NCBI GenBank assembly: GCA_965207415.1
Contig: CBDBMD010000003.1
Span: 2,480,991-2,544,990 of the forward strand
Length of the DNA: 64,000 nt
Source: Dehalococcoidia bacterium
GTDB taxonomy: Bacteria; Chloroflexota; Dehalococcoidia; UBA2979
Direction: 5' to 3'
Position numbers and translations under genes: made by a program. The notes under the pieces were generated by a model. The model worked only from the letters and a program-made list of their open reading frames with translations, did not search any database and was not told where the DNA came from. This document shows positions 1-64,000 of the stretch, one piece after another (the first letter of the stretch is position 1; every line of letters starts with the position of its first letter).

Positions 1-53
1 CCGCCGAAGGTGCTGCGCGGCATCGCTGGCCGCAGGGCCAGCCGAGGCGACGC

Positions 54-1601
54 CTAGCCGGCGGCGGCGAACACCCGCCCCCGCTCGTCCTCGATCAGCA
101 GTCGCCTGCCGAAGACCTGCTCGATGCGGGTGGCGATCCGCTCCGGGCGCCAGCTGGAGCGCCCCGGCAGCAGCACGCGCAGATCGCCGCCCGCATCCAG
201 CGTCAGCTGCGGCGGCGCGCCGGGCGGCAGGCGCAGCTCCATCCCGTCGGCGAGCACGAGGATCGCGGCAGCACGCTGCAGCGCCTCGTCATCCTCGGGC
301 CCGAGCAGCGGGCGCAGCACGCGCGCCAGTGTCTGCGGGCGGTGCGCGATGCGGATCAGGGCGGCGAGGCGCGCCACGTCGGCGTGCTGGAAGCCGCTGA
401 GGTCAGCGCTGAGCACGATGTCCGCGGCGGCGCGCTGGCGGCGGTAGGCGTCGACGGAGCCGCCGATGTCGTAGAGCGTCGAGGCGTAGCGCAGCGTCTC
501 GCGCTGGCCCTCGTCCGCCTCGGGGTCGAGCAGCGCGAGCAGCAGCTCGACGATGCCGGTGCGGCGGCGGGCGCGATCGTCGTCCCAGCTCGCGAAGCGC
601 CGCGCGAGTGCGCCGACCGAGGCGCGGCGCACGATCGGCGGGTCGGGCAACGGTCCGTCGCCGCGCGCGACGCCCTCGCGCAGTCCCTGCCCGGAGACGA
701 GCAGCGAGCGGCCTCGCACGTGCTCGGCGACGGCGAGCACGCCGCTCGCGCCGGCCACGATGATGTCGCTGCGGTCGCGGTTCAGGCCGGGCACGAGACG
801 GCGCTGGACCGGAGTGAGGCTCGCGAGGCGGTTGCGCACGCGCCGCAGGCGGCGCGAGGTCAGCGTGTAGCCATGGACGCGCACGATCGGATAGCGCCGC
901 CCGCGACGGCTCACCGCAGCGAGGTTGCGGACCGTGCCGCCGGTCCCCACCAGCAGCTCGTCTTTCGCGAGCCGCGGCACGCCCGCGCTGACGAGCTCGG
1001 CGCGGACATGCAGGCGCAGCGCCTCGATCTCCTCGTCCGCGGGCGGATCCGAGGGCAGGAAGCGATCGGTCAGCCTCAGCGTGCCGAGCGGGAAGCTCCA
1101 GGTCTCGCGGATCGCGCGGTCGCGGAAGCGCGCGATCTGCAGGCTCCCCCCGCCGAGGTCGACGACCAGCCCATGCTCGACCGGCAGGCCGTAGATCGCC
1201 CCGAGCGTGGCGCGGCGCCCCTCGGTCTCCCCGTCGAGCACCTCCAGCTCGATACCCCAGCGGTCACGGATCGCCGCCTCGAGGTCGAGCGCGTTGCCCG
1301 CGTCGCGCAGCGCCGCGGTGCCGACGGCGCAGACGCGGGCCACCCCCCGCCGCGCGGCGAGCGCCATGAAGTCGTCGAGCACGGTCAGCGTGCGATCGAT
1401 CGCCTCCGCCGAGAGGCCGCCCGTGGCATCGACGGCGCGGGCGAGGCGCACGGTGGCGCGCGGCTCGGCGATCACCTCGAGGTACCCGTCGTTGCGGGGC
1501 CGCGCGATCATCATGCGCAGGGAGTTCGAGCCGACATCGATGACGGCGATCGGCTCCGGCTCGCCGGGGCTGGCGTGCGGACCCGTCAAGCGTACGTTCA
1601 T
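54..1601 (-). CDS. ppx: Ppx/GppA family phosphatase (exopolyphosphatase / guanosine pentaphosphate phosphohydrolase)
   Basis: 515 aa ORF. N-terminal actin-like ATPase motif IAVIDVGSNSLRMMIARP and DLGGGS motif are typical of Ppx/GppA. The long C-terminal domain is consistent with HD-like Ppx. Confidence 0.8.
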   Translation of the reverse strand: MNVRLTGPHASPGEPEPIAVIDVGSNSLRMMIARPRNDGYLEVIAEPRATVRLARAVDATGGLSAEAIDRTLTVLDDFMALAARRGVARVCAVGTAALRDAGNALDLEAAIRDRWGIELEVLDGETEGRRATLGAIYGLPVEHGLVVDLGGGSLQIARFRDRAIRETWSFPLGTLRLTDRFLPSDPPADEEIEALRLHVRAELVSAGVPRLAKDELLVGTGGTVRNLAAVSRRGRRYPIVRVHGYTLTSRRLRRVRNRLASLTPVQRRLVPGLNRDRSDIIVAGASGVLAVAEHVRGRSLLVSGQGLREGVARGDGPLPDPPIVRRASVGALARRFASWDDDRARRRTGIVELLLALLDPEADEGQRETLRYASTLYDIGGSVDAYRRQRAAADIVLSADLSGFQHADVARLAALIRIAHRPQTLARVLRPLLGPEDDEALQRAAAILVLADGMELRLPPGAPPQLTLDAGGDLRVLLPGRSSWRPERIATRIEQVFGRRLLIEDERGRVFAAAG

Positions 1602-1790
1602 GCGCCGACCCGTGCGCGCGATTCGCGCCGTGGCGGGGAGCTATCGGGCAGCCATGATACCGGCAGCGCCGGTTGTGGTAAGCAGAGTGGTGGACGCCGC
1701 GCCGCCGAAACGGGACATTCGAGGCGTCCGGCTGGACTCGGAGCGGCAGCGGCGCACATCATGGAAGGGCAGAGCGAAAGGCGCCCCGCC

Positions 1791-1964
1791 ATGAAGATAT
1801 TCCGCAGGCTCTTTATCCTCGCCGCCATCGCAGGCATCGTGGCCGTCGCCGCCAGGAAGCTCGGACTCATCGGAGAGCGCGAGGACGACTCGTTCGACTT
1901 CGTGTTCGAGGACTCGCCGGGCGAAGACTCAGCGGACGACGGCGACGACGACGCTTCCGAGTAG
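1791..1964 (+). CDS. small hypothetical membrane protein (N-terminal TM helix, acidic C-terminal tail)
   Basis: 57 aa, MKIFRRLFILAAIAGIVAVAARKLG then a D/E-rich tail. Weak GAAAGG upstream. Coding status uncertain. Confidence 0.3.
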   Translation: MKIFRRLFILAAIAGIVAVAARKLGLIGEREDDSFDFVFEDSPGEDSADDGDDDASE

Positions 1965-2114
1965 CGCGATCAGCACGATCGCCATGGCGACTCGCAGCAG
2001 CACGCTGCCCCAGGCCCGGTGGGCCGGCGGGTCCCAGTACGCGTATCCCGCCTCCTCGGTGAGATCGGGGTCGAGGTCGCCCTCGCTGGACTCGATCCAG
2101 TCGCCGTCGCTCAC
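1929..2114 (-). CDS. small hypothetical membrane protein (acidic N-terminus, C-terminal TM helix)
   Basis: 61 aa with a GTG start preceded by GGAGGG. Its 3' end overlaps the convergent 1791-1964 ORF by 36 nt. TM helix VLLRVAMAIVLIALLGSVVVAVV. Confidence 0.3.
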   Translation of the reverse strand: MSDGDWIESSEGDLDPDLTEEAGYAYWDPPAHRAWGSVLLRVAMAIVLIALLGSVVVAVVR

Positions 2115-2205
2115 ACGCGCACCTCGCCCTCCCCGGAGCGCTGCCCGTGCAGGCTAGCGAACGCGGGCGCGCCGGCGCCAGTGCCCGCGGCGAACGGGCG
2201 GCCGC

Positions 2206-3138
2206 GTGACCGCCTCCGCGCCCGAGCCGCAGGCCGAGGATCGCGACCTCGCGGCGATCGAGGAGGCCGCGCTCGACCTCGGCCGGCTCGCGGGCGAGCG
2301 GATCACGGAAGCGCTCGCACGCGAGATCGTCGTCGAGTACAAGGACGAGACCACCACCGCGGGCGGCGCCCCGACCAACCCCGTCTCCGAGACCGATCGC
2401 GCCATCGAGGCGCTGCTGCGCGAGCAGATCGCCGAGCGCTTCCCCGAGCACGGCGTGATCGGCGAGGAGGTGGGCGACGACGACGAGGCCGGCCGCGAGT
2501 TCGTCTGGGTCCTCGATCCGGTCGACGGCACCGCGAACTTCGTCAACGGCTTCCCGCTGTTCGCCAGCTCGATCGGCGTGCTCCGGAGCGGGCGGCCCGT
2601 GGTGGGCGCGATCTGGTGCTCGACCTCGCACGCGCTGCGGCCCGGCGTCTACCACGCGCACGAGGGCGGCCCGCTCTGCTTCGAGGGCGAGCCGGCGCCG
2701 CTCGGCCGGCCCAGCGTCGGCGTCACGCGCCGCCTCGGCGCGGCGCCGGGCGGCGCGCCGGGCCGCCGGCGCAGCCTGGACACGCGAGTCACGGGATCGG
2801 CGGCGCTGGAGTGCGCCTTCGTCGCCGCCGGCATCTTCCAGTCGGCGATCTTCGGATCGCCGAGCATCTGGGACGTGGCCGCCGGCGTCTCCCTCGTGCG
2901 CTCCTCGGGCCGCGTCGCGCTCACGATGCAGGGGAAGGAGTGGAGCGACCTCGAACGCTTCGAGGCGCCCGCGTCCGTCCGCGGCGACCGCCCGCCGACG
3001 ATTCGCGACTGGCGGCAGCCGCTGATCCTCGGCACGGAGGAGGAAGCCGAGGCGCTGGTCCGCCGCTCGCGCAGCCTCGGAGTGCGCTGGATGCGGGCGC
3101 GCTGGCGGCTCAGGCAGCGGCTGCGGCGCTGGCTCTAG
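2206..3138 (+). CDS. inositol monophosphatase family protein (IMPase/SuhB-like)
   Basis: 310 aa. Metal-binding motif WVLDPVDGTANFVNGFPLFASSIGV and the downstream WDVAAG motif are characteristic of the IMPase/FBPase fold. Confidence 0.8.
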   Translation: MTASAPEPQAEDRDLAAIEEAALDLGRLAGERITEALAREIVVEYKDETTTAGGAPTNPVSETDRAIEALLREQIAERFPEHGVIGEEVGDDDEAGREFVWVLDPVDGTANFVNGFPLFASSIGVLRSGRPVVGAIWCSTSHALRPGVYHAHEGGPLCFEGEPAPLGRPSVGVTRRLGAAPGGAPGRRRSLDTRVTGSAALECAFVAAGIFQSAIFGSPSIWDVAAGVSLVRSSGRVALTMQGKEWSDLERFEAPASVRGDRPPTIRDWRQPLILGTEEEAEALVRRSRSLGVRWMRARWRLRQRLRRWL

Positions 3139-3151
3139 CCGTGACGGGCCA

Positions 3152-3913
3152 CTAGATCGGCGGCCAGGGGACGCAGCGCCAGGGATACATCTCCGGCAGC
3201 ACCGGGTTCGCCAGCAGCTCCGTGCTGCGCTCGATCAGCGCCTCGACCTCGCGCTCGTGCAGGCAGGCGCGCAGCGCGTCCGTCGAGGGGTCCGCGGCGC
3301 GCAGGCAGTCGCGCGCGCGGCGGATGTCGTGCTGCCACTGCTCCGGCAACCGCTCGCCCGCGAAGTCCCAGACCACCGTGCGCAGCTTCTCGTGGCTGTG
3401 GAAGCAGAGCGCGTTGTCGATGCACCAGAGCCGTCCGGCGGCGTCGAGCAGGACGTGCCCGCCCTTGCGGTCGGCGTTGTTCGCGAGCAGGTCGAAGGCG
3501 GCGATGCGGATCAGCGTCTCGCGCAACTCCTCGCGATCGCGCAGCTCGAAGAAGTGCTCGGCCGGGTTGTGCTCGATGAAGAGCTGGACCGAGCCCGCGC
3601 CCTCGGGCCCCTCGCGCTCGAGGGTGGGCGGGACGATCTCCCAGCCGAGCAGCCGCGCGTACTCGTACGCCGCGACTTCGCGGAGGTGGAGCGTGCCGTA
3701 GGGGAAGTCCTCCAGCGGTCGCTCGCCTCGTTGCGGCTTGTAGACGGCGAGCCCCTCGCCGTGCGCGGGGTGCACGAGGTCCACGAGGAAGACGTAGTTG
3801 GAGGAGTCGTAGAGCAGCCGCGAGCGCACGACCTCGGCGTCGCGCAGCGTCTCCTCGACGTGAGGATCGCCGGGTCGCAAGGCGTTGCGGAGGTCACGGA
3901 TGCTCTCGGGCAT
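3152..3913 (-). CDS. SCO1664-family protein (PI3/4-kinase-like conserved hypothetical)
   Basis: 253 aa. Kinase-like catalytic loop NNADRKGGHVLLD and overall length match my memory of the actinobacterial SCO1664 family (TIGR03843). Family assignment is from memory. Confidence 0.5.
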   Translation of the reverse strand: MPESIRDLRNALRPGDPHVEETLRDAEVVRSRLLYDSSNYVFLVDLVHPAHGEGLAVYKPQRGERPLEDFPYGTLHLREVAAYEYARLLGWEIVPPTLEREGPEGAGSVQLFIEHNPAEHFFELRDREELRETLIRIAAFDLLANNADRKGGHVLLDAAGRLWCIDNALCFHSHEKLRTVVWDFAGERLPEQWQHDIRRARDCLRAADPSTDALRACLHEREVEALIERSTELLANPVLPEMYPWRCVPWPPI

Positions 3914-3973
3914 GCGCCCTCGCTTCCGGCGGTTCGGTTGGCGATTGTAGCGCTCGCCCTGAACGCGGACAGG

Positions 3974-4801
3974 CTAGGGCTGTTCGACGACCTCGCGCGT
4001 GCGGATGCCGAGGCCGAGCCGCAGCGCCGTGCAGTGCATCATCATCGTCGCCAGCGCAGGCAGCGCGGCGTCGACGACCGCGCGCGCCTCGGCGATCGCC
4101 TCCGCGCTCACGCCGGCGGCGCGCAGGGCGTCCTCGTCGGCGCGCAGCGGTTGCGCGAGGAAGCGCGTCGAGGAGCGCGCGTAGAAGTAGAGTGCGCGCC
4201 CACGCTGGCGGAACAGCGGGTAGGCGGAGAGGTGCTGCAGCTCGTCCCACGCCGCCTCGAGGTAGCCGGGCCAGACCGCGATCGCGCGGTACAGCTCCGG
4301 CGGACGCACCAGCTGCAGCACCTCGGCCACCTCCGGCAGCGGACCGGCAGCCGCCGAGGCGAGCTCCACCTCGCGCGCCAGGTGCGCGCGCTCACGCTCG
4401 CCGTCCTCGCGCGGGGCGGGGCGGCCCTGCCCGCCGACCGAGGGCGCCTCGCGCGCCTCGGCGAGGGCGGCGCAGAGCAGCAGCAACTGCGGCTGCACCA
4501 GGTGGAAGGCGTCGAGCACGGCGAGCAGGCAGTCGAGGTCGTCCGCGGTGAGCGCACCGCCGAGCAGCGTCTCGCGGCTCAGCGTGGGCTGGTAGACCTC
4601 CTCGACGGCGTCGAGCGCCATGTCCGCCATGTAGAGCGCGCTGCCGAGGAAACCCGCGGTCTCCACGGACGGCTCGAGTTGCGGCCAGACGGCCTCGAGC
4701 ACTCCCTCGCAGGCCCCGAGGGCGGCGACCACCTCGGGCACGAAGGGCGAGCGCAGCGCGGCCGCGACGGCCTCTGCAGTGGGTGACGGCGCGGCGGTCA
4801 T
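3974..4801 (-). CDS. hypothetical protein (possibly halocarboxylic acid dehydrogenase DehI-family-like)
   Basis: 275 aa ORF, Ala-rich with plausible codon usage and no clear catalytic motif. The DehI-like assignment is a weak recollection only. Confidence 0.35.
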   Translation of the reverse strand: MTAAPSPTAEAVAAALRSPFVPEVVAALGACEGVLEAVWPQLEPSVETAGFLGSALYMADMALDAVEEVYQPTLSRETLLGGALTADDLDCLLAVLDAFHLVQPQLLLLCAALAEAREAPSVGGQGRPAPREDGERERAHLAREVELASAAAGPLPEVAEVLQLVRPPELYRAIAVWPGYLEAAWDELQHLSAYPLFRQRGRALYFYARSSTRFLAQPLRADEDALRAAGVSAEAIAEARAVVDAALPALATMMMHCTALRLGLGIRTREVVEQP

Positions 4802-4996
4802 CGGGCGGAGGATAGCGCCCGGTCAGCCCGTAGCGGCGAAACGCGGTAGGGTGGATAGGCGGCGAAGGAGCCGCAAGCTCAGTACCTCTGCTCTGTCGTT
4901 TCACCCGAGCGCCCGCGTCGAGCCTGAGAACAACCATGGATCCGTCCGTCTGGACGCATCCGCAGCGCCGGCGTGGCCGGCAAGGAGTGAAGACGT

Positions 4997-5362
4997 TTGG
5001 CTCAGAGAATCTACGTAGGCAATCTGCCCTACTCAGCGACCGAGGACGAAGTGGAGACGCTGTTCGCCACGTACGGCGAAGTGCTCTCGGTGGCGCTGCC
5101 GACCGACCGTGAGACCGGCAGGGCGCGAGGCTTCGGCTTCGTCGAGATGTCCACGAGCGAGGCCGCACAGGCCATCGAGGGCGTCAACGGCACGGAGTTC
5201 GGCGGTCGCACGCTGAACGTGAACGAGGCGCGGCCTCGTGAGAACCGTGGCGGCGGTGGCGGCGGCGGCTACGGCGGCGGCGGTGGTGGCGGCGGCTACG
5301 GCGGCGGCGGCGGTCGTGGTGGCGGCTACGGCGGCGGGCGCGGCGGGTACGACCGTCGCTAG
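4997..5362 (+). CDS. RRM-domain glycine-rich RNA-binding protein
   Basis: RNP-2 IYVGNL and RNP-1 RGFGFVEM motifs, with a C-terminal GGYGGGRGG glycine-rich tail. TTG start preceded by AAGGAG at 4979-4984. Confidence 0.85.
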   Translation: MAQRIYVGNLPYSATEDEVETLFATYGEVLSVALPTDRETGRARGFGFVEMSTSEAAQAIEGVNGTEFGGRTLNVNEARPRENRGGGGGGGYGGGGGGGGYGGGGGRGGGYGGGRGGYDRR

Positions 5363-5597
5363 CGTTCGCCCCTGGCATGTGGGCCTCTGGCCCTCGGGTG
5401 ACTGACCGTCAGGAGCAGGTGGGGAGAGTCCGGCCGGGCGCCGGGCTCTCCACTCACCACCTCGCGCGACTCGCATACGGGGCGCCCCGCCCGCTCGGGC
5501 GCCCGCGGACAGTAGTGGCACGTTGAAGCAATCCCGGCCTCGCTCAGCGCGGAGGCCACCACCACACCCTCCCTCACCACGAACGGAACCGCCCTCT

Positions 5598-7025
5598 ATG
5601 ACCCTCTCCCCTCCCGACGCGCCCGCGCCCACACGGACCGCGGTCCTCGCTGACGCCCCGGCACAGGCCGAGCACGGCGCGCACACGCTGCACCGCAACG
5701 GCGGTAGCCCCGCCCCGACCTTCGAGGCGCTGGGCGTCTCACCCGACCTCACCGAGACGCTGACCGAAGCCGGCATCGAGCGCCCCTTCCCGATCCAGAC
5801 GCTGGCCATCCCCGATGCGCTGGCCGGCGAAGACATCTGCGGGATGGCGCAAACCGGCTCCGGAAAGACGCTCGCCTTCGGCCTGCCGATGATCGAGCGC
5901 ACGACCACCGCGCGACCGCGCCGCCCGCACTCGCTGGTGCTGGCGCCCACGCGCGAGCTCGCGAACCAGATCGCCGAGGAGCTGACACCGCTCGCCGCCG
6001 CCCGCGGCCTCTGGCTGACCGCGATCTACGGCGGCGTCTCGATGCCGCGGCAGGTGCGCGCGCTGCAGCTGGGCGTGGACATCGTGATCGCCACGCCGGG
6101 GCGGCTCAACGACCTCCTCGAACAGGGCGAGCTGTCGCTCGCCGCGGTCTCGTTCGTCGTCGTCGACGAGGCCGACCAGATGGCCGACATGGGCTTCCTG
6201 CCGCAGGTGGAGCGCATCCTGAACCAGATCGAGGGGCAGCCCCAGACGCTGCTATTCTCGGCCACGCTCGACGGCGCGGTGGGCGCCCTCGTGCGCCGCT
6301 ACCAGCAGCACCCCGCCCGCCACGAGGTCGCCTCCGCCGCGCCCACCGTGGACGGGCTGGAGCAGCGCTTCATCGGCGTGCGCTCCGAGGACAAGATCGA
6401 CGTCACCTCCGAGATCTGCGCGGGAGCGCGGCGGGCGCTGGTCTTCGTGCGCACGACCCGCGCCGCGGACCGCGTGGCGAAGCGGCTGGGGCGGACCGGG
6501 CTGCGGGTCGGCGCCATTCACGGGCGGCTCTCGCAGAACCGCCGCGAGTCCACGCTCGAGGCGTTCCGGCGGGGTGACTCGCCCGTCCTCGTCGCCACGA
6601 ACGTCGCCGCGCGCGGCCTGCACGTGGACGGCGTCGACGTCGTCGTGCACTACGACCCGCCCGAGGACCACAAGACGTACGTGCACCGCTCCGGCCGCAC
6701 CGCGCGCGCCGGCGAGGGCGGCATGGTCGTCACGCTCGTGCTGCCGGAGCAGCGGCCCGATGTCGCCGTGCTGCAGCGCGACGGCGGCAGCAACTACTCC
6801 GTCGTCGAGATGCGCGCCGGCGACCGCAGGCTGCTCGACCTCGCCTCGTGGTCCGCGCCGCGCGAGAGCGCCAGCCCCGACCAGGGCCGAAACGCGAACG
6901 GCGGCAACGCACGGCGCGGTCCCAACGGACGACGGCCCTCGAAGCCCCGCAACGGGCGGGCCCGCGCCTCGGGCGGCGGCACCCGGCCGGCCGAGCGCCG
7001 TCCCGCACGGGGCCAGCGGCGCTAA
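5598..7025 (+). CDS. DEAD-box ATP-dependent RNA helicase with Arg/Gly-rich C-terminal tail
   Basis: Q-motif region, AQTGSGKT (motif I), VVDEADQM (DEAD), SAT and HRSGRTARAG motifs. The ORF track begins at 5523 (TTG); ATG at 5598 (MTLSPP) is preferred. The C-terminal 80 aa is R/G/N-rich. Confidence 0.85.
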   Translation: MTLSPPDAPAPTRTAVLADAPAQAEHGAHTLHRNGGSPAPTFEALGVSPDLTETLTEAGIERPFPIQTLAIPDALAGEDICGMAQTGSGKTLAFGLPMIERTTTARPRRPHSLVLAPTRELANQIAEELTPLAAARGLWLTAIYGGVSMPRQVRALQLGVDIVIATPGRLNDLLEQGELSLAAVSFVVVDEADQMADMGFLPQVERILNQIEGQPQTLLFSATLDGAVGALVRRYQQHPARHEVASAAPTVDGLEQRFIGVRSEDKIDVTSEICAGARRALVFVRTTRAADRVAKRLGRTGLRVGAIHGRLSQNRRESTLEAFRRGDSPVLVATNVAARGLHVDGVDVVVHYDPPEDHKTYVHRSGRTARAGEGGMVVTLVLPEQRPDVAVLQRDGGSNYSVVEMRAGDRRLLDLASWSAPRESASPDQGRNANGGNARRGPNGRRPSKPRNGRARASGGGTRPAERRPARGQRR

Positions 7026-7055
7026 CCCACTCGCCCCGGGAGCCGGGCTGCCGCG

Positions 7056-7643
7056 TCAGGCGTGCGGGCCCGCCTCCCAGCCGACGGCGGCGAGGTGTTC
7101 GCGAGCCCACCCCGCGGGCAGCGGGTGCGTCTCGGTGGCCACGATGTTGTTCCAGTGGTTGAGGAAGCCGCGCCAGCTGATCACGGCGACCAGCTCCACG
7201 ATCTCGCCCTCGTCGAACCACTCATGCAGGGCGTCGAAGTGCTCCCCGGTCACCCGGGTCGGGACGACCGAGCCGTCGCGCGCCAGCCGCAGGGCCGCCT
7301 TCTCGCGGGGCGAGAACAGGTCGCTCTCCTCGAAGTCGTACACCGCGCGCAGCTTCTCGACGGGCATTCCGTTCCACGCCGCCCGGAACGCCGCGTGTGA
7401 CTGGGTGTGCGAGCACTCCGCCGCGATGTCGACGGCCAGCGAGACGATGCTCTTCAGCTCGCGCTCGACGCTTCCGGAGCGGGTGGCGGCCAGCATGACG
7501 CTCACGGCCTTCACCAGCTCGGGCCTCCGCGCCATCGTGAGCTGCCCTCGAGGGATGTAGCCGCCCGTCTCCTCCATCGCCCGGAGCGAGTCCCGGATCT
7601 CCGGGTCCACATCCTCGATCGCCAGGGCTGCGATGTGCGCCAT
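7056..7643 (-). CDS. carboxymuconolactone decarboxylase / AhpD-like family protein
   Basis: 195 aa. AECSHTQSH (CxxH/CxxxH AhpD-type motif) and overall length fit the AhpD-like superfamily. Confidence 0.7.
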   Translation of the reverse strand: MAHIAALAIEDVDPEIRDSLRAMEETGGYIPRGQLTMARRPELVKAVSVMLAATRSGSVERELKSIVSLAVDIAAECSHTQSHAAFRAAWNGMPVEKLRAVYDFEESDLFSPREKAALRLARDGSVVPTRVTGEHFDALHEWFDEGEIVELVAVISWRGFLNHWNNIVATETHPLPAGWAREHLAAVGWEAGPHA

Positions 7644-7757
7644 GCGGATCCCCTTCCTGTTGCGGTGGTCACGATAGCGCTCGCGAGCGCCGCTATCGCG
7701 GTAGGTTCGTCATCGGCCAGAACCCCACGTTGCCGCTTGTGCGTTCAGCCCGTCGAG

Positions 7758-7775
7758 TGATGTAGGCTTACATCA
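7758..7775 (+). promoter_or_regulatory. palindromic operator TGATGTA-ggct-TACATCA overlapping the vapB start codon
   Basis: Perfect 7-bp inverted repeat with a 4-nt spacer. Its last base is the A of the vapB ATG. This is the typical geometry of type II antitoxin autorepression sites. Confidence 0.4.
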
Positions 7776-8026
7776 TGAGTCACCGCACGCAGATCACGCT
7801 GACCGATGAGCAGTATGCGCGGCTGCGCGAGGAGTCCCGGCGCTCCGGCCTCGGCCTCGCGGAGCTGGTCCGCCGGGCGCTCGATCACCGTTACGGAGCG
7901 GCTCCCGGCACGGAGCTCCGGAGCGCCCTCGACGCGAGCTTCGCCTCCTGGGCGGACCGTGACTTCGATGGCGCGAGCTACGTCGAGGGGCTGCGCCACG
8001 GCATGTCTCGCCGGCTGGCGGACTGA
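7775..8026 (+). CDS. vapB: ribbon-helix-helix antitoxin (VapB-like)
   Basis: 83 aa. The N-terminal ITLTDEQYARLREESRRSGLGLAELVRRAL is an RHH fold signature. Its stop overlaps the start of the downstream PIN gene (ATGA). Confidence 0.65.
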   Translation: MSHRTQITLTDEQYARLREESRRSGLGLAELVRRALDHRYGAAPGTELRSALDASFASWADRDFDGASYVEGLRHGMSRRLAD

Positions 8027-8406
8027 TGGCGATCGTCGTCGACACCTCGGTGCTGATCGACCACCTGCGAGGCGAGGAAGCGGCTCGCGAGGCGCTTCGC
8101 GGCGCGACGGCCGCCGGCGAGCGGCTCGTCGCGTCCGTACTCACCAGGGTCGAGGTGCTGGCCGGGATGCGGGCGCCGGAGGAGCGCGCCACGCGTCGCC
8201 TGCTCGACAGCCTCGACTGGATCGAGGTGGATGACGAGCTCGCCGAACGTGCCGGCATGCTGGCCAACCGCCTTCTGCCGTCGCACCCCGGTGTCGATCC
8301 GGTCGACTACGTGATTGCGGCGACGGCCGAACGCCTCGACGCGCGACTCTGGACTCGCAACGTCCGCCACTTCCCGATGTTCCCGGAGCTCGAGCCCCCG
8401 TATTGA
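8026..8406 (+). CDS. vapC: PIN-domain ribonuclease toxin (VapC)
   Basis: 126 aa. [12 protein letters not shown] (first acidic residue), the central LTRVEV and the C-terminal TRNVRHF are typical of VapC PIN domains. Translationally coupled to the RHH gene. Confidence 0.8.
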
Positions 8407-8483
8407 GACGCTGCGGTCCACTCGCTCGCGCTAAGAACGCACGTTCGCTATACTGTGCGCGGCGGGGTACGGCAGGAGGCGGC

Positions 8484-9551
8484 GTGGACGACGAGAAGCG
8501 CGGTCCGCTGGCCCGCACGCAAACCCCCGAAGACATCTCGATCGAGCCCACGCTGCGCCCCCGGCGCCTCGAGGAGTATTTCGGCCAGGACACGGTCAAG
8601 GAGTCGCTCCGGATCGCGATCGCCGCGGCGAAGGGGCGGGGCGAACCGCTCGACCACCTGCTGATTCACGGCCCGCCCGGCCTCGGCAAGACGACGCTCG
8701 CGATGATCCTCGCCTCCGAGATGGGCGTCTCGATCCGCGTCACCTCCGGGCCGGCAATCGAGCGCGCCGGCGATCTCGCCTCGGTGCTGACCAGCCTGCA
8801 GCCCGGCGACGTGCTGTTCATCGACGAGGTGCACCGGCTGCCGCGCGTCGTCGAGGAGATCCTCTACCCGGCGATGGAGGACTGGGCGCTCGACATCATC
8901 CTCGGCAGCGGACCGAAGGCGCGCGACGTGCGGCTCACGCTCAACCGCTTCACGCTGATCGCCGCGACGACGCGCTACGCGCTGGTCTCGCAGCCGCTGC
9001 GCGACCGCTTCGGGGCGAGCTACCGGCTGGACTTCTACGACGAGGCGGCGCTGAGCGAGATCGTGCGCCGATCGGCAGGCGTGCTCGGCTGCGCCATCGA
9101 CGCCGATGGAGTCACGGCGATCGCCAGCCGGGCGCGCGGCACCGCACGCGTCGCCAACCGGCTGCTGCGCCGCGTGCGCGACTACGCCGAGGTCGAGGCG
9201 GACGGGGTGATCACCGAGCCGGTCGCCGCGCTCGCCCTCGCGCAGCTCGGCATCGACGAGCTCGGCCTCGACGCGATGGACCGCGAGCTGCTGCGCGTGC
9301 TCGTCGAGCGCTTCGGCGGCGGCCCGGTCGGCCTCGAGACGCTGGCCGCCGCGGTCTCCGAGGAGGCCGACACGATCATGGACGTCTACGAGCCGTACCT
9401 GCTGAAGATTGGCTACCTGCAGCGCACCCCGCGCGGGCGGGTCGCCTCGCGGCTGGCGTACGACCGCCTGGGCCTGGAGCCGCCCCCCGCGCTGCTCGCC
9501 GCCGTCGCGCAGCAACCCGCGCTGTTCGGCGAGGACGGCGGCGGCGCCTGA
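8484..9551 (+). CDS. ruvB: Holliday junction branch migration DNA helicase RuvB
   Basis: [13 protein letters not shown], Walker [15 protein letters not shown] and DEVHRL are RuvB AAA+ motifs. GTG at 8484 preferred over the ORF-track start at 8403, preceded by AGGAGG. Confidence 0.9.
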
Positions 9552-9561
9552 GGGCTCCGCC

Positions 9562-9767
9562 TCAACGCACCCCGAGCACCATCGCGTCGACCGGGTTGCC
9601 GGCGTCGAAGACGGCGACGGCGAGGCGGCGGCCGGCCGTGAGCTGCGCGGCGGGGATGGCGCGTGAAACCGGGACGGACGTGACCACCGAGGAGAGCGAT
9701 CCGGCGAAGCGGACGGTCGCGGTCCAGGCGGCGCTGTCGAACGAGACCAGGGTGGCGCGCTCCAGCA
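9562..9767 (-). CDS. small hypothetical protein (68 aa), last gene of the phage-derived module
   Basis: ATG preceded by GGAGGTCTAGCG. It starts 3 nt after the stop of the 656-aa upstream gene. No recognisable motif. Confidence 0.35.
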
Positions 9768-9770
9768 TCG

Positions 9771-11740
9771 CTAGACCTCCCCGAGCGTCAGGGTCTGCTC
9801 GTAGCGTGGCCGCGCGCCGCGGGAGAAGCGCAGCCGCAGGCCCGCAACGCGAAACGGCGCGGCAGCGAGGCCGGCCGCCGCGTCGCTGACCTCGATGATG
9901 TCGCCGGGCTCCTGCGCGACGTTGGGCCGCACGAGCAGCTCGCCGCGCTCGACGGCGAGGCGAGACTGGCGCAGCAGCGTGCCGGCGCGCGCGTCGACGC
10001 GGTCCTGCGCGCCGAGATTCTCGTCGACCGCGATGACCGCACCCGCGCCCTCGGCGATCGCGGCTTCGTCGGTCGCCTCGGCGAAGACGCCGCTGCCGAA
10101 GACGCGCGCCCAGCCGGCGGCCGGGCGGCCCAGCTCGATCGCGTGCGCGAGGATGGCGTGGTCCGTGCCGTAGGCATAGTCGGCTGCATCGCCCGCGGAC
10201 GGCTCGGACAGCACCAACAGGCGGCCGTCGCTGCGCAGCCGGTCGGGCAATGCCCGCAGCAGCCGCCGCATGGCGGTCGCGCCCCGCTCGCCGGCGCGGA
10301 CGGTGAACGCCGGACGCAGTAAGCCCGACTCGGCGCTCGCCCCGCGCGCGGTCAGCCGCAGCCCGGCGCGCCGGGCGATCGCGGCGAGGATCTCGATCGC
10401 GCTCCGCTGTCCCGCCTCCCAGACGAGCTGCTCCGCGGCAACCCACGCCTCGAGCAGGCCGAGCCCGTCGACGGCGTCCACCTCGACCGTAGCGGCGCCG
10501 CCACTGCGACGCCGCCGCAGTGCAGCGATCCAGAAGCGCGGCCCCTCGGATGTCTCGGTGCCGGCCGCGCTGCGGTAGCCGGGCTGCACCCACAGCTCGC
10601 CGCCGGGCGCGAGGGCGATCGGGGCGCGGGCGCCGGCGTAGCGCCCGTCCTCGTTGCGCAGCGTCAGCCACAGCCGTCCCTGTTCGCGCTGATCGATCAC
10701 GGCCTCCAGCACGTCGTCCGTCAGCTCCTGCTCGACGTGCGCGATCGGCGCGCGCCAGACCGCGTCCGGCGCTGCGAGCCAGGCGGCGGCGGGCGACGCC
10801 GCTGCGCCGAGCCCGTACGGCGAGGCGTGGACGAAGGGACGCGGGTCGCGCCATTCGCCGTCGCCGTGGAGGCTACCGGCGAGGCCCGCCGCGATCTGCA
10901 CCCGGTCGTAGGCGCCCGTGCCGCGGTAGGACTCGACGAACACGGCCTGCGGCGCGCCGGCGCGCATCAGGCCGCTCGCGAGGTAGCTGATGCCCGATCC
11001 GGCGGCTGCCGAGGCGACCGCGACGAGCGGCAGCCAGTGGCCCGGCGGCCGCGCGCCACCCGAGCCGAGCACCGTCGACCAGACGCCTGCGACTCCGTCC
11101 GCGTCGGTCCCCGACACCAGCACGTTGCAGTCCACCTCGAAGTAGGCGGCGAGGCCGCTGACCGTCGCGAGCGAGCGAGACCAGGCGACGGGCGCGGCCC
11201 ACGCGCCGAGAGCCTGGCGGCGCACCGCGTAGACGGTCCCGTCGGAGGCGTAGAGCACGGTCGCGGACCCGTCACCCTCGAGCGCCGCCGCCACCGCCGT
11301 GACGGACGAACCGGCGGTCGCCACGGTGCGCGTCGCCCCGAAGCTGGCGCCCGAGTCCGCGCTCTCGCGCACCTCGACGCGGACGCCGTCGGGGCGGACG
11401 CTGGCGAGGATGGCGCCGCTGCCGGAGGCCGCCAGCCCGAGGCGTGGCGCGACGGCGACGGTCGCGACGGTGGTCCAGTCTCCGAAGCCCGCGCCCGACG
11501 CAGGGTCGGCCACCCGCTGGCGGCTGAGCGCGCCCGTCGCGGGGTCGATGCGTGCGCGCAGCAGGGCGCCGTCGCCCGCCACGGCGAGGGCGCACGGGCC
11601 GTCGGGCTCGGCGCCCTCGTGGCTGCGCTGCCAGCGCAGCCGGATCGAGCCGGCGTCCCGGTCGAGGAGCCGCACGCGGAGGTGGGGCTCGGCACTGGCC
11701 GACTGCTGGGCGGCGCGGAGGGTGGGGGTGAGCGCTCGCA
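9771..11740 (-). CDS. large Ala/Gly-rich protein of unknown function, phage structural-like (656 aa from MRALTP start)
   Basis: The ORF extends to 11921, but MRALTPTLRAAQ at 11740 starts just downstream of the connector-like gene and is the more plausible start. No catalytic motifs. Position after the connector suggests a head/tail accessory or other virion-associated protein. Confidence 0.45.
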
Positions 11741-11752
11741 TGCGGCTTCGGG

Positions 11753-12358
11753 TTACCCGTCGCTCGGCGAGGTGAGCACGCCCGAGCGGGCGCGGCGCGC
11801 GCGGCCGTGCCTGGCCAGCGCGCGGGCGAACTCGGCGAGCCGCTCCTGCGCCCAGACGTGGTAGTGCCGCCAGGTGTCCGCCCCGCCGACGTTCACGCGG
11901 TTGACCGCGAACGAGGCCCACTCCAGCGCCGCGTAGGCGCCCGCCCCCGTCGCCACGAGGTCATCGAGCGCGGGAGGCAGCGTGCTGCCGACCTCGTCGA
12001 GCGTGTGCAGCTTCGAGTAGTGGACCGTGACCGCCTCGTCCCCGTCCGGCGGCGCGCCGACCTGCAACGTCAGCGTGTCGCCCCAGAGCGAGAACGGCGG
12101 CCGCGAGGGCGGGTACAGCCCGACCGGGTACTCGACAGCGTCGACGCTGACGCGGTCGGTCAGGGCCGCGACGCTGAGGTCGCGGCTGCCGGCGACCGTC
12201 CGCAGCGCCGCGCTCGTCTCGAGCGGCGCGGCGAGCGAGAGCTCGCGGACGGCGCGCTCGATGTGCCGGTCGAGCGCCTCGTCGGGCCAGCGCTCGTTCG
12301 CCGGGTCGGTGTCGCGGAGGTCGCGGCGCAGCCGCGCGCGCATCGACGGCAGGTCCAT
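11753..12358 (-). CDS. phage gp6-like head-tail connector domain protein (about 201 aa)
   Basis: N-terminal MRARLRRDLRDTDPANERWPDEALDRHIERAVRELS resembles the gp6-like head-tail connector motif (by analogy, from memory, with K/RAHLRIDxDDDDALIxxLIxAAR). Start MDLPSM at 12358 is preceded by GAGGAAGAG. Confidence 0.4.
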   Translation of the reverse strand: MDLPSMRARLRRDLRDTDPANERWPDEALDRHIERAVRELSLAAPLETSAALRTVAGSRDLSVAALTDRVSVDAVEYPVGLYPPSRPPFSLWGDTLTLQVGAPPDGDEAVTVHYSKLHTLDEVGSTLPPALDDLVATGAGAYAALEWASFAVNRVNVGGADTWRHYHVWAQERLAEFARALARHGRARRARSGVLTSPSDG

Positions 12359-12469
12359 CTCTTCCTCGATTCGGGCTGGGGAGACCGGGGGTTGGCGGAG
12401 AGGGGTTGGGGAGGAGGGCGGCCGCCCGGCGCCGGCCGGACGGGCCGCCCTCGTGCTCACGGAGTCTGG

Positions 12470-13360
12470 CTAGGGGCGGACGCCGCTGAGCTTCGCGAGC
12501 TTGAGCTCGTTGAAGAGCGCCACGGAGACGTACCACTTGACCCGCACGCGAGTCGCGTCCTTCGTCTCCAGCGCACCGACGCGCTCGATCGTCAGCCCGC
12601 CGGGCGCGGTCAGCCCGGCCACGGCGCCCTCGCCGAACTGCAGGGCGTAGACCGTCGAGGTGTCCTCGGACGTGCCCGTGGTGTCGTCGTCGGCGATGTG
12701 GTCGTTCACGCCGATCGGGATGCCGTCGTAGAAGGCGACCATGCGGCCGAACTCGTCGCGGTCGTGCTCGACGACGCCGCCGCCCGCCGCACGCGCGAGC
12801 TTGTTGAGCGCCCGCCGCGAGCGGCGCGACATCAGCAACATTTCCGGCTTCCCGCCCCGCACCGTATCGATCAGCTCGTCGAGCTTGTCGAGGGTGAGCG
12901 TCGCGCCGTTCGCGCCCATCGAGACCGTCTGCGCCGCCGGGCACAGCTCGTCGAGGCCGTCGAACGACTTCGCATCGCTGCTCGTGTCGCCATTGATGAA
13001 CGTGTCGTCGAACTTCTGCTGGACGGACTTCGCCTTGAGCGCGACGACCGCCGCCTCGATGTCCTGCACGTTGTTGCGGGTGCGGGCGATGTAGTTGTCG
13101 ATGTCCGCGTCGCCGCCGAGGATCGTCAGCGCGGTCGTGATCTGCGTGAACGTCGGCGTGTCCTCGGACCAGGTGTCGCCCACCGAGTAGAAGCCGGCCG
13201 AGGCCGAGAGCTTCTCGCGGTTGTAGGTGAGGCCATTGCCGACGATCTCGATGAACGGCAGCCGCTGCAGGATCGGGCTGTCGTAGATCACCGTCTCGAT
13301 CACGCCCTCGAGCAGGACGTCGTTCGAGAGCTTCGCGCCTTCGGTCAGGGTCAGTGCCAT
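12470..13360 (-). CDS. phage major capsid protein (HK97-fold-like)
   Basis: 296 aa beginning MALTLTEGAKLSNDVLLEGVIETVIYDSPILQRLPFIEIVGNGLTYNRE. I recall this N-terminal pattern from proteins annotated as phage major capsid proteins in high-GC Gram-positive genomes. A scaffold-like gene lies immediately upstream. Confidence 0.55.
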   Translation of the reverse strand: MALTLTEGAKLSNDVLLEGVIETVIYDSPILQRLPFIEIVGNGLTYNREKLSASAGFYSVGDTWSEDTPTFTQITTALTILGGDADIDNYIARTRNNVQDIEAAVVALKAKSVQQKFDDTFINGDTSSDAKSFDGLDELCPAAQTVSMGANGATLTLDKLDELIDTVRGGKPEMLLMSRRSRRALNKLARAAGGGVVEHDRDEFGRMVAFYDGIPIGVNDHIADDDTTGTSEDTSTVYALQFGEGAVAGLTAPGGLTIERVGALETKDATRVRVKWYVSVALFNELKLAKLSGVRP

Positions 13361-13476
13361 CGTGTCGTGTTCCGTTCCTTCCGGCGCGCGCCGCGCGCCT
13401 TGCTCGCCATTGCCGCGGGCACGCTAGAGGCGTGCGCGCGCTGCTCCGAGGGCCATGTGGCAGCGCTCGCCGCCGG

Positions 13477-13965
13477 CTACGTCCGGCTCCGCTGCTCGAG
13501 GCCGTACGCGATCTTCTCGGCCGTGCTCATCGCCTCCGTGCGCGGTCCGCGCCGCTCCGGCGCACCGGCGGGGAAGCCGCGCGCCGCCTCGTCCTCCGAC
13601 TCGCGGGCGATCCGCTCCCGGATCTCCGCGACCGTGCGGCGCGCCGCCTCGACCGAGGCATCGACCGCCTCGGTGTCGTCGCCCTCGACCAGTTCGGGCG
13701 GTAGCGACGGCTCGGCCGTCAGCAGCGCACCGCGGTAGCGCGCGACGGCGGCCCGGCGCGCCGCGCGCTCGGCGTCGAGGGCGTCCCGGGCCTCCTGCAG
13801 CTCGCTGCGCAGCGTGGTCAGCTCGTCGTGTTCCGCCTCAGCGACGGCGGCGAGCTCTGCCGCCGCCTCGTCGGGCAGGTCGTCCCCGGACGGTTCGGGA
13901 TCCGCGATCGGCTCGCTCGAGGCCGCGTCCTCACCGTCCTGCTCAATCGCGTCGTGTTCGGTCAT
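13477..13965 (-). CDS. phage scaffolding-like protein (acidic, coiled-coil)
   Basis: 162 aa, very acidic (D/E-rich) N-terminus and heptad-like Ala/Glu/Arg-rich segments. It lies directly upstream of the capsid gene, the classical scaffold position. SD AAGGAGAG before the ATG. Confidence 0.4.
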   Translation of the reverse strand: MTEHDAIEQDGEDAASSEPIADPEPSGDDLPDEAAAELAAVAEAEHDELTTLRSELQEARDALDAERAARRAAVARYRGALLTAEPSLPPELVEGDDTEAVDASVEAARRTVAEIRERIARESEDEAARGFPAGAPERRGPRTEAMSTAEKIAYGLEQRSRT

Positions 13966-14080
13966 GCGTCTCTCCTTCGGTCAATCCGGTGTCCCGGATC
14001 AGCGTTGTCGAAGAGCACGCTGCGCGTTGCGCGCGGGAACTCCGAGCGCCGGGTGGCGCTCCGCGCTGTACGATCCGGCC

Positions 14081-14692
14081 ATGACGACTCCCGAGACCAC
14101 GGCTTCCGAGACGGCGGCTTCCGAGGCCACGCCGCCGCCTGACGGCGCGCGGATCACGATCCGCCCGCTTACGCCCTCCGACGTGCGCACGGTGCGGCGG
14201 CTGGAGCGCGCCGCCTACGGATCCGCCAACCCGCGCACCGCGTTCGAGCGCGAGCTGCGCAACGGCCTCGCGAACTACCTCGTCGCCGTCGACGCCGCGC
14301 CCGACGCCGCGCGGCCGCCGCGACGCGGGCTGCTCGGCTGGCTACGCCGGCGCCTCGGGGCTGCCGAGGGCCCGCCGATCCTCGGCTTCGCGGGCGCCTG
14401 GTACACGCATGAGCAACTGCACCTGGTCACGCTCGCCGTGGATCCGCGCAAGCAGCGGCAGGGCATCGGGCTCGCGCTGGTGCTCGCCGTCTGCGACCTG
14501 GCGATCGAGGCCGAACTCGACAGCGTCGCGCTGGAGGTGCGCGCCTCGAACGCGGGCGCGCTACGGCTCTACGAGCGCTGCGGCTTCCGTCGGGTCGGCC
14601 ACCTGCGCCGCTACTACAGCAACAACGGCGAGGACGCGATTGTGATGCTGCTGGACGGCCTCACCGCGCGCACGGTGGGCGAAGAAGACTGA
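14081..14692 (+). CDS. GNAT family N-acetyltransferase (RimI-like)
   Basis: Acetyl-CoA binding motif RKQRQGIGLALV (Q/RxxGxG/A), a C-terminal LYERCGFR motif and about 200 aa length. ATG at 14081 preferred over the longer ORF beginning at 13814. Confidence 0.75.
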   Translation: MTTPETTASETAASEATPPPDGARITIRPLTPSDVRTVRRLERAAYGSANPRTAFERELRNGLANYLVAVDAAPDAARPPRRGLLGWLRRRLGAAEGPPILGFAGAWYTHEQLHLVTLAVDPRKQRQGIGLALVLAVCDLAIEAELDSVALEVRASNAGALRLYERCGFRRVGHLRRYYSNNGEDAIVMLLDGLTARTVGEED

Positions 14693-14738
14693 GCGCAGGC
14701 CGCACGCGTGCCCTCAGAAGGACTGGCTCCGTCCGGCC

Positions 14739-14758
14739 CCCTCTCCCGGGGGAGAGGG
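14739..14758. terminator. GC-rich stem-loop between convergent genes (8-bp stem CCCTCTCC/GGAGAGGG, CGGG loop), no U-tract
   Basis: Seen directly in the sequence between the rimI-like stop (14692) and the stop of the 14857 minus-strand gene. Possible bidirectional, non-canonical terminator. Confidence 0.3.
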
Positions 14759-14856
14759 TGGGGGTGAGGGGGCTCGCCCGGCGCTGCTCCCGGCTCGATG
14801 GGTTGTTACGCCCTCGGAAGTGCGTGGCCGGCAGACGTGAGACGAGCGCGCTCGGG

Positions 14857-15204
14857 TTACGAGGCGGCAGCGGCCTCCTCGGCCTCTTCGAGTTCCGCCG
14901 CCGGGTCGTGGACGTAGCGCAGGTAGCGGTCGTCGCGCTCGCCGAGGAGGACCAGCATGCCCTCGGCCTCCTGCTCGCGTACCCAGCTGGAGAGCTTGGC
15001 GCTGTGGCCGAAGATCAGGAACGTCTCGCCGGTGAAGGAGAAGCGGCGGCCGTTGACGGTGACGTAGTAGGGCGGCGGACCGTCGTCCTCGTTGAAGTTC
15101 AGGACGAACACGTCGGCCTCTCCCTCGGAGAGCACCGTCAGGTCATCGAAACCGACTTCGACCTCGCTCACCGTCGCCTCCCTCGGCCGCCCGCACACGG
15201 GCAT
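14857..15204 (-). CDS. hypothetical protein (about 115 aa), immediately upstream of the VKOR gene
   Basis: An ORF with good codon usage running into the VKOR-DsbA genes. Start MPVCGRP chosen; the track ORF extends to 15273. No motif recognised. Confidence 0.35.
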   Translation of the reverse strand: MPVCGRPREATVSEVEVGFDDLTVLSEGEADVFVLNFNEDDGPPPYYVTVNGRRFSFTGETFLIFGHSAKLSSWVREQEAEGMLVLLGERDDRYLRYVHDPAAELEEAEEAAAAS

Positions 15205-15229
15205 CGCGCCAGATGATACGGGGGTCCCC

Positions 15230-15709
15230 CTACGAGGGGCCAGTGTCCGCCTCGATGTCACGAGGCGCCGCACGCAGGTCCGGCGCGGCGAGCAGCAGCA
15301 GCAGCGTCACGATCACCGCCGAACCCACGCACCAGACGCAGATCGCCTCGATCTCGAACAGCTCGAGCCAGGTCAGGTAGGCGGAGTAGAGCGTGCCGCC
15401 GAGGGCGAGCGCGAACGTCAGGCCTGCCAGCGCCTGCGGCGGCTCCTCGCCTCGCAGCGCCGCCCACCAGCGGCGCGCCGCGATCAGCGCGAGCAGCGCG
15501 AGGTACATGCCGAGGCCGAGCACGGCAATCGGCACGCCCGCGATCTCGGCGAACTCGGAACCCTGGACCGTCTGGCAGTCGCCGACGCCGGAGCACGCGG
15601 CCTCCTGACCCTCGTCGAGGGCGACCCAGCTGAGGTAGCCGGCGACCACGACGCCGGCGATCGCAAGCGCAAGCAGCAGGTCGTGGCGGCGGGCGAGCAG
15701 GAAGGCCAC
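15230..15709 (-). CDS. vitamin K epoxide reductase (VKOR) family membrane protein
   Basis: 159 aa with four to five TM helices. Loop cysteines CSGVGDC and active-site CVWC at the start of the last helix are the VKOR arrangement. Confidence 0.75.
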   Translation of the reverse strand: MAFLLARRHDLLLALAIAGVVVAGYLSWVALDEGQEAACSGVGDCQTVQGSEFAEIAGVPIAVLGLGMYLALLALIAARRWWAALRGEEPPQALAGLTFALALGGTLYSAYLTWLELFEIEAICVWCVGSAVIVTLLLLLAAPDLRAAPRDIEADTGPS

Positions 15710-15719
15710 GGTCCGGCGG

Positions 15720-16535
15720 CTAGCCGCCGTCGTCCGCCAGGAGGCCGTCGATCACCTCGCGGAAGGTTTCGATCGGCTGAGCCCCGGGAACCACTTGTCC
15801 GTTGATCAGGAAGTTCGGGGTCGACAACCTGCCGAGCAGACTCTGGAGCACCTGGGCGGACTGCCGGGCCTCCTCCTCGACGACCAGCTCCTTGATGCCG
15901 GACTCCACGCAGTCATCGAATCTGTCGAGGTCGAACGCGCCATCGGGCAGCTCGTCGGCGACCTCGCGCGCGAACCTCTTGAGGTTGCCCTCGGAGGCCC
16001 AGCCGGCGCGGCCCTGCCGCTGGAAGAGCACGTCGTGGTAGGGCCAGAACAGGTTCTGGTCGGCGGCGCACTCAGAGGCGGCGGCCGAGCTGACGGAGTC
16101 GGGCCCGAGCAGCGGGAGGTGGCGGAACTCGATCGAGACGAGGCCCTGGTTGATGTACTCCTCCTCGATCAGCGGCTTGGTGTCGCGGCTGAAGTCGCCG
16201 CAGTGCCCGCAGGTGTAGTCCTCGTAGGCGACGATGCGCACCGGCGCGTCGGGCGCGCCGAGGAGCTTGCCATCGACGGGCGCCGAGGATCCCTGGTACT
16301 CGAAGTCGCCCCCGCCGACGGCGTGGCTGCCGCCCGGCCGGTTGAACCAGATCAGCGCCGCGACGATCACGACGGTCGCGAGAACGACGCCGATGGTAAG
16401 GAAGCCGCCGAACGAATCGATAGTCGACTTCAGGCTGCGGCCCTCTTGCTGCGCCTGCTGCTCGGCCGGCTGCTCGGACTGCTGCCCGGCGCCCGGTCCG
16501 CCTCGGCGGCGGCGACGGCGACGACGACTACCCAC
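15720..16535 (-). CDS. DsbA-like thioredoxin-fold protein (membrane-anchored)
   Basis: N-terminal Arg-rich segment plus TM anchor, followed by the thioredoxin CGHC active site within DYTCGHCGDF. Adjacent to VKOR, the common actinobacterial/cyanobacterial DsbB-replacement pair. Confidence 0.75.
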   Translation of the reverse strand: MGSRRRRRRRRGGPGAGQQSEQPAEQQAQQEGRSLKSTIDSFGGFLTIGVVLATVVIVAALIWFNRPGGSHAVGGGDFEYQGSSAPVDGKLLGAPDAPVRIVAYEDYTCGHCGDFSRDTKPLIEEEYINQGLVSIEFRHLPLLGPDSVSSAAASECAADQNLFWPYHDVLFQRQGRAGWASEGNLKRFAREVADELPDGAFDLDRFDDCVESGIKELVVEEEARQSAQVLQSLLGRLSTPNFLINGQVVPGAQPIETFREVIDGLLADDGG

Positions 16536-16671
16536 GATGCCTCCGTCCGCTCACTGTCACGGGGCGCTGGCGGCCGCTTCGATTATCCGGCGGCGACGGG
16601 GGGCGGGCAACGGCGGGGCGGTGGTGCCGTGGGCAACGGCGGGGCGGGGGGACCACCCCCAACCAGCCGCC

Positions 16672-19113
<2,442 letters not shown>

Positions 19114-19155
19114 CGTATCACCCTTCGCACCACGTGACTTCCCGTCGTCTCGCAA

Positions 19156-19500
19156 TCAGCGCTGGCCGCGGCGCGGCGTGCGCTCCGGCAGCATCGAGCG
19201 CAGCCGATCGAGCTCGGCGCGCGTGTCGTCCAGTTCGGCCTGCAAGTCCTCGACGCGGCGGCTGAGCCGCAGCAGCACCTCGGCGCCCGCCAGGTTCACG
19301 CCGAGGTCCTCGACGTACTGGCGCAGCCGCCGCAGCACCTCGACGTCGCGCTGTGAGTAGAGGCGCTGGTTGCCGGCGCTGCGCGCGGGGGCGACGAAGC
19401 CCATCCGCTCGTAGGTGCGCAGCGTCTGCTGGTGGACGCCCACCATGCGCGCCACCACCGAGATCTGGAAGACCGGCTCGTCCTGCGGAATGTTGGTCAT
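19156..19500 (-). CDS. hspR: MerR-family heat-shock repressor HspR
   Basis: 114 aa. MerR HTH (FQISVVARMVGVHQQTLRTYERMGFVAP). Located downstream of a dnaJ-like gene and upstream of clpC, as in actinobacterial hspR units. C-terminal coiled-coil. Confidence 0.75.
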   Translation of the reverse strand: MTNIPQDEPVFQISVVARMVGVHQQTLRTYERMGFVAPARSAGNQRLYSQRDVEVLRRLRQYVEDLGVNLAGAEVLLRLSRRVEDLQAELDDTRAELDRLRSMLPERTPRRGQR

Positions 19501-19523
19501 GATCCGTCCGTCCAGTGTGCTCC

Positions 19524-20511
19524 TCAGGAGGAGCGACCCTCCTCGGCAGTCGCCGCCTCCACCGTCGCGGGCTCGTGTTCGCGCCCGTCCTCGCTGTCCC
19601 GCAGCTGCTCGAAGAGCGCGCGCTGGGCGTCGTCGAGCGGCTCGGGGAGGCGCAGCCGTACGCGCGCTAGCAGGTCGCCGTGGCCACCGCCGGACCGAGG
19701 CATCCCCTGGCCCGCGAGGCGGAAGACGCGCCCGCCCTGTGTCTCGGCGGGGATCCGCAGCGCCAGCGCGCGCCCCTTGAGCGTCGGCACCTCCGCCTCG
19801 CCACCCAGCGCGGCGTCGGCGACCGGCACGTCGATCTCGACGTGCAGATCGTCGCCGCGGCGATCGAACCGGGGGTGGCTGGAGACGGCGACGCGCAGGA
19901 AGAGGTCGCCCGGAGCGCCGCCGCCGCGCCCCGGACCACCCTTGCCGCGCACCCGCACGCGCCCGCCGTCCTGGATGCCGGCCGGAATGTCCACCTCGAT
20001 GCGGCGCGACTCGCCGGAGCCGCCGCGCAGCTCGATGGTGCGCGAGACGCCGTGGTAGGCCTCCTCGAGGCTGACACGCACGGGATGCTCGACATCCTCG
20101 CCGCGCGCGCGGGCAGGCCGGCCGCCGCCGCGCCCGAACAGCCCGCCGAAGAGGTCGCCGAGGCCGCCCCCGTCGCCACCGAGGTCGAACTCGACGTGCC
20201 GGAAGCCGCCGCCCGGACCACCGGGGCCGCCGCCGAAGCGGAAGCCGCCCGCGCCCTGGCGGCGCATCTGCTCCTCGATCTGCTCGGCGTTGCGCCAGTT
20301 GTCGCCGTACTTGTCGTAGGCGGCGCGAGTCTCGGAGTCGGACAGCACCTCGTGCGCGGCGCTGACTTGCTTGAAGCGCTCCTCCGCCTCGGCGTTGCCG
20401 GGGTTGACGTCCGGGTGGTACTGGCGGGCGAGCTTGCGGAAGGCATCGCGGATGTCTTTCTCGGATGCCGAGCGCGAGACGCCGAGGACGGAGTAGTAGT
20501 CCGTTGCCATG
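19524..20511 (-). CDS. DnaJ-like J-domain co-chaperone lacking the zinc finger (CbpA-type DnaJ)
   Basis: J domain [33 protein letters not shown] with the HPD motif, a G/F-rich region and C-terminal substrate-binding domains. No CxxCxGxG repeats. Start MATDYY at 20511. Confidence 0.75.
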
Positions 20512-20543
20512 CGGGCAGTATAACAGAATGACGTTGAGCGGTA

Positions 20544-20580
20544 CATACTATCTGAGCGCTTTACACTCATATCTATTGAC
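20544..20580. promoter_or_regulatory. two tandem HAIR-like (HspR-associated inverted repeat) degenerate sites TTGAGC-N7-ACTATC and CTGAGC-N7-ACTCAT
   Basis: The HAIR consensus CTTGAGT-N7-ACTCAAG is from memory. The second site matches spacing exactly with 3 mismatches. It lies 33-69 nt upstream of the dnaJ-like start and overlaps a TATACT -10 hexamer on the minus strand, 6 nt before that ATG. Confidence 0.3.
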
Positions 20581-20585
20581 ACCGC

Positions 20586-20615
20586 GCGGAGAGATACCAT
20601 AAGATACGGTTCGAC
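20586..20615 (+). promoter_or_regulatory. sigma-70-like promoter for hsp20 (TTGACA - 17/18 nt - ATAAGAT)
   Basis: A perfect -35 hexamer inside an AT-richer island, unusual for this genome. AAGGAGG SD at 20663-20669 before the ATG at 20679. Confidence 0.45.
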
Positions 20616-20678
20616 AGGGAGGGGACACGGCAAACCCCCTCGACGAGCGCGAACAGCGCGTAAGGAGGCATCAGACAG

Positions 20679-21140
20679 ATGGCACACAACACGAGCATCG
20701 TGCGGCGCGACCCGTTTACCGGCATGCGGCAGGTGATGGACCGGCTCTTCGACGACTCCTTCTTCCGCTCCGGCCCCGCCGGCTGGCCCGGCGCCGCCTG
20801 GAGCATCGAGGAAGGCACCCTGCCGGTCGACCTCTCGCAGGCCGACGGCGCGATCAAGGTCCGCGCCTCGCTGCCCGGCTTCAAGCCGGAGGACATCGAC
20901 GTGCAGGTCCACGAGGGCGTGCTCTCGATCAAGGCCGAGCACGACGAGGAGCACGAGTCCGGCGACGAGCGCTTCTACCGGCGTGAGCGCGTCAGCGGCT
21001 CCGTGAGCCGCCGCATCGCCCTCCCCGGCGTCGTGCGCGACGCCGAGGTGGACGCGCAGCTGGAGGACGGCGTGCTCACGCTGACGCTCCCGCTGCCCGA
21101 GCAGCCGCAGCCGAAGCAGATCGAGATCCAGACGAGCTAG
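20679..21140 (+). CDS. Hsp20/alpha-crystallin family small heat shock protein
   Basis: 153 aa. Alpha-crystallin domain with a conserved stretch ([18 protein letters not shown]) and IXI-like C-terminal motif IEIQ. Confidence 0.85.
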
Positions 21141-21184
21141 TTCCGCCCTCGCGGCTTCCCCGGCCGCAGCGGCGCACCGACGAC

Positions 21185-21222
21185 GGCCCCGGGGTTCGCC
21201 CCGGGGCCGTTGCTTGTCTCTG
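21185..21222 (+). terminator. Rho-independent terminator after hsp20: GGCCCCGGGG-ttcg-CCCCGGGGCC followed by GTTGCTTGTCTCT
   Basis: A perfect 10-bp GC stem with a tetraloop and a T-rich tail on the plus strand. It also sits after the convergent 21252 gene. Confidence 0.5.
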
Positions 21223-21251
21223 CGTCATGGCCATCGAACGGTTGGCTGCGG

Positions 21252-22084
21252 CTAACGCGCCTTCGCGCGGCTGCGCCGCCGGCGCGCCCGTGTCGAGCCC
21301 TCGATCACCTCGCGGTCGTCGCGGTGGGGCCGGCGGATCTCGCGCGGGACGCGCTCCGCCTCCAGGCGCGAGAGCAGCGCCAGCGCCTTGCGCGTGTCCG
21401 AGGCGACACGCGCCGGCTCCGCCAAGCGGAAGCGGAACTTCGAACACCAGTAGGTGAACGCCCGCAGTTGCGACTGCATCGCGCGCTGCGGCAGCACGTC
21501 GCCCGTCTCCGCGCGGTACTCCACCTGCAGCTCCGCCAGCGTGCGCCCGTAGACCCGCTCGTAGGCCGCGACATCGGGCGGGCTCCCGCGCGGACCCTCG
21601 AGGTTGCGCGCCTTCACCAGCTCAAGCTCCGCCTGCAGCAGCAGCACCTCCTCGACGGTCACGCCGTACTGGAAGTTGAGGTGCGCGCGGTGCTTCTCGT
21701 GGCCGATCGCGCGGGCGAACGCTTCCTCGCTGTCGTCGTACCCGCGCGGCGGCTTGCCATCGAACAGCAGCCGCTCCGCTTCGGCGGCCGGAATCGCCTT
21801 GCCTGCGGCGTCGATCAGCCGCTCGGCGAGACGCAGCCAGTCGAACGCCTCGCCGGCGATCAGGTAGCGGTAAACGACGCCGTCCGCCTCCTCCTCCGGC
21901 GTCACCCAGCGCGCGATCACGTCGAGCAGCGCCGGGTACCACGGCTCGCCGCGTTCGAGCGCGTCGAGGAATGTGCGCACGCCCTCCTCGGCCTCGAGCG
22001 GCGCAGGAGGCTCGGAGTCGGCGGGGCCGGAGCCGTTGGCCTCGGCGTGCGCACGCTCGCGCGTGGCGGTGCGGCGAGCGGGGC

Positions 22085-22090
<6 letters not shown>
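21252..22090 (-). CDS. hypothetical protein (about 279 aa) translationally coupled to secA, basic C-terminal tail
   Basis: Its GTG start overlaps the secA TGA stop (GTGA). Coherent acidic/aromatic composition ([22 protein letters not shown]). No family recognised. The upstream part of the track ORF is a secA antisense artefact. Confidence 0.4.
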
Positions 22091-24679
<2,589 letters not shown>

Positions 24680-24699
24680 GTTGCCTCCTCAGGGGCGGT

Positions 24700-25632
24700 T
24701 CAGCGGAACAGGTCGCTGATCGAGCCCCCGGTGTGGATGCGGTGGATCGCGTCGCCGAAGAGCGGCGCGATCGAGAGTACTTTCGTCGGCGCCTGCGTGA
24801 ACGCGTCGTCGGCGACCGGCAACGTGTCCGTGAAGATGATCTCGGAGATCTCCGCCGTGTCGAGCCGCTGGAAGGCCGGCCCCGCGAACAGCGGGTGCAC
24901 GCAGCCGACGTAGATCGAGCGCGCGCGGTGCCGCCGCAGCAGCTCGAGGGCGCTCGCCACCGTGCCGCCCGTCAGGATCTCGTCGTCGATGATGATCGCG
25001 TCGGCGTCCTCGGCCTCGCCGATCAGCGTCAGCGCCTCGGCCTGCTCGTCGTTGCCGGAGCGGCGCTTGTCGACGATCGCCAGGCCGGCGCCGAGCCGCC
25101 CGGCGACGTCGCGCGCGCCCTTGGCGCCGCCCACGTCGGTGGCGACGACCACCGGGTTCGCGAGGTTCAGCGAGCGGAAGTACTCGGCGAGCAGGGGCTG
25201 CGCGTGCAACTCGTCCACCGGGATGTTGAAGAACCCCTGGATCTGCCCCGCGTGCAGGTCCATGGTCAGCAGCCGGTCCGCCCCGGCCACCTCGATGAAG
25301 TTGGCGATCAGGCGCGCGCTGATCGGCACGTGCGGCTGGTCCTTCTTGTCGGAGCGGCCGTACGCGAAGTACGGCATGACCGCGGTGATGCGCCCGGCCG
25401 AGGCGCGCTTCGCGGCGTCGATCATGATCAGCAGCTCCATCAGCCGCGTGTTCACCGGCGAGCCGATCGGCTGGATCAGGAAGACATCGCGCTCGCGGAT
25501 GTTCTGCAGGAAGCGCACGAAGATGTTCTCGTTCGAGAACTCGAACACCTCGCACTCGCCGAGCGGCATCTCGAGGTGGCGACAGACGGCCTCGGCGAAC
25601 GAGCGATGCGCGTTGCCCGTGAAAACGGCCAT
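24700..25632 (-). CDS. prs: ribose-phosphate pyrophosphokinase (PRPP synthetase)
   Basis: MAVFTGNAHRSFAEAV N-terminus, a PRPP-binding loop (DLHAGQIQGFF) and the VVATDVGGAKGARD motif. Start MAVFTG preferred. Confidence 0.9.
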   Translation of the reverse strand: MAVFTGNAHRSFAEAVCRHLEMPLGECEVFEFSNENIFVRFLQNIRERDVFLIQPIGSPVNTRLMELLIMIDAAKRASAGRITAVMPYFAYGRSDKKDQPHVPISARLIANFIEVAGADRLLTMDLHAGQIQGFFNIPVDELHAQPLLAEYFRSLNLANPVVVATDVGGAKGARDVAGRLGAGLAIVDKRRSGNDEQAEALTLIGEAEDADAIIIDDEILTGGTVASALELLRRHRARSIYVGCVHPLFAGPAFQRLDTAEISEIIFTDTLPVADDAFTQAPTKVLSIAPLFGDAIHRIHTGGSISDLFR

Positions 25633-25807
25633 CTCACTAAACACGAACGCGCCACCTGCTCCGCGCACTCAGCTCGCTCCTGTCGCACGCTCCCGCAGAC
25701 GCGGGCAAGGGTCCCGGGCGCGCCAAACACCGTGTGACGGAGGCTGGGCCGGGGCTTCCTCGATGGTACCATGACGCATCCGCACGGCACGCGCCCAGGC
25801 CCCGGAG

Positions 25808-26992
25808 GTGCGCCCCGCCATGGACTTCGCCCTCACCCCCGAGGAAGCGCGTTTCGGCGAGGATCTGCGCGCCGTCCTCGCCGATCTGCTGCCCGCCGAC
25901 TGGGCGCAGCGCGGCCTGATCGAGCCCGCCGACTCAGCCGAGCGCGCCGCCCTCGCGGAGCGCGTCGCGCGCGCCCTCGGCGAGCGCCGCTGGCTGGCGA
26001 TGGCCTGGCCGCGCGAGTTCGGCGGCCTCGACGCCTCCTACATGCAGCAGTACGTGCTCAACGAGGAGCTCGCCTACCGGGACGCGCCCGGCGGAGGCGG
26101 CGTCGGCGTCTCCTCGGCCGGCCCGGCGATCATGCAGCACGGCAGCGAGGAGCAGCGGCGCCTCTACCTGCCGCGTATCGCCGCCGGCGAGGACCGCTGG
26201 TGCGCCCTCTACTCCGAGCCGGGCGCGGGCTCCGACCTCGCCTCGATCCAGACGCGCGCCGTGCGCGACGGCGACGAGTACGTGATCAACGGCCTCAAGA
26301 CCTGGGTCGCGGGCGCGGAGCACGCGACGATGGGCTGGCTCGCCGCCCGCACCGACCCGGGCGCCCCCAAGCATCGAGGCCTCTCCACGTTCGCCCTGCC
26401 GATGGACACGCCGGGCGTCGAAATCCGCCCGATCGAGAACCTCGCCGGCGAGCGCCAGCTCGCCGAGGTGCAGCTGCACGACGTGCGCATCCCGATCGAG
26501 CAGCGCGTCGGGCCCGAGCACCGCGGCTGGTACCACGTCGCCTCGACGCTCGACTTCGAGCGCTCCGGCGTGGCCGCCTTCGCCCGCGGCAAGCGACACA
26601 TCGAGGGCCTCGTGCGTTTCGCGCACGAGCACACGAACGAGGACGAGCGCCGCGAGCAGGTGCGCTACGAGCTGGCCGACCGCTGGATCGAGCTGGAGGT
26701 CGGTTTCAACGTCGCGCAGCGCATCCCCTGGATGCAGACGCAGGGCATCTCGCCGAACCACGAGGCGTCCGTCTCGAAGGTCTACGGCTCCGAGCTCACC
26801 CAGCGCATCGCCGGCACGGGCGTGCGCCTCTTCGGCCTCGCGGGCCTGATCGCCCCCGGCGGCGCCGACGCGCCCGCGGGCGGCGCCTTCGCCCGCCACT
26901 ACCTGACGTCAACAGGCGCCACGATCGAGGCGGGCACCTCCGAGATCCAGCGCAACATCATCGCCCAACGCGGGCTGGGGCTGCCGCGGTAG
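25808..26992 (+). CDS. acyl-CoA dehydrogenase family protein
   Basis: 394 aa. Length and composition fit the N-terminal alpha, middle beta and C-terminal alpha ACAD domain organisation; motifs WLAARTDPGAPKHRGLS and YGSELTQRIAG fit the ACAD fold. Also carries a catalytic-base-region motif EIQRNIIAQRGLGL. Confidence 0.85.
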   Translation: MRPAMDFALTPEEARFGEDLRAVLADLLPADWAQRGLIEPADSAERAALAERVARALGERRWLAMAWPREFGGLDASYMQQYVLNEELAYRDAPGGGGVGVSSAGPAIMQHGSEEQRRLYLPRIAAGEDRWCALYSEPGAGSDLASIQTRAVRDGDEYVINGLKTWVAGAEHATMGWLAARTDPGAPKHRGLSTFALPMDTPGVEIRPIENLAGERQLAEVQLHDVRIPIEQRVGPEHRGWYHVASTLDFERSGVAAFARGKRHIEGLVRFAHEHTNEDERREQVRYELADRWIELEVGFNVAQRIPWMQTQGISPNHEASVSKVYGSELTQRIAGTGVRLFGLAGLIAPGGADAPAGGAFARHYLTSTGATIEAGTSEIQRNIIAQRGLGLPR

Positions 26993-27052
26993 GGGAGTGT
27001 CCGCTACCGCAACCCTGCACGACCGCTACACGATCGAAAGTGAAGGTGCCGC

Positions 27053-27328
27053 ATGGCGCGGGTGCACATCACGATTCCCGACGAGGATCGTGACCGGTTC
27101 GTCTCCCAGGCGCGACGAGAGGGCATGACGCTCAGCGCATGGCTGCGCGCGGCTGCCCACGAGCGCCTCGAGCCCCGCACAGAGGTGAGACGCCTCAGGA
27201 CACCCGATGAGCTCGAAGCGTTCTTCCGCGAGTGCGATGCGAACGCCGGGCCGGGCCGCAAACCGGACTGGGAGGAGCACCTCGCGACTGTGCGCGAGTC
27301 GCGGCTCGGCGGGATCGTCGACGCGTGA
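27053..27328 (+). CDS. orphan ribbon-helix-helix (CopG-like) antitoxin-like protein
   Basis: 91 aa. MARVHITIPDEDRDRFVSQARREGMTLSAWLRAAAHERL is an RHH signature. No intact toxin follows; only a 27-codon GTG-initiated ORF before the dnaE leader. Confidence 0.45.
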   Translation: MARVHITIPDEDRDRFVSQARREGMTLSAWLRAAAHERLEPRTEVRRLRTPDELEAFFRECDANAGPGRKPDWEEHLATVRESRLGGIVDA

Positions 27329-27511
27329 TCCTCGTCGCTCGACGGACCCACACCTTCGACGCCGCCCTCGCCGAGGCGGTCGCCGCACCCGGGGGCAGCG
27401 GCTGACGCCTCCCGACCATTGACAGCCCTTCCCCGATCCGGCAATCTGCGGTTAGCTCCCGCACGCGCGTTCGCGTAACGACATAAGCAGATTGTCGGTA
27501 CCCACGAGCCG

Positions 27512-30500
27512 ATGTTTACGCACCTCCATACACACTCCGAGTACTCACTGCTGGACGGGCTCAGCACCATCCCGGACCTCGTCGCGCGCGCGAAGGCGCT
27601 CGGCCAGGACGCGCTGGCGATCACCGACCACGGCAACCTGCACGGGGCCCTCCAGTTCTACGAGGAGGCCCGCGCCAACGAGCTCAAGCCGATCATCGGC
27701 CTCGAGGGCTACGTCGCGCCCGGCAGCCGCTTCGACCGCAGCGCCGCCTCGCGCACCCCCTTCCACCTCACCCTGCTCGCGCAGAACGAGACCGGCTACC
27801 GCAACCTGCTCAAGCTCTCCACGGCCTCCCACCTCGAGGGCTTCTACTACCGCCCGCGCGTCGACCGCGAGCTGCTCGAACGGCACAACGAGGGCCTGAT
27901 CGCGCTCTCCGCCTGCCCCTCCGGCGAGGTGATGACGGCGCTCCAGGAGGAGCGCGAGCCCGACGCGCGCGAAGCCCTCGGCTGGTACGCCGACGTCTTC
28001 AAGGACCGCTACTACGTCGAGTTGCAGGAGCACGGCCAGGAGCAGTTCAGCCGCCTCAACCCGCGGCTCGTCTCGCTCGCCCGCGACCTCGACCTGCCGC
28101 TGGTGCTGACCAACGACTCGCACTACACCACGCCCGAGCAGGAGCACCCGCACGACGTGCTGCTCTGCATCGGCACCAACTCGACGATCCACGAGACCGA
28201 TCGCATGAAGCTCGAGAGCGGCACCTTCTACCTCCGCTCCGAGGAGGAGATGCGCGCGCTCCTGCCCGAGCTGCCCGACGCCTGCGACGCCACCGCGCGC
28301 ATCGCCGAGCAGGTCGACATCCAGCTCGACTTCGGGCGCACGCTGCTGCCCGATCCCGGCATCCCGGAGGGCATGACCGCCGACAGCTACCTGCGGCAGC
28401 TCTGCGAGGAAGGCCTCGAGCGACGCTACCGCGACCCCGGCGAGGACCAGCGGGAGCGGCTCCGCTACGAACTCGCGGTGATCGAAGAGACCGGGTTCGC
28501 GGAGTACATCCTGATCGTCCGCGACATCGCCCGCTTCGCCCGCGAGCAGCGCATCCCGATGGGCGTGCGCGGCTCGGCGGCCGCCTCGATCGTCCTCTAC
28601 TGCCTGGACGTCACCGACATCGAGCCGACGCAGTACCGCCTCGTCTTCGAGCGCTTCCTCAACCCCGAGCGGCGCGAGATGCCGGACGTGGACTTCGACT
28701 TCGCCGACGACCGCCGCGAGGAGGTGATCCGCTACGCCGCCGAGCGCTACGGTCGCGACCGCGTCGCGCAGATCGTCACCTTTGGGACGCTCGGCGCGAA
28801 GGCCGCGATCCGCGACACCGGGCGCGCCCTGGGCATGTCCTACGGCGAGGTCGACCGGGTCGCGCGGCTCGTGCCGAACTCGCTCGGCATCACCCTCGAC
28901 CAGGCGCTCAGCGAGGTCGAGGAGCTGCGCCGCGCGACCGAGGAGGACCAGGCCGTCGCCGAGCTGCTCGACACGGCACGCAGTCTCGAGGGCGTCGCGC
29001 GCCACGCCAGCACCCACGCCGCCGGCATCGTGATCTCGCGCGAGCCGCTGGTCGACGTCGCGCCGTTGCAGCGCGCCACCTCCAGCCGCGACGACGACGA
29101 GCAGCCGCTGCCGACGACGCAGTTCGACATGAACGATGTCGCGAAGATCGGGCTGCTCAAGCTCGACTTCCTCGGCCTGGCGAACCTCACGATCCTCGGC
29201 CGCGCCGCCGACCTGATCGGCGCGCACCTCGACGAGCCGCTCGACCTCGAGACGATCCCCGACGGGGACGAGGAGACGGCGCGGCTGCTGCGCGAGGGCC
29301 GCACGTTCGGCGTCTTCCAGCTGGAGGGCAGCGGGATGCGGCGCTGGGTGACGGAGCTGCAGCCGCGCGACATCCGCGAGCTCGCGGCGATGATCGCCCT
29401 CTACCGCCCCGGCCCGATGGAGCACATCCCGCGCTACATCGAGGTCAAGCACGGCCGCGCGGAGCCGCACTACCCGCACGAGGATCTCGCGGGCGTCCTC
29501 GACGAGACCTACGGGGTGATCACCTACCAGGACCAGGTGCTGGAGATCGCGCGCACCTTCGCCGGCTACTCGCTCGGCCACGCCGACGTGATGCGCAAGG
29601 CGATGGGCAAGAAGATCCCGGAGGTGATGCTCGCCGAGCGCGACAGCTTCATCGAGGGCGCGCTCGCCAACGGCTACGACCAGCGCCTCGCGGAGCAGCT
29701 GTTCGACATGATCGAGCCGTTCGCGGGCTACGCCTTCAACAAGGCGCACGCCTTCTCCTACGGGGTGATCGCCTACCGCACGGCCTGGCTGAAGGCGCAC
29801 TACCCGGTGCAGTTCATGACCGCCGTGCTGATGGCCGCGGGCGCGCACCCCACGGGCGCGCAGGACCGCATCGCCGCGGCGATCGCGGAGTGCCTGCGCC
29901 TCGGCATCTCCGTGCTGCCGCCCGACGTGAACCGCTCCGGCGTCAACTTCGCGATCGAGCGCCTCGGCGACCCCGCAACCGGCGAGGAGCCGGCGATCCG
30001 CTTCGGGATGGCGCAGATCAAGAACGTCGGCGCGGCCGCCGTCGAGGGCCTGGTCGCCGAGCGCGAGAAGGACGGCCCGTTCGCCTCGATCGAGGACTTC
30101 GCGCGGCGCGTCAACGCGCGCGACTGCAACCGCCGCGTGCTCGAATCGCTCGCCAAGGCCGGCGCGCTCGACTGCCTCGGCTCAGACGGGGTGGACCGCT
30201 CCGCGATCGTCTTCGGCGTGGACCGCATCCTCACGGTCGCGCAGGAGGCGCAGCGCCAGCGCGACACCGGCCAGACCTCGATGTTCGACCTGTTCGGCGA
30301 CGAGGTGGACACGCCGCTGCCGGCGCTGGAGCTCGAGCCCGTCACCACGCCACAGCGCGAACTGCTGGGCTGGGAACGCGAGCTGCTCGGCGCCTACGTC
30401 TCGGCGCACCCGTTTCGGGAGGCGGCGCAGCACCTCGTCGAGTACGTCACGCACCAGACGCCGGAGCTGACGGCGGAGCTCGCCGGCCTCGAGGCGGTCG

Positions 30501-31321
30501 TGGCCGGGATGGTGACGGGCGTGCGGCGGCTGACGACGCGCCAGGGCAAGGCCTTCGCCGCCGTCACCGTCGAGGATCTGAGCGGCACCGCGGAGCTCAC
30601 GGTCTGGCCCGACTCCTACGAGCAGCACCAGGGCCTGCTGGTGCACGGCAACGTGCTGCTGGCGAAGGTGGAGGTGCGCGAGCGGGGCGACCGCCTCACG
30701 CTCGCTGTCGCCGCCCTCGCCTCGTACGACCAGGACGCCGGCAGACCGCTGAACTTCGACCCGTCGCAGTTCGTGCCGTCGCGAGGCCGGCGGCGGCAGC
30801 GCGGCGCGGACCGGGCGGCTGCCAATGGCGCCAACGGGAACGGCGCGGCGCCCAAGCTCGAGGCCGTCCCGCCGGTGCCAGAGGCAACCGCGAACGGAAA
30901 CGGAAACGGGCACGGCGTCCCGGCCGCGGCTCCGCGGCCGGGCAACGGGATGCACGGCTCGGCAGCCGCGGCGAACGGCGGGCGGCGCAACGGCGCGACG
31001 GGCGGCCGGCGAGCGCGCCCCACTCCGCCACCGGACGGGCCGGAGCGGCTCTGGATCCTCATCGAGGAAACGACGGACAGCGGCGCGGACCGCCGCCGCC
31101 TCGGGAGGATCGTGCAGCTGCTCGAGGCCCACCCCGGCGCGCAGCCGGTGGAGATCGAGCTGCAGGCGCAGGACGGCCGCAGCGAGCGCTTGCGCCTGCC
31201 TCCCGTCGCCGACATCGGGGCGCTGCTCCCCGAGCTGAAGCCGCTGCTCGGCGTGCTCGGCAGCGCCGCATACGCCGGCGAAGCGCAGTCCGCCGCACTC
31301 TCGACCGCCGAGGCGATCTAG
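27512..31321 (+). CDS. dnaE: DNA polymerase III alpha subunit DnaE with extended low-complexity C-terminus
   Basis: PHP domain MFTHLHTHSEYSLLDG, a polymerase core and an OB-fold region. At 1269 aa it is about 100 aa longer than typical, owing to an NGNGNG/Ala/Pro-rich insertion and a distinct terminal domain. Confidence 0.95.
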   Translation: MFTHLHTHSEYSLLDGLSTIPDLVARAKALGQDALAITDHGNLHGALQFYEEARANELKPIIGLEGYVAPGSRFDRSAASRTPFHLTLLAQNETGYRNLLKLSTASHLEGFYYRPRVDRELLERHNEGLIALSACPSGEVMTALQEEREPDAREALGWYADVFKDRYYVELQEHGQEQFSRLNPRLVSLARDLDLPLVLTNDSHYTTPEQEHPHDVLLCIGTNSTIHETDRMKLESGTFYLRSEEEMRALLPELPDACDATARIAEQVDIQLDFGRTLLPDPGIPEGMTADSYLRQLCEEGLERRYRDPGEDQRERLRYELAVIEETGFAEYILIVRDIARFAREQRIPMGVRGSAAASIVLYCLDVTDIEPTQYRLVFERFLNPERREMPDVDFDFADDRREEVIRYAAERYGRDRVAQIVTFGTLGAKAAIRDTGRALGMSYGEVDRVARLVPNSLGITLDQALSEVEELRRATEEDQAVAELLDTARSLEGVARHASTHAAGIVISREPLVDVAPLQRATSSRDDDEQPLPTTQFDMNDVAKIGLLKLDFLGLANLTILGRAADLIGAHLDEPLDLETIPDGDEETARLLREGRTFGVFQLEGSGMRRWVTELQPRDIRELAAMIALYRPGPMEHIPRYIEVKHGRAEPHYPHEDLAGVLDETYGVITYQDQVLEIARTFAGYSLGHADVMRKAMGKKIPEVMLAERDSFIEGALANGYDQRLAEQLFDMIEPFAGYAFNKAHAFSYGVIAYRTAWLKAHYPVQFMTAVLMAAGAHPTGAQDRIAAAIAECLRLGISVLPPDVNRSGVNFAIERLGDPATGEEPAIRFGMAQIKNVGAAAVEGLVAEREKDGPFASIEDFARRVNARDCNRRVLESLAKAGALDCLGSDGVDRSAIVFGVDRILTVAQEAQRQRDTGQTSMFDLFGDEVDTPLPALELEPVTTPQRELLGWERELLGAYVSAHPFREAAQHLVEYVTHQTPELTAELAGLEAVVAGMVTGVRRLTTRQGKAFAAVTVEDLSGTAELTVWPDSYEQHQGLLVHGNVLLAKVEVRERGDRLTLAVAALASYDQDAGRPLNFDPSQFVPSRGRRRQRGADRAAANGANGNGAAPKLEAVPPVPEATANGNGNGHGVPAAAPRPGNGMHGSAAAANGGRRNGATGGRRARPTPPPDGPERLWILIEETTDSGADRRRLGRIVQLLEAHPGAQPVEIELQAQDGRSERLRLPPVADIGALLPELKPLLGVLGSAAYAGEAQSAALSTAEAI

Positions 31322-31381
31322 CGCCCCTCCAGCCGTAACGTCCGCGCAGCGCTTGAGAAGATCGGGCGCTACTATCGGCCC

Positions 31382-33418
31382 GTGCTACGAATCACCCCCG
31401 AGGCACGGCGAACTGCAAGGCGGCTTCGCGAGGTCCTGACCCGGCGCATCGAGCGCTCGCCCCGCGCGGGGCCGATGGTGCTCGCAGCCGTCGTCGGGCT
31501 CGGCGCCGGACTTGCGGCCGTCGGCTTCTCGATCCTCGTCGAGCTGAGCGACCGCTTCTTCTTCGACATCCTCAAGGACGAGTGGCTGGGCGGACTGCCC
31601 AACGCGCGGCTGATCCTGATCCCCGCCATCGGCGGGCTGCTCGTCGGGCCGATTACCTACCTCCTGGCGCCGGGCGCGCGCGGCCACTCGGTCCCCGAGG
31701 TCATGGCCGCCCTCGACTCGCGCGGCGGGCGGCTGCCCGCCACCGACGCCGTCGCGAAGATCGCAGCTGCGACGATCACGATCGGATCGGGCGGCGCCGT
31801 AGGGAGGCAGGGGCCGGTCGTCTTCATCGGCGCGGCGTTCGGCTCGCTCGCCGGGCGCGTCCTGCTGCTGAACGAGCAGACGATGCGGCTGCTGGCCGCA
31901 GCGGGCGCGGCGGGCGGGGTGGCGGGCGTCTTCAACGCGCCGATCGCCGGCGTCTTCTTCGCGCTCGAGGTGCTGCTGCGGCGCTTCACCACGCGCAACT
32001 TCAGCGTCGTCGTGCTCGCCTCGATCGTCGCCACGGTCACCGCGATCGGGTTGCGCGGCGACGAGCTTGCGATCCCCGTCCCGACCCACCAGCACCTGAC
32101 AAGCATCGGGGAGGCCCCGCTCTACGCCGTGCTCGGCGTGCTCTGCGGAGTCGTCGGCGTTGCCTTCATCCGCGTCTTCTACTGGACCGAGGACGGGTTC
32201 ACGCGCCTCTCCGGGCTGCCGGGCTGGCTCCTCCCGGCGGTCGGCGGCGCTATGGTCGGCGCGCTGGCGCTCATCGACGGCAGCATCCTCGGTATCCGCG
32301 AGATCGCACGCGACGAAGCGCTGGCCGGCCACACCCCCCTCGCCCCATTGCTCGTGTTGCTCGTGCTGAAGATGGCGGCGACCTCGCTCACCGCCGGCAG
32401 CGGAGGCAGTGGCGGCGTCTTCTTCCCGACGCTGTTCATCGGGGCAATGGTGGGCGGCGTGTTCGAGGAGGTCGCCGTCCACGTCTTCCCCGGCATCGTC
32501 GATCACTCCGGGACGTACGCGACCGTGGGGATGGCCGCCGCGTTCGCCGCCGCCTCGCGCGCCCCGATCACCTCGACGCTGATCCTCGTGGAGATGACCG
32601 ACGACTTCGACCTGATGGTGCCGCTGCTGATCTCCATCACCATGGCCACCGTCGTCTCGCAGCTGCTCAGCCGCGGCACGATCTACTCGATCAAGGCGGA
32701 GCGCCTCGGCGTCGCCATCGAGGAGGACGTGGAGCCCTCGGAGGTGATGGCGCAGCTGCGCGTCTCCGACGCGATGTCGCCGATGATGGAGGCCTTCGGC
32801 CCCGATGCCACCCTCGACGAGATCACGCTCGCCTTCGAGGGCGACCCGGATCCGATCGCCCTCGTCGTGCGGGAGAACGGCGAGATCTACGGCATCCTGA
32901 CCGGCGCCGACATCGGCGAGGCGCTCGCCCACGACGAGCAGAACGCCACGGCAGCCGATATCTGCTCGACGCACCTGCGCACGATCCATCCGGATCAGAC
33001 GCTGCACGAAGCGCTCAACCTTTTCGCCTCGCAGGACGTGCGCGCACTGCCGGTGGTGGAGCCCGACCGGCCGTGGCATCCCGCCGGGCTGCTGCGCCGC
33101 GCCGACATCATGCGCGCCTACGCCGAGGCCGTGGACCGCCGCGCCTCGCGCTCGCGGCGGCAGCGCCTGCGCCCCGTGCGGCGCAGCGACAACGTGCGCT
33201 ACCTGGAGCTGCGCGTCTCGCACGAGAGCGGCCTCGACGGCAAGGAGCTCTCCGCCATCGACCTCACCGAGGACGCGGTTATCGTCGCCGTCCGCCACGA
33301 GGGCGCCACGCTGATCCCTCGCGGCCATACGCGGCTCGCCGAGGGCGATCGCGTCACGATCATCGCCAGCGCCGAGGCGGTCGCCGAGGTGCGAGCCACC
33401 TTCGAGGGCCACTCCTGA
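31382..33418 (+). CDS. ClC family chloride channel / H+-Cl- exchanger with CBS pair and C-terminal TrkA-C (RCK_C) domain
   Basis: Selectivity-filter-like GSGGAVGRQGP and a second GSGGSGGVFFPTLFIG segment. CBS domains follow, and a C-terminal RCK_C-like VRHEGATLIPRGHTRLAEGDRVTIIA. Confidence 0.85.
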   Translation: MLRITPEARRTARRLREVLTRRIERSPRAGPMVLAAVVGLGAGLAAVGFSILVELSDRFFFDILKDEWLGGLPNARLILIPAIGGLLVGPITYLLAPGARGHSVPEVMAALDSRGGRLPATDAVAKIAAATITIGSGGAVGRQGPVVFIGAAFGSLAGRVLLLNEQTMRLLAAAGAAGGVAGVFNAPIAGVFFALEVLLRRFTTRNFSVVVLASIVATVTAIGLRGDELAIPVPTHQHLTSIGEAPLYAVLGVLCGVVGVAFIRVFYWTEDGFTRLSGLPGWLLPAVGGAMVGALALIDGSILGIREIARDEALAGHTPLAPLLVLLVLKMAATSLTAGSGGSGGVFFPTLFIGAMVGGVFEEVAVHVFPGIVDHSGTYATVGMAAAFAAASRAPITSTLILVEMTDDFDLMVPLLISITMATVVSQLLSRGTIYSIKAERLGVAIEEDVEPSEVMAQLRVSDAMSPMMEAFGPDATLDEITLAFEGDPDPIALVVRENGEIYGILTGADIGEALAHDEQNATAADICSTHLRTIHPDQTLHEALNLFASQDVRALPVVEPDRPWHPAGLLRRADIMRAYAEAVDRRASRSRRQRLRPVRRSDNVRYLELRVSHESGLDGKELSAIDLTEDAVIVAVRHEGATLIPRGHTRLAEGDRVTIIASAEAVAEVRATFEGHS

Positions 33419-33496
33419 TCCACCCTTCGCGCCCGGCGCGCTCAAGCAGGTAGACTGGACCCGTAGCCCCTTCCTGCCCGTCCGAAACGGAAGGCG

Positions 33497-34507
<1,011 letters not shown>

Positions 34508-34509
34508 CC

Positions 34510-35484
34510 ATGCGCGCACGCCTGCTCGGCCTGCTGCGCGGCGGGGCGAGGGGGCCCCGCGATCAGCCCGATCCGCGCGCCGAACCCCCCGCCGGCGACG
34601 GCGCGCCACCACTCCCGCCGCGACTGCTCGCCTCCGCGCGGCGCCTCGAGATCCGCGCCCGCCGCCTCGTCACGAGCGAGCTCGGCGGCGAGTACCGCAG
34701 CACCTTCCGCGGCGCCGGCATCGAGTTCGCCGAGGCTCGCGAGTACGTCCCCGGCGACGACGTGCGCCGCATCGACTGGAACGTCACCGCTCGCATGGGC
34801 GCGCCGTGGGTCAAGGAGTACGTCGAAGAGCGCGAGCTGCACCTCCTCTGCGCCGTCGACGTCTCCGCCTCGCAGCTGGCCGGGCGGCCCGTCCTCGGCC
34901 GCCGCGCGGCCGCGGCCGAGGTCTGCGCGCTGGTCACGCTGGCCGCCGCCTACAGCCACGACCGGACCGGCCTGCTCACCTTCAGCGACCGCATCGAGCG
35001 CTACGTGCCGCCCGCCAAGGGCGCGCGCCACGCGATGCGGCTCGTGCGCGAGGTGCTGCAACCGGACCAGCCACAACCGACCACCTCGATCGCCACGGCC
35101 TGCGATTACCTCGTGCGCGTGCTGCGCCGCCGCTCCACCGTCTTCCTCATCTCGGACTTCATCGACGACGGCTACGAGCGCCCGCTGCGCGACCTGGCCC
35201 GCCGCCACGAGCTGATTGCCGTCGTGGTCGTGGACCCGCTCGACGAGGCGCTGCCGGACGCCGGCATCGTCGAAGTCGAGGACGTCGAGCGCGGGGGCCG
35301 GCTGCTGATCGACAGCTCCGACGATGGTCTGCGCCGGCGCTACGCCGAGGCGGCCGCGGAGCGGCGGGAGCGGCGCGCCGCCACCCTGCGGCGCGCGGGC
35401 GTCGAGGAGCTGATCGTGCGCACCGATGGCGACGCCGCCGAGCCGGTGCTTGAGTACTTCCGCCGCCGGAGCCGCCGCACATGA
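34510..35484 (+). CDS. DUF58 domain protein (MoxR partner, VWA-like)
   Basis: Conserved FAEAREYVPGDDVRRIDWNVTAR and HLLCAVDVSASQ segments. Start overlaps the moxR stop. Confidence 0.8.
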   Translation: MRARLLGLLRGGARGPRDQPDPRAEPPAGDGAPPLPPRLLASARRLEIRARRLVTSELGGEYRSTFRGAGIEFAEAREYVPGDDVRRIDWNVTARMGAPWVKEYVEERELHLLCAVDVSASQLAGRPVLGRRAAAAEVCALVTLAAAYSHDRTGLLTFSDRIERYVPPAKGARHAMRLVREVLQPDQPQPTTSIATACDYLVRVLRRRSTVFLISDFIDDGYERPLRDLARRHELIAVVVVDPLDEALPDAGIVEVEDVERGGRLLIDSSDDGLRRRYAEAAAERRERRAATLRRAGVEELIVRTDGDAAEPVLEYFRRRSRRT

Positions 35485-36500
35485 CGCGCGCACAGCGGCG
35501 CGCAGGGCTGGCGGTCGCGGTGCTGGCGCTGGCCGCCCTCGCGGTCCTCGGCGCGCTCGCCAGCTCACCGGCAGCGGCGCAGCGGGCGACGCCGCTGGAG
35601 CTGCGCGTCGATGTCACGCCGCGCACGGTGACCCTCGGCGATCGGGTGCGGATCACGGTCATCGCGACGCACACGGAGCCGCTCCTGATCACGGCCGACC
35701 CGCCGTCGCGCGGAGACGTGCTGCAACTGATCGAGGCGCTCCCCGCGGAGACCGTCACGCTGCCCGACGGTTCGCTGCAGACCGAAATCGCGTTCACCGT
35801 CGCCGCCTTCGCGCTCGGCCCGCAGGACGCCGGTCCCCTGCGCATCTTCTGGCTGCGGCAGGACGGCAGCTCCGGCGAGGCGCAGGCGATCCCGCCCACC
35901 TTCGAGGTCGCAAGCGCACTCCTCGATGACTCCGGGGCGCTGCGGCCGCTGAAGCCGCAGGCGGCGTTCGGCGAGCCGCCTCCCGCCTGGGTGCGGCCCG
36001 CGATCGTCGCCGGCGCGCTGCTCGCGCTTGCGCTCCTCGCGGCGGTCGCCGTGGGCTGGCTGCGGCGCCGTGCCCCGGCGCCCGCGCCGCCTCCCGAGCA
36101 GCACGAGCTCGCACCCGAGACCGCCGCGCGGCGGCGGCTCGAGGAGCTGGCCGGAAGCGGCGCGCTCGCGCGCGGCGAGTACGAGCGCTTCTACGGCACG
36201 CTCTCCGTGGTGCTGCGCAACTACCTGGAGGCGCGCTTCGAGTTCAACGCCACGGCGCTCACCACGCCGGAGCTGGACCGCTCGATGGGCGGTTACGGGA
36301 TCGAGCGCTGGCAGGCGCGCCTCGCCGGCGGGCTGCTGGAACGCTGCGACGCCGCCGTCTACGCGGGCCGCCATCCCGATCTCGGCTCCGCCGACCACGA
36401 CCTGACCGTGGCTTTCGAGATCATCGACCTCTCGCGTACGGGACCACCCGCCGGCGTCGGCGCGTACGGCGGACCCGGTCCGGCAACGAGGCGGCCATGA
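35481..36500 (+). CDS. membrane protein of the Bat operon (signal peptide + extracytoplasmic domain + TM + DUF4381-like cytoplasmic tail)
   Basis: N-terminal signal/TM, a central TM helix PAIVAGALLALALLAAVAVGWL, then a helical tail (ARRRLEELAGSG...YERFYGTLSVVLRNYLE) resembling DUF4381. 4-nt overlaps with both neighbours. Confidence 0.45.
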   Translation: MTRAQRRAGLAVAVLALAALAVLGALASSPAAAQRATPLELRVDVTPRTVTLGDRVRITVIATHTEPLLITADPPSRGDVLQLIEALPAETVTLPDGSLQTEIAFTVAAFALGPQDAGPLRIFWLRQDGSSGEAQAIPPTFEVASALLDDSGALRPLKPQAAFGEPPPAWVRPAIVAGALLALALLAAVAVGWLRRRAPAPAPPPEQHELAPETAARRRLEELAGSGALARGEYERFYGTLSVVLRNYLEARFEFNATALTTPELDRSMGGYGIERWQARLAGGLLERCDAAVYAGRHPDLGSADHDLTVAFEIIDLSRTGPPAGVGAYGGPGPATRRP

Positions 36501-37447
36501 GCTTCGCGAGCCCCTGGCTGTTGCTCCTGCTCCCCCTTGCCGGGCTGCTGCTGCTCGCCCCCATACTGCTCCGGCCGCGCCGGCCCCGGCTCGCCGTCGC
36601 CGACCTCGCGCTGCTGAGCGCGGCCGCCGCCCCCAGCTGGCGGCTGCGGCTGCGCTGGCTGCCCTGGCTGCTGCGCGCCGCCGCCATCGCGTTGCTGATC
36701 TTCGCCGCCGCTCGCCCCCAGCGCGGCCTCGCCCTCACCACGCTGCCCGAGGACGGCATCGACATCGTCGTCGTCCTCGATGTCTCCGGCTCGATGAGCC
36801 AGCTCGCCGAGCCCGGCCGCAACGCGCCCAGCAAGCTCGAGGCCGCGCAGGAGGTCATCGGCGAGTTCATCGAGAGCCTCGAGGGCGACCGCATCGGCCT
36901 CGTCGCCTTCCAGTCGCGCGCGATCCTGCTCTCCCCGCTCACGCTCGACCACGACGCGCTCGGCCGGCAGGTCGACGCCGCCGAGTCCGGACTGATCCCG
37001 GACGGCACGGCGATCGGGCTCGGCATCGCGGAGGCGCTCAACCTGCTGCGGGAGTCGCCGGCGCGAAGCCGCATCGCGGTGCTGCTGACCGACGGCGAGA
37101 ACAACCAGGGCGAGGTGCCGCCGATGCAGGCAGCGAGGATCGCGGAGACGCTCGGCATCCGCATCTACACGATCGGCCTCCACGGCGCCGCGCGCGGCGG
37201 CAGCCAGGTCGACGTGCGGTTGCTGCAGCAGATCGCCGCCGTGACCGACGCCGGCTACTTCGACGCCGCCACCCAGGTCGAGCTCTCCGAGGCCTACCGC
37301 GAGGTCCGCCGGCTTGAACGCAGCCGCGTGGGCGAGCGGCGCTTCACCGAGTTCCACGAGTACGGACCGCTGCTCGCGGTCGCCGCGCTGCTGCTGCTGG
37401 CCGCGGAGGTAGGCCTGCGCGCGACCGTCTTCAGGAGATACCCGTGA
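36497..37447 (+). CDS. VWA-domain membrane protein BatA-like
   Basis: Two N-terminal TM helices, a VWA MIDAS motif DIVVVLDVSGSMS and a C-terminal TM helix. Confidence 0.8.
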   Translation: MSFASPWLLLLLPLAGLLLLAPILLRPRRPRLAVADLALLSAAAAPSWRLRLRWLPWLLRAAAIALLIFAAARPQRGLALTTLPEDGIDIVVVLDVSGSMSQLAEPGRNAPSKLEAAQEVIGEFIESLEGDRIGLVAFQSRAILLSPLTLDHDALGRQVDAAESGLIPDGTAIGLGIAEALNLLRESPARSRIAVLLTDGENNQGEVPPMQAARIAETLGIRIYTIGLHGAARGGSQVDVRLLQQIAAVTDAGYFDAATQVELSEAYREVRRLERSRVGERRFTEFHEYGPLLAVAALLLLAAEVGLRATVFRRYP

Positions 37448-39315
37448 TTGGCCTGGCCGACCCGCTGGCGCTGCTCTGGCTGGCAATCCTGCTGCCGGTG
37501 CTGTTCGCGACCTCCTACGCCACGCGGCGGCGGCGCGAGGCGGACGATGCGTTCGGCGGCGGCACGGCGCTGCGTCGTGGGCGCGTCGAGTGGCGACGCC
37601 CGCTGCAGCAGCTGCTGCTGCTCGCCGCGATCGTGCTGGTCGTGATCGCCGTCGCGCGTCCGCAGTGGGGCGAGGAGGAGCGGCCGCTGACCCGGCTCGG
37701 CATCGACGTCGCGGTCGCCCTCGATGTCTCGCGCTCGATGACCGCGAGCGACATCGCGCCCTCGCGCGCCGACGCGGCCGCGGCCGCGCTCGACCAGCTC
37801 TTCAACCACCTGCGCGGCGATCGCGTCGGCCTCGTGACGTTCGCCGGCGACGCGTTCGAGCGGTCCCCGCTCACCCTCGACCTCGATGCGGTGCGCCAGC
37901 TGGTCGCGCGCGCGCAGGAGGAGCAGGCCTTCGTGCGGCCCGGGACGGACCTCGGCGGCGCGCTCGAGGCGGCGCTGCGCCTGCTCGACATCGAGGATCC
38001 CGCCGAGACGCAGGTGATCGTACTGATCTCGGACGGCGAGGACCTCGCCGAGGATCTCGGAGACGCCCTCGAGGAAGCAGAGGACGCCGGCGTCCGCGTC
38101 TTCACCGTCGCCGCCGGGACACCCGACGGGGGGACGATGGCCGCACGCGAGAGCGGCGACGAGGGCGCGCCCACCGTGCGCCGCCCGGCGGGCGACGAAC
38201 TGAGCCGCGCGGACCGGCCCACGCTCCAGCGCATCGCCGACGCAACCGGCGGCGACCTGCGCGAGCTGGGCGAACTGCCCGGACTCGCCGTGGAGTTCCA
38301 GCGGCTCCGGCAATCCGCTTTCGACCAGGGCGCGAACCGCGCGCCCGTCGAGCGCTTCCAGTGGTTCCTCGGCGGCGCGCTGCTGCTGCTCGTCCTCCAG
38401 GCGCTCGCCGCCGACGGCAGCTGGCAGCGGCGCCTCGGCGTTGGCCGCCTCACCCTCGCCGCCTCCACGCTGCCGGCGATCGCGCTGATCGTCGCCTGCG
38501 CCAGCGCCGAGTACGCGGCCACCGAGGACGGCCACGACGCCTACGCCGCCGGCCGCTACGACGACGCCCTCGCCTCCTATCGCGACGCCGAGGCGGTCGC
38601 GCCGGAGGCCCCGGAGCCGCCCTACAACATCGGCAACACGCTGCACCAACTCGGCCGTTACGAGGAGGCGACGGTCGCCTCGTCGACGGCGATGAGCGCC
38701 GCCCTCGATCCGCTGCTGTTCACTCGCGCGGCCTACGCCCTCGGCAGCCACGCCTTCCGCCGCAACGACCTCGAGGCCGCCCGCGACGCCTGGATCAGCG
38801 TGCTGTTGCGCGACCCCTCGGACCTCGACGCAAAGCACAACCTCGAGCTGACGCTGAGCCTCCTCGCCGGCCCCGAGGAGACGCCCGCGCCCACGCCTCC
38901 CGCCGGCGGCGGCGACGGGGAGGGCCAGGGCGAGGGCGAGGGGGGTACGGGGGACGAGGAGCCGCCTCCCGACGACGCCAGCCCCGACCAGTCCGGTGAG
39001 GGCGGCGGCCAGCCGCAGCCCGGCCCGACACCCGACGCGACCCCGGAGCGCAACGGCGCCGGCGATTCGCCGCCGCCCTCGGACCCCGCGGACTCGGGCG
39101 GCTCACCGGCGGGCGGGCCGGGCGCGCAGGTGGAGCAAGAGCAACCCCCGACGCTCGACGATGCGCGCGCGCTGCTCGCCGAAGAGGCGCTGCGGATCGG
39201 CGACGAGGCGCTGACCATCGAGGACGCGATCGCCCTGCTGGAGCTGGTGCGCCGCACGAGTGAGCTCGAGGCGCTGGCGCCGCGCGGCGTGGCCGGCGGA
39301 CCCGGGGACCGCTAG
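37444..39315 (+). CDS. VWA domain + TPR repeat protein (BatB/BatC-like fusion) with Pro/Gly/Glu-rich low-complexity C-terminal region
   Basis: VWA MIDAS motif DVAVALDVSRSMT, a TM helix, TPR-like repeats (AYAAGRYDDALASYRDA, YNIGNTLHQLGRYEEA), then a PAPTPPAGGGDGEGQGEGEGG acidic linker. Confidence 0.7.
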   Translation: MIGLADPLALLWLAILLPVLFATSYATRRRREADDAFGGGTALRRGRVEWRRPLQQLLLLAAIVLVVIAVARPQWGEEERPLTRLGIDVAVALDVSRSMTASDIAPSRADAAAAALDQLFNHLRGDRVGLVTFAGDAFERSPLTLDLDAVRQLVARAQEEQAFVRPGTDLGGALEAALRLLDIEDPAETQVIVLISDGEDLAEDLGDALEEAEDAGVRVFTVAAGTPDGGTMAARESGDEGAPTVRRPAGDELSRADRPTLQRIADATGGDLRELGELPGLAVEFQRLRQSAFDQGANRAPVERFQWFLGGALLLLVLQALAADGSWQRRLGVGRLTLAASTLPAIALIVACASAEYAATEDGHDAYAAGRYDDALASYRDAEAVAPEAPEPPYNIGNTLHQLGRYEEATVASSTAMSAALDPLLFTRAAYALGSHAFRRNDLEAARDAWISVLLRDPSDLDAKHNLELTLSLLAGPEETPAPTPPAGGGDGEGQGEGEGGTGDEEPPPDDASPDQSGEGGGQPQPGPTPDATPERNGAGDSPPPSDPADSGGSPAGGPGAQVEQEQPPTLDDARALLAEEALRIGDEALTIEDAIALLELVRRTSELEALAPRGVAGGPGDR

Positions 39316-39319
39316 AGAC

Positions 39320-41728
39320 TCAGCGTGCGAGGCGGCGCAGCCACAGGCGGCGCAGCAGCAGCTCCCGGAAGAGCCGGTTGCGCAGGCGGCGGTAGAGCGC
39401 GTCGGCGCGGCGCACCGCCGGATCGTCCTCGTCACCCTCGTCCGTCGCCGGCGCCCGATCGGCGGCGGCGGCAGGCGCGCCGTAGCGCTCGCGCGTGAAG
39501 GCATCGGCGAGGATCTCGACGGGCTCCTCGCTCTCGAGGTCGCGCTTCAGTCCGGCGGCGGCCTCGAGCGGCGTGCGGTTGGTGGGGGCCGGGATGCCCG
39601 CCCAGCCGGAGATCCGCTGCACCCTGGCCCAGCGCGCCGTGGCCGGGCTCAGCCCTCGATCGGGGAAGGCCCACGCTCCGCGCACGATCAAGAAGAGCAT
39701 GGCGACAACAGCGAGCGCGGCTATCGCCCAGCCCGCGATCAGCCCGAGCGGCGCCCAGAGCGATCCGTCACCGCCGATGAGGTCTCCCCGAGGTCCGCCC
39801 ACGCCCAGCGGTTCCAGACTCTGCTCCAGCAGTTCCGCCAGCTCCAGCGCCGCGATCGCGTCCTCGGTGCTGCCCTCCGGAACTTCGAAGATGCCGGTTC
39901 CTCGCCCGGTCCGGCTAACCAGCTCGCGGACCGGCGCCGGGTTGAACTCCACCCAGCCGTAGCCGGGGAAGAAGACCTCCGGCCACGCCCACGAGTCCTT
40001 CTCGCTCAGCACGAACGCCTCCGACTCCCGGCTGAACGAGGTCGAGTCGAGCGCGAATCCGACGGCAATGCGCGCGGGGATGCCGAGCGTGCGCAGCAGC
40101 ACCACCATCGCCGAGGCGTGATGGTCGAAGTAGCCCTCGCGGCTCTCGAAGAGGAACCAGTCAATCGGATCGCGGCGCGGAGGCGGGTCCGAAACCTTCA
40201 GGCTGAACGGGTAGTTCTCGCGCAGGTAGCGCTCGACCCGGAAGGCGGCGAGGTATGGGGCATCCTGCTCCGTTGCGATGCTCGCGGCCAGTTCACCCAC
40301 CCGAGGCGGAAGATTGTCGGGTATCTGGAGATAGCGCTCCGTCACCCAGGCCGGGTAGTCGGCGCCCGCGGCCATGAGCGCGTCCACGCCCGCGACGGAG
40401 ATGGAGCCCACCGCCGTGTAGCTCTCCCCGTTGCCGACACGGCTGCTCGGCTGGAGTCCGACCACGTCGCTGGGCGAGGCTCCCGTCAGGAACTCGGCCT
40501 CGACATCGGTCGCGAGCGGCTCGCCGACCGTCAGCAGACGGCGATCGCTGAGCGGCGACTCAACGTGGACCTCGACGGCCACGAGGCTCCGCTGCTGCGC
40601 CCTCGTCGCGGGCGTGCCGAAGCGCGCCGCCTCGACCGTGATCGCCGGCGGGTCGACCAGCTCGGTGTCGGAGAGCCGCCAGCCACCGCGTTCGTAGCGA
40701 TCGAAGACGTAGGCACGCAGGTACGCGAGGCCCCCTGTCTCGGCGGAGACGACGTACATCGTCTCGTCGTCGAGGTTGACGCGGCCCTGCAGCGGCAGGG
40801 CGCCCTCGAACTGGTGGATCAGCTGTCCGTGCTTGCCGTCGATCCCGATGAAGACCTGCCCGAGCGGCTGGATGCGATCGGTGATCGGGCGGACCGCGTT
40901 GCCCCATGCCCCGGCTGCGGGTTCCCAGCCGTCGCCGACAGGCACGATCCAGGCGAAGAGGATCAGCCCCGCCGCCACCCACCCGCCGGCGTGCAGCACC
41001 TGCAGCGAGAGCCAGCGAGGCAGCGCGATCGCCTGGCCTCGCCAGCCGCGAACCGTGCGCAACAGGTGGATGCGCGTGAACAGCAGGATCGCCGCGAAGA
41101 GGAAGATCACGAATTCGAAGGCCGGCTTGCCCGGCAGGTAGGAGATGTTCGTCAGCAGCGCGAACCCGCCCGGCAGCAGCGCCAGCCAGGGGTTGCGCCA
41201 GCGGAACACCGCCCAGGACGCGAGGTACGGGACGAGCCAGACGGCGAAGACCAGCAGCAAGACGAACGGCAACGGGTCCGTGGAGACGCCGCCCGTGACG
41301 AGCGCGCCCAGCCAGTCGCCCATCCGGCCCCACAGATCGCCCCAGCGCGTCGCGATCCCGAGCCCCGGCGCAAACGGGTCGGAGAGCTCCATCGTGTGCA
41401 TCACCATCGCCGTCGACGTCACGACGCCGAGGGCGCCGCCAGCGAGGAACGCCGTCCATGGCCGCGTCCCCAGCAGCGCCAGCAGCGCGCCGGCTGCAAG
41501 CCCGATCGCGGCCGCCACCGGCAGCGCTGGCATCTCGTCGACCCAGTTCGCGCGAGCAATCGAGAAGGCCACGGAGAACTGGGCGATCGCGAGCAGCGCG
41601 AAACTGATCCAGTCTTCCCAGAAGCGCCAGGCCGTCACGCTGCGCGGATCGGCTTCGGCCAGCAGATCGCGCAAGGCGCGGGAACTGAACCCCGCCTGCG
41701 CCGGAGTGCTGTCGGAGAGGGCGCTCAT
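39320..41728 (-). CDS. transglutaminase-like (TgpA/DUF3488-type) polytopic membrane protein, apparently catalytically inactive
   Basis: 802 aa. N-terminal multi-TM DUF3488-like region, a transglutaminase-core-like segment REGYFDHHASAMVVLLRTLGIPARIAVGF, and DSWAWPEVFFPGYGWVEFNPAP. Relative to the canonical C/H/D triad motifs (from memory) all three positions read F/W/N. C-terminal TM helix plus basic tail. Confidence 0.7.
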   Translation of the reverse strand: MSALSDSTPAQAGFSSRALRDLLAEADPRSVTAWRFWEDWISFALLAIAQFSVAFSIARANWVDEMPALPVAAAIGLAAGALLALLGTRPWTAFLAGGALGVVTSTAMVMHTMELSDPFAPGLGIATRWGDLWGRMGDWLGALVTGGVSTDPLPFVLLLVFAVWLVPYLASWAVFRWRNPWLALLPGGFALLTNISYLPGKPAFEFVIFLFAAILLFTRIHLLRTVRGWRGQAIALPRWLSLQVLHAGGWVAAGLILFAWIVPVGDGWEPAAGAWGNAVRPITDRIQPLGQVFIGIDGKHGQLIHQFEGALPLQGRVNLDDETMYVVSAETGGLAYLRAYVFDRYERGGWRLSDTELVDPPAITVEAARFGTPATRAQQRSLVAVEVHVESPLSDRRLLTVGEPLATDVEAEFLTGASPSDVVGLQPSSRVGNGESYTAVGSISVAGVDALMAAGADYPAWVTERYLQIPDNLPPRVGELAASIATEQDAPYLAAFRVERYLRENYPFSLKVSDPPPRRDPIDWFLFESREGYFDHHASAMVVLLRTLGIPARIAVGFALDSTSFSRESEAFVLSEKDSWAWPEVFFPGYGWVEFNPAPVRELVSRTGRGTGIFEVPEGSTEDAIAALELAELLEQSLEPLGVGGPRGDLIGGDGSLWAPLGLIAGWAIAALAVVAMLFLIVRGAWAFPDRGLSPATARWARVQRISGWAGIPAPTNRTPLEAAAGLKRDLESEEPVEILADAFTRERYGAPAAAADRAPATDEGDEDDPAVRRADALYRRLRNRLFRELLLRRLWLRRLAR

Positions 41729-42981
41729 GTGTAGACGCCCCCTCGATCGCCGACGCCGACGGACGAGAGCACCTGCACGAGGTCGTCCTGGCGCTTCACG
41801 GTGTAGGTGTAGACGCCGCTCGAGGCGAGCGTGCCGTAGACATCGAGCGAGCTGGTCGTCGCGCCGAACGTCTCACCCTCGAGCAGCACCGCCGCGACTT
41901 TCACCCCGCGCGCGGAGAGCGACATCAGCGCCAGCGCCCAGTCGTCGCGCGGCGAGGGCGTCACGGCGATCACGGTGGTGTGCCGCCCGAACTTGCGGGA
42001 CTCCTCGAGCAGCAACTGTGCGAGCGAGACGTCGCCCACGGCACGGGCCAGCGCCAGCAGCTCCAGCAGGCGCGTGTAGTGGTTGCCGCCGCGGCTCGGA
42101 TCGTTGACGCGCAGGTCGTCGTCGTAGGCGATCATGCCGACGGAGCGGTTCTGGGTGATGAAGTAGCGCGCGATCGAGGCGGCGACCATCACGGCCGCCT
42201 CCTCGGTGCCGTCGTCGTCCTCGCCGGTGTGGACCGCCTCCTCGAGGTCGAGCAGGACCCAGATGTCGGAGGCGGGATCGAGCTCGAAGAGCTTCACCAT
42301 CAGGTTGCCGGTGCGGGCGGTGGCCGGCCAGTGCACGCGGCTGAGCGAGTCGCCCGCCTCGTAGGCGCGCAGGCCGGCGACGTTGGGCGTGACGTTGTGC
42401 GTGCGCCTGCGGAAGCGCCCGTCTCCCGGCAGGTTCGCCGGCGGCACGTGCAGCCTCGGCAGCTCGGGTGCGCTCGGGTAGACGAGCACCTCCGAGCGCT
42501 CGCCGAAGGTGCGCGACATACGGAAGAACCCGAACGGGTCCGTCGCCGTCACCGTCACCGGGCCCAGCTCGTAGAGCCCGCGCCGCCGCGCCGCCGTCTC
42601 GTAGCGCCAGACGTCGACCCCGCGCCGGCCGAGCGTGAGCACCCGGTTCGTCACATGGTCCGGCAACGTCGAGTGGTCATGGACCTCGAGCCAGACCTTG
42701 GGCAGCCAGGAGCGGGAGCGCACAATCACGCGCCCGTGAAAGGCCCGCCCGCGCGAGACGCGCTGGTCGCGGCGCCGCACCTCCACCTCGATGCCGCGGA
42801 TCATCGAGCGGTTCCAGAAGTAGAGCAGCGGGATCGCGAGCGCGATCAGGTAGGCGAAGCGGAACAGCAGCCAGAACCCGGTGGCGCTGGCGACGGCGAG
42901 GGTGAAGAGCGCGACGGCAATCGCCGCCGCCACGTTGGGCCGGCGCGCGGCGAGGCTTGCGGCCCGCCACAGCGCGCTCAT
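41725..42981 (-). CDS. DUF58 domain protein (second copy, MoxR partner)
   Basis: Two N-terminal TM helices and a conserved LRAYEAGDSLSRVHWPATARTG segment (equivalent to DDxRxIDW). Stop overlaps the downstream transglutaminase-like start (ATGA). Confidence 0.75.
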   Translation of the reverse strand: MSALWRAASLAARRPNVAAAIAVALFTLAVASATGFWLLFRFAYLIALAIPLLYFWNRSMIRGIEVEVRRRDQRVSRGRAFHGRVIVRSRSWLPKVWLEVHDHSTLPDHVTNRVLTLGRRGVDVWRYETAARRRGLYELGPVTVTATDPFGFFRMSRTFGERSEVLVYPSAPELPRLHVPPANLPGDGRFRRRTHNVTPNVAGLRAYEAGDSLSRVHWPATARTGNLMVKLFELDPASDIWVLLDLEEAVHTGEDDDGTEEAAVMVAASIARYFITQNRSVGMIAYDDDLRVNDPSRGGNHYTRLLELLALARAVGDVSLAQLLLEESRKFGRHTTVIAVTPSPRDDWALALMSLSARGVKVAAVLLEGETFGATTSSLDVYGTLASSGVYTYTVKRQDDLVQVLSSVGVGDRGGVYT

Positions 42982-42984
42982 GGC

Positions 42985-43980
42985 TCAGGCGCCGCCGCGC
43001 GCCCGCGCACCCGGCACCGGCGTGCGCTCGATGCACTCGTCGACAATCTGCGCGCTCTCGATGTTCCGCACGCGCGCGGCCGGGCTCACGATCACGCGGT
43101 GCCCCAGCGTCGGGTAGGCCAGCCGCTTGATGTCGTCGGGCTGCACGAAGTCGCGCCCGTCGAGCATGGCGTAGGCCTGCGCGGCCCGCATCAGCGCCAG
43201 CGACCCGCGCGGCGAGGCGCCCAGGTAGACGCTCTCGTGCTCCCGCGTCGCGTTCACCATCGTCACGATGTACTGCTTGATCAGCGGGTCGATGTAGACC
43301 CCGCGCGTGGCCTGCTGCAACTCGATCACCTCCTCGGCGGAAGTGACCTGGTCGAGCGATTCGATCGGGTGCTGCTCTTGCTGCGCGTCCATCACCAGCA
43401 CCTCGTCGGTGGGGTTCGGATAGCCGAGGCGGACACGCATCAGGAAGCGGTCGAGTTGCGCCTCGGGCAGCGGGAACGTGCCCTCGTACTCGATCGGGTT
43501 CTGCGTGGCGAGGACCATGAACGGCTCGGGCAGCTTGCGCGTCACGCCGTCGACGGTGGCCTGGCGCTCCTCCATCGCCTCCAGCAGTGCGGACTGGGTC
43601 TTCGGCGTGGCGCGGTTGATCTCGTCCGTGAGCACGATCTGCGACATCACCGGGCCGGGCCGGAATTCGAACTCGCTACTCGCCTGGTTGTATACCGCAA
43701 CGCCCGTCACGTCCGAGGGCAGCAGGTCCGGCGTGAACTGGATGCGCTGGAAGCTGCACCCCGTCGAGCGCGCGAGCGCCCTCGCCAGCATCGTCTTGCC
43801 AACACCGGGGACGTCCTCGAGCAGCAGGTGCCCCCGGCAGAGCAGTGTGACGAGCGCGAGGCGCCCCTCCTCTGCTTTGCCGATGATCACGCGTTCGATG
43901 TTTTCGAGGATGCGCTCGGAGACTTGGCGTGGATCTTCCACGTCGGCCCTCCCAACCCTTCGCGGCCGGGCTCGCCCCAT
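42985..43980 (-). CDS. MoxR-family AAA+ ATPase (second copy)
   Basis: Walker [27 protein letters not shown] and [28 protein letters not shown]. Start MGRARPRR at 43980 preferred over the track start at 44175. Confidence 0.85.
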
Positions 43981-44130
43981 CTCGCCGTCAGGCGTGGTGG
44001 CACAGGGGAGGCCGACGCAGCGCGCGCCAGTATAGCAGCGCGCTCCGCGGCGCTCTCCCCGCGCGCCGTGGCGTGCAACCCATAATCGCGTCCTGCGGAT
44101 AGGATGTAGGGACTCCCGGCGAGGAGGCGC

Positions 44131-45495
44131 GTGGCCGAAGACCAGACCCCTCCGCCTCGGCGCTCCGCGCGCCATGTCAGCGCCGCGAGCCTCCTGACCG
44201 CGGTGGTCGTGATGCTGCTCGTCGCCGCGGCCACCGCCGCACTGGTCCGTACCCTCAACGAGGAGCCTGCGGAACCGCCGGCGGTCCGGATCACTCCGCT
44301 CACCCGCACGGCCACCCCCGCCCCGACTCCGTCGCCATCGCCAACCCCGACGGCGACGCCGACCCCGGCCTCGACGCCTTCGCCCACACCGACACCCTCG
44401 CCATCGCCGACGGCTCCGCCGACGCCCTCACCAACACCGACAGCGACGCCGTCACCGACGCCAACGGCCACGCCCACACCGACCCCAACGCCTTCCCCCA
44501 CCCCTACTCCCACTCCCACTCCCACCCCTACTCCCACTCCCACTCCCACTCCCACCCCTACTCCCACTCCCACTCCCACTCCTACGCCGACACCCACGCC
44601 GACCCCAACACCCACGCCGACTCCAACCCCGACCCCGACACCAACCCCCGTCCCCGGCGAAGTTGCAGCGAACCCGGAGCGCGTCCAAACGGGCCACACC
44701 CTCGTCGTGCAGGCCTCCGCCGCCGGTTCCGTCCTGGCGCGGATCGAGTTCCGAGGCACCTCGTACTCCCTGGTGCCGGTCGCTGATGGGTTCTGGGGCG
44801 TCTTCGCGATCCCGGTGGACGCCGAACCGGGCGAGGAGTCCGTGCGCGTCACGTTCCACGACGCCAACCGCGCACAGATCAGCGAGGCGGACGCGACCTA
44901 CGTCGTGGTCGAGATACCACGGGACGTCGAGCACATCACGTTGTCGGAGGAGGCAGCGGCGCTCCTGAACGAGGAGGATGCTCAACGCGAGGCGGATCTG
45001 CGCGCCGAGCAGTTCGCGCAATCCGACCCCGATCCGGCGTGGACGGAGCCGTTCCTGCAACCCGTGCCCGACGCGCAGGTCACCGCACCGTTCGGCAGCG
45101 GCCGCTCCTACAACGGCGGCCCAGTGACCAGCTTCCACAGCGGCCTCGACTACGGCGGGAACGAGGGCGACCCGGTGCTGGCCGCCGCGCCAGGCCGCGT
45201 CAGCTGGACCGGCGCGATGCCGCTCCGCGGCAACAGCGTGATCATCGACCACGGCGCCGGCGTGAAGAGCGGCTACCACCACCTCTCACGCATCGACGTC
45301 GCCGTCGATGGCGCCGTGGCGGCGGGCGACCAGATCGGGGCGGTCGGCTCGACCGGCGTCTCAACCGGTCCACACCTGCACTGGGAGGTCAGCATTCACG
45401 GCGTGAACGTCGATCCGCTCGCCTGGCTCTTCAACTCGTTCCTGGCGAGCGGGGGCTTCAGCCCTCCAACGCAGCCAGAGTCAGAGCAAGAGTGA
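44131..45495 (+). CDS. M23 family metallopeptidase with N-terminal TM anchor and long Thr/Pro/Ser repeat linker
   Basis: M23 motifs HSGLDYGG and [15 protein letters not shown] helix [19 protein letters not shown], then about 110 aa of (PT)n/(TPS)n. Confidence 0.8.
44290..44650 (+). repeat. coding tandem repeat: (ACNCCN)n, including nested (ACTCCC)n / 24-30 nt units, encoding Pro-Thr repeats
   Basis: Direct inspection: cccacccctactcccactcccact repeated three times with internal ACTCCC hexamers (about 44505-44590), flanked by degenerate ACGCCGAC-type units. Confidence 0.8.
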
Positions 45496-46189
45496 CGATC
45501 GCCGCCGTCTCCACGCGCAGCCTGCGAGGTCCAAGACTCACCGGCAGCGCACCCTCCCCGATCAGCCGCTCGCGCTCCTCGGGCGTCCAGCCGCCCTCCG
45601 GCCCGATGTAGATCGCCACGGCGAGCGGCACGGGCGAGAAGCCGGCGAGCGCCTCGGCGACGGTCCGGGCCGCGCCGGGGTCGGCGATCAGCCGCGGCGC
45701 TCCGGCGGGAGGCTCCTCGCCGAACGAGGGCAGCGAGGCGCGTCCGCACTGCTCGGCCGCCTCGCTGGCGATCCGCCGCCAGCGCTCGACGCGCCCCTCG
45801 CCCGGCTGCATCACCGCGCGGTCGCTCGCCAGCGGCGTGATCGCCGCCACGCCGAGCTCCGTCGCCTTTTCCACGATCCAGTCGCCGCGCTGCCCTCGAG
45901 GGAACGCGCAGAGCAGCGTGACGGCGACCGGCGGCTCAGGCAGCGCCTCGAGCGGCTCACCGATCGCCAACCTGACCCCCTCCGCCGCGGCGGCGGCAAC
46001 GGTTGCGCTCCACTCTCCGCCGCTGCCATCGAAGACGGCGAGGCCGTCGCCCGGCCGCAGCCGCAGCACGCTGCGCAGCCGGTGCGACTGCGCGTCATCG
46101 AGGCGCACCTCGACGCCAGGCTCGAGCCGCGCGCCCGGCACGCAGAGCCGCCTCACGGGCTCGCCTTCCCCGCGCCCACCGCGCACCAC
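45458..46189 (-). CDS. rsmE: 16S rRNA (uracil1498-N3)-methyltransferase RsmE
   Basis: An N-terminal PUA-like region followed by a SPOUT-type domain; about 240 aa. Position after prmA as in dnaJ-prmA-rsmE operons. The exact start is uncertain. Confidence 0.7.
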
Positions 46190-47097
46190 TCCTCGTCCTG
46201 CTCAACCGCCACATCCTCGAGGCCCGCGCCGCGCGCGGCCGCCAGCACCTCGGAGACCCGATCGGCCATGAAGCCGCTGAGGACCAGCCGCCCGCCCGGA
46301 CGCAGCGCGCGCGCCATCGCCGGCAGCAGCTCGCACACCACGCCCGAGGAGATGTTCGCCGCCACGAAGTCGTACTCGTCCACCGCGCCGCGCTCCGGGT
46401 CGAGCGAGCCTCGCAGTGCCTGCACGCTGCCCTCAAGGCCGTTGCGCCGCACGTTTTCGCGTGCTGCTTCCACCGCGTCCGGATCGCTGTCGAGCGCGTC
46501 GACGCGGGAGGCGCCCAGCCGCGCCGCCGCAAGCGCGAGCACGCCGGACCCCGTCCCGAGGTCGAGCACCACGTCGCCGGGCGCGCACTCGCGCTCGATC
46601 GCCGCGAGGCAGAGCCGGGTCGTCGGGTGCTGGCCGGTGCCGAACGCCTGCCCCGGATCGAGGCTGATCGCCAGCGCCTCGCCCTCCCCGGCGGGCTCCC
46701 AGGACGGGTGCACCACCAGCCGCCCGATGTGCAGCGTCGTGAAGTGCTCGCGCCAGAGCGCGGACCAGTCGAGGTCCTCGACGGGGCGATAGCGCAGCCG
46801 GGGCAGCGGGCCGCGCAACGGCAGCGCGGCCAGCCGCCGCCGCACCACGCGGCGCTCGCGGGGCGCCAGCGGGGCGGGCAGGAACGCGCGCACGGTGGCG
46901 TCGGCCGGCTCGACCGTGTAAGCGAACTCGCGCTCGTCCGAGGTCTGGATGCGCGGCTCGAGGGCGACCGCACCCGCGGTCATCGCGCCGAGCGCGTCCG
47001 CGACCAGCTCGGCGTCGGAGAGCGGCAGCCGAACCGTCAGCTCGACCCAGGCAGCGGAGCCGCCGGGAGCGGCGCGTGCGTTCGCGCCCACCGTCAT
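46153..47097 (-). CDS. prmA: ribosomal protein L11 methyltransferase PrmA
   Basis: SAM-binding motif VVLDLGTGSGVLALAAARLGA, the typical PrmA N-terminal domain WVELTV and about 314 aa length. Confidence 0.85.
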   Translation of the reverse strand: MTVGANARAAPGGSAAWVELTVRLPLSDAELVADALGAMTAGAVALEPRIQTSDEREFAYTVEPADATVRAFLPAPLAPRERRVVRRRLAALPLRGPLPRLRYRPVEDLDWSALWREHFTTLHIGRLVVHPSWEPAGEGEALAISLDPGQAFGTGQHPTTRLCLAAIERECAPGDVVLDLGTGSGVLALAAARLGASRVDALDSDPDAVEAARENVRRNGLEGSVQALRGSLDPERGAVDEYDFVAANISSGVVCELLPAMARALRPGGRLVLSGFMADRVSEVLAAARGAGLEDVAVEQDEEWCAVGAGKASP

Positions 47098-47100
47098 GGG

Positions 47101-48222
47101 CTAGGAGAAAGCCTCCCGGATCCGGCCGAACAGTCCGCGATCGTCGGCCGGCAACGAGGGGGTCCCGAGCGAGTCGGCGAGCTGCTCCAGCAGCTCGCGC
47201 TGCTCCTCGGTGAGCTTCGTGGGAGTCACCACGTGCGTTCGCACCAGCAGGTCGCCGCGTCCGGCGGCCTGGAGGTGGGGAACGCCGCGCCCGCGGACGC
47301 TGAAGATGTGGCCGGGCTGAGTGCCGCCGGGCACGTCGATCGTGACCGGATCGCCCTCGAGCGTCGGCACCTCGATCTCCGCGCCGAGCGCGGCCTGCGC
47401 GGGGTTCAGCGGCAGCTCGTAGACAAGGTGGTCGCCGCGGCGCTCGAAGTGCTGGTGATCCTCGATATCGAGGTCGAGGTAGAGGTGGCCCGGCGGGCCA
47501 CCGCGAAGGCCGGCGTCACCCTCGCCGCTGAGGCGGATCTGGTGCTCCTCGTCGACGCCGGCAGGGATGTTCACGGAGCGCGTCACGGTGTCGGCGCGGA
47601 GACCACGGCCTCCGCAGCCCATGCAGGGGTCGGTCACCACCTCGCCGTCGCCGCCGCAGCGGTTGCACAGCGCCGAGTTGACGAAGCGCCCGAACAGCGA
47701 CTCCTGGACGCGCCGGATCTCGCCCTGCCCGTTGCACTCCGGGCAACTCGAAGGCCGGCTGCCGTTCGCCGAGCCGCGGCCGTCGCAATCCTCGCAGCGG
47801 CCGACGCGCTGGAACTGGATCTCGCGCTCCGCGCCGAAGACCGCCTCCTCGAAGGCGACGGCGATCGAGGCGCGCCGGTCGGCGCCGCGCTGCGGGCCGG
47901 GCCGGCGCGATCCGGTGCCGCGGAAGAAGGCATCGAAGATGTCGCCGAAGCCGCCGAAGCCCTCGAAGCCGGAGAAGCCGTGCTGTCCGCCACCGTTGAG
48001 CCCGGCCATGCCGAAGCGGTCGTAGGTACGGCGCTTCTCCGGATCGGAGAGCACCTCGTAGGCGGCGTTGACCTGCTTGAAGCGATCCTCGGCGCCCTCG
48101 CTCTTGTTGCGATCGGGGTGGGAGTCCATCGCAGCCTTGCGGAAGGCGCGCTTGATCTCCTCCTGCGAGGCGTCGCGCTGGACCCCGAGGGTCGCGTAGA
48201 GGTCGACTTCCGTGGCCATCAA
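47101..48222 (-). CDS. dnaJ: molecular chaperone DnaJ (type I, with zinc-finger domain)
   Basis: J domain with HPDRN, a G/F-rich region and four CxxCxGxG repeats ([32 protein letters not shown]). Confidence 0.9.
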
Positions 48223-48282
48223 CCGCTCAGTCTACCGAAGAGTCGGGTAGAGCGCGTGAGCGGCGACGGTCGAGCGCCGTGA

Positions 48283-49320
48283 TCACAGCGCACCGCGCAC
48301 ATAGCGAGTCGCGAGGTACTCCTCGACCCAGTTGGTGGTGCTGCGCCACTGGCCGTCGGCGCCACGCGTTGCCTGCAGTCGCCCACGGATCGCGGCCGTC
48401 CGCAGCGCCGAGTGCGAGATCCGCGCACCTGCCAGCGCAGCGAGCGGCACAAGCCGGCCGGGCCCCGCCACCGCCGGAATGACGAACTTGTAGAGGTTGT
48501 CGAGGATCGCCCGCGCAAGCAGTTCGCCGAGCGGACCAATGTCTCCTCGGTCGGCCTTTCGCAGCGCGGCCAGATATGTGCTGCGCTGGTTCTTGTAGAT
48601 GATCGCCGGCGGATAGCCGAGCCGGACGAGCAGCAGGTTGAGGACCAGGCGGCCCGCCCTTCCGTTGCCATCAAGGAAGGGGTGAATCTGCTCGAACCGG
48701 CAGTGCAGCGCAGCGACAGTCTCCGGGAAGTGCGCGGCGCCAGGCTCCAGGCGGTTCACGTCGGCGATCCAGTCAGCCATCAACGCCGGTACATCGGTCC
48801 ATGCGGGGGGCGTCATGCCCTCCGGGAACGGCTGGACCTCGTGTCGCCGGTACGCCCCCGGCCGCTCTGCCGAATCGGCGACCGGATGGGGCGCGACATC
48901 CCAGACGGGTTCCATCGCAACCTCATGAATGCGCCTGACCTCGGTCAGCGAGATCCACTCGCCGCCGGACCACTCGCCCGGCTCGATCGCCTGGCCGTAG
49001 ACCCAGTCGGCGGCGTTCGCGTAGCCGCGGACTTCCATGTACTCCGCAAGCTGCTTGTCGCCGACAGCGCGGCCTTCCGCAAGCAGGGCCTCGACCTGCT
49101 TCAGGACGAGCGTATTGCCCTCGATCGCGGTGGAGTGGTGAGCCTCCTCGAACCAGATGCCGCGCCAGATGTCGGACGCTTCCAGGCGGTTGGGGAGTCC
49201 CCCCATGCGCGTCCACAGTTCGCTGATCTGCGTCTCGAGCCGGGCGTAGATGGCAGCGCGAGGCGGGCGTCCGCGCCGCACCGCCCGGCCCTCCCGAAGT
49301 TGATCAGGTTCACGCCTCAT
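48283..49320 (-). CDS. Fic-domain protein (class II: N-terminal inhibitory helix + Fic core), inserted between dnaK and dnaJ
   Basis: Fic active-site motif HPFLDGNGRAGRLVLN (HxFx[D/E]GNGRxxR). An upstream inhibitory-helix motif STAIEGN fits (S/T)xxxE(G/N). 345 aa. Confidence 0.85.
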   Translation of the reverse strand: MRREPDQLREGRAVRRGRPPRAAIYARLETQISELWTRMGGLPNRLEASDIWRGIWFEEAHHSTAIEGNTLVLKQVEALLAEGRAVGDKQLAEYMEVRGYANAADWVYGQAIEPGEWSGGEWISLTEVRRIHEVAMEPVWDVAPHPVADSAERPGAYRRHEVQPFPEGMTPPAWTDVPALMADWIADVNRLEPGAAHFPETVAALHCRFEQIHPFLDGNGRAGRLVLNLLLVRLGYPPAIIYKNQRSTYLAALRKADRGDIGPLGELLARAILDNLYKFVIPAVAGPGRLVPLAALAGARISHSALRTAAIRGRLQATRGADGQWRSTTNWVEEYLATRYVRGAL

Positions 49321-49329
49321 AAATTGAAC

Positions 49330-49356
49330 CGTACACTTTCACCACGGAAGTGTACG
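49330..49356 (-). promoter_or_regulatory. hairpin CGTACACTT-N9-AAGTGTACG immediately upstream of the fic start codon
   Basis: A 9-bp perfect inverted repeat ending 10 nt before the fic ATG, followed on the minus strand by GTTCAATTT. It shares the CACTTTCAC/GTGAAAGTG core and a CGTGG loop with the dnaK terminator hairpin. Confidence 0.35.
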
Positions 49357-49365
49357 TCAGAGCCC

Positions 49366-49412
49366 CTGAAAAAGAAACCGCGCACTTTCACCGTGGCGAG
49401 TGAAAGTGCGCG
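49366..49412 (-). terminator. Rho-independent terminator after dnaK: CGCGCACTTTCAC-N8-GTGAAAGTGCGCG followed by GTTTCTTTTTCAG on the minus strand
   Basis: A 13-bp perfect stem with a U-rich tract on the transcribed (minus) strand, 44 nt after the dnaK stop. Confidence 0.6.
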
Positions 49413-49455
49413 TTACGCCCGGTCCGAATTGTGCCGCACACTTTCGCGCGCGACC

Positions 49456-51360
<1,905 letters not shown>

Positions 51361-51430
51361 CTCGTACCCCTTGTCGCGTTCCCTGTCGGTCGTGGTTCAT
51401 GCCGGGAGCACGGCTCCCGGTTCGTCGCTC

Positions 51431-52054
51431 CTACTCCGCGGCCTGGCCGCCATCGGCTGACCCGGCCGCGCCGCTGCCGACCACCACCTGGGCCGGCCGC
51501 AGCACGTAGTTCTCGATGCGGTAGCCCTCGCGCACGAGGGCGACGATCTGTCCCTCCGGACCCGGCGCGGACGAGACCGCCTCGTGCACCAGCGGATCGA
51601 ACGCCTCGCCTTCGCCGCCGATCTCCTCGACGCCGGCGCCGGCCAACATCTCCTTGAACTTGCGCTCCACCAGCCGGATGCCCTCGATCCACTGGTCCTC
51701 GGCGAGCGCGCCATCAACCGAGGTCAGGGCGCGGCTCAGGTCGTCGAGCGGCGGCAGACAGCGCGCGATCGTCTCGGCGAGCTGCGCTCGCGCGCGTTCC
51801 TTCCAGCGCTCCTCGGTGCGGCGCCGGAAGTTCTGCAGATCGGCAGCCGCGCGGGCGTGGCGATCCGTCAGTTCCGCGACTTCCGCCTCGAGGGCGGCGA
51901 TGCGCTCGGCGTCGCTCGACGCCTCGTCGGCAGCAGCATCCTCGGCCGGCGCTGCTGTTTCCCCGGCGCTGTCTCCTTCAAGAGGCACGTTGTCTTGCTC
52001 CTGGTTGTTCGTCGTTGAGTCCTGCGGGCGTCCGGTGGCCCGGGCGTCAGCCAT
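51431..52054 (-). CDS. grpE: nucleotide exchange factor GrpE
   Basis: An acidic N-terminus, a coiled-coil (ALEAEVAELTDRHARAAADLQNFRRR) and a C-terminal beta-domain. Overlaps the hrcA stop. Confidence 0.85.
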   Translation of the reverse strand: MADARATGRPQDSTTNNQEQDNVPLEGDSAGETAAPAEDAAADEASSDAERIAALEAEVAELTDRHARAAADLQNFRRRTEERWKERARAQLAETIARCLPPLDDLSRALTSVDGALAEDQWIEGIRLVERKFKEMLAGAGVEEIGGEGEAFDPLVHEAVSSAPGPEGQIVALVREGYRIENYVLRPAQVVVGSGAAGSADGGQAAE

Positions 52055-53060
52055 CCAGCTCGTGCAGCAGTTCGGTCATCAGCCGGGCGAAGTAGCGAAC
52101 GCGCGGGATCGTATGCCCGTAGTGCATCCGCGTCGGGCCCAGCACCGCGACGGAGCCGAGCGCCCCGCCGGGCTCCCCAAAGGCCGAGATGACCATCGTC
52201 CAGTCGTGGAGCCAGCTCCGCTCGTTCTCATCGCCAATCAACACGCGCGCGCCGGGGTCCGGGTTTTGCGGCGGCCGCAGCGCACCGCGCAGCTCGTACG
52301 CCTCGAGGTGCTCCACCGCGTCGAGCATGCGATCGGTGGTGGAGAACTCCGGCTGCGCCAGCGCCGCCCGGATGCCTTCGATGAAGAGCTGCGCCGCGCT
52401 CGCGCCTTCCGCCACGAGGTCGGCGATCTCAAGCGTGAGCCGGCGATCGTCGTCATCATCGAACTGCGGGGCGATCGTGCGGATCCGCTCGGAATTCGAG
52501 AGCGAGAGGCGGTCGTTGAGGCGCGAGGCGCGGGTGAGCAGCTCCGGCTGACCCTCATCCTCCGGCACGGGGACGATCCGTTCCTGGATGCTCCCGTCGT
52601 CCAGCACCCCCACCAGCAACGCGGCCCCGGGCCGCAGGTGCACCAGCTGCGCCTGCCGCAGGTGCGTGACCGGGCGCTGCGGCCGCGCCACGACGGCGAC
52701 GTTGCCGACCGCTCCCGCGAGGACCGAAGCCGCCAGCTGCAGCCACTCATCGAGGTCCGGGGGCGCCTGGTAGAACTGGTGCTCGATCGTCCGGCGCTCG
52801 TCGGCGCCGATCGGCTCCTCGGCCATCAGTTCCTCGACGTAGAAGCGGTAGCCGGTGTTGGAGGGGATGCGGCCGGCCGAGGTGTAGGGGTGCGTGATGT
52901 ACCCCTCCTGCTCGAGCGCGGCCAGCTCGTTGCGCACGGTGGCAGTGGAGACATCGAGGTTGTGGCGGTCGACCAGCGCGCGCGAACTCACCGGCGCAGC
53001 CGTGCCGATATACTCGTCTACGACGAGATTGAGGATGTCCGCCCGGCGCTGAGTGAGCAC
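52047..53060 (-). CDS. hrcA: heat-inducible transcription repressor HrcA
   Basis: N-terminal winged helix LTQRRADILNLVVDEYIGTAAPVSSRAL, about 337 aa, with a CIRCE element upstream. GTG start with GGAGGG SD. Confidence 0.9.
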   Translation of the reverse strand: MLTQRRADILNLVVDEYIGTAAPVSSRALVDRHNLDVSTATVRNELAALEQEGYITHPYTSAGRIPSNTGYRFYVEELMAEEPIGADERRTIEHQFYQAPPDLDEWLQLAASVLAGAVGNVAVVARPQRPVTHLRQAQLVHLRPGAALLVGVLDDGSIQERIVPVPEDEGQPELLTRASRLNDRLSLSNSERIRTIAPQFDDDDDRRLTLEIADLVAEGASAAQLFIEGIRAALAQPEFSTTDRMLDAVEHLEAYELRGALRPPQNPDPGARVLIGDENERSWLHDWTMVISAFGEPGGALGSVAVLGPTRMHYGHTIPRVRYFARLMTELLHELDG

Positions 53061-53087
53061 GGGCCCTCCATCCCGACTACCCGCAGA

Positions 53088-53114
53088 TTAGCACTCTCAT
53101 GGGGAGAGTGCTAA
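53088..53114. promoter_or_regulatory. CIRCE operator TTAGCACTC-N9-GAGTGCTAA (perfect match to consensus)
   Basis: Read directly at 53088-53114: ttagcactc tcatgggga gagtgctaa. On the minus strand, -10 TAAAAT (53123-53128) and -35 TTGACC (53147-53152) with an 18-nt spacer lie just upstream. Confidence 0.85.
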
Positions 53115-53122
53115 CACACTGG

Positions 53123-53152
53123 ATTTTAGCGGCCAGACGCCCGACTGGTCAA
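53123..53152 (-). promoter_or_regulatory. hrcA promoter (-35 TTGACC, 18 nt spacer, -10 TAAAAT) immediately upstream of CIRCE
   Basis: Hexamers read on the minus strand. The geometry places the transcription start at or next to CIRCE. Confidence 0.55.
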
Positions 53153-53176
53153 CGCTCGCACGGGCCCGGAGAGCGC

Positions 53177-53749
53177 ATGGACCGAGATTCGGACTCCCAG
53201 ACCGCCGCCGCGCCCGACGCCGCCGATCCCGCCCGCGCGGACGAGGCCCGCGACGCCTTCTCCGAGCTCTATGAGGCACACGCGACCCGCGTCTACCGCT
53301 ACCTGCTCTCCCGCACCAGCAGCGTCAGCGACGCCGAGGAGCTGACCTCGCGCACGTTCACCAACGCCTTCGCCAGCCTCGGCAGCTACCGCGGGCGCGG
53401 CAAGTTCGAGTCCTGGCTGATGACCATCGCGCACAACCTGCTGGCCAACTGGTACCGCGACCGTGGCCGCAGGCCGCAGGCCGCGCCGCTCGACGAGGCG
53501 CTCGCCGTGCCCTCGGACGCGCCGGGGCCGGAGTCGGCGCTCGAAACCATCGAGGAGACGCAGCGGGTGCGGGAGGCGGCGGCGGCGCTCGCGCCCGACC
53601 GCCAGCGCCTGATCACGCTCAAGTACGTCGACGGCCTCACGAACGCCGAGATCGGGCGCATCCTCGGCCGCAGCGAGGGCGCCGTGAAGGCCCTCCACCA
53701 CCGCACGCTGCGCCAGCTCGCCCAGGCGCTCGCCGCCGACTCGGGGTAG
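53177..53749 (+). CDS. ECF (sigma-70 family) RNA polymerase sigma factor
   Basis: Region 2 FSELYEAHATRVYRYL....AEELTSRTF and region 4 ITLKYVDGLTNAEIGRILGRSEGAVKALHHRTLRQL. The start at 53177 is only 25 nt from the hrcA -35 element. Confidence 0.7.
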   Translation: MDRDSDSQTAAAPDAADPARADEARDAFSELYEAHATRVYRYLLSRTSSVSDAEELTSRTFTNAFASLGSYRGRGKFESWLMTIAHNLLANWYRDRGRRPQAAPLDEALAVPSDAPGPESALETIEETQRVREAAAALAPDRQRLITLKYVDGLTNAEIGRILGRSEGAVKALHHRTLRQLAQALAADSG

Positions 53750-53834
53750 GCCCGCACCCGGCGTCCTGGCGGCCGGGTGTGGCGGCAGCCGCGCCCGCTC
53801 GCTACGATCGCAGCACCCCGGAAGGGCGCCGACC

Positions 53835-54482
53835 ATGGACGTCAACTGGCTCGGACACGCCTGCGTGCGATTGCGCACGCGCCAGGCCGCCGTGGTCATG
53901 GACCCGGCGAGCCGGGACGCCGGCTTCGACATGGGCCGGCCCGGCGCCGACATCGTCACGATCAGCCGCCACCATCCCTTCCACTCGCACGCCGCCGGCG
54001 TGCGCGGCCAGCCGATCATCATCGACGGCCCCGGCGAGTACGAGATCGAGGGCGTGCAACTCTTCGGCCTGCCAAGCCCGCTTCCGCGCGCCGGCGAGGA
54101 CGCGCCGAGCGAGCGCAACACCGCCTACGTCGTCGAGGCGGAGGGCCTGCACGTCGCGCACCTCGGTAGCGGCTGCGCGCCGCCGCGCGAGGACGAGGCG
54201 GGGCTGTTCAGCAACATCGACATCCTGATCGTGCCGATCGGCGGCGACGAGTCGGTCGCGCCGGAGCGGGCCGCCCGCACGGTGCGCGACCTGGAGCCGA
54301 CGATCGTGATCCCGGTGGGCTATGACGGACCCGCGGCCGAGGGCGAACAGCCCGCCGCGCTGCGCGCCTTCCTCGACGCCACCGGCCTCAGCGGCGGCGA
54401 GCCGCTGGCGCGGCTGAGCATCCGCCCGCGCGGACTCGGCGAGGAGCAGCGCGTCGTCCTGCTGGAGGCCTCGCGCCGCTAG
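53835..54482 (+). CDS. MBL-fold metallo-hydrolase (UPF0173-like)
   Basis: N-terminal MDVNWLGHACV and the HxHxDH-equivalent region ISRHHPFHSHAAG. 215 aa. Confidence 0.65.
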   Translation: MDVNWLGHACVRLRTRQAAVVMDPASRDAGFDMGRPGADIVTISRHHPFHSHAAGVRGQPIIIDGPGEYEIEGVQLFGLPSPLPRAGEDAPSERNTAYVVEAEGLHVAHLGSGCAPPREDEAGLFSNIDILIVPIGGDESVAPERAARTVRDLEPTIVIPVGYDGPAAEGEQPAALRAFLDATGLSGGEPLARLSIRPRGLGEEQRVVLLEASRR

Positions 54483-54504
54483 CGATCCTCCCGAGGCGGC
54501 GCCG

Positions 54505-55770
54505 TCAGGGCAGGTAGATCCTTGGGTTGCGGCGCACGCCGTTCAGCTCGACCTCGAAGTGCAGGTGCGGGCCCGTGGTGCGCCCGGTGAGGCCTGCGTA
54601 GCCGATGACCTGCCCCGCTTCCACCACTTCGCCGTGCTCGACGGCGAAGTTGCGCAGGTGTGCGTAGAGCGTCGCGAATCCGCCGCCGTGCGCGACCTTC
54701 ACATAGAGGCCGTAGGAGCAGCAGCGGTGACCGCCGACGAAGATCACCCTGCCGGCCGCCGCCGTCTTGATCGGGGTACCGACGGGGGCCTTGATGTCGA
54801 TCCCGAGCGGGTGGCTCGGACCGAAGTACGAGGTGATGATGTCCCGGGTGGGCCAGCCGAAGTCAGGCGAGACGATGCGCCCGCCGGGGACCAGAATCGT
54901 CGCCCCGGCCCGTACGGAACCGTCGCGCGGCAGGTCATTCGCCTCGATGATCTCCGCCACGTTGCCTTCGTAGCGCCTGGCGATCTCATCGAGGGTCTCG
55001 CCGCTGCGGATTTCGTGGATGATCCCGTCCACGCTCGGCACCCGCAGCACCTCGCCCACGCGGAGCAGGTCGGGCTCGTAGATGACGTCCATGTTGTTCC
55101 AGATGATGGATTTGGAGCGGATGCCGAAGCGCTGGGCGATGCCGCTGACCGTGTCGCCCTCGCGCACCTCGTAGCTGAGGAACAGCGAGCGCGGCTGCGC
55201 GTCCCACGCCAGAGCCACCAGCCCGGCCGACGCAGGAACAACCAGCCGGTTGGCCAGGTCCCCGGCATCGACATCCGGGAGGGAATCGCTCCGGGACCGG
55301 GTCACCGCCTCGTCCGGCGCGGGCTCCAGCTCGCTCGCGACCGGGGCGCCGGGCGATAGGGAACTCACGAGCGCCGGCCCGATGGGCGCGGGAGCGGACG
55401 GAGCCGGCGCGGCAAGCTGCTCCCAGGCCGGCGAGGCCGGCTGCCCCCAGGCCGCCGCGCCCGCCATGCCGGGCACCGCGATCTTCGCCGCCCTCAGGAC
55501 CGGCGTCTGAGCTGTGGATGTCACGGTGTCGGGGGGCCGGCCGACAGCGAGCACGACGAGCAAGATGAGCGTGACAACCGCCGCGAACAGCGCGGGCTGC
55601 GCCAGCGGGAGCCCTGGCGCGTCGCCGCCGGCAAGGCGCCGACGCTGGGCATACCCGAGTTCGCGCCCGCTCGTGGAAGGCGGACGCGGAAATCCGAGGC
55701 CGATGCTGCCGATGCCTCTTCCTCCTCCGGTCGGGGTGCGGCCACCCCCGCGCGCTGTGCCGCCAGCCAT
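54505..55770 (-). CDS. LysM-LysM-M23 peptidoglycan endopeptidase (paralog A), membrane anchored
   Basis: Two LysM repeats (YEVREGDTVSGIAQRFG; HEIRSGETLDEIARRY) and an M23 domain (GIDIKAPVGTPIKTAAAGRV, LYAHL, GPHLHFEV). N-terminal TM helix. Confidence 0.8.
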   Translation of the reverse strand: MAGGTARGGGRTPTGGGRGIGSIGLGFPRPPSTSGRELGYAQRRRLAGGDAPGLPLAQPALFAAVVTLILLVVLAVGRPPDTVTSTAQTPVLRAAKIAVPGMAGAAAWGQPASPAWEQLAAPAPSAPAPIGPALVSSLSPGAPVASELEPAPDEAVTRSRSDSLPDVDAGDLANRLVVPASAGLVALAWDAQPRSLFLSYEVREGDTVSGIAQRFGIRSKSIIWNNMDVIYEPDLLRVGEVLRVPSVDGIIHEIRSGETLDEIARRYEGNVAEIIEANDLPRDGSVRAGATILVPGGRIVSPDFGWPTRDIITSYFGPSHPLGIDIKAPVGTPIKTAAAGRVIFVGGHRCCSYGLYVKVAHGGGFATLYAHLRNFAVEHGEVVEAGQVIGYAGLTGRTTGPHLHFEVELNGVRRNPRIYLP

Positions 55771-55935
55771 CCGGGAATGGCGTTTTGCCCTAGAGGCACG
55801 CGGAATCCTAGCACGGCCTGCGCGCCGCTCGTCCCCGGCCGACTGTCACGCCGAGGGACCGTCAGGTCGATCGAGGAGCAGCGCGTCGTGCTGCCGGCGG
55901 CATCGCGCCGCGGGCGATCCTCCGAGGCGGTGTCG

Positions 55936-57237
55936 TCAGGGCAGGTAGATCATCGGGTTGCGGCGCACGCCGTTCAACTCGATCTCGAAGTGCAGGTGCG
56001 GGCCGGTGGTGCGTCCGGTGAGCCCGGCGAAGCCCAGGACGGTGCCCGCCGTGATCTCGTCGCCGCTCGCCACCGCAAAGCTTGCGAGGTGGGCGTACAG
56101 CGTCGTGAACCCGCCGTCGTGCTGCACCTCGACGTAGAGGCCGTAGGAGCAGCAGCGCGTGCCTCCCACGAAGATCACCGTGCCGTCCGCCGCCGCCTTG
56201 ATCGGCGTGCCCACCGGCGCCCGAATATCGATCCCCAGCGGGTGGCTGGGTCCGAAGTACGAGGTGATGATGTCCCGGGTGGGCCACACGAAGTTGAACG
56301 CCGAACTCGTCTGCGGCGCCGCGGCGACCGCGCTCGACGGCGCCGGTGTCGCTGCGGGAGCGGGACGGACCACGGCGGCTGGCCTCGCGACGATGCGCCC
56401 GCCGGGCACGAGAATCGTCGTGTCCGCGTAGATGCTGCCCTCCCGGTCCAGCCTGTTCACCTCGATGATGTCGACGATGCTGGCGTCGTAGCGCTCGGCG
56501 ATCTCGAGCAGCGTCTCGCCGTAGCGGACGCCGTGGAGGATGCCGCCCACGCTCGGCACCTGGATCTCATCTCCCACGTTGAGGAAATCCGCGTCGGGGA
56601 TGATGTCGATGTTGTTCCAGAGGATGTAGTTGGTGGCGATGCCGAAGCGTTCGGCGATCCCGAACACGGTATCGCCCTCCTGCACCTCGTAGCGGAAGAA
56701 CAGCGGGCGAGGCTGTGTCTCGCGTTCCTGGAGTTCGTCCTCGGCCGGCGCGGCCACGGCTACCCGCAACGCCGCTCTCGCGAGGTCGATCTCGGAAGCG
56801 GACTGATCTCCTGACGCGGCCGCCCGGGAAGAAGGCGTGTCGGCTCCCGGATACGTGAGCAGTGCGTTGACGAGCGGCGGCTCAATTCGCTCCGGGGCGG
56901 ACAGCGCCGGCGCCGCCGGCTGCTCCCAACTGGTTGCCCCGGCCATGCCGGGCAGCGAGATCTGAGCGGTCCTCAGTGCGGGATTCGGCTGCGTGGAAGT
57001 GACGGTCACCGGGAAGAACCCGGCGATCAAGACGAGGACGAGGACCAGGCCGACGAACGACGCGTACACCGCGGGCGGCGCCAGCGGCAGCCACGACAGG
57101 CCGGCGGCAGCGATCTGCCGCCGCTGCGACAACGGAAGCTCGCGCCCGGTTGGCGGGCGCGGTCGGGGGAGTACGGGGCCGATACTGTTGATGCGCGCCT
57201 CCTCCGGCCGGAGGCGACCACCCCCGGGGCCGCGCAA
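55936..57237 (-). CDS. LysM-LysM-M23 peptidoglycan endopeptidase (paralog B), membrane anchored
   Basis: Same architecture as paralog A. The 3' approximately 400 nt are nearly identical at DNA level to paralog A, with a Pro/Ala/Ser-rich linker inserted before M23. Confidence 0.8.
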   Translation of the reverse strand: MRGPGGGRLRPEEARINSIGPVLPRPRPPTGRELPLSQRRQIAAAGLSWLPLAPPAVYASFVGLVLVLVLIAGFFPVTVTSTQPNPALRTAQISLPGMAGATSWEQPAAPALSAPERIEPPLVNALLTYPGADTPSSRAAASGDQSASEIDLARAALRVAVAAPAEDELQERETQPRPLFFRYEVQEGDTVFGIAERFGIATNYILWNNIDIIPDADFLNVGDEIQVPSVGGILHGVRYGETLLEIAERYDASIVDIIEVNRLDREGSIYADTTILVPGGRIVARPAAVVRPAPAATPAPSSAVAAAPQTSSAFNFVWPTRDIITSYFGPSHPLGIDIRAPVGTPIKAAADGTVIFVGGTRCCSYGLYVEVQHDGGFTTLYAHLASFAVASGDEITAGTVLGFAGLTGRTTGPHLHFEIELNGVRRNPMIYLP

Positions 57238-57357
57238 ATCAACCGTTCAGGTAGCGATCTACCCGACGGGAAAACAGGATCTTAGCACGGACCAGATGAT
57301 GAGCCGCGACGCGGCGGGTGCGCGGGAAGTCGCGGGCGGTCCGCCCGGCCTTCCCGG

Positions 57358-58875
57358 CTAGAGGATCCCGGACTTCAGATTGCCGAGGAACTCCTCGTTG
57401 GTTTCGGTCTTCGTGACACGCTCGAGCACGTCCTGGGTGGCGTCCGTGCCGTTGTCGCTGATCATCGCGGCCATGCGGCGCAGCAGCCAGACCTGCCGCA
57501 GCTCCTCCTCGGAGAAGAGCAGATCCTCGCGTCGCGTGGAGGAGGCCAGGATGTCGATCGCCGGGTAGACACGCTTCTCGGCGAGCCGCCGGTCGAGCCG
57601 GATCTCCATGTTCCCGGTGCCCTTGAACTCCTCGAAGATCACGTCGTCCATGCGCGAGCCCGTCTCGACGAGACAGGTCGCGATGATCGTCAGCGAGCCG
57701 CCTTCCTCGATGTTGCGCGCGGAGCCGAAGAACCGCTTCGGCGGGTAGAGCGCGATCGGGTCGATACCGCCCGAGAGCGTGCGCCCGCTGGTCGGGACCG
57801 CCAGGTTGTAGGCGCGCGCCAGGCGGGTGATCGAGTCCATCAGGATCACCACGTCCGTGCCGCCTTCGACGAGTCTGCGCGCACGCTCGATCGCCACCTC
57901 GGCGACGCGCGTGTGGTCCTCGACCGGCTCGTCGAAGGTGGAGGCGATGACCTCGCCGCGCACGGAGCGGCGCATATCCGTGACTTCCTCCGGGCGCTCG
58001 CCGACGAGCAACACCATGAGGTGGACTTCCGGGTTGTTGATCGCGATGCCGTGCGCGATCGACTTGAGCAGCATCGTCTTGCCCGCCTTCGGCGGAGAGA
58101 CGATCAGGCCGCGCTGCCCACGCCCCACGGGCGCGAACAGATCGACGATGCGCTGGCTCAGCTCGCTGCTGTCGGTCTCCAGCGTCAGCATGTCGTCCGG
58201 GAAGATCGGCGTGAGTTCCTCGAAGTTGGGCCGCCGCCGCGCGACTTCCGGATCGACGCCGTTGACGGCCTCGACGCGGAGCAGGCCGTAGTACTTCTCC
58301 GAGTCCTTGGGCTGGCGCACCTGGCCGGTGACGTAGTCGCCGCCGCGCAAGGCGAAGCGGCGGATCTGGGACTGGGAGACGTAGACGTCGTTCGGCCCCG
58401 GCACCAGCCGCTCGCCGCGCAGGAAGCCGAACCCGTCATCGACGATGGCGAGCACGCCGCCCGCGTAGATCGTCCCCTGGCGCTCCGCCTGGCTGCGCAG
58501 GATGCGGAACAGCAGGTCTTGCTTGTTGTAGGTGTTCGGGTTCTCGACGCCTTGCTCGGTCGCGAGTTCGACTAACTGCTCCTGCGTGCGCCCTTCGAGT
58601 TCGGCGATGTCCAGGCTCGGCGGTGGCGGCCCGTCGGGGCGAGGAGCACGCTCGCGTCGCCGCCAGCGGCCGCCGTTACGGCCCTCGCGACCCTCGCGGC
58701 CATCCCGGCCCTCGCGATTCTCACGGCCGTCACGGTTCTCGCGCGCGCCGCGGCCCTCGCGGTTCTCGCGAGGTTCGCGCGCCTCACGGCCTTCGGCGTC
58801 GCGGGTCGCGTCGCCAGGCTCTTCGGCAGTGCGGGTGGACGCTTCTCGGCGCCCGCGTGGAGAAGAAGGTGTCAT
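57358..58875 (-). CDS. rho: transcription termination factor Rho with Arg/Glu/Asn/Gly-rich N-terminal extension
   Basis: N-terminal domain/OB-fold region and a RecA-like ATPase with Walker A PPKAGKT; [13 protein letters not shown] and [14 protein letters not shown] are Rho-family signatures. The first approximately 95 aa are [15 protein letters not shown]-type repeats. Confidence 0.9.
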
Positions 58876-59125
58876 GCGCGTTGTGCGCCGTCCTGTTCGA
58901 CGGCATCCAAAACCGGGGACAAGTGGACGGTGTGTAGTCTACCGCACTCTGCAGCGGATTGCACAGAGGGGCTCGCCGCGTTCCAGCAGACGGGGCGCTG
59001 ACCCAGCTTCGTCGTGAGCCGCCTGGCGGTCACCCTCCTCGGCCGAACCCCTCGCAGCCGATGATGCGCGGCGAGCGTCGCAGGCCGTAGCCTGAGAGGG
59101 CAGCGGTGGCGGCAGGAGCCTCGCG

Positions 59126-60883
59126 ATGCACGAACACGTACTCGTCGGCGAACTCGCGGTGATCGGCGTGCTTGCCGTGGCGACGGCGCTCGGGCTGCAC
59201 CGCCTCGGGTTGCCCGCGACCATCGGTTTCCTGATCACCGGCAGCATCGCGGGCCCGCACGGCCTCCACCTCGTCAGCAACACCGACCGCATCATGCAGA
59301 TCGCCGAGCTCGGCGTGATCCTGTTGCTCTTCGCGATCGGGCTCGAGTTCTCGCTCTCGCGGCTGCGCTTCATCTGGCGCGCCGTGGCGATCGGTGGCTC
59401 GCTGCAGGTCGGCGCCACGGCGGCGGCGGCGCTCGCGATCCTCGCGATTGCCGGCGACAGCGTAGAACGCGGTCTCGTCTTCGGGTTCATCGTGGCGCTC
59501 TCGAGCACGGTGGTCGTACTGCGCGTGCTCTCGGTGCGAGGCGAGTTGGCCGCCCCGCACGGCCGCTTCACCGTCGGCGCGCTGATCTACCAGGATCTGC
59601 TGATCATCCCGCTGACGCTCCTCGTGCCGGTCCTCGCCAGCGGGGACGGCAGCCGCTTCCTGTTCGATGCCGGCTGGGCGCTGCTACGCGCCACGCTGGC
59701 GATGGCGGTCCTGCTCGGTGTCGCCCGCGTCCTGATCCCCCGGCTGTTCGCGGCGGTGGACGCGACGCGCACCCGCGAGGTGTTCCTCCTGACCGTGATC
59801 TCGGTTGCCCTCGGCTCCGCCTGGCTGATGAACCAGCTCGGGCTCTCCGTCGCGCTGGGCGCCTTCCTCGCCGGCCTGCTGCTCGCCGATACCGACTACC
59901 GGCATCGCGCCACCAGCGACATCATCCCGCTGCGCGACGTCTTCACGAGCTTCTTCTTCATCTCGCTCGGCATGCTGGTCGACTGGCGGGTGTTCGTGGA
60001 GCAGCCGCTCCTCGCGCTCCTGATCGTGCTCGGCCTGGTTCCCGGCAAGGCGCTGATCGCCTCGCTCGCGGCGGTCGCGATGCGCTACCCCGCCCAGGCG
60101 GCGTGGCGCGCCGGCTTCTACCTCGCCCAGTTCGGCGAGTTCGGCTATGTGGTCCTGATCCTCGGGGCGAACGAGGGGCTGATCACGTCCGACGAGGTAC
60201 GGCTGATCGTCACCACGGGCGTCGTCAGCATCATGCTGTCGCGGCTGCTCATGCGCTGGACCGGCGAGATGCACGCCGGCGAGGTGCTGCTCCGGCCGCT
60301 CGAGCGGCTCCTGCGCGTGCGCGGCATCGACGAGCCGACACCTGATGACGCCGCGCTCGCCGGGCATGTCGTCGTCGCCGGATTCGGCGTCGCCGGCCAG
60401 CTGGTCTCCCGCACGCTGGTGCAGGTAGGCCTCCCTTACCTCGTCCTGGAACTCAACGCCGAGACCGTGCGCGACGCCCGCCTGGAGCACGAGCACGTCT
60501 ACTACGGCGACGTCACCAGCCGCGAAGTGCTGGAGCACGCGCGGCTCGCCCACGCCCGCGCCCTGGTGCTGCTGATCAACGACCCGCCCGCCGCACGCAG
60601 CGCGATCGGCGCCGCACGCGAGGAAAACCCGGAGATCCTGATCCTCGTGCGCACGCGCTTCGTCGCCGAGCGGGAGGGCCTGCTCGCGCTCGGCGCCGAT
60701 CTCGTGGTCTGCGAGGAGATCGAGAGTGGCGTCGAGATGTCCGCCCACGTCCTGCGCGAGCTGGGCCTCGACGCTCCGACAATCCGCCGTCGCGTCGGCG
60801 AGCTGCTGACCGACACGGAGGGTACCGATCTGACCGGAGGCAGCGGGGAGTGGATCCAGGCGCTGGGCGACCGCTCGCGCTAG
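59126..60883 (+). CDS. CPA2 family monovalent cation:proton antiporter with C-terminal RCK/TrkA-N domain (KefB/KefC-like)
   Basis: A 12-13 TM Na+/H+ exchanger core (start MHEHVLVGELAVIGVLAVATALGL) followed by a Rossmann GxGxxG VVVAGFGVAGQLV and RCK domain. Confidence 0.8.
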   Translation: MHEHVLVGELAVIGVLAVATALGLHRLGLPATIGFLITGSIAGPHGLHLVSNTDRIMQIAELGVILLLFAIGLEFSLSRLRFIWRAVAIGGSLQVGATAAAALAILAIAGDSVERGLVFGFIVALSSTVVVLRVLSVRGELAAPHGRFTVGALIYQDLLIIPLTLLVPVLASGDGSRFLFDAGWALLRATLAMAVLLGVARVLIPRLFAAVDATRTREVFLLTVISVALGSAWLMNQLGLSVALGAFLAGLLLADTDYRHRATSDIIPLRDVFTSFFFISLGMLVDWRVFVEQPLLALLIVLGLVPGKALIASLAAVAMRYPAQAAWRAGFYLAQFGEFGYVVLILGANEGLITSDEVRLIVTTGVVSIMLSRLLMRWTGEMHAGEVLLRPLERLLRVRGIDEPTPDDAALAGHVVVAGFGVAGQLVSRTLVQVGLPYLVLELNAETVRDARLEHEHVYYGDVTSREVLEHARLAHARALVLLINDPPAARSAIGAAREENPEILILVRTRFVAEREGLLALGADLVVCEEIESGVEMSAHVLRELGLDAPTIRRRVGELLTDTEGTDLTGGSGEWIQALGDRSR

Positions 60884-60904
60884 CGGTCCCGGCCCGCCCG
60901 TTAC

Positions 60905-61372
60905 TCAGAACGGCTTGTAGATCGCCAGCCAGGTCATCACCGGCACCGTGACGACCATCAGCGTGCCGAAGACCACCGGCACGCGGTCGTTGATCGCGTC
61001 CTCGAGTTCCTTGGTGGTCTCGCCTCGCTTCTTCGCCTGCAGCGCCAACAGCCGCACCCGCCGCAGCCCGACGCCGAGCAGCGGCAGGAAGATGAAGACA
61101 TCGACGGCGTAGATCAGCTCGAGCGCCAGCAGCCAGCCGGTGGTGACGAGGTTGGTGTTCTCCGAGGCCGCCCAGGCGAAGCCGGTCAGCCCCGTGGCCA
61201 GCATCCCGGAGAGCAGCCAGCGCGTCTCGTTCTGCTGCGCCTCGGTCAGCAGCGTCGCGCGCAGGTTGATGTCGGAGGTGGCCCAGGCGCGCCAGACGGC
61301 AACCATCACGGAGCCGAGTCCGGCCATCATCCAGAACAGCGCCAGCACGTGCAGCAAGCGGAAGAAGGTCAT
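60905..61372 (-). CDS. hypothetical integral membrane protein (4 TM; DUF2269-like)
   Basis: 155 aa with four predicted helices. The family assignment is tentative. Confidence 0.4.
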   Translation of the reverse strand: MTFFRLLHVLALFWMMAGLGSVMVAVWRAWATSDINLRATLLTEAQQNETRWLLSGMLATGLTGFAWAASENTNLVTTGWLLALELIYAVDVFIFLPLLGVGLRRVRLLALQAKKRGETTKELEDAINDRVPVVFGTLMVVTVPVMTWLAIYKPF

Positions 61373-61420
61373 CGCGGCTCCGCGATTCGGGCGCGCTCGC
61401 CCGGGCTCAGCGCCTCACGC

Positions 61421-63061
61421 TCACGACGACGCAGCCTGCGAGGCCGCCTCCCGCGCCGCGGCGGTGCGGTACTCCAGCGCCGCCCCCACGAAGTCGCGGA
61501 ACAGCGGCTGCGGGCGCAGCGGCCGCGAGGTGAACTCCGGATGGAACTGCGTCCCCAGCATCCAGGGATGGTCGCGCAGCTCCATGATCTCGACCAGCTC
61601 GCCGTTCGGCGAGCAGCCCGAGGCGATCAGGCCGTGCTGCTCCAGCACCGGCAGCAGCTTGTTGTTGACCTCGTAGCGGTGGCGGTGCCGTTCGCGCGCC
61701 TGCTCCCGTCCGTAGGCCGCGGCGGCGTGCGTACCCTCGACCAGCCGGCAGTCGAAGCCGCCGAGGCGCATCGTCCCGCCGTAGTCCTCGATGCCGCGCT
61801 GCTCGGAGAGCAGTGAGATCACCGGGAACGGGGTCCGCGGATCGGCTTCCGTGGTGTTGGCCTCGGGCATCCCCGCGACGTTGCGGGCGAACTCGCAGAC
61901 CATCATCTGCAGCCCGAGGCAGACACCGAAGTAGGGGATGCGCCGTTCGCGCGCATACGTCGCGGCGGAGATCTTGCCCTCCAGCCCGCGGTCGCCGAAG
62001 CCCGGACAGACGAGGATGCCGTCGACCTCGCCGATCGCCTCCTCCGGCGACCGCGTGTCGAGCTCCTCCGAATGCACCCAGTGGAAGTTGATCCGCACGC
62101 GATGGAAGACGGCGGCGTGGATCAGTGCCTCACGGATCGAGAGATAGGCATCGTGCAACTCCACGTACTTGCCGACCACGGCGATCCGCACCTCGGAGTC
62201 GGGATTGCGCAGCCGCTCGACGAAGTCGCGCCAGTCGTCCAGGTCGGACACGGGGGTCTCGATGCCTATGCGCTGCAGCACCAGGTCGGCGAGCCCGCAC
62301 GCCTCGAGGACCAACGGGATTTCGTAGATCGAGTCGGCCGTCTGGAGGGGAATGACCGCCTCGCGCTCCACGTTGCAGAAGAGGCCGATCTTCTCGCGCA
62401 GCGCCTCCGGCGCGGGCTGGTCGGCGCGCGCGATGATCACGTCCGGCTGGATGCCGAAGGAGCGCAGCTCCCGCACCGAGTGTTGCGTCGGCTTGGTCTT
62501 CAGCTCGCGCGTGGAACCGATGTAGGGCAGCAACGTCACGTGGATCGAGGCCGTCGCGTCCACGCCCAGCGTGTGCCGCATCTGCCCGATCGCCTCGATG
62601 AACGGCTGGCTCTCGATGTCGCCGATGGTGCCGCCGACCTCGACGATCACGATCTCGGCGTCCAGCGCGCTGCCGGCCTCGCGGATGCGCTTGCGGATCT
62701 CGTTGGTGACGTGCGGGATCTGCTGGATCGTGCCGCCGAGGAAGTCGCCCTTCCGCTCCTTGCGGATCACCTCCTCGTAGATCTGGCCCGAGGAGGTGGA
62801 GTTGGCCTGCGAGAAATTCTCGTCGAGGAAGCGCTCGTAGTGTCCGAGGTCCAGGTCGGTCTCGGCGCCGTCATCGGTGACGAAGACCTCGCCGTGCTGG
62901 TAGGGGGACATCGTGCCGGGGTCGACATTGATGTAGGGGTCGAGTTTGAGGACGGAGACACGGAGTCCGCGGGCGCGCAGGATGCGGCCGAGCGAGGCGG
63001 TGACGATCCCCTTCCCGACGGAGCTCACGACGCCGCCCGTGACGAAGATGTACTTCGGCAT
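61421..63061 (-). CDS. pyrG: CTP synthase PyrG
   Basis: MPKYIFVTGGVVSSVGKG N-terminus, a glutamine amidotransferase class I domain with a GFGDRG-like motif (CPGFGDRGLEGK), and a conserved LGLQMMVCEF segment. Start at MPKYIF preferred. Confidence 0.95.
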   Translation of the reverse strand: MPKYIFVTGGVVSSVGKGIVTASLGRILRARGLRVSVLKLDPYINVDPGTMSPYQHGEVFVTDDGAETDLDLGHYERFLDENFSQANSTSSGQIYEEVIRKERKGDFLGGTIQQIPHVTNEIRKRIREAGSALDAEIVIVEVGGTIGDIESQPFIEAIGQMRHTLGVDATASIHVTLLPYIGSTRELKTKPTQHSVRELRSFGIQPDVIIARADQPAPEALREKIGLFCNVEREAVIPLQTADSIYEIPLVLEACGLADLVLQRIGIETPVSDLDDWRDFVERLRNPDSEVRIAVVGKYVELHDAYLSIREALIHAAVFHRVRINFHWVHSEELDTRSPEEAIGEVDGILVCPGFGDRGLEGKISAATYARERRIPYFGVCLGLQMMVCEFARNVAGMPEANTTEADPRTPFPVISLLSEQRGIEDYGGTMRLGGFDCRLVEGTHAAAAYGREQARERHRHRYEVNNKLLPVLEQHGLIASGCSPNGELVEIMELRDHPWMLGTQFHPEFTSRPLRPQPLFRDFVGAALEYRTAAAREAASQAASS

Positions 63062-63157
63062 CAGCCCTCGGATGGTTGGGGAGGACACGGACCATATTCC
63101 GCGCGCGTCGCGGAGGTGTCAACGATCAGGGGGCGCGCGGCGCTCATGAGCAGGCCG

Positions 63158-63547
63158 CTACGGATCGCCTGTGTAGTCCTCTAGCTCGTCCAACGCCGGG
63201 GCGCGTCCGATACCCCAGAGGGTCACATCCCGACTTCGCTCGAAATCAGCATGGAACTCGAACCAGACCATGCACTCCGGCACATCCGGGAATCCGGGCT
63301 CCGTGAGGAGCAGCCCGTCACGGATCGGTTCGTCGCCCGCAACGACCCTGATTCGGGGATGCTCCCGGCTCTCCCGGTACGCCTCGATCTCGCGATCGAG
63401 GACATGCTTGATGCCGCGCTCGAGCAGGTACAGCCACGCGACGGCTCCCGGCACCAGCGAGCGGAGTTGCCCCGAGAACTCGGATGTTACCTCGAAGTGG
63501 TGTGTCCAGCGGCCGGGCGGCTGCTCACGAGGAAGATCTCGTGGCAC
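63158..63547 (-). CDS. hypothetical 129-aa protein overlapping the 3' end of a Panacea-domain gene (candidate toxin partner)
   Basis: Its ORF start overlaps the upstream gene by 23 nt on the same strand. No recognisable domain. It could also be a chance ORF in GC-rich DNA. Confidence 0.3.
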   Translation of the reverse strand: MPRDLPREQPPGRWTHHFEVTSEFSGQLRSLVPGAVAWLYLLERGIKHVLDREIEAYRESREHPRIRVVAGDEPIRDGLLLTEPGFPDVPECMVWFEFHADFERSRDVTLWGIGRAPALDELEDYTGDP

Positions 63548-64000
63548 GTCGTTCCGTTCGCGCCCGCTCCCACGCAGCGACCTCGGTCGGCGTGGGCTGG
63601 CGATCCGAGATGTAGACGGTCTCGTACGGGATCTCCTCGCGATCTCGCGCGAGCCTCCAGCCCGCCTCGAGGTGCGATAGCGCGCTCACCTGCGATGCGT
63701 TGAGGTCCCCAAGCTCGGTCAGGACCGCATCAACAATGGCGATCTCCGCAGAATCGAGGAGCTCCTTTGCGTCAGACTTCCGCAGTGGCCGAACCACCTT
63801 CTGGGGACGATTGAAGTAACGCCGCTCCACTCGCTCGATTTCTCCCTCTGCTTCCATCAAGCGGAGGGCGGGGAGCAGTTCCCTGGGAGCGGGCCCCCTG
63901 TCCAGACGCTGGTACGTGGCGCCCGTGATCGACTCGCCGAGCATGCCAAACGCCTTGAAGTCGCTGAAGTACAGAATCTTGTTGAGCTTCGTGGCTCCGA
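63525..64000 (-). CDS. Panacea-domain (DUF4065, SocA-like antitoxin-type) protein, 5' end beyond window
   Basis: Translating upstream of the track ORF gives ...ATKLNKILYFSDFKAFGMLGESITGATYQRLDRGP. This matches my memory of the DUF4065 KLxKLLYFAD....G.P.TG..Y....GPV signature. The gene continues past position 64000. Confidence 0.5.
   Translation of the reverse strand, partial: GATKLNKILYFSDFKAFGMLGESITGATYQRLDRGPAPRELLPALRLMEAEGEIERVERRYFNRPQKVVRPLRKSDAKELLDSAEIAIVDAVLTELGDLNASQVSALSHLEAGWRLARDREEIPYETVYISDRQPTPTEVAAWERARTERRATRSSS

Follow-up and report, generated by a model that had tools for sequence, protein, structure and literature searches.

Tandem palindromes upstream of fic in a Dehalococcoidia heat-shock operon as candidate operators of a self-regulated Fic protein

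Stem-loops between dnaK and dnaJ lower the expression of dnaJ in E. coli and B. subtilis, and toxin-type genes can be autoregulated through operator arrays, as in hipBA, which has four TATCC-N8-GGATA operators. In Yersinia pseudotuberculosis, CccR, a class II Fic protein with a C-terminal helix-turn-helix, represses its own promoter as a dimer, at an operator of the form AGATAATCAT-N26-ATGATAATCT with a 46-nt footprint near -35 and -10 (PMC9755527). We found no characterised self-repressing Fic-HTH protein in the literature other than CccR, and full-text searches turned up neither a Fic gene reported from within a dnaK operon nor the operator family described here.

Here we analyse the spacer between dnaK and fic in a 64-kb stretch of DNA from a Dehalococcoidia bacterium; the whole stretch is called the window. 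Upstream of fic lie three tandem palindromes that resemble the CccR operator in being inverted repeats with 10-12-bp arms, an unusually long spacer and a total length of ~44-46 bp, and in lying over the promoter of their own gene, which like cccR is free-standing and has no antitoxin partner. Arms of ~10 bp, a spacer of more than 15 bp and a place at the own promoter are thus common to both, the promoter positions here being predicted ones, and the CccR structure 7xux aligns with the full-length model of our Fic. As in hipBA-type arrays, tandem palindromic operators would lie over the promoter of a gene for a growth-affecting enzyme, in a copy number that depends on the lineage; unlike them, the fic array is accompanied by no separate antitoxin or repressor gene and has a far longer spacer in each palindrome. 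CIRCE/HrcA and HAIR/HspR are likewise palindromes of heat-shock operons but differ in sequence and spacing.

The protein itself recalls human FICD/HYPE, which both AMPylates and deAMPylates the Hsp70 BiP and with which it shares the inhibitory-helix and active-site motifs, and in the window clade fic sits inside an Hsp70 operon, whereas most members of the family are not near dnaK. It differs from FICD in having neither TPR nor membrane anchor and in carrying a DNA-binding tail instead; Pfam results contain no TPR domain, and the alignment with FICD spans residues 41-259 only. A partial match of the Fic core, over residues 37-244, to the PADLOC SoFic model PDLC03963 of single-gene anti-phage defence (E 4e-25) would suit a mobile, patchily distributed gene. 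Patchy distribution and presence/absence polymorphism are shared with SoFic defence genes; the C-terminal domain is not.

Genes, hairpins and elements of the dnaK-fic spacer

The gene order on the minus strand is hrcA, grpE, dnaK, fic, dnaJ, prmA, rsmE, and by the ORF list all genes around the spacer are on this strand. The G+C content of the spacer is 54%, against ~70% in its surroundings. The features of the operon are as follows.

53088-53114, upstream of hrcA: perfect CIRCE, TTAGCACTC-N9-GAGTGCTAA, the sole match in the window at <=3 mismatches
52047-53060, minus strand: hrcA (Pfam)
51431-52054, minus strand: grpE (Pfam)
49456-51360, minus strand: dnaK coding sequence (ORF list and translation), stop codon TAG at 49458-49456
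48283-49320, minus strand: fic coding sequence from its ATG; start alternatives GTG 49281 and ATG 49320
47101-48222, minus strand: dnaJ (Pfam)
beyond dnaJ, minus strand: prmA and rsmE (Pfam)

Since the perfect CIRCE is accompanied by a promoter-like site, TTGACC-N18-TAAAAT, upstream of hrcA, a canonical heat-shock operator is already present in the operon. CIRCE has no match in the fic-dnaK spacer, HAIR (CTTGAGT-N7-ACTCAAG) has none in the window at <=3 mismatches, and an Rfam 15 scan of 44000-56000 at E up to 1 gave none in 49296-49460. The nearest public genomes are Dehalococcoidia (Chloroflexota) MAGs, among them CAXXDN010000001.1 (loci L001 and L116) and OY839116.1 (L102); L001 is 98% identical to the window in Fic and 99% in DnaK.

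Spacer features are all read on the minus (coding) strand. The motif GTGAAAGTG occurs three times in the 64-kb window, where 0.04 copies are expected, and every copy is in the dnaK-fic spacer. Three hairpins can be drawn.

49412-49379 (stem) and 49378-49369 (tail GTTTCTTTTT), minus strand: hairpin 1, CGCGCACTTTCAC-tcgccacg-GTGAAAGTGCGCG followed by GTTTCTTTTT
49356-49330, minus strand: hairpin 2, nine pairs, consisting of the stem GUACACUU/AAGUGUAC plus a C-G pair
49454-49433, minus strand: post-stop hairpin, GUCGCGCGC-GAAA-GUGUGCGGC, directly after the dnaK stop

Hairpin 1 lies 44 nt past the dnaK stop; the terminator scan reports it with 14 pairs, 8 of them GC, a loop of 6 and the tail GTTTCTTTTT, and it folds at -24.9 kcal/mol (z -6.7). 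The fold of hairpin 2 (cGTACACTT...AAGTGTACg) is interrupted, at -11.6 kcal/mol (z -2.4); the hairpin ends 10 nt short of ATG 49320, with GTTCAATTT after it. The post-stop hairpin (-15.7 kcal/mol, z -3.5) can exist solely in RNA because it needs G·U pairs.

Much of the original prediction is borne out here. The terminator scan, the fold predictions that it had proposed as a check and the excess of GTGAAAGTG agree that the hairpins are real; the second stands just before the fic ATG and is followed by GTTCAATTT, as described; the third copy at the dnaK stop exists and forms a hairpin of its own; and the motif is, as had been said, neither CIRCE nor HAIR. The stems were also correctly taken for paralogous copies of a duplicated element, but the hairpins are the wrong units. 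The units are ~44-nt elements, present in three tandem copies on the minus strand, in which a 21-nt spacer separates a 12-nt arm, GAAAGTGnnCGG, from its inverted counterpart of 11-12 nt, and the hairpins are junctions between neighbours.

49402-49445, minus strand: element I, GAAAGTGTGCGG-N21-CGCGCACTTTC, pattern match with 0 mismatches
49346-49389, minus strand: element II, GAAAGTGCGCGG-N21-CGTACACTTCC, pattern match with 0 mismatches
49296-49340, minus strand: element III, GAAAGTGTACGG, 21 nt TTCAATTTATGAGGCGTGAAC, CTGATCAACTTC, right arm degenerate

Within this array GAAAGTGnnCGG recurs as a direct repeat, its three minus-strand copies lying 56 and 49 nt apart. Hairpin 1 joins the right arm of element I to the left arm of element II, hairpin 2 the right arm of element II to the left arm of element III; the post-stop hairpin takes its 3' half from the left arm of element I. 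ATG 49320 falls at the centre of element III. Throughout the dnaK-fic clade the right half of this element, ..ACTCATCAACTTCG, is conserved, and the right halves in L016 and L023 (GAACTCAACAAC) are similar to it. At <=3 mismatches the element pattern has no match in the window outside the dnaK-fic spacer.

The history of the array can be followed in alignment A2, which comprises seven dnaK-fic spacers (the window, L001, L102, L002, L007, L009 and L129). The orthologue of element II is the first element of the pair in L002, L007, L009 and L129, and that of element III is the promoter-proximal element of the other loci. Element I and the T-tract are restricted to the window, L001 and L102. Element I is an insertion relative to the other four loci and was also picked up in L116 and L102 by the genome-wide scan. 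The T-tract of hairpin 1 occupies the place of the GGTTCAATT / GGTGCATTT box that comes after the left arms of the other copies. The terminator-like hairpin 1 with its T-tract is kept in L001 and L102, and the remainder of the dnaK-fic clade has the elements but a junction without U-tract. The post-stop hairpin keeps 9 bp in L001 and only 5 bp in L102.

Hairpin 1, which had been proposed to terminate dnaK, has the sequence features of an intrinsic terminator, namely a GC-rich stem-loop of 13-14 bp followed by a U-tract, 3' of a stop codon. It departs from ordinary terminators in that its arms are halves of two neighbouring fic-associated elements and that its U-tract is the AT box of the element as altered in this lineage. 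The sequence part of that proposal therefore stands in full, and for termination itself we put the chances at about even.

The array as part of the fic gene

Homologues of Fic are numerous (5652 at E <=1e-10) and highly conserved. Loci with at least 77% Fic identity (L001-L010, L102, L129) retain the order hrcA-grpE-dnaK-fic-dnaJ, whereas the other ~70 metagenomic loci, at 60-76% Fic identity, have no dnaK or dnaJ nearby; fic stands beside dnaK in one Dehalococcoidia clade only. Nearly all of the ~70 dnaK-less loci have the array upstream of fic all the same, as two tandem copies within ~170 nt. The arms vary from locus to locus (TGTACGG, TGTTCGG, TGTGCGG, TGTATGG, GTCTACGC, TGTGTCG and GTTGCTG), and each variant is common to all arms of its locus. 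When an inverted repeat was defined by 10-bp arms with <=1 mismatch and a spacer of 14-28, within 170 nt upstream of fic, it was present at 55 of 75 non-redundant loci, compared with 5.8% of dinucleotide shuffles. Array-bearing loci, with two or three elements each, belong to Chloroflexota, Actinomycetota and Acidobacteriota. Across loci outside the dnaK clade none of the genes around fic is conserved, be it an antitoxin, a separate regulator, a recombinase or any other, which leaves Fic as the only protein co-inherited with the element.

Elsewhere the element is rare. Across 234 kb of flanking DNA there are almost no copies of the locus-specific arm 9-mers. When one genome per species was searched, over 185,579 species, with the strict pattern GAAAGTGNNCGG-N19-23-CGNNCACTTTC, 49 stretches matched. 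Of these, 12 are directly beside a fic homologue, in three phyla (Dehalococcoidia, Tepidiformaceae, other Chloroflexota, Microthrixaceae, Solirubrobacterales and Vicinamibacterales), and five are solo elements; the other 32, such as those in Collinsella and Streptomyces, are long perfect palindromes without relation to the element, or matches by chance. The strict pattern is confined to the dnaK-fic locus in two complete chromosomes of the clade, OY839116.1 and OZ244720.1. A dispersed REP/BIME-like repeat or a regulon motif finds no support, the element being absent elsewhere in the window at <=3 mismatches and its strict form elsewhere in these chromosomes. Downstream elements, and solo elements without fic, occur in some Chloroflexota, and for these autoregulation alone is an insufficient explanation.

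The suggestion that the motif might mark a regulon, or belong to dnaK, was not upheld: in complete chromosomes of relatives the strict scan leads to the fic locus only, and the element follows fic to loci without dnaK. Judged by this distribution, the array is part of the fic gene unit and not of dnaK.

The Fic protein, the fic start and the level of action

By its sequence Fic belongs to class II, which is defined by [S/T]xxxE[G/N] N-terminal to the core together with HPFx[D/E]GN[G/K]R; the inhibitory motif STAIEGN and the active site HPFLDGNGRAGR are invariant in alignment A3, and the Pfam Fic match has E 4e-18. Human FICD and C. elegans Fic-1 are its nearest solved relatives in both sequence and fold (E 9e-25, 27-28% identity, TM ~0.6), and next come BT_2513, then CccR, Mycobacterium marinum Fic, Dde_2494 and SoFic over the full length. 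An exact look-up of the 345-aa protein returned no record, and the members of its cluster are unnamed. The C-terminal domain has a MerR/Xis-type winged-helix fold, identified by structure search alone, and in the model it provides the helix-turn-helix expected of a DNA-binding domain at the C-terminus; Pfam and NCBIfam searches with the C-terminal 67 aa and the N-terminal region returned no DNA-binding family. Near the N-terminus is the motif RRGRPPR, of which RGRPxR, invariant in alignment A3, resembles an AT-hook core. An AT-rich box adjoins the left arms of the elements only, and the RGRP motif could fit such a box. This asymmetry is not explained by a symmetric dimer. Residues of the recognition helix, when tabulated, vary with arm class and are confounded with protein phylogeny, and the covariation is suggestive only.

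The arms bear on the question of whether the elements work as DNA or RNA. The helix cores of 85 arm pairs contain 626 Watson-Crick positions and 39 mismatches (6 G·U, 7 A·C and 26 other). Selection for a helix in the sense-strand RNA would favour G·U, and the lack of any G·U excess disfavours a role at the RNA level; a selected sense-strand RNA structure is rejected on the G·U versus A·C count.

The position of the array relative to the start of fic is equally regular. A TAnnnT hexamer lies 6-10 nt before an in-frame, SD-less start at 49 of 73 loci, compared with 0.2% of internal control codons, and at those 49 loci the box lies in or just past the last element. Loci of the TGTGTCG class have the hexamer past their last right arm. 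In those of the TGTTCGG class the hexamer is the box that comes after the last left arm (GGTACAGT), and codons 2-5 (MSEHF) are formed by the right arm. With box and start at the last element, most of the array would be upstream of the fic transcript. The promoter-proximal element covers the predicted -10 box, transcription start site and start codon, a placement typical of a repressor operator. Arm mismatches and TAnnnT geometry, both read from sequence, point to action at the DNA level.

In the window two starts compete, with these signals.

49328-49333, minus strand: TACGGT, a TAnnnT (-10-like) hexamer that lies 7 nt before ATG 49320, within element III (left arm)
49290-49295, minus strand: GGGAGG, an SD-like sequence 8 nt before GTG 49281

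From GTG 49281 the product would be SD-led and have 332 aa, and from ATG 49320 SD-less with 345 aa. In L002, L007, L009 and L129 a GGAGG-preceded ATG aligns with GTG 49281 of the window and there is no ATG at the position of 49320; database calls for most close homologues are 332-333 aa. By eye, nothing in the window clade makes a convincing -35/-10 pair for an SD-led start, and a sigma-70 promoter scan of 48000-52500 found no site. In the window, L001 and L102, ATG 49320 has the leaderless geometry of the family, 7 nt after TACGGT. The start of fic is accordingly ambiguous, either a leaderless ATG 49320 or an SD-led GTG 49281. If ATG 49320 is used without a leader, the lack of an SD is unremarkable, and hairpin 2 and the -10 box overlap. 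The original prediction had argued that fic must depend on readthrough or antitermination, or else on an unrecognised regulator binding GTGAAAGTG. The dependence on readthrough or antitermination presupposed ATG 49320 and is not required, given an SD-led GTG or a leaderless ATG; the regulator is the best fit of the three options, and would probably be Fic itself.

Probable self-repression by Fic and the alternatives

As the sole protein co-inherited with the element, Fic makes self-repression the most economical model, and we consider it rather probable that the three elements are operators to which Fic binds, repressing its own gene; both the bound protein and the repression are what we infer from the arrangement. 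A Fic dimer would bind the palindromes through its two winged-helix domains (C-terminal, MerR/Xis-like), and the N-terminal RGRP motif might assist by engaging the AT-rich box next to each left arm. The predicted -10 box and start of fic are overlapped by the promoter-proximal element, and binding there would repress fic in a negative autoregulatory loop. In the window clade the whole fic unit lies between dnaK and dnaJ, and in the window subclade an extra copy of the element together with a T-tract has turned one junction into a terminator-like hairpin, which there probably ends most dnaK transcripts.

Control at the RNA level, in which the hairpin 1 terminator and alternative structures would set the readthrough from dnaK into fic and dnaJ, with pairing within element I as antiterminator and possible coupling to ribosomes at the dnaK stop, is an unlikely account of the array. 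It can draw on the stability of hairpin 1 with its U-tract, on an alternative fold in which the 5' arm of hairpin 1 pairs with the left arm of element I (-19.9 kcal/mol), on the competing post-stop hairpin, on the joint occurrence of element I and T-tract in the window, L001 and L102 only, and on the need of the downstream dnaJ for transcription across the spacer. The left arm of element I can indeed pair with either the post-stop sequence or the 5' arm of hairpin 1, an attenuator-like topology, but any set of tandem palindromes yields alternative pairings automatically. Against it are also the arm mismatches, which show no preference for G·U, the presence of the elements without U-tract in the rest of the dnaK-fic clade, the position of the array upstream of the predicted leaderless start at most loci, and the mere 5 bp of the post-stop hairpin in L102. 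Such a topology could come about as a side effect of palindromes standing in tandem, or could have been recruited recently to control how much transcription passes from dnaK into fic and dnaJ; that hairpin 1 is a true attenuation switch is unlikely. For hairpin 1 alone, RNA-level control is compatible with the operator model. That the elements are chance palindromes of an AT-richer spacer, for which only the shortness of the motif speaks, has a probability close to nil and is refuted by the three copies against 0.04 expected and by conservation in orthologues and distant homologues.

The elements could also be recombination or mobility sites of a fic cassette, used by a host recombinase, while the Xis-like domain of Fic would serve as an architectural factor or set directionality. 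In L113 and L126 fic stands between identical elements in direct repeat, and in L006, L031 and L096 a copy also comes after fic; L119, with one element and no fic, is an empty site of L113, with flanks 91% identical and an indel of exactly one fic-plus-element unit, and L105 stands in the same relation to L096. L126 retains a duplicated fic 3' end and element, solo elements lie beside tRNA-like sequence in L112 and L135 (two Thermoleophilia), and fic is distributed patchily over several phyla in different contexts. These flanking and solo patterns are consistent with a fic unit gained or lost through recombination between elements, whether site-specific or plainly repeat-mediated. However, no recombinase appears among the conserved neighbours of the unit, elements lie only upstream at most loci, the window among them, at a fixed position relative to the start codon, and homologous recombination between 44-bp direct repeats explains both deletions and solo copies. 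The outer core sites of integron attC are RYYYAAC ... GTTRRRY, which the arms do not fit: read by eye as GAAAGTGTnCGG ... CCGnACACTTTC, they have on the inner side a GTTCGG-like part that does not fit GTTRRRY. We regard dedicated mobility sites as distinctly improbable. The place within a heat-shock operon and the palindromic shape might suggest sites of another host regulator, such as that of a heat-shock or stress regulon including the dnaK operon. This we hold to be very improbable, as the operon already has its perfect CIRCE and promoter upstream of hrcA, the element is absent elsewhere in the window and its strict form elsewhere in the complete chromosomes of relatives, no regulator gene is co-inherited, and the element accompanies fic in unrelated surroundings across three phyla, its arm variants tracking the lineage of Fic.

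Self-repression by Fic is thus the reading that we retain, and the array is most likely the operator set of a self-regulated Fic protein with a built-in DNA-binding domain; one junction of the array has become terminator-like in a single lineage. A bolder extension, to which we assign little probability, is that the FICD-like Fic AMPylates DnaK, in the way that FICD modifies BiP, and that array-bound Fic, acting as a roadblock or terminator switch, sets the amount of transcription that passes from dnaK into fic and dnaJ; if true, one protein would couple the modification of Hsp70 to the ratio of Hsp70 to Hsp40 expression.

For annotation, the locus illustrates that the fic start is ambiguous and that a terminator can be assembled from operator halves. 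A supposed heat-shock hairpin motif is replaced by the testable picture of a probable fic operator array, and 49296-49445 is a defined DNA probe for footprinting. The clade that carries the closest bacterial relatives of the BiP AMPylase inside an Hsp70 operon is a natural place to seek AMPylation of DnaK. More broadly, a widespread family of FICD-like Fic proteins in Chloroflexota, Actinomycetota and Acidobacteriota carries its own tandem array and DNA-binding tail, which suggests that self-repression of the CccR type may be a general means of restraining potentially toxic AMP-transferases.

Promoter and operator of the operon

In the hrcA-grpE-dnaK-fic-dnaJ cluster, the region upstream of hrcA carries two features:

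53115-53150, minus strand: TTGACC-N18-TAAAAT, directly before CIRCE
53088-53114, minus strand: perfect CIRCE, TTAGCACTC-N9-GAGTGCTAA, immediately upstream of hrcA

The operon thus has both a sigma-70-type promoter and the canonical operator for HrcA. The fic-dnaJ spacer (48223-48282, minus strand) contains another, imperfect palindrome, CCGCTCAcgcgcTCTACCcgactcttcGGTAGAcTGAGCGG, shortly before the dnaJ start; it is of a different type from the fic-element, the palindrome of inverted 12-nt arms found in the dnaK-fic spacer. The string GGTAGACT within it is reminiscent of the arm variant AGCGTAGACTTT from the comparison loci L003 and L006.

The Fic N-terminus and its elements

In loci of the TGTTCGG arm class, fic codons 2-5 are at the same time the right arm of the element nearest the promoter, and the first 15 nt of the gene encode MSEHF or MSEQI; such loci include L013, L019, L025, L026, L029, L033 and L041, among others. 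Because the arm and the codons coincide, a half-site of the putative operator sets a conserved N-terminal peptide of Fic. The motif RGRPxR is invariant at the N-terminus of the window Fic (residues 1-8 counted from the GTG start, 49281-49258) and of all homologues, with RGRKSR in its place in the most distant Fic class. RGRPxR resembles an AT-hook core, and an AT-rich box, TnCAnTT, comes after each left arm of the element.

Presence, absence and duplication of fic with its element

Two pairs of loci with 91-92% flank identity differ by exactly one fic-plus-element unit lying between direct copies of the element (L113 1135-2325 vs L119 1325-1393; L096 5004-6139 vs L105 4818-4869), and the "empty" sites, L119 and L105, each retain a single element. 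L126 (6032-7400) has an intact element-element-fic-element unit and, upstream of it, the remnant of a duplicated fic 3' end together with an element, which suggests that the unit was once duplicated in tandem.

Solo palindromes of the element type, lacking fic, occur in two Thermoleophilia MAGs (L112 5171-5213 and L135 6307-6349), about 150-200 nt from sequence resembling a tRNA gene 3' end. Several Chloroflexota loci have, next to the element and to one side or the other of fic, a short ORF of roughly 57 aa (MKLLFRSAIAVLACVDSVIASVARPWAHRLRVLD...RRRR) that is conserved among them:

L113, about 2330-2510, minus strand
L119
L105
L031, about 4136-4200

Possible defence role of Fic

The core of the window Fic matches the PADLOC model for SoFic anti-phage defence (E 4e-25) and the PADLOC candidate system PDC-S04 (E 3e-26). 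A possible reading is that fic is a defence gene that ended up within the dnaK operon.
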